Of a stretch of 10,274 nucleotides of DNA, positions 1 to 10,274 are shown piece after piece; position 1 is the first letter of the stretch, and every line of letters begins with the position of its first letter. This DNA comes from an uncultured bacterium (GTDB lineage: Bacteria > SAR324 > NAC60-12), in assembly GCA_964010765.1 (NCBI GenBank), contig CAXGMD010000099.1, positions 1 through 10,274 of the forward strand, written 5' to 3'. The notes under the pieces were generated by a model. The model made no database searches and had not been told where the DNA came from. It saw only the letters and a program-made list of their open reading frames with translations. Position numbers and translations under genes: made by a program.

Positions 1-2
1 GA

Positions 3-974
3 GAGTATCTTGAGCTTTCTCTGGACTACATGAACTGGCTGATATACGGCAGTGGGGCGTTTATCTTTGCATTCGTGATCAACAGCGGGCTCAATGCTCA
101 GGGGGACACAAAGTCGTATCGGAACGCCTTAATCTGTGGATTTTTTGCCAATGTGATTCTGGATCCACTATTTTTGTTTGGCTGGGGTCCTTTTCCTGCT
201 CTTGGACTAGAAGGAATCGCGATTTCAACAGTCCTCATTGAATTGGGAGTCGTTACTTATTTATCCGTCAAACTACTCTCATCTAAATTGGGAGGAAATC
301 TAAGTACTCGAAAGTTTTCTCTACAAGTAAAAATTATTGTTGATTTGGTTAAGCAGGGATTTCCAGCCAGTTTAAGTATCTTATTTATCTCATTAAATTT
401 TTATGTGATTTTACATTTTATTTCTGATTTTGGGAAAACTTCAGTGGCAGCTTATGGGGTTTCTACCAGAATTGTTCAGGTAATGCTTTTACCATCTATA
501 GGTCTGAACACGGCAGCTTTATCACTAACTGGATTTAACTTTGGCGCTAATAACCTTGAACGAATCAATCAGACCTGGAGAACTTGCTTCAGCTATTCAT
601 TACTGCTGACAGCTTTCGGAGGAATCCTCCTGTTCTGCTTTCCAGAATTTTTGCTGAAACTGTTTACCGACAGTGAAGAGATCATCGAAGTAGGCCCGAC
701 TCTGCTGCGAGTTGAGGCGGTATTACTCACGGCATACACCACCATTTTTCTAGGAACTTCCGTCTTGCAGGGTCTCAAGAAGCCGATGTTTGGCATGATA
801 CTCAGTATCTACAGGCTCATTGTTGCACCTGTCATCTTTTTTTGGATCTTCTCAGATTTGCTAGGTTACAGCTTGAATGGCATCTGGGCAGGGATCTGCC
901 TCACAACAGCGAGTGGAGCGCTGATCACTTGGTTCTTCCTCAGAAAGACACTGATAAATTTTTCTAATTCATAA
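3..974 (+). CDS. MATE family efflux transporter, 5'-truncated by the window edge
   Basis: The frame is open from base 3 (EYLELSLDY-MNWL...), so the ATG at 30 is probably internal. The protein has multiple hydrophobic TM segments and MATE signatures: NAQGDTK, NVILDPLFLFGWGPFPALGLEGIAIST, GFPAS, VAAYGV, GFNFGA and GIWAG. TAA stop at 972-974. Confidence 0.93.
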   Translation, partial: EYLELSLDYMNWLIYGSGAFIFAFVINSGLNAQGDTKSYRNALICGFFANVILDPLFLFGWGPFPALGLEGIAISTVLIELGVVTYLSVKLLSSKLGGNLSTRKFSLQVKIIVDLVKQGFPASLSILFISLNFYVILHFISDFGKTSVAAYGVSTRIVQVMLLPSIGLNTAALSLTGFNFGANNLERINQTWRTCFSYSLLLTAFGGILLFCFPEFLLKLFTDSEEIIEVGPTLLRVEAVLLTAYTTIFLGTSVLQGLKKPMFGMILSIYRLIVAPVIFFWIFSDLLGYSLNGIWAGICLTTASGALITWFFLRKTLINFSNS

Positions 975-1059
975 ATCAATAAAGATTCCTTTTACCTATT
1001 TTTTAATTGTCTCTCATTCTTATGGAAATCAAGTATTGAAAATATGAATTTTATATTTT

Positions 1060-2934
1060 TTAGTTGATCTGACCAGGAATCATGTCTTCTGCTTCATTAG
1101 TCTCAACTCTAGCTTGTAAGGCAGCTTCATTATTTACTAACAGACGAATTTTATTCTCAATTTCAGCATTGTTGAATTTAAGGTTAGCTAGTTCTTTACT
1201 CATTTCTGCTCTGCCATGCAAATCTATGAATGATTTCACTTCTTCATTTCTTTCCTGCTCTCGGTAAAGTGCTCCTAAACAAGCAATTCTTAATATCCAG
1301 GTACTAGGAGTAAAGTGCTTACTTAGAGGCTTAAATTCTAAACATTTCTCATAGTTTTCAGCTGCATAATTCGCCCACACTAAAGTATCCATAATACTTT
1401 GTCCTAAGGGATCAAGCTCTATCGCCTTATTTAAAATACTGAGCCCTTGTTCTAAGTCACCATTGAAAACTAAAGATTGACCATATTTATGTAGCATTCC
1501 AGGACTGTTGGGGTTGAGTTCGTATCCTTTTCTTCCATATCTTTCGGCCTCATCATATTTTTCAAAATGCATATTTACGCCACATAGCATGCGGTGACAA
1601 TCCCAATCTTGATTCGTTAGTTCATACGCTTGCCCCAAAAGACTGTGGATATTATCCCAAATTTGATCATTGGAAAGTGGAAACAAATTCTCATCGCTTA
1701 GTCCGCCAGCCAAAGTGCAGCATTTCTCAGCATAAGCTCTTCCATTTTCAGGATCATATTCAATAGCTTTGGTAAACATCTCAACTGCAATATTTTGATC
1801 TTCCTTATTCTTCTTTTTTTTGTGGAATTTTCCTCTTAGTAAAAACTCGTAAGAGTTGAGATCTTCCGTAGGCTTTCGCTTTGCCCTATTCAAGCTAGTC
1901 ACTTCAATTTCATTTAAAACTGAGTCAGAAATTTTTCTAACTAGCTCATCCTGAATCTCGAACACATCATCCATTATTTTGTCAAATCTTGCAGACCATA
2001 ATGATCCATGGCCTGTTGGATCAGTCAATTCAGCATTTACTCGTACTTTTTTTCCTGCGGATCTAATACTTCCTGTAACGAAATAACTTAAATTATACTT
2101 TTCAGTTAACTCCTTTATCTCAAAATTCTTTTCTTTCAAATCAAATGTAGTTTCTCTAGACATCACCTCTATAGAATTGATCATTGATAATTCTGTAATT
2201 ATATCGTCGACAATCCCATCGACTAAAAATTCATTGTCTTCTTGGTTATTTAAGTTTCGAAATGGGAAAAGCATGATTCTAGGTTTAAAATTTTCAGGCC
2301 GCTGATTAGGTAAGATAGAAGCAGCTTCAACCTTTCTGTTTTCGCTGACACTGCTTGATTTCGTCAGTGAAGATTTTTCTGCATCCGGATCGAGAATGAC
2401 ATCATAAGTTTGAACTGGGTTATCAATATTTTTTACCTCTCTAGGGCCAACATTTTCAAAAATCAGCTCGAGCTTGCGGTGTACCTCGTCATGAAACTTA
2501 CCCGAAATACAAATCCCACCAGGTTTCGCAAGTGGTTCAAGACGGGCAGCAACGTTTACTCCATCACCAAATAGATTGTCTCCCTCAACTATCACGTCCC
2601 CAAGATTCAGTCCAACTCGAAACTGCATTTGGTTTTCAGGGGTTACTGTTAAGTTGCGATCACGCAAATTTCTTTGAAACTCCACTGCTGCAAGGATTGC
2701 GTCAACAGGGCTTGCAAATTCAGCAATGATCGAGTCTCCCGCTGTCCCAAAAACTCTCCCATGGTGCTCCCTAATTGCTCCGTCAGTAATCTCACGACAT
2801 GCCTTGAGATTACTCAAGGTACGGTCCTCATTTTCACCCATCATTTTGCTGAAACCAACTACATCTGCGGCCAGAATAGCTGCTAATTTTCTTTTAGGAC
2901 GACGATCAAAAAGTGGAAATTCACTATTTGTCAT
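1060..2934 (-). CDS. Class III adenylate/guanylate cyclase domain fused to a TolB-like/FlgO-type domain and TPR repeats (624 aa)
   Basis: N-terminal cyclase motifs RKLAAILAADVVGFS, TAGDS, FRVGLNLGDV and FGDGVNVAARLE...GGICISG. The central segment LFPFRNL...FLVDGIVDDIITELS...GSIRSAGKKVRVNAELTD...LWSARFD...DVFEIQDE is typical of the TolB-like domain. C-terminal TPR helices (AIEYDPENGRAYA, YELNPNSP, AIELDP). GAGG RBS upstream of the ATG at 2934. Confidence 0.93.
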   Translation of the reverse strand: MTNSEFPLFDRRPKRKLAAILAADVVGFSKMMGENEDRTLSNLKACREITDGAIREHHGRVFGTAGDSIIAEFASPVDAILAAVEFQRNLRDRNLTVTPENQMQFRVGLNLGDVIVEGDNLFGDGVNVAARLEPLAKPGGICISGKFHDEVHRKLELIFENVGPREVKNIDNPVQTYDVILDPDAEKSSLTKSSSVSENRKVEAASILPNQRPENFKPRIMLFPFRNLNNQEDNEFLVDGIVDDIITELSMINSIEVMSRETTFDLKEKNFEIKELTEKYNLSYFVTGSIRSAGKKVRVNAELTDPTGHGSLWSARFDKIMDDVFEIQDELVRKISDSVLNEIEVTSLNRAKRKPTEDLNSYEFLLRGKFHKKKKNKEDQNIAVEMFTKAIEYDPENGRAYAEKCCTLAGGLSDENLFPLSNDQIWDNIHSLLGQAYELTNQDWDCHRMLCGVNMHFEKYDEAERYGRKGYELNPNSPGMLHKYGQSLVFNGDLEQGLSILNKAIELDPLGQSIMDTLVWANYAAENYEKCLEFKPLSKHFTPSTWILRIACLGALYREQERNEEVKSFIDLHGRAEMSKELANLKFNNAEIENKIRLLVNNEAALQARVETNEAEDMIPGQIN

Positions 2935-3137
2935 TTTGCCTCTTGTTAAGATTGATATGTTTTAATCTTTTGGTGGATTCAATGATTTTCCTGCTCATAA
3001 AGCTCAAATTCTTAAGATGTAATCAAAGAATAATTTTTAGAAAAAACTATTCAGTATTTATTAGTAGATCAACAAATAAATTCAGCCACTTTTTAACAAG
3101 ATTTACCCTGTGGAAAGTTTCCCACAGACCAGACCTA

Positions 3138-3569
3138 CTAGGCAGTGATTTTCTGAACATCTTTTTTTGTCACACCGCGCTTTTCCAAATGATACAAGCC
3201 AGCATTCGTAGGTTGAAAACCGCAACTCTCATAAAACCGTTTAAAAGGCGGCTTGTAATCAACATGAACCCATTCTATCCCAAGCTCGCTAGCCAGTGAT
3301 ACCGCTTCGCGCACCAACTGCTTCCCAATTCCACACCTCTGATGATCCGGATGTACAGTAGTATCCATGAGAAACGCATGTTTTCCGCCGTCCCAAGCCA
3401 CATTTACAAAACCAATCAGGTGTCCGTCGACATAAGCACTGATATAGGTAAGACTTTGACGAAGCACAGGCTGAAAGTCCCTAGGAGAGTGGTTTGACCA
3501 AGCAGCCCTGAAAAGCCTATTCAGGTCTTCATTGCCAGGGTTATCTTTTGAGCGAAGCAAAAGACTCAA
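3138..3569 (-). CDS. GNAT family N-acetyltransferase
   Basis: LIGFVNVAWDGGKHAFLMDTTVHPDHQRCGIGKQLV contains the acetyl-CoA binding motif A (QxxGxG). WVHVDY...FYESCGF corresponds to motif B. TTG start preceded by GAGGAG (3573-3578). Confidence 0.9.
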   Translation of the reverse strand: MSLLLRSKDNPGNEDLNRLFRAAWSNHSPRDFQPVLRQSLTYISAYVDGHLIGFVNVAWDGGKHAFLMDTTVHPDHQRCGIGKQLVREAVSLASELGIEWVHVDYKPPFKRFYESCGFQPTNAGLYHLEKRGVTKKDVQKITA

Positions 3570-3612
3570 TTTCTCCTCTTTTTTTGACTACCAACGGACT
3601 TGAAGTAGCTGA

Positions 3613-4671
3613 TCAAATGATCTCCAAATAATCCTTGTCGGGCAACTTGGGAAACTGCTCACTTGGAAGAGTTTGGTACCAGTAGGCTACTGAGGCAATG
3701 TCATCCTGCAGCGGCAGGTAGCGCCGATCATTGCGCCAACCAAGAGCCTGTATGGTTACAAGTAGATCTTCGTCAAAACGAATGGGATCCGTGATGTGCC
3801 AGCGGTACATACCAAAGCGAGTTTGAGAACGATACACTCCATCAGGCCGCAGGATCTGGGGTAGGCCGGCATAAGCAGTAGAGAATTCTTGGTACTGCTT
3901 CGTTTCCTTGTTTTCAAAATTATAGGATCCACAAAAGTAATCCTCAGTCCCTGTTCCACAAATGGAGGGAAACTCTTCGTCGCCATCAAGGAAAAATTTA
4001 ATCTCGCCTTCACCCCACCAGCCTGAGTTGTTGACTCCCCAAGCCAGGTAAGTACCTACATAGCGTCCCTTCCCCTGCACTCCGTCCAGAATCGTGTAGT
4101 CGGTTTTGTAGGGCAACGGATTGACCCGGCGAAACTGTGCATGGAAATATCCAGCCTGTGGACTGATCTCACCGAGAGAGTAGTTGATCTGATAGTACAG
4201 CGTCATCTCCTCGTCCCCGATGTTTTCCAGCGTGATCCGACAACGCTTGGCAAAAGGCATCGGCCAGTAGCAGTTAAATGCACTCCCAGGATTCACACAA
4301 ACCGCCAGTGAGGAAACCGGCGCAAACTTGCCCCAGCCACAAGCGAAAAAGTCTCCGACTGGACACTCCACAGCTGGATACTCCTGATCATCCCAATAAA
4401 AACGCAGGATGCTGAAGCGCCAATTGCCTGTGGGAGTCATCCAAATCTGCTCGATCGTCCCCGGACCCTCAATCACAGCCAACTCAAAGATCTGCCCACT
4501 TTGGATCTTGACCGAAGGAGATATTTTCCAACCTGGACCAAGATCCCTCGCACAGTCTTCACCCGTACCCGTGGTGGCTCGTCCACCCTGGCCCTTATCA
4601 CCAGTAAAGTTCTCTGGACTGATGGATCTAGATATTGAATTATCGAGAACACTTAGATTATTCAAATTCAT
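3613..4671 (-). CDS. Glycoside hydrolase family 172 (DUF2961) protein, putative alpha-D-arabinofuranosidase/alpha-D-fructofuranosidase
   Basis: Family motifs RSISPENFTGDKG, GPGTIEQIWMT, ILRFYWD, VECPVGDFF, FNCYWPMPF, YFHAQFRR, WWGEGEIKFFLDGD...GTGTEDYF (two candidate catalytic Glu), YRWHITDPIRF and DDIASVAYWYQ. No signal peptide is evident. Confidence 0.9.
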   Translation of the reverse strand: MNLNNLSVLDNSISRSISPENFTGDKGQGGRATTGTGEDCARDLGPGWKISPSVKIQSGQIFELAVIEGPGTIEQIWMTPTGNWRFSILRFYWDDQEYPAVECPVGDFFACGWGKFAPVSSLAVCVNPGSAFNCYWPMPFAKRCRITLENIGDEEMTLYYQINYSLGEISPQAGYFHAQFRRVNPLPYKTDYTILDGVQGKGRYVGTYLAWGVNNSGWWGEGEIKFFLDGDEEFPSICGTGTEDYFCGSYNFENKETKQYQEFSTAYAGLPQILRPDGVYRSQTRFGMYRWHITDPIRFDEDLLVTIQALGWRNDRRYLPLQDDIASVAYWYQTLPSEQFPKLPDKDYLEII

Positions 4672-4736
4672 AAATACCCTTTGTCTGATTTATGCTCCTC
4701 ACACTCGCATCTTACATCCGGCAGAAACCGCTGTTG

Positions 4737-5522
4737 CTACTCTCCAGTGATGTCTTTGATCATCCGGAAATTCCCAGCGGTCAACCCGCCATCGACATTC
4801 AAGGAAGCTCCGTTGACGAAGCTCGCTTCATCCGCACTGAGGAAAGCGACCGCAGCCGCGATGTCTTCAGGTCGACCAACTCGACCAACTGGATACCAAC
4901 CCTTAACTAACTCAAAAACCTCAGGTCTTGAATCCTTACGGGTTTGCCAAACCGGTGTTTCGATTGTTCCTGGTAACACTACATTAGCACGAATGCCTTT
5001 TGGACCATATTCAATTGCCAAAGTCTGTGTGAAGGAGATCACCCCAGCCTTGGCTGCGCTGTAAGCAGGATTCCCGAAAGACTGGGCACCATTGACCGAA
5101 GAAATGTTGGTAATCGCACCTTTGCCCTGGGCTTCCATATCTGGCAGGAAGAGACGGGTCAACATGTAATGGCCGGTCAGATTCAGGGCAATATCCTGGT
5201 TCCAGTTTTCCAACGTAGTCATCGCGTAGTTTTCAGCAAAGGCTGCCCCCGCATTATTGACCAGCACGTCAATGGTACCAAAGAACAGGGTCGCTTCCTT
5301 ATGAACTTTCTCAACGTCAGCTTCGCTGGTGATATCAGCCTGAACGAAGAGCACCTTGGTGTTCTGTAGCTTCAGCTCTTGCTCGACGGACTGACCTTCC
5401 TTGAGATCCTTGTCAATCAGGATGATGTTGGCTCCTTCAGCGGCCAATCTCAGACAGATGGCATGGCCAATCCCAGAACCTCCTCCACTGATAAGCACGT
5501 TCTTTCCTGCATAACGCTGCAT
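4737..5522 (-). CDS. Classical SDR family NAD(P)-dependent oxidoreductase
   Basis: SGGGSGIG Rossmann motif, acidic residue at the end of beta2 (LIDKD, suggesting NAD preference), NNAG, NISS, catalytic YSAAK, GIRANVVLPG and GASLNVDGG. Purine-rich RBS (GGAAGG) upstream. Confidence 0.95.
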   Translation of the reverse strand: MQRYAGKNVLISGGGSGIGHAICLRLAAEGANIILIDKDLKEGQSVEQELKLQNTKVLFVQADITSEADVEKVHKEATLFFGTIDVLVNNAGAAFAENYAMTTLENWNQDIALNLTGHYMLTRLFLPDMEAQGKGAITNISSVNGAQSFGNPAYSAAKAGVISFTQTLAIEYGPKGIRANVVLPGTIETPVWQTRKDSRPEVFELVKGWYPVGRVGRPEDIAAAVAFLSADEASFVNGASLNVDGGLTAGNFRMIKDITGE

Positions 5523-5570
5523 ACCTTCCCTTTCTTATCGACAGGTGAATCAATATTTCATCGAGATGAG

Positions 5571-6746
5571 TCAATCCAACAAAGCAAAGGCTTCCTGAGC
5601 CCAGAGCAGGTTGGGTTCTGGTAGAAAACCATAATTGTAGAAGCTGATCCCACACGGTTGAAGCGTCTTGAGTTGTTCGACCGCGCTGAGTAGTTGGGTC
5701 TTGCTGTCCAAATCGGGGGGAGCAGGGCGCAGAATGAAGCTCAGGGGAACCTCATCGCCCACACGGCGGCGCACATCCCAGGAGTCCATGAAAATTTCGT
5801 CGGCTCCATTCTGATACGCACAGGAATCAACCCCATCAAAAAGCTCTGATAGTTTCGTCAATCCAGTTCCCTCCACCCAGCAACCTGCTGTGGGGCGTTG
5901 TACTGTGGGGATCAGATTCAGGCGTACATGCTTGGGCAACACATCTCGAACCGACTTGATCAACTCAGCAACAATCTGCTCCTGAGCTCGGAGATAGGCC
6001 ATCAGATCAGGCTCCTGAATCAAGTCTGCGAGGAACCAGTGCATCGCCATCGACTCCTTCGGGTAGACCCCAGAAGCAAAGAACTGATTCAGACGCCCCA
6101 CGACCCAATTCTGCAGCCTGTCAGCATTCACCCCGAAGGAAATCGCCTTACGCTTGGTATCCGCTGAGAAGCAAAGCGCCAACAGGGCCTGTGCCTGAAA
6201 GTCCAGGGGTACAAAACCAAACTCATGGTGATAGCCATGCCAGAAAGGCAGGTATCCCGGAGTCTCCAGGGTAATGCACTCCACGCTCTCGATCGATGCG
6301 AGGTCCTGACACAGCGCCCGCACATAGTGCTGCACTTCGTCATTGGCCGGGCAGAGATTGTAGATGTAGGGATCCCCAAAAGCATTCCTGACACAAAGTT
6401 CCGGATGCTCCAATCCCTGCGGACTGTTATGGGTACAGACGGTCCAGGCCTTGAGTCGCAAATCCTTGTTGTACTTTGGCCAATCCCGAAAGAAATCGTA
6501 CTGATCCAAGACCGGATTTCGCTTGGGCTGAATACTTCTGTAGAGTTGCCGATTCGGTTCAAAATAGACCGTCCCATCCACAGGAAAGTAGATTTTCTGC
6601 TTGGCCCGGGGACGCGTAAACTTACCAGCGTGATAGCTGGAGGCCAGACAAACCGTATTGGCTCCAAGTTCTTGAATCTTCGCCAGCGCTGACTTGGGGC
6701 CTTCCTCTGCCAGATCCCAAGCATAAACAAAAAAACCTTTCTCCAT
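5571..6746 (-). CDS. Uncharacterised protein, probable (beta/alpha)8 glycoside-hydrolase-like fold (391 aa)
   Basis: Long ORF with a strong AAGGAG RBS (6753-6758), starting 14 nt after the upstream gene's stop. It shows an alternating beta/alpha pattern with motifs YAWDL, LGANTVCLASSYH, WTVCTHN, NAFGD..YNLCPANDEVQHY, ITLE, HGYHHE and FYNYG. The gene call is solid but the fold assignment is inference. Confidence 0.75.
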   Translation of the reverse strand: MEKGFFVYAWDLAEEGPKSALAKIQELGANTVCLASSYHAGKFTRPRAKQKIYFPVDGTVYFEPNRQLYRSIQPKRNPVLDQYDFFRDWPKYNKDLRLKAWTVCTHNSPQGLEHPELCVRNAFGDPYIYNLCPANDEVQHYVRALCQDLASIESVECITLETPGYLPFWHGYHHEFGFVPLDFQAQALLALCFSADTKRKAISFGVNADRLQNWVVGRLNQFFASGVYPKESMAMHWFLADLIQEPDLMAYLRAQEQIVAELIKSVRDVLPKHVRLNLIPTVQRPTAGCWVEGTGLTKLSELFDGVDSCAYQNGADEIFMDSWDVRRRVGDEVPLSFILRPAPPDLDSKTQLLSAVEQLKTLQPCGISFYNYGFLPEPNLLWAQEAFALLD

Positions 6747-6760
6747 CCTCGTCTCCTTGG

Positions 6761-7906
6761 TTATCTCCAGATTTTTCCTTTGACCACCATTTTTTCTGCG
6801 ATCATACGCTTGTCACCAAGCAACAGTTCCTTCTTGACGTCATAGTACTCAAAGCGTCCCTCCTCAATCCTGAGCACTGCTGCATCTCCTGGGCTGCCCA
6901 CCTGCAAGTTACCCAGATCTGGTCGTTGAATTGCCTCTGCAGGACGAGTGGTGGACGCCCGAATCACGTCCATCAAAGGCATGCCAAGGCAAAGGAACTT
7001 GGACATGGTGACCAAGATGTCAAAGGCAGGACCGTCGACACTCATCAGGTGTACATCACTGCTGATCGTGTCCGGCAGGAAATCCTGCTCCAGCATCTTT
7101 CGGCTGACCTGGAAAGAGAGTGATCCCCCACCGTGACCAAGGTCAAAGATGATTCCCCGCTCTCGAGCCTGAGTGACCGCTTCCCGAATGCTACCGTTGC
7201 CGTAGAGTGGTGCATTGGGGAATGGTCGAAAACAGTGAGTCAGCACGTCCCCAGGACGTAGGTAGTTCAAAACATCATCCCGATCCGGTGGTGGGAAATC
7301 CACATGGGTCATCAATGGCAGACCTGTCTCTTCACCAACCTCCCGGGCGATTTGGAGTGGCGTCATACCAGCGCTGCCACTTGCGTAGCGTCCAATCCGC
7401 ACCTTGATCCCAACGATGCTTTCCCGGTACTTCTCAATGGCTTCCAAGCACTCATCAGTATCGAGTAAACGGATATCTTCGCACTCCGGAAAGAGGTTCG
7501 CTTTCTTCTTGCTGAAACCACAGATACCCGCAAAAGAGATGTTGATGAATCCGAGGATTCGAAGATCGGTGTTGTCAGCGATGAAGTGTTTTAGTCCGCC
7601 AAAATTTCCAGCCCCAGCACTGCCCGCATCAATGAAGGTAGTCGTCGCGCTGCGACCGGCAATGTCCTCGGCGTTTACCCCAAGACCCGTGGCACCCCAG
7701 TAGACATGAGTGTGGAGATCGATCAACCCTGGACACACGATGCAGCCCGAAACATCCTGAACCTCCTTGGCCTCAACCGGACTGTTGCTGTCCAGAATCG
7801 CAGAGATCTTGCCGTCTGTGAAAGCAACATCCTTGTGTGCATCCAAGCCCACACTGGGGTCCATCACTCGTCCCCCTTTGAGGAGGAGATCTACTTTGCC
7901 TGTCAT
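6761..7906 (-). CDS. Amidohydrolase/deacetylase family metallohydrolase (COG3964-like, often mis-annotated as dihydroorotase)
   Basis: N-terminal beta-sandwich LLKGGRVMDP, then PGLIDLHTH (HxH), TTFIDAGSAG, GIKVR (carboxylatable Lys), MTHVD, LRPGDVLTHCF, FDLGHGGGS and PDTISSDVH (catalytic Asp). It lacks the dihydroorotase HxHxR arginine. Confidence 0.9.
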   Translation of the reverse strand: MTGKVDLLLKGGRVMDPSVGLDAHKDVAFTDGKISAILDSNSPVEAKEVQDVSGCIVCPGLIDLHTHVYWGATGLGVNAEDIAGRSATTTFIDAGSAGAGNFGGLKHFIADNTDLRILGFINISFAGICGFSKKKANLFPECEDIRLLDTDECLEAIEKYRESIVGIKVRIGRYASGSAGMTPLQIAREVGEETGLPLMTHVDFPPPDRDDVLNYLRPGDVLTHCFRPFPNAPLYGNGSIREAVTQARERGIIFDLGHGGGSLSFQVSRKMLEQDFLPDTISSDVHLMSVDGPAFDILVTMSKFLCLGMPLMDVIRASTTRPAEAIQRPDLGNLQVGSPGDAAVLRIEEGRFEYYDVKKELLLGDKRMIAEKMVVKGKIWR

Positions 7907-7924
7907 TCGTTTTCTCGCTTGAAA

Positions 7925-8127
7925 TTAACCTTCAAATTCCACGGCAATCACTGCACAGCAATTGCCCTTCACCACTTTTCCAATCATTTGTAACCCGTAG
8001 AGAATCCCATCTGTTTCGTAGCACATTACCCTTGGTGGTTCAAAAGGGTTGGCCAAACTGTTTGCCGTCTCTCTCCAGATCTACCCGTGAGGAAGGCCGA
8101 GGAGCGACGAGTTGACTGAGTGTTCAT
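7925..8127 (-). pseudogene. Internally deleted, frameshifted remnant of a succinylglutamate desuccinylase/aspartoacylase (AstE/AspA, DoeB-like) deacylase gene
   Basis: GAGGAA RBS and ATG (8127) give MNTQSTRRSSAFLT. After one extra G (8084-8086 run) the reading continues VDLERDGKQFG, which resembles the family N-terminus. Another frame from 8056 gives LANPFEPPRVMCYETDGILYGLQMIGKVVKGNCCAVIAVEFEG-stop (7925), which resembles the family C-terminus. The stop lies 18 nt upstream of the amidohydrolase ATG. The family was recognised from memory, not from a search. Confidence 0.7.
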
Positions 8128-8356
8128 TTGGTTCCTCAAAAATTGACAAGAATTCAAATCTTGGTTTTGCGCCTCATCTTCTCGAATGTGCGTACCATTT
8201 TCTTTATCCGCTGCGTTTGCAAGATTTTTGGTTCGATTCTTTACACAATTTTGTGCTGCCTCTGCATCATTCTTTTTTCCTGAGCTGAAGATAAATCTGA
8301 AAATTGCAAAGAAGATAACAGATGGCTATTGGAAAAAAGTACTGAATTCGTCTAGA

Positions 8357-8375
8357 AATGATTACAAAAATCATT
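8357..8375. promoter_or_regulatory. Candidate operator: perfect 7-5-7 inverted repeat AATGATT-acaaa-AATCATT in the divergent intergenic region
   Basis: The palindrome is read directly from the sequence and lies between two divergent gene sets. The region is AT-rich, so chance occurrence is possible. Confidence 0.35.
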
Positions 8376-8523
8376 GTGCAGTCGAACGCATCTTAATCGT
8401 TCGGTTCACCCCGAGAAAGGGATGATCCATCCTGACGATTTTTCAGGTCTTTGTTGTTTGTTGAAGGCCACCAAAATACTTGTTTTAGCCGTCTTTCCAA
8501 AAGTATTCAGGAAAAGGAGCAGA

Positions 8524-9717
8524 ATGAAGATCACGGATCTAAAGTGCGCATTGATTGGCAAGAATCCAATCGTTCGGATTGTTACTGATGAAGGGATTTC
8601 AGGCTACGGAGAGGCTGAACAGTACAAGCCATATTTGAAGCCATGGGTTCTCCAATTTCGAGAAGCACTGATTGGAGAAGATCCCACTGATGTAGAGCGC
8701 TGCATGCTCAAGATCCGACAACGTGGTTCGTTCAAACCCTATGGGGCGCCAGTCTCGATCATTGAGCATGCGCTCTGGGATATTGCGGGAAAAGCGGCAG
8801 GAGTGCCTGTCTATAAATTGCTCGGTGGCAAAGTTCGGGATCAGGTGCGGACCTACAACGGCTCGATTCGTCGACCGATGGGGGAATGGACTCCGGAGGC
8901 AATGGCGGAGAACTGTCGGTGGATGAAATCCCTGCCCGAAGGCTTTGATATCGTCAAGCAGGGAATCGCCTTCCACTCACCAATGAAGAAGCTCGATCGT
9001 TTCTTCTATGGACAGGCAGCGCAAAGTCCCTTCCACGGACAAATGGATCAGGGGACCTTGACGGAACGCGGGCTCGCACTACTAGTCGATTGCGTAGCTG
9101 CCATGAAAGAAGTGCTAGGGGATGAAGTAGGACTCGCCCTAGACTGTGGTCCCGGATGGATGCCAGCAGATGCGCTACGCTTTGCCCGAGCTGTTGAGCC
9201 CTACAACCTGATGTGGCTGGAGGACATGCTCACCGGGGATTACGTGCCCTATGTGAATGCCGATGTCTATCGAGACCTGACCCACTCCACTTCCACCCCA
9301 ATCCACACAGGTGAACAGATCTATCTGCGCCAGAACTTCAAGGATCTGATCGAAAGACATGCAGTCAATGTCGTGGGACCCGATCCAGCAGATGTTGGTG
9401 GAATCGCTGAGTTGAAGTGGATTGCTGAATACGCCTACCTACATGGTATCCTGATGGCACCTCATGGGACAGGCAACGGCGTCTTAGGACTGGCAGCACT
9501 GATTCAAGTCTGTGCCACCTTACCCGCCAACTTCATCGCCTTTGAATACCCAACAGGACATGACCCCTGGTGGTATGAGATCGTAGAAGGCCTGCCCAAT
9601 CCCATCGTAAAGAACTCCATGATTGACGTGATCGAGCGACCGGGCATAGGTGTTGACCTGATCCCAGAAGCAGCAGCACAATATCTGGCTCCAGAAGATG
9701 CAGGCTTCTTCGATTGA
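8524..9717 (+). CDS. Mandelate racemase/muconate lactonizing enzyme family protein (enolase superfamily), probable acid-sugar dehydratase (397 aa)
   Basis: Start reassigned to the ATG at 8524 (AGGAG at 8515-8519, MKITDLK N-terminus). Motifs: VRIVTDEGISGYGE, ALWDIAGKAAGVPVYKLLGGKVRD, Mg ligands LD(CG)/WLE(D)/TGE(Q), GPD...APH Asp-His dyad, FEY and RPGIGVDL. Confidence 0.93.
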   Translation: MKITDLKCALIGKNPIVRIVTDEGISGYGEAEQYKPYLKPWVLQFREALIGEDPTDVERCMLKIRQRGSFKPYGAPVSIIEHALWDIAGKAAGVPVYKLLGGKVRDQVRTYNGSIRRPMGEWTPEAMAENCRWMKSLPEGFDIVKQGIAFHSPMKKLDRFFYGQAAQSPFHGQMDQGTLTERGLALLVDCVAAMKEVLGDEVGLALDCGPGWMPADALRFARAVEPYNLMWLEDMLTGDYVPYVNADVYRDLTHSTSTPIHTGEQIYLRQNFKDLIERHAVNVVGPDPADVGGIAELKWIAEYAYLHGILMAPHGTGNGVLGLAALIQVCATLPANFIAFEYPTGHDPWWYEIVEGLPNPIVKNSMIDVIERPGIGVDLIPEAAAQYLAPEDAGFFD

Positions 9718-9946
9718 GTGCTGAAGAGCGGGTTGCTGTTTGTTCGGAAAGAACTGTGCTTGGGAAACTTGCAAATCCAGATTCTTTTCTCTAGCTTCCG
9801 AATTCCAAGTCATTTATCAGAATGAAGGTCAACGCCTCCTGTAGCTTTTTCAATGTCACTGTTCACAGGAGACCAAGAGAATACCAAGGAATGTCCGGTG
9901 CTCCCTGCCTTTGACCTGTTCCAACAACTCTCAGCCAGGATTTCCA

Positions 9947-10274
9947 ATGCCCAACTGGAGTGATGTCGACACCCCTGCCGTATTGATCGATCTGGAAAAA
10001 GTCTCTGCCAACCTACTGCGCGTTCAAGGTTATGCGGACGCCAACGGTCTGACACTGCGACCCCACATCAAAACCCACAAGCTCCACCGCTTCGCAAATT
10101 TGCAGGTCGAATTCGGAGCCTGTGGAATCACTTGTCAAAAGGTGGGAGAAGCCGAGAGCATGGCAGCGGGGGGAATCCAGGACATCCTGATCACCTACAA
10201 TCTGGTTGGAGAAGCCAAACTGGAGCGACTGGCCAAGTTACACGAGAGCATCCGGGTGAGCGTGGTCACTGATA
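9947..10274 (+). CDS. Fold-type III PLP-dependent enzyme, D-threonine aldolase/D-serine dehydratase (DSD1)-like, 3'-truncated by the window edge
   Basis: Not in the ORF track because there is no stop in the window. Manual translation: MPNWSDVDTPAVLIDLEKVSANLLRVQGYADANGLTLRPHIKTHKLHRFANLQVEFGACGITCQKVGEAESMAAGGIQDILITYNLVGEAKLERL... It contains TPAVLID, the RPHxKTHK PLP-lysine motif and GITCQKxGEAE. AGGA RBS at 9937-9940. Confidence 0.92.
   Translation, partial: MPNWSDVDTPAVLIDLEKVSANLLRVQGYADANGLTLRPHIKTHKLHRFANLQVEFGACGITCQKVGEAESMAAGGIQDILITYNLVGEAKLERLAKLHESIRVSVVTD

Follow-up and report, generated by a model that had tools for sequence, protein, structure and literature searches.

A conserved amidohydrolase-barrel-dehydrogenase module in a mosaic SAR324 catabolic island, probably feeding a known route in which oxidised amino sugars are deacetylated and then deaminated

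The closest described system is the Ong pathway, published in 2022, in which N-acetyl-D-glucosaminate is deacetylated by an amidohydrolase-superfamily enzyme and the product is deaminated by a fold-type III PLP enzyme. In that pathway, OngB deacetylates GlcNAc1A and the fold-III enzyme OngC deaminates GlcN1A to KDG (PMC9537276). The same two chemical steps are proposed here for a locus of a marine SAR324-type bacterium, although its deacetylase belongs to a different amidohydrolase family, and the gene families of ongCRBD find matches (OngB-like, fold-III PLP, RpiR and RidA) in the context of related loci. A sequence-only reading of this DNA had suggested an undescribed pathway; as the Ong pathway already joins de-N-acetylation to fold-III PLP deamination (PMC9537276), that part of the proposal is not undescribed. 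What is new is the assignment of deacetylation to a COG3964 enzyme, an unannotated barrel family of 2,226 clusters at 50% identity (E ≤ 1e-3), and a possible kinase-free ending.

The window, that is, the whole stretch of 10,274 nucleotides analysed, was examined through its ORF listing and through Pfam and NCBIfam scans of nine ORFs, and all seven features of the sequence-only reading were found where it had placed them. It is best explained as holding a mosaic, compositionally distinct catabolic island of two divergent operons. GC content is even across the island, at 0.45-0.53, and lower in the flanks, at 0.34-0.44, as would fit a single unit. The left operon, on the minus strand, runs from a dead DoeB-like deacetylase through a COG3964 amidohydrolase, an unannotated barrel protein and a short-chain dehydrogenase (SDR) to a GH172 glycosidase. 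The right operon, completed from sister MAGs, reads MR1, fold-III PLP enzyme, MR2, RraA-like aldolase and UxuA-like dehydratase; in L001, L003 and L007 the last three lie downstream of the PLP gene. ORF coordinates and tblastn mapping of the DoeB-like remnant show that the operons do share an intergenic region, which has no strand, but that it does not fill the whole gap of 7907-8523, because the remnant at 7928-8157 narrows it to 8158-8523. This is presumed to be the promoter region; no Rfam family was found in it, and its matches to promoter-like and terminator-like patterns do not outnumber those in shuffled sequence.

The amidohydrolase (381 aa; 6761-7906, minus strand) is of the COG3964/PRK09237 type, a 'deacetylase family metallohydrolase', and matches NF006689 at 413 bits (cut-off 371) and PDB 2OGJ at E 3.4e-61. 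Its residues H65, H67, K168, H201 and H224 are invariant across seven orthologues, and the enzyme is apparently intact. The second deacylase, which had been called dead, is indeed a 230-bp remnant of a DoeB-like (AstE/AspA-family) N-acetyl-amino-acid deacetylase gene (7928-8157, minus strand), identified by tblastn with the intact 349-aa protein of sister MAG L007, of which nothing survives but residues 1-36 (frameshifted) and 305-349. The gene was lost through an 807-bp internal deletion, seen relative to L007 and L003, shared by L001 and bearing a 9-bp imperfect microhomology. The L007 protein matches Pfam AstE_AspA_cat and scores 272 bits against the DoeB model TIGR02994, under its cut-off of 402.7.

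The barrel protein (391 aa; 5571-6746, minus strand) has no match in Pfam or NCBIfam, and none among PDB sequences by single sequence or profile. Its AlphaFold2 model is a TIM barrel (pLDDT 92.6), whose best Foldseek matches are the C-terminal GH153 domain of PgaB, Cwp19 and GH42/35/14 enzymes (E 6e-10 to 1e-6; TM 0.5-0.64 for the top matches). The family keeps six invariant acids (D11, D57, D125, E161, E175 and D345) and an Asp or Glu at position 307. The protein is predicted to be a cytoplasmic TIM barrel distantly like glycoside hydrolases, and any role in the pathway is a guess. The two nearest folds, PgaB GH153 and Cwp19, cleave or bind GlcNAc polymers or peptidoglycan, which speaks for a link to amino sugars. 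The next gene encodes a classical SDR (261 aa; 4737-5522, minus strand; Pfam adh_short_C2, 202 bits), which scores 221.8 bits against the NCBIfam glucose 1-dehydrogenase subfamily NF005559, a broad model whose cut-off of 215 is exceeded by only 6.8 bits, and 276.6 bits against PRK07074, under the cut-off of 361. Oxidation of a sugar at C1 by this SDR is likewise a guess. We know of no enzyme activity on record for the barrel protein, this SDR or this COG3964 clade.

Whether homologues co-occur in other genomes, on which the earlier proposal was to stand or fall, was addressed by comparing 79 loci from 24 lineages anchored on the barrel gene; gene calls in the high-GC loci are heuristic. Only some of the genes are arranged in a way that goes beyond chance. 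An SDR orthologue (at least 40% identity, within 3 kb downstream) accompanies the barrel gene in 72/79 loci and 23/24 lineages, adjoining it directly in 65 loci, and is its conserved partner. The COG3964 gene lies directly upstream in 22/79 loci and 9/24 lineages; in ten other loci a D-aminoacylase/OngB-like enzyme replaces it and never occurs alongside it, and in 47 no deacylase is found within 8 kb. The amidohydrolase, barrel and SDR genes make up a recurrent, evolutionarily conserved module. A fold-III PLP gene is near it in 10/79 loci from 6/24 lineages, whereas GH172 and the enolase-family gene stand beside it only in MAGs 86-95% identical to the window at the DNA level (1/24 lineages), so that no independent co-occurrence ties these two to the module.

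The PLP gene (9944-10273, plus strand) is cut off by the window end after 110 codons; the encoded enzyme is of fold type III and belongs to the D-Thr aldolase/D-Ser dehydratase family. The N-terminal fragment scores 24.3 bits against Ala_racemase_N (cut-off 24.1) and 91.8 bits against the BhcC model, under the cut-off of 690, and is 96-99% identical to full-length 353-aa orthologues such as those of L007 and L003. The full-length L007 protein resembles the solved structures 4V15 (E 1.5e-51) and 3WQC (E 1.4e-34). The sequence-only reading had offered either deamination or aldol cleavage. All four aligned representatives, L007 included, carry a His-x-Cys metal site, as does D-threo-3-hydroxyaspartate dehydratase, whereas the site reads His-x-Asp in the D-Thr aldolases and the BhcC of the alignment. 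Aldolases are described as having His/Asp and dehydratases His/Cys, with His193 aldolase-specific (PMC4401734). The dehydratase-type motif makes deamination the likelier of the two.

Taken together, the deacetylase, the barrel enzyme and the dehydrogenase probably feed the route, already described, that deacetylates oxidised amino sugars and then deaminates them; the fuller reading, in which the PLP enzyme completes the route and the remaining genes are mosaic add-ons, is held tentatively, at a probability of roughly 0.4. The module would act on an N-acetylated amino sugar, either free or in a small glycoside, and the barrel enzyme would split the glycosidic bond in the cytoplasm. The SDR would then oxidise the freed N-acetylhexosamine to an N-acetyl-aminoaldonate, the COG3964 enzyme would take off the acetyl group, and the His/Cys-type PLP enzyme would eliminate ammonia to give a 2-keto-3-deoxy-aldonate. 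In the window's lineage the RraA-like aldolase may cleave this keto-deoxy acid without phosphorylation. The alpha-D-arabinofuranosidase-like GH172 and the three dehydratase genes would serve other glycosides and sugar acids. The data show what the genes encode, the dead gene, the kept adjacency, the substitution of a D-aminoacylase-like enzyme for COG3964 and the metal motif of dehydratase type, whereas all substrates, the sequence of steps and the ending without a kinase are inferred. The absence of a kinase was borne out, as no kinase domain occurs in any of the nine window ORFs or among the scanned neighbouring ORFs of L001, L002, L003 and L007, nor did an isomerase turn up in the island; a 10-kb window without a kinase does not, however, establish the non-phosphorylative route that had been drawn from it. 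No importer, RidA or RpiR gene was found in the window or its sister MAGs.

A doubtful though substantial alternative is that two or three unrelated modules are neighbours here, neither side making the substrate of the other: the amidohydrolase, barrel and SDR genes, together with GH172, would trim a glycoside or amino sugar for phosphorylative NagA/NagB-type metabolism encoded elsewhere, while the right genes would separately degrade sugar acids and a beta-hydroxy-D-amino acid (D-serine, D-threonine or D-threo-3-hydroxyaspartate). In L001, L003 and L007 the PLP gene has an MR gene on either side and lies outside the left operon, and small D-amino acids are the substrates of the enzyme's nearest relatives of solved structure. 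MR1, MR2 and the RraA-like and UxuA-like genes adjoin the barrel gene in the window's own lineage only. Of the 22 loci with COG3964, 15 have no nearby PLP gene and seven do, and in the seven triad loci with scanned surroundings the neighbours are unrelated, except that L010 and L059 have ABC-transporter genes. The SAR324 relative L005 has an operon of COG3964, barrel, nagB, nagA-like and SDR genes (nagB: TIGR00502, 301 bits, cut-off 237; nagA-like: 191 bits, under 226), which points to amino sugars as the module's context. NagA-like and NagB enzymes act on 6-phosphates, which argues for a phosphorylative fate in L005. Against unrelated modules, besides the uniform GC of the island, stands the recurrence of PLP genes from two different subfamilies beside the module, tightly packed and on the same strand in three loci. 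In L078 the order is barrel, SDR, RpiR, D-aminoacylase-like and PLP, packed on a single strand; in L069 it is GFO, COG3964, barrel, SDR (placed by tblastn), a 114-aa ORF and PLP, on one strand from barrel to PLP, with a RidA-like match past the PLP gene; and in L010 some 2 kb separate the barrel gene from a PLP gene downstream, past the SDR. RidA (6/79 loci) and RpiR, a SIS-domain regulator (8/79), also accompany PLP genes.

Improbable, by our estimate, is a pathway for N-acyl-D-amino acids and not sugars, in which COG3964, and formerly also the DoeB-like enzyme, would deacylate N-acetyl-D-serine, N-acetyl-D-threonine or similar and the PLP dehydratase would convert the resulting D-amino acid into a keto acid by deamination. 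Ornelas et al. reportedly saw, in 2013, weak activity of COG3964 members on N-acetyl-D-Ser/Thr. The COG3964 substitute resembles genuine D-aminoacylase as much as OngB; in L078 it is by score slightly nearer the former (1M7J, 523 bits) than PpOngB (9KB1, 483 bits). The PLP family includes D-Ser dehydratases, and RidA goes with it in the six loci above. In the Ong report, N-acetyl-D-serine catabolism is the model for the route, and OngC also deaminates D-Ser and D-Thr (PMC9537276). Such a pathway nevertheless leaves the universally linked barrel protein and SDR without a role, and offers no account of the nagB and nagA-like genes of L005, the sugar-type ABC binding proteins adjoining the barrel gene in 20/79 loci, the RpiR regulators or the GFO/IDH/MocA sugar dehydrogenase-type genes.

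Among the genes treated as add-ons in the amino-sugar reading are the GH172 and enolase-family genes. GH172 (DUF2961; 352 aa; 3613-4671, minus strand; PF11175, 325 bits), the final gene of the left operon, has no signal peptide and aligns from end to end (residues 2-351) with ExoMA1, a characterised exo-alpha-D-arabinofuranosidase of solved structure (PDB 8IC8, E 1.5e-138); the catalytic motifs WWGEG and GTGTED are conserved, aligning with E270, E291 and D292 of alphaFFase1. It is a probable intracellular exo-alpha-D-arabinofuranosidase or alpha-D-fructofuranosidase and, occurring beside the module only in the near-identical L002, L003 and L007, a lineage-specific addition. MR1, first gene of the right operon (8524-9717, plus strand), is an MR/MLE-type enolase-superfamily protein (MR_MLE_C 138.7 bits, MR_MLE_N 44.7 bits). 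Its listed ORF begins at 8374, and the true start is likely the ATG at 8524, because the orthologues in L001, L003 and L007 have 397 residues, as MR1 then does. Its top matches are galactonate dehydratase (NCBIfam, 165.7 bits, under 311) and 2QQ6, a structure of unknown function; it is a probable acid-sugar dehydratase and, being beside the module only in these three near-identical MAGs, also a lineage-specific addition. An oxidative, kinase-free D-arabinose pathway (Weimberg/Dahms-like), in which GH172 would free D-arabinose from D-arabinofuranosides, the SDR would yield D-arabinonate, an MR-family dehydratase would give 2-keto-3-deoxy-pentonate and the RraA-like aldolase would cleave it, accords with the ExoMA1 alignment, with sub-threshold matches of MR1 and MR2 to the archaeal arabinonate dehydratase model (87 and 120 bits, cut-off 650) and with the lack of kinase and isomerase in the island, but is very improbable, since the SDR is tied to the barrel gene almost always without GH172 and MR genes, GH172 is a terminal addition, two deacetylases and the PLP enzyme are left without a role, and both MR proteins score higher against galactonate and mannonate dehydratase models.

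The surroundings of the barrel gene vary further among the 79 loci: in L008 and L009 it stands beside CoA-transferase and TauD/GBBH-like genes, with no amino-sugar context. One carrier of the module, L069, is a cultured bacterium, Aquibaculum arenosum.

The locus is best read, with a probability that we put at about 0.4, as an Ong-like variant in which the amidohydrolase, the 391-aa barrel protein UNK and the SDR form a conserved front end that acts on an N-acetylated amino sugar or on a glycoside of it; all of its substrates are ones that we infer. Such a compound would enter through this front end, the COG3964 enzyme would carry out deacetylation, the His/Cys PLP dehydratase would carry out deamination, and in SAR324 an aldolase would perhaps provide a kinase-free ending. 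The GH172 gene and the three dehydratase genes are lineage-specific accessories. If this is true, degradation of oxidised amino sugars extends beyond chitinolytic Gammaproteobacteria, and SAR324, Geminicoccaceae and Rhizobiaceae-type bacteria do likewise with different parts; otherwise, the genes for sugar acids and D-amino acids at this locus form no more than an ordinary mosaic.

The reference system is that of Pseudoalteromonas prydzensis, in which, according to Jiang et al. (2022, PMC9537276), the D-aminoacylase-like OngB deacetylates N-acetyl-D-glucosaminate from LPMO-cleaved chitin, OngC deaminates the product to 2-keto-3-deoxygluconate and KdgK phosphorylates the keto-deoxy acid. Within the fold-type III PLP enzymes OngC forms a clade of its own and also accepts D-Ser and D-Thr, and RidA (OngD) and an RpiR repressor (OngR) are encoded in the same ong operon (PMC9537276). 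The structure of OngB was solved by Wang et al. (2025, PMC12017989). The sequence-only reading had proposed de-N-acetylation to a 2-amino-2-deoxy-aldonate followed by PLP-dependent deamination as undescribed chemistry; since the Ong pathway comprises the same steps (PMC9537276), that chemistry cannot be called undescribed. What is proposed here resembles the Ong pathway in placing an amidohydrolase-superfamily N-deacetylase before any phosphorylation and then an ammonia elimination giving a 2-keto-3-deoxy acid, by a fold-type III PLP enzyme akin to D-Ser deaminases and D-Thr aldolases. RpiR, RidA and a D-aminoacylase-like enzyme adjoin UNK-SDR in related loci, not in the window. Unlike in Ong, the deacetylase candidate of the window is of the COG3964/PRK09237 type and not of the D-aminoacylase-like OngB type, an RraA-like aldolase takes the place of the kinase, and the conserved UNK and SDR are without counterpart in the ong cluster; KdgK, RidA, RpiR, the GH20 enzyme OngA, an SSS transporter and TonB receptors were not found in the scanned ORFs of the window or its sister MAGs. 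In Salmonella, the Dga route for D-glucosaminate is phosphorylative, with a PTS and, at the level of the 6-phosphate, a SelA-like lyase of fold type I. A haloarchaeal glucosaminate route exists as a prediction only (PMC12343721).

ORF listing together with Pfam and NCBIfam scans gave nine substantial ORFs in the window. Left of the two-operon island lie a MATE transporter fragment (3-974, plus strand), an adenylate-cyclase/TPR protein (1060-2934, minus) and a GNAT acetyltransferase (3138-3569, minus). The left operon, on the minus strand, consists of GH172/DUF2961 (3613-4671), the SDR (4737-5522), UNK (5571-6746), which is without a family match, and the COG3964/PRK09237-type amidohydrolase (6761-7906), with intergenic gaps of 65, 48 and 14 bp. 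On the plus strand, an MR/MLE enolase-superfamily gene, MR1 (likely start 8524, end 9717), is followed by the start of a gene for a fold-type III PLP enzyme, 110 residues of which are encoded between 9944 and the window end. The earlier remark that the window lacks a kinase holds, as Pfam and NCBIfam scans show no kinase domain in the nine ORFs. The window is collinear with the sister MAG L001 at 95% DNA identity, and is 86-92% identical to L007, L003 and L002. Relative to the window, L007 and L003 have about 807 bp more between the amidohydrolase gene and MR1, and in L007 this stretch completes a 349-aa AstE/AspA-family gene (Pfam), the product of which matches best, among NCBIfam models, the DoeB deacetylase of the ectoine pathway (272 bits, under its cut-off of 402.7). 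What is left in the window at 7928-8157 (minus strand) encodes residues 1-36, frameshifted, and 305-349, and the deletion junction has a 9-bp imperfect microhomology. The same 807-bp deletion is found in L001 (remnant at 6802-7031), the gene is intact in L007 (5347-6396), and in L003 (7773-8816) it is spread over three frames; this DoeB-like deacetylase gene is decaying within the population. The "dead second deacylase" of the sequence-only reading is thereby confirmed by the remnant and the intact L007 gene, and six ORFs plus the remnant make up the seven genes it had listed, the dead gene being DoeB-like and not a second COG3964 gene. The actual divergent intergenic region spans 8158-8523. 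No Rfam family was found in the window, and promoter-like and terminator-like matches in it were not above the level of shuffled sequence.

Co-occurrence was surveyed from an alignment of 28 UNK homologues, which led to 79 loci from the best 80 of 537 relatives in species-representative genomes. Counts come from tblastn searches of the loci with reference proteins, in which matches within 8 kb of UNK (unless stated) were accepted at E ≤ 1e-10 with query coverage of 60% or more and an identity floor of 25-40% by family, and the loci, many of them mutually related or truncated, were grouped by single linkage at UNK identity of at least 70% into 24 lineages. Gene calls in high-GC loci are heuristic and antisense ORFs at times displace the SDR, so gene-order maps were accepted only where tblastn concurred. 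The SDR orthologue lies no more than 3 kb downstream of UNK in 72 of the 79 loci and 23 of the 24 lineages (directly adjacent in 65; downstream sequence sufficient in 73), and was not found in L008, L026 and L067. A COG3964 amidohydrolase stands immediately upstream of UNK in 22/79 loci (9/24 lineages; 72 loci assessable). A D-aminoacylase-like amidohydrolase occurs in ten loci (4/24 lineages), never with COG3964 in one locus, and fold-III PLP enzymes of two subfamilies occur in another count of ten (6/24 lineages), which includes L005 at 9.4 kb. Also counted among the 79 were a sugar-type ABC binding protein (20), GFO/IDH/MocA (14), RpiR (8), an NMT1-type binding protein (8) and RidA (6). GH172, MR1, the second MR/MLE gene MR2, the RraA-like and the UxuA-like genes were confined to the window's own lineage (1/24: L001, L002, L003 and L007). 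The expected linkage of the genes across genomes was thus borne out for the SDR, the COG3964 enzyme and the fold-III PLP enzyme, and failed for GH172 and MR1. A pfkB kinase, present in 4/79 loci in a distant, housekeeping context, was considered as the pathway kinase and rejected; it lies 4.8-6.8 kb away beside SecA and cobalamin adenosyltransferase genes.

Several loci are informative about the substrate. In L078, genes for UNK, SDR, RpiR, a D-aminoacylase-like enzyme and a PLP enzyme lie close together on a single strand, and RidA is in the vicinity. The cultured Aquibaculum loci L069 and L063 show RpiR / ABC transporter, GFO, COG3964 and UNK in this order, with the SDR just downstream of UNK by tblastn, followed by a 114-aa ORF, the PLP gene and, beyond it, a RidA-like match. 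In L010, COG3964, UNK and SDR are present, and beyond them, some 2 kb downstream of UNK, a PLP enzyme of 433 aa is encoded. The SAR324 relative L005, whose UNK is 67% identical, has an operon in the order COG3964, UNK, nagB, nagA-like, SDR; it converges with genes for an Amidohydro_2 lactonase-type protein, GFO and a sugar ABC transporter, beyond which lies a 433-aa PLP enzyme with 51% identity to that of L010. Together they connect the module with amino sugars and with exactly the families that ongCRBD encodes. The main rival, which we regard as possible if doubtful, holds that each operon works on its own and that the fate of the amino sugar is ordinary NagA/NagB metabolism. In its favour is L005 (5729-7632), where nagB reaches 301 bits and passes its equivalog cut-off of 237, and the nagA-like protein, at 191 bits, does not reach its cut-off of 226. 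By Pfam annotation, 44 neighbours from seven loci with the amidohydrolase-UNK-SDR triad and from L011, whose contig ends just past UNK, are for the most part unrelated genes (nitrile hydratase, HpaB, RecQ, two-component systems, WD40/STAND proteins), ABC-transporter genes in L010 and L059 being the exception, and no further pathway clue was found among those 44. The small, conserved 114-aa ORF directly before the PLP gene in Aquibaculum (L069 12971-13315) has no Pfam or NCBIfam match. In most of the alphaproteobacterial loci L028-L053, at about 3000-18000, UNK-SDR directly follows ATP-synthase F0 genes and precedes GFA, PhyH and hydantoinase A/B genes, an arrangement that probably reflects lineage synteny and not function. 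L008 and L009 (4500-16700) carry UNK without an amidohydrolase, flanked by aldehyde dehydrogenase, family III CoA-transferase, thioesterase, GBBH/TauD-type dioxygenase and another MR-family gene, which does not look like amino-sugar metabolism.

The AlphaFold2 model of UNK is a (beta/alpha) barrel with pLDDT 92.6 and pTM 0.92. In a Foldseek search of the PDB it matched first the C-terminal GH153 domain of PgaB and the GHL10 protein Cwp19 (E 6e-10 to 1e-8, probability 1.00, with TM only 0.55-0.64 and identity 9-13%), then GH42, GH35 and GH14, all matches having TM of only 0.5-0.64 and identity of 8-13%. No Pfam match was obtained at E ≤ 0.01, and searches of PDB sequences with the single sequence or a profile gave no meaningful match, the profile reaching Cwp19 only at E 1.3; these sequence models do not place UNK in GHL10 or GH153. 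A precomputed PF02638 (GHL10) match is present for 12 of the 120 UNK homologues listed, and in the ESM Atlas UNK falls among unnamed clusters only, with GHL10/DUF4015 as distant named neighbours. Unlike the barrels of the PgaB C-terminal domain and Cwp19, UNK is cytoplasmic and single-domain; no longer fused forms of it were found, which is weak evidence. Seven positions are invariantly acidic in 28 sequences, with E161 and D/E307 on predicted strands, a pattern that in the model is compatible with a glycosidase without proving one. A word-indexed search returned 896 matches in which every source-given name is "hypothetical protein" or "uncharacterized protein", and no function for the family was found in print. 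The family comprises 2,226 clusters (50% identity) at E ≤ 1e-3, 769 of them at E ≤ 1e-30, and has no relative by sequence in Pfam, NCBIfam or the PDB, so that assigning UNK would annotate thousands of genes and possibly define a new glycoside-hydrolase family. The SDR scores 221.8 bits against a cut-off of 215 for the glucose 1-dehydrogenase subfamily model NF005559, one of 243 NCBIfam SDR models that match, and in the PDB the uncharacterised SDR 5TT0 (4.8e-56) ranks ahead of Bacillus glucose 1-dehydrogenase structures at E about 1e-43. A bolder and rather unlikely proposal is that UNK represents a hitherto unrecognised family of cytoplasmic glycoside hydrolases whose substrates are amino-sugar disaccharides (for example chitobionic acid or another GlcNAc-containing dimer), and that UNK, SDR and COG3964 form an unrecognised front end oxidising N-acetylhexosamine intracellularly and unphosphorylated, feeding the PLP dehydratase and then an RraA-type aldolase to pyruvate. 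If true, COG3964 would gain its missing physiological substrate, and a second, widespread route (about 2,200 clusters) for amino-sugar carbon and nitrogen would exist in marine and soil bacteria.

The amidohydrolase passes NF006689 (413 bits, cut-off 371) and is a full-length relative of PDB 2OGJ (E 3.4e-61), which we take to be Atu3266. Its H65, H67, K168, H201 and H224, together with several Asp residues, are invariant in an alignment of seven orthologues, and these residues are candidate metal-centre ligands, following the HxH, Lys, His, His, Asp pattern of the superfamily. It falls outside the EF_0837 sub-family, with 265.9 bits against the TIGR03583 cut-off of 432.15. To our knowledge, the physiological substrate of the characterised COG3964 members Atu3266 and Oant2987 is not established, and we know only of a solved structure and surrogate substrates for these enzymes over more than ten years. 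Literature searches on COG3964, Atu3266 and the PDB codes gave citations only, without a UNK-SDR-PLP dehydratase context, and a COG3964 enzyme as deacetylase in an Ong-like role was not found in print; the conserved operon context offers a testable substrate class for COG3964. The L003 amidohydrolase gene (8841-9986) stands apart, its product having 81% protein identity to that of the window as against 92-96% for UNK, SDR, GH172, MR1 and the PLP enzyme of L003; GC also falls to 0.45 at these positions, which suggests that recombination brought in this segment from a lineage further away.

The PLP fragment of the window matches Ala_racemase_N at 24.3 bits (cut-off 24.1). Its full-length relatives in L054 and L010 carry both Ala_racemase_N and D-ser_dehydrat, and the 353-aa orthologue of L007 aligns end to end with the D-threonine aldolase 4V15; these two domains place the enzyme in the D-Ser dehydratase / D-Thr aldolase family. 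Among PDB sequences the full-length orthologue matches 4V15 (E 1.5e-51), BhcC 6QKB (4.2e-43) and the D-threo-3-hydroxyaspartate dehydratase 3WQC (1.4e-34), and by overall sequence it is closest to D-threonine aldolases. In the D-Thr aldolase AxDTA, Mn is bound by His347 and Asp349, whereas chicken D-serine dehydratase has His and Cys at the metal and is missing the aldolase base His193 (PMC4401734). The metal site of the PLP enzyme is His-x-Cys, as in the D-threo-3-hydroxyaspartate dehydratase, in contrast to His-x-Asp in three aligned aldolases; His-x-Cys is kept in all four aligned PLP proteins, from both subfamilies, and Pro stands at the 4V15 His193 position in the SAR324 protein. An aldolase-type His/Asp site and a His193 base are lacking on this alignment, and the BhcC model is matched at 206.7 bits only (cut-off 690). 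The enzyme is of the same two-domain family as the fold-type III dehydratases 3ANU (D-serine dehydratase) and 3WQC and, in contrast to 4V15 and BhcC 6QKB, has their His-x-Cys site, and because of this site, the Pro replacement and the distinction drawn in PMC4401734 it is read as a predicted ammonia-eliminating dehydratase. The choice between deamination and aldol cleavage that had been left to it earlier is narrowed by the same residues, His-x-Cys pointing to deamination and the change of His193 to Pro arguing against aldol cleavage. RidA beside the PLP gene in other lineages fits the dehydratase reading, and by its family and dehydratase-type site the window enzyme is a candidate OngC-type deaminase. 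N-acyl-D-amino-acid catabolism is a lesser rival that we consider improbable. In its favour, the L078 amidohydrolase scores 523 bits against Alcaligenes D-aminoacylase and 483 bits against PpOngB; nagB in the L005 operon is left unexplained by it.

The GH172 protein covers all of PF11175 (325 bits, profile positions 1-235/235) and aligns with the exo-alpha-D-arabinofuranosidase ExoMA1 (8IC8) over residues 2-351 of 352 (E 1.5e-138). Its WWGEG and GTGTED motifs align onto E270 and E291-D292 of alphaFFase1 (7V1V), in which E270 is the acid/base, E291 the nucleophile and Asp292 adjacent (PMC8605356); with the domain at full length and the catalytic residues conserved, the protein is assigned to GH172 by sequence. 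Unlike alphaFFase1, it has Tyr at the Trp298 position. ExoMA1 is intracellular and without a signal sequence (PMC10509167), and the window protein likewise has no signal peptide and begins directly at the conserved N-terminus, its host being a marine SAR324-type bacterium and not Microbacterium. Oxidative D-arabinose catabolism, a lesser rival suggested by such a relative, is very unlikely. The window context is without the GH183 endo-arabinanase, GH116, isomerase and kinase of the Microbacterium ExoMA1 locus (PMC10509167).

In L001, L003 and L007 the right operon runs MR1, PLP enzyme (353 aa), MR2, an RraA/HMG-CHA-aldolase-like protein (NF006093, 266.8 bits against 208) and a UxuA-like mannonate dehydratase (NF003027, 225 bits against 191), and the ORFs scanned in these three yielded neither a kinase nor a transporter, RidA or a regulator. 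MR1 has both MR_MLE domains (Pfam; N-terminal 44.7 bits, C-terminal 138.7 bits), which place it in the enolase superfamily. Among NCBIfam models, galactonate dehydratase matches it best, with 165.7 bits where the cut-off is 311, and its best PDB relative, 2QQ6, is a structure without assigned function, values that do not suggest equivalence to a dehydratase of known specificity. As in the Weimberg/Dahms and non-phosphorylative Entner-Doudoroff routes, enolase-family and UxuA-family dehydratases lie beside a pyruvate-type aldolase without a kinase in the scanned island ORFs; unlike in those routes, no island dehydratase reaches an equivalog cut-off and the aldolase is RraA/HMG-CHA-like, not of the DHDPS or KDPG type. 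The spacer between MR1 and the PLP gene is unusually long within an operon, 226 bp in the window (9718-9943) and 230 bp in L007 (3555-3784), and contains no Rfam family and no convincing terminator. A small, conserved 139-aa ORF after the UxuA-like gene in SAR324 (L001 676-1095) has no Pfam or NCBIfam match.

GC is 0.45-0.53 across the island, from the UxuA-like gene to GH172, as against 0.34-0.44 in its flanks (window 3500-10274; L003 1900-13100), a uniformity consistent with gain of the two-operon island as a unit. Relative to L007, which has only about 120 bp between its GH172 and MATE genes, the window holds at 941-3608 a 2.7 kb low-GC (0.36-0.42) insertion with the adenylate/guanylate-cyclase-TPR and GNAT genes. 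In L002 and L003 the site of this insertion is occupied by a GFO/IDH/MocA gene, and the GH172/MATE junction is a strain-variable site at the island edge.
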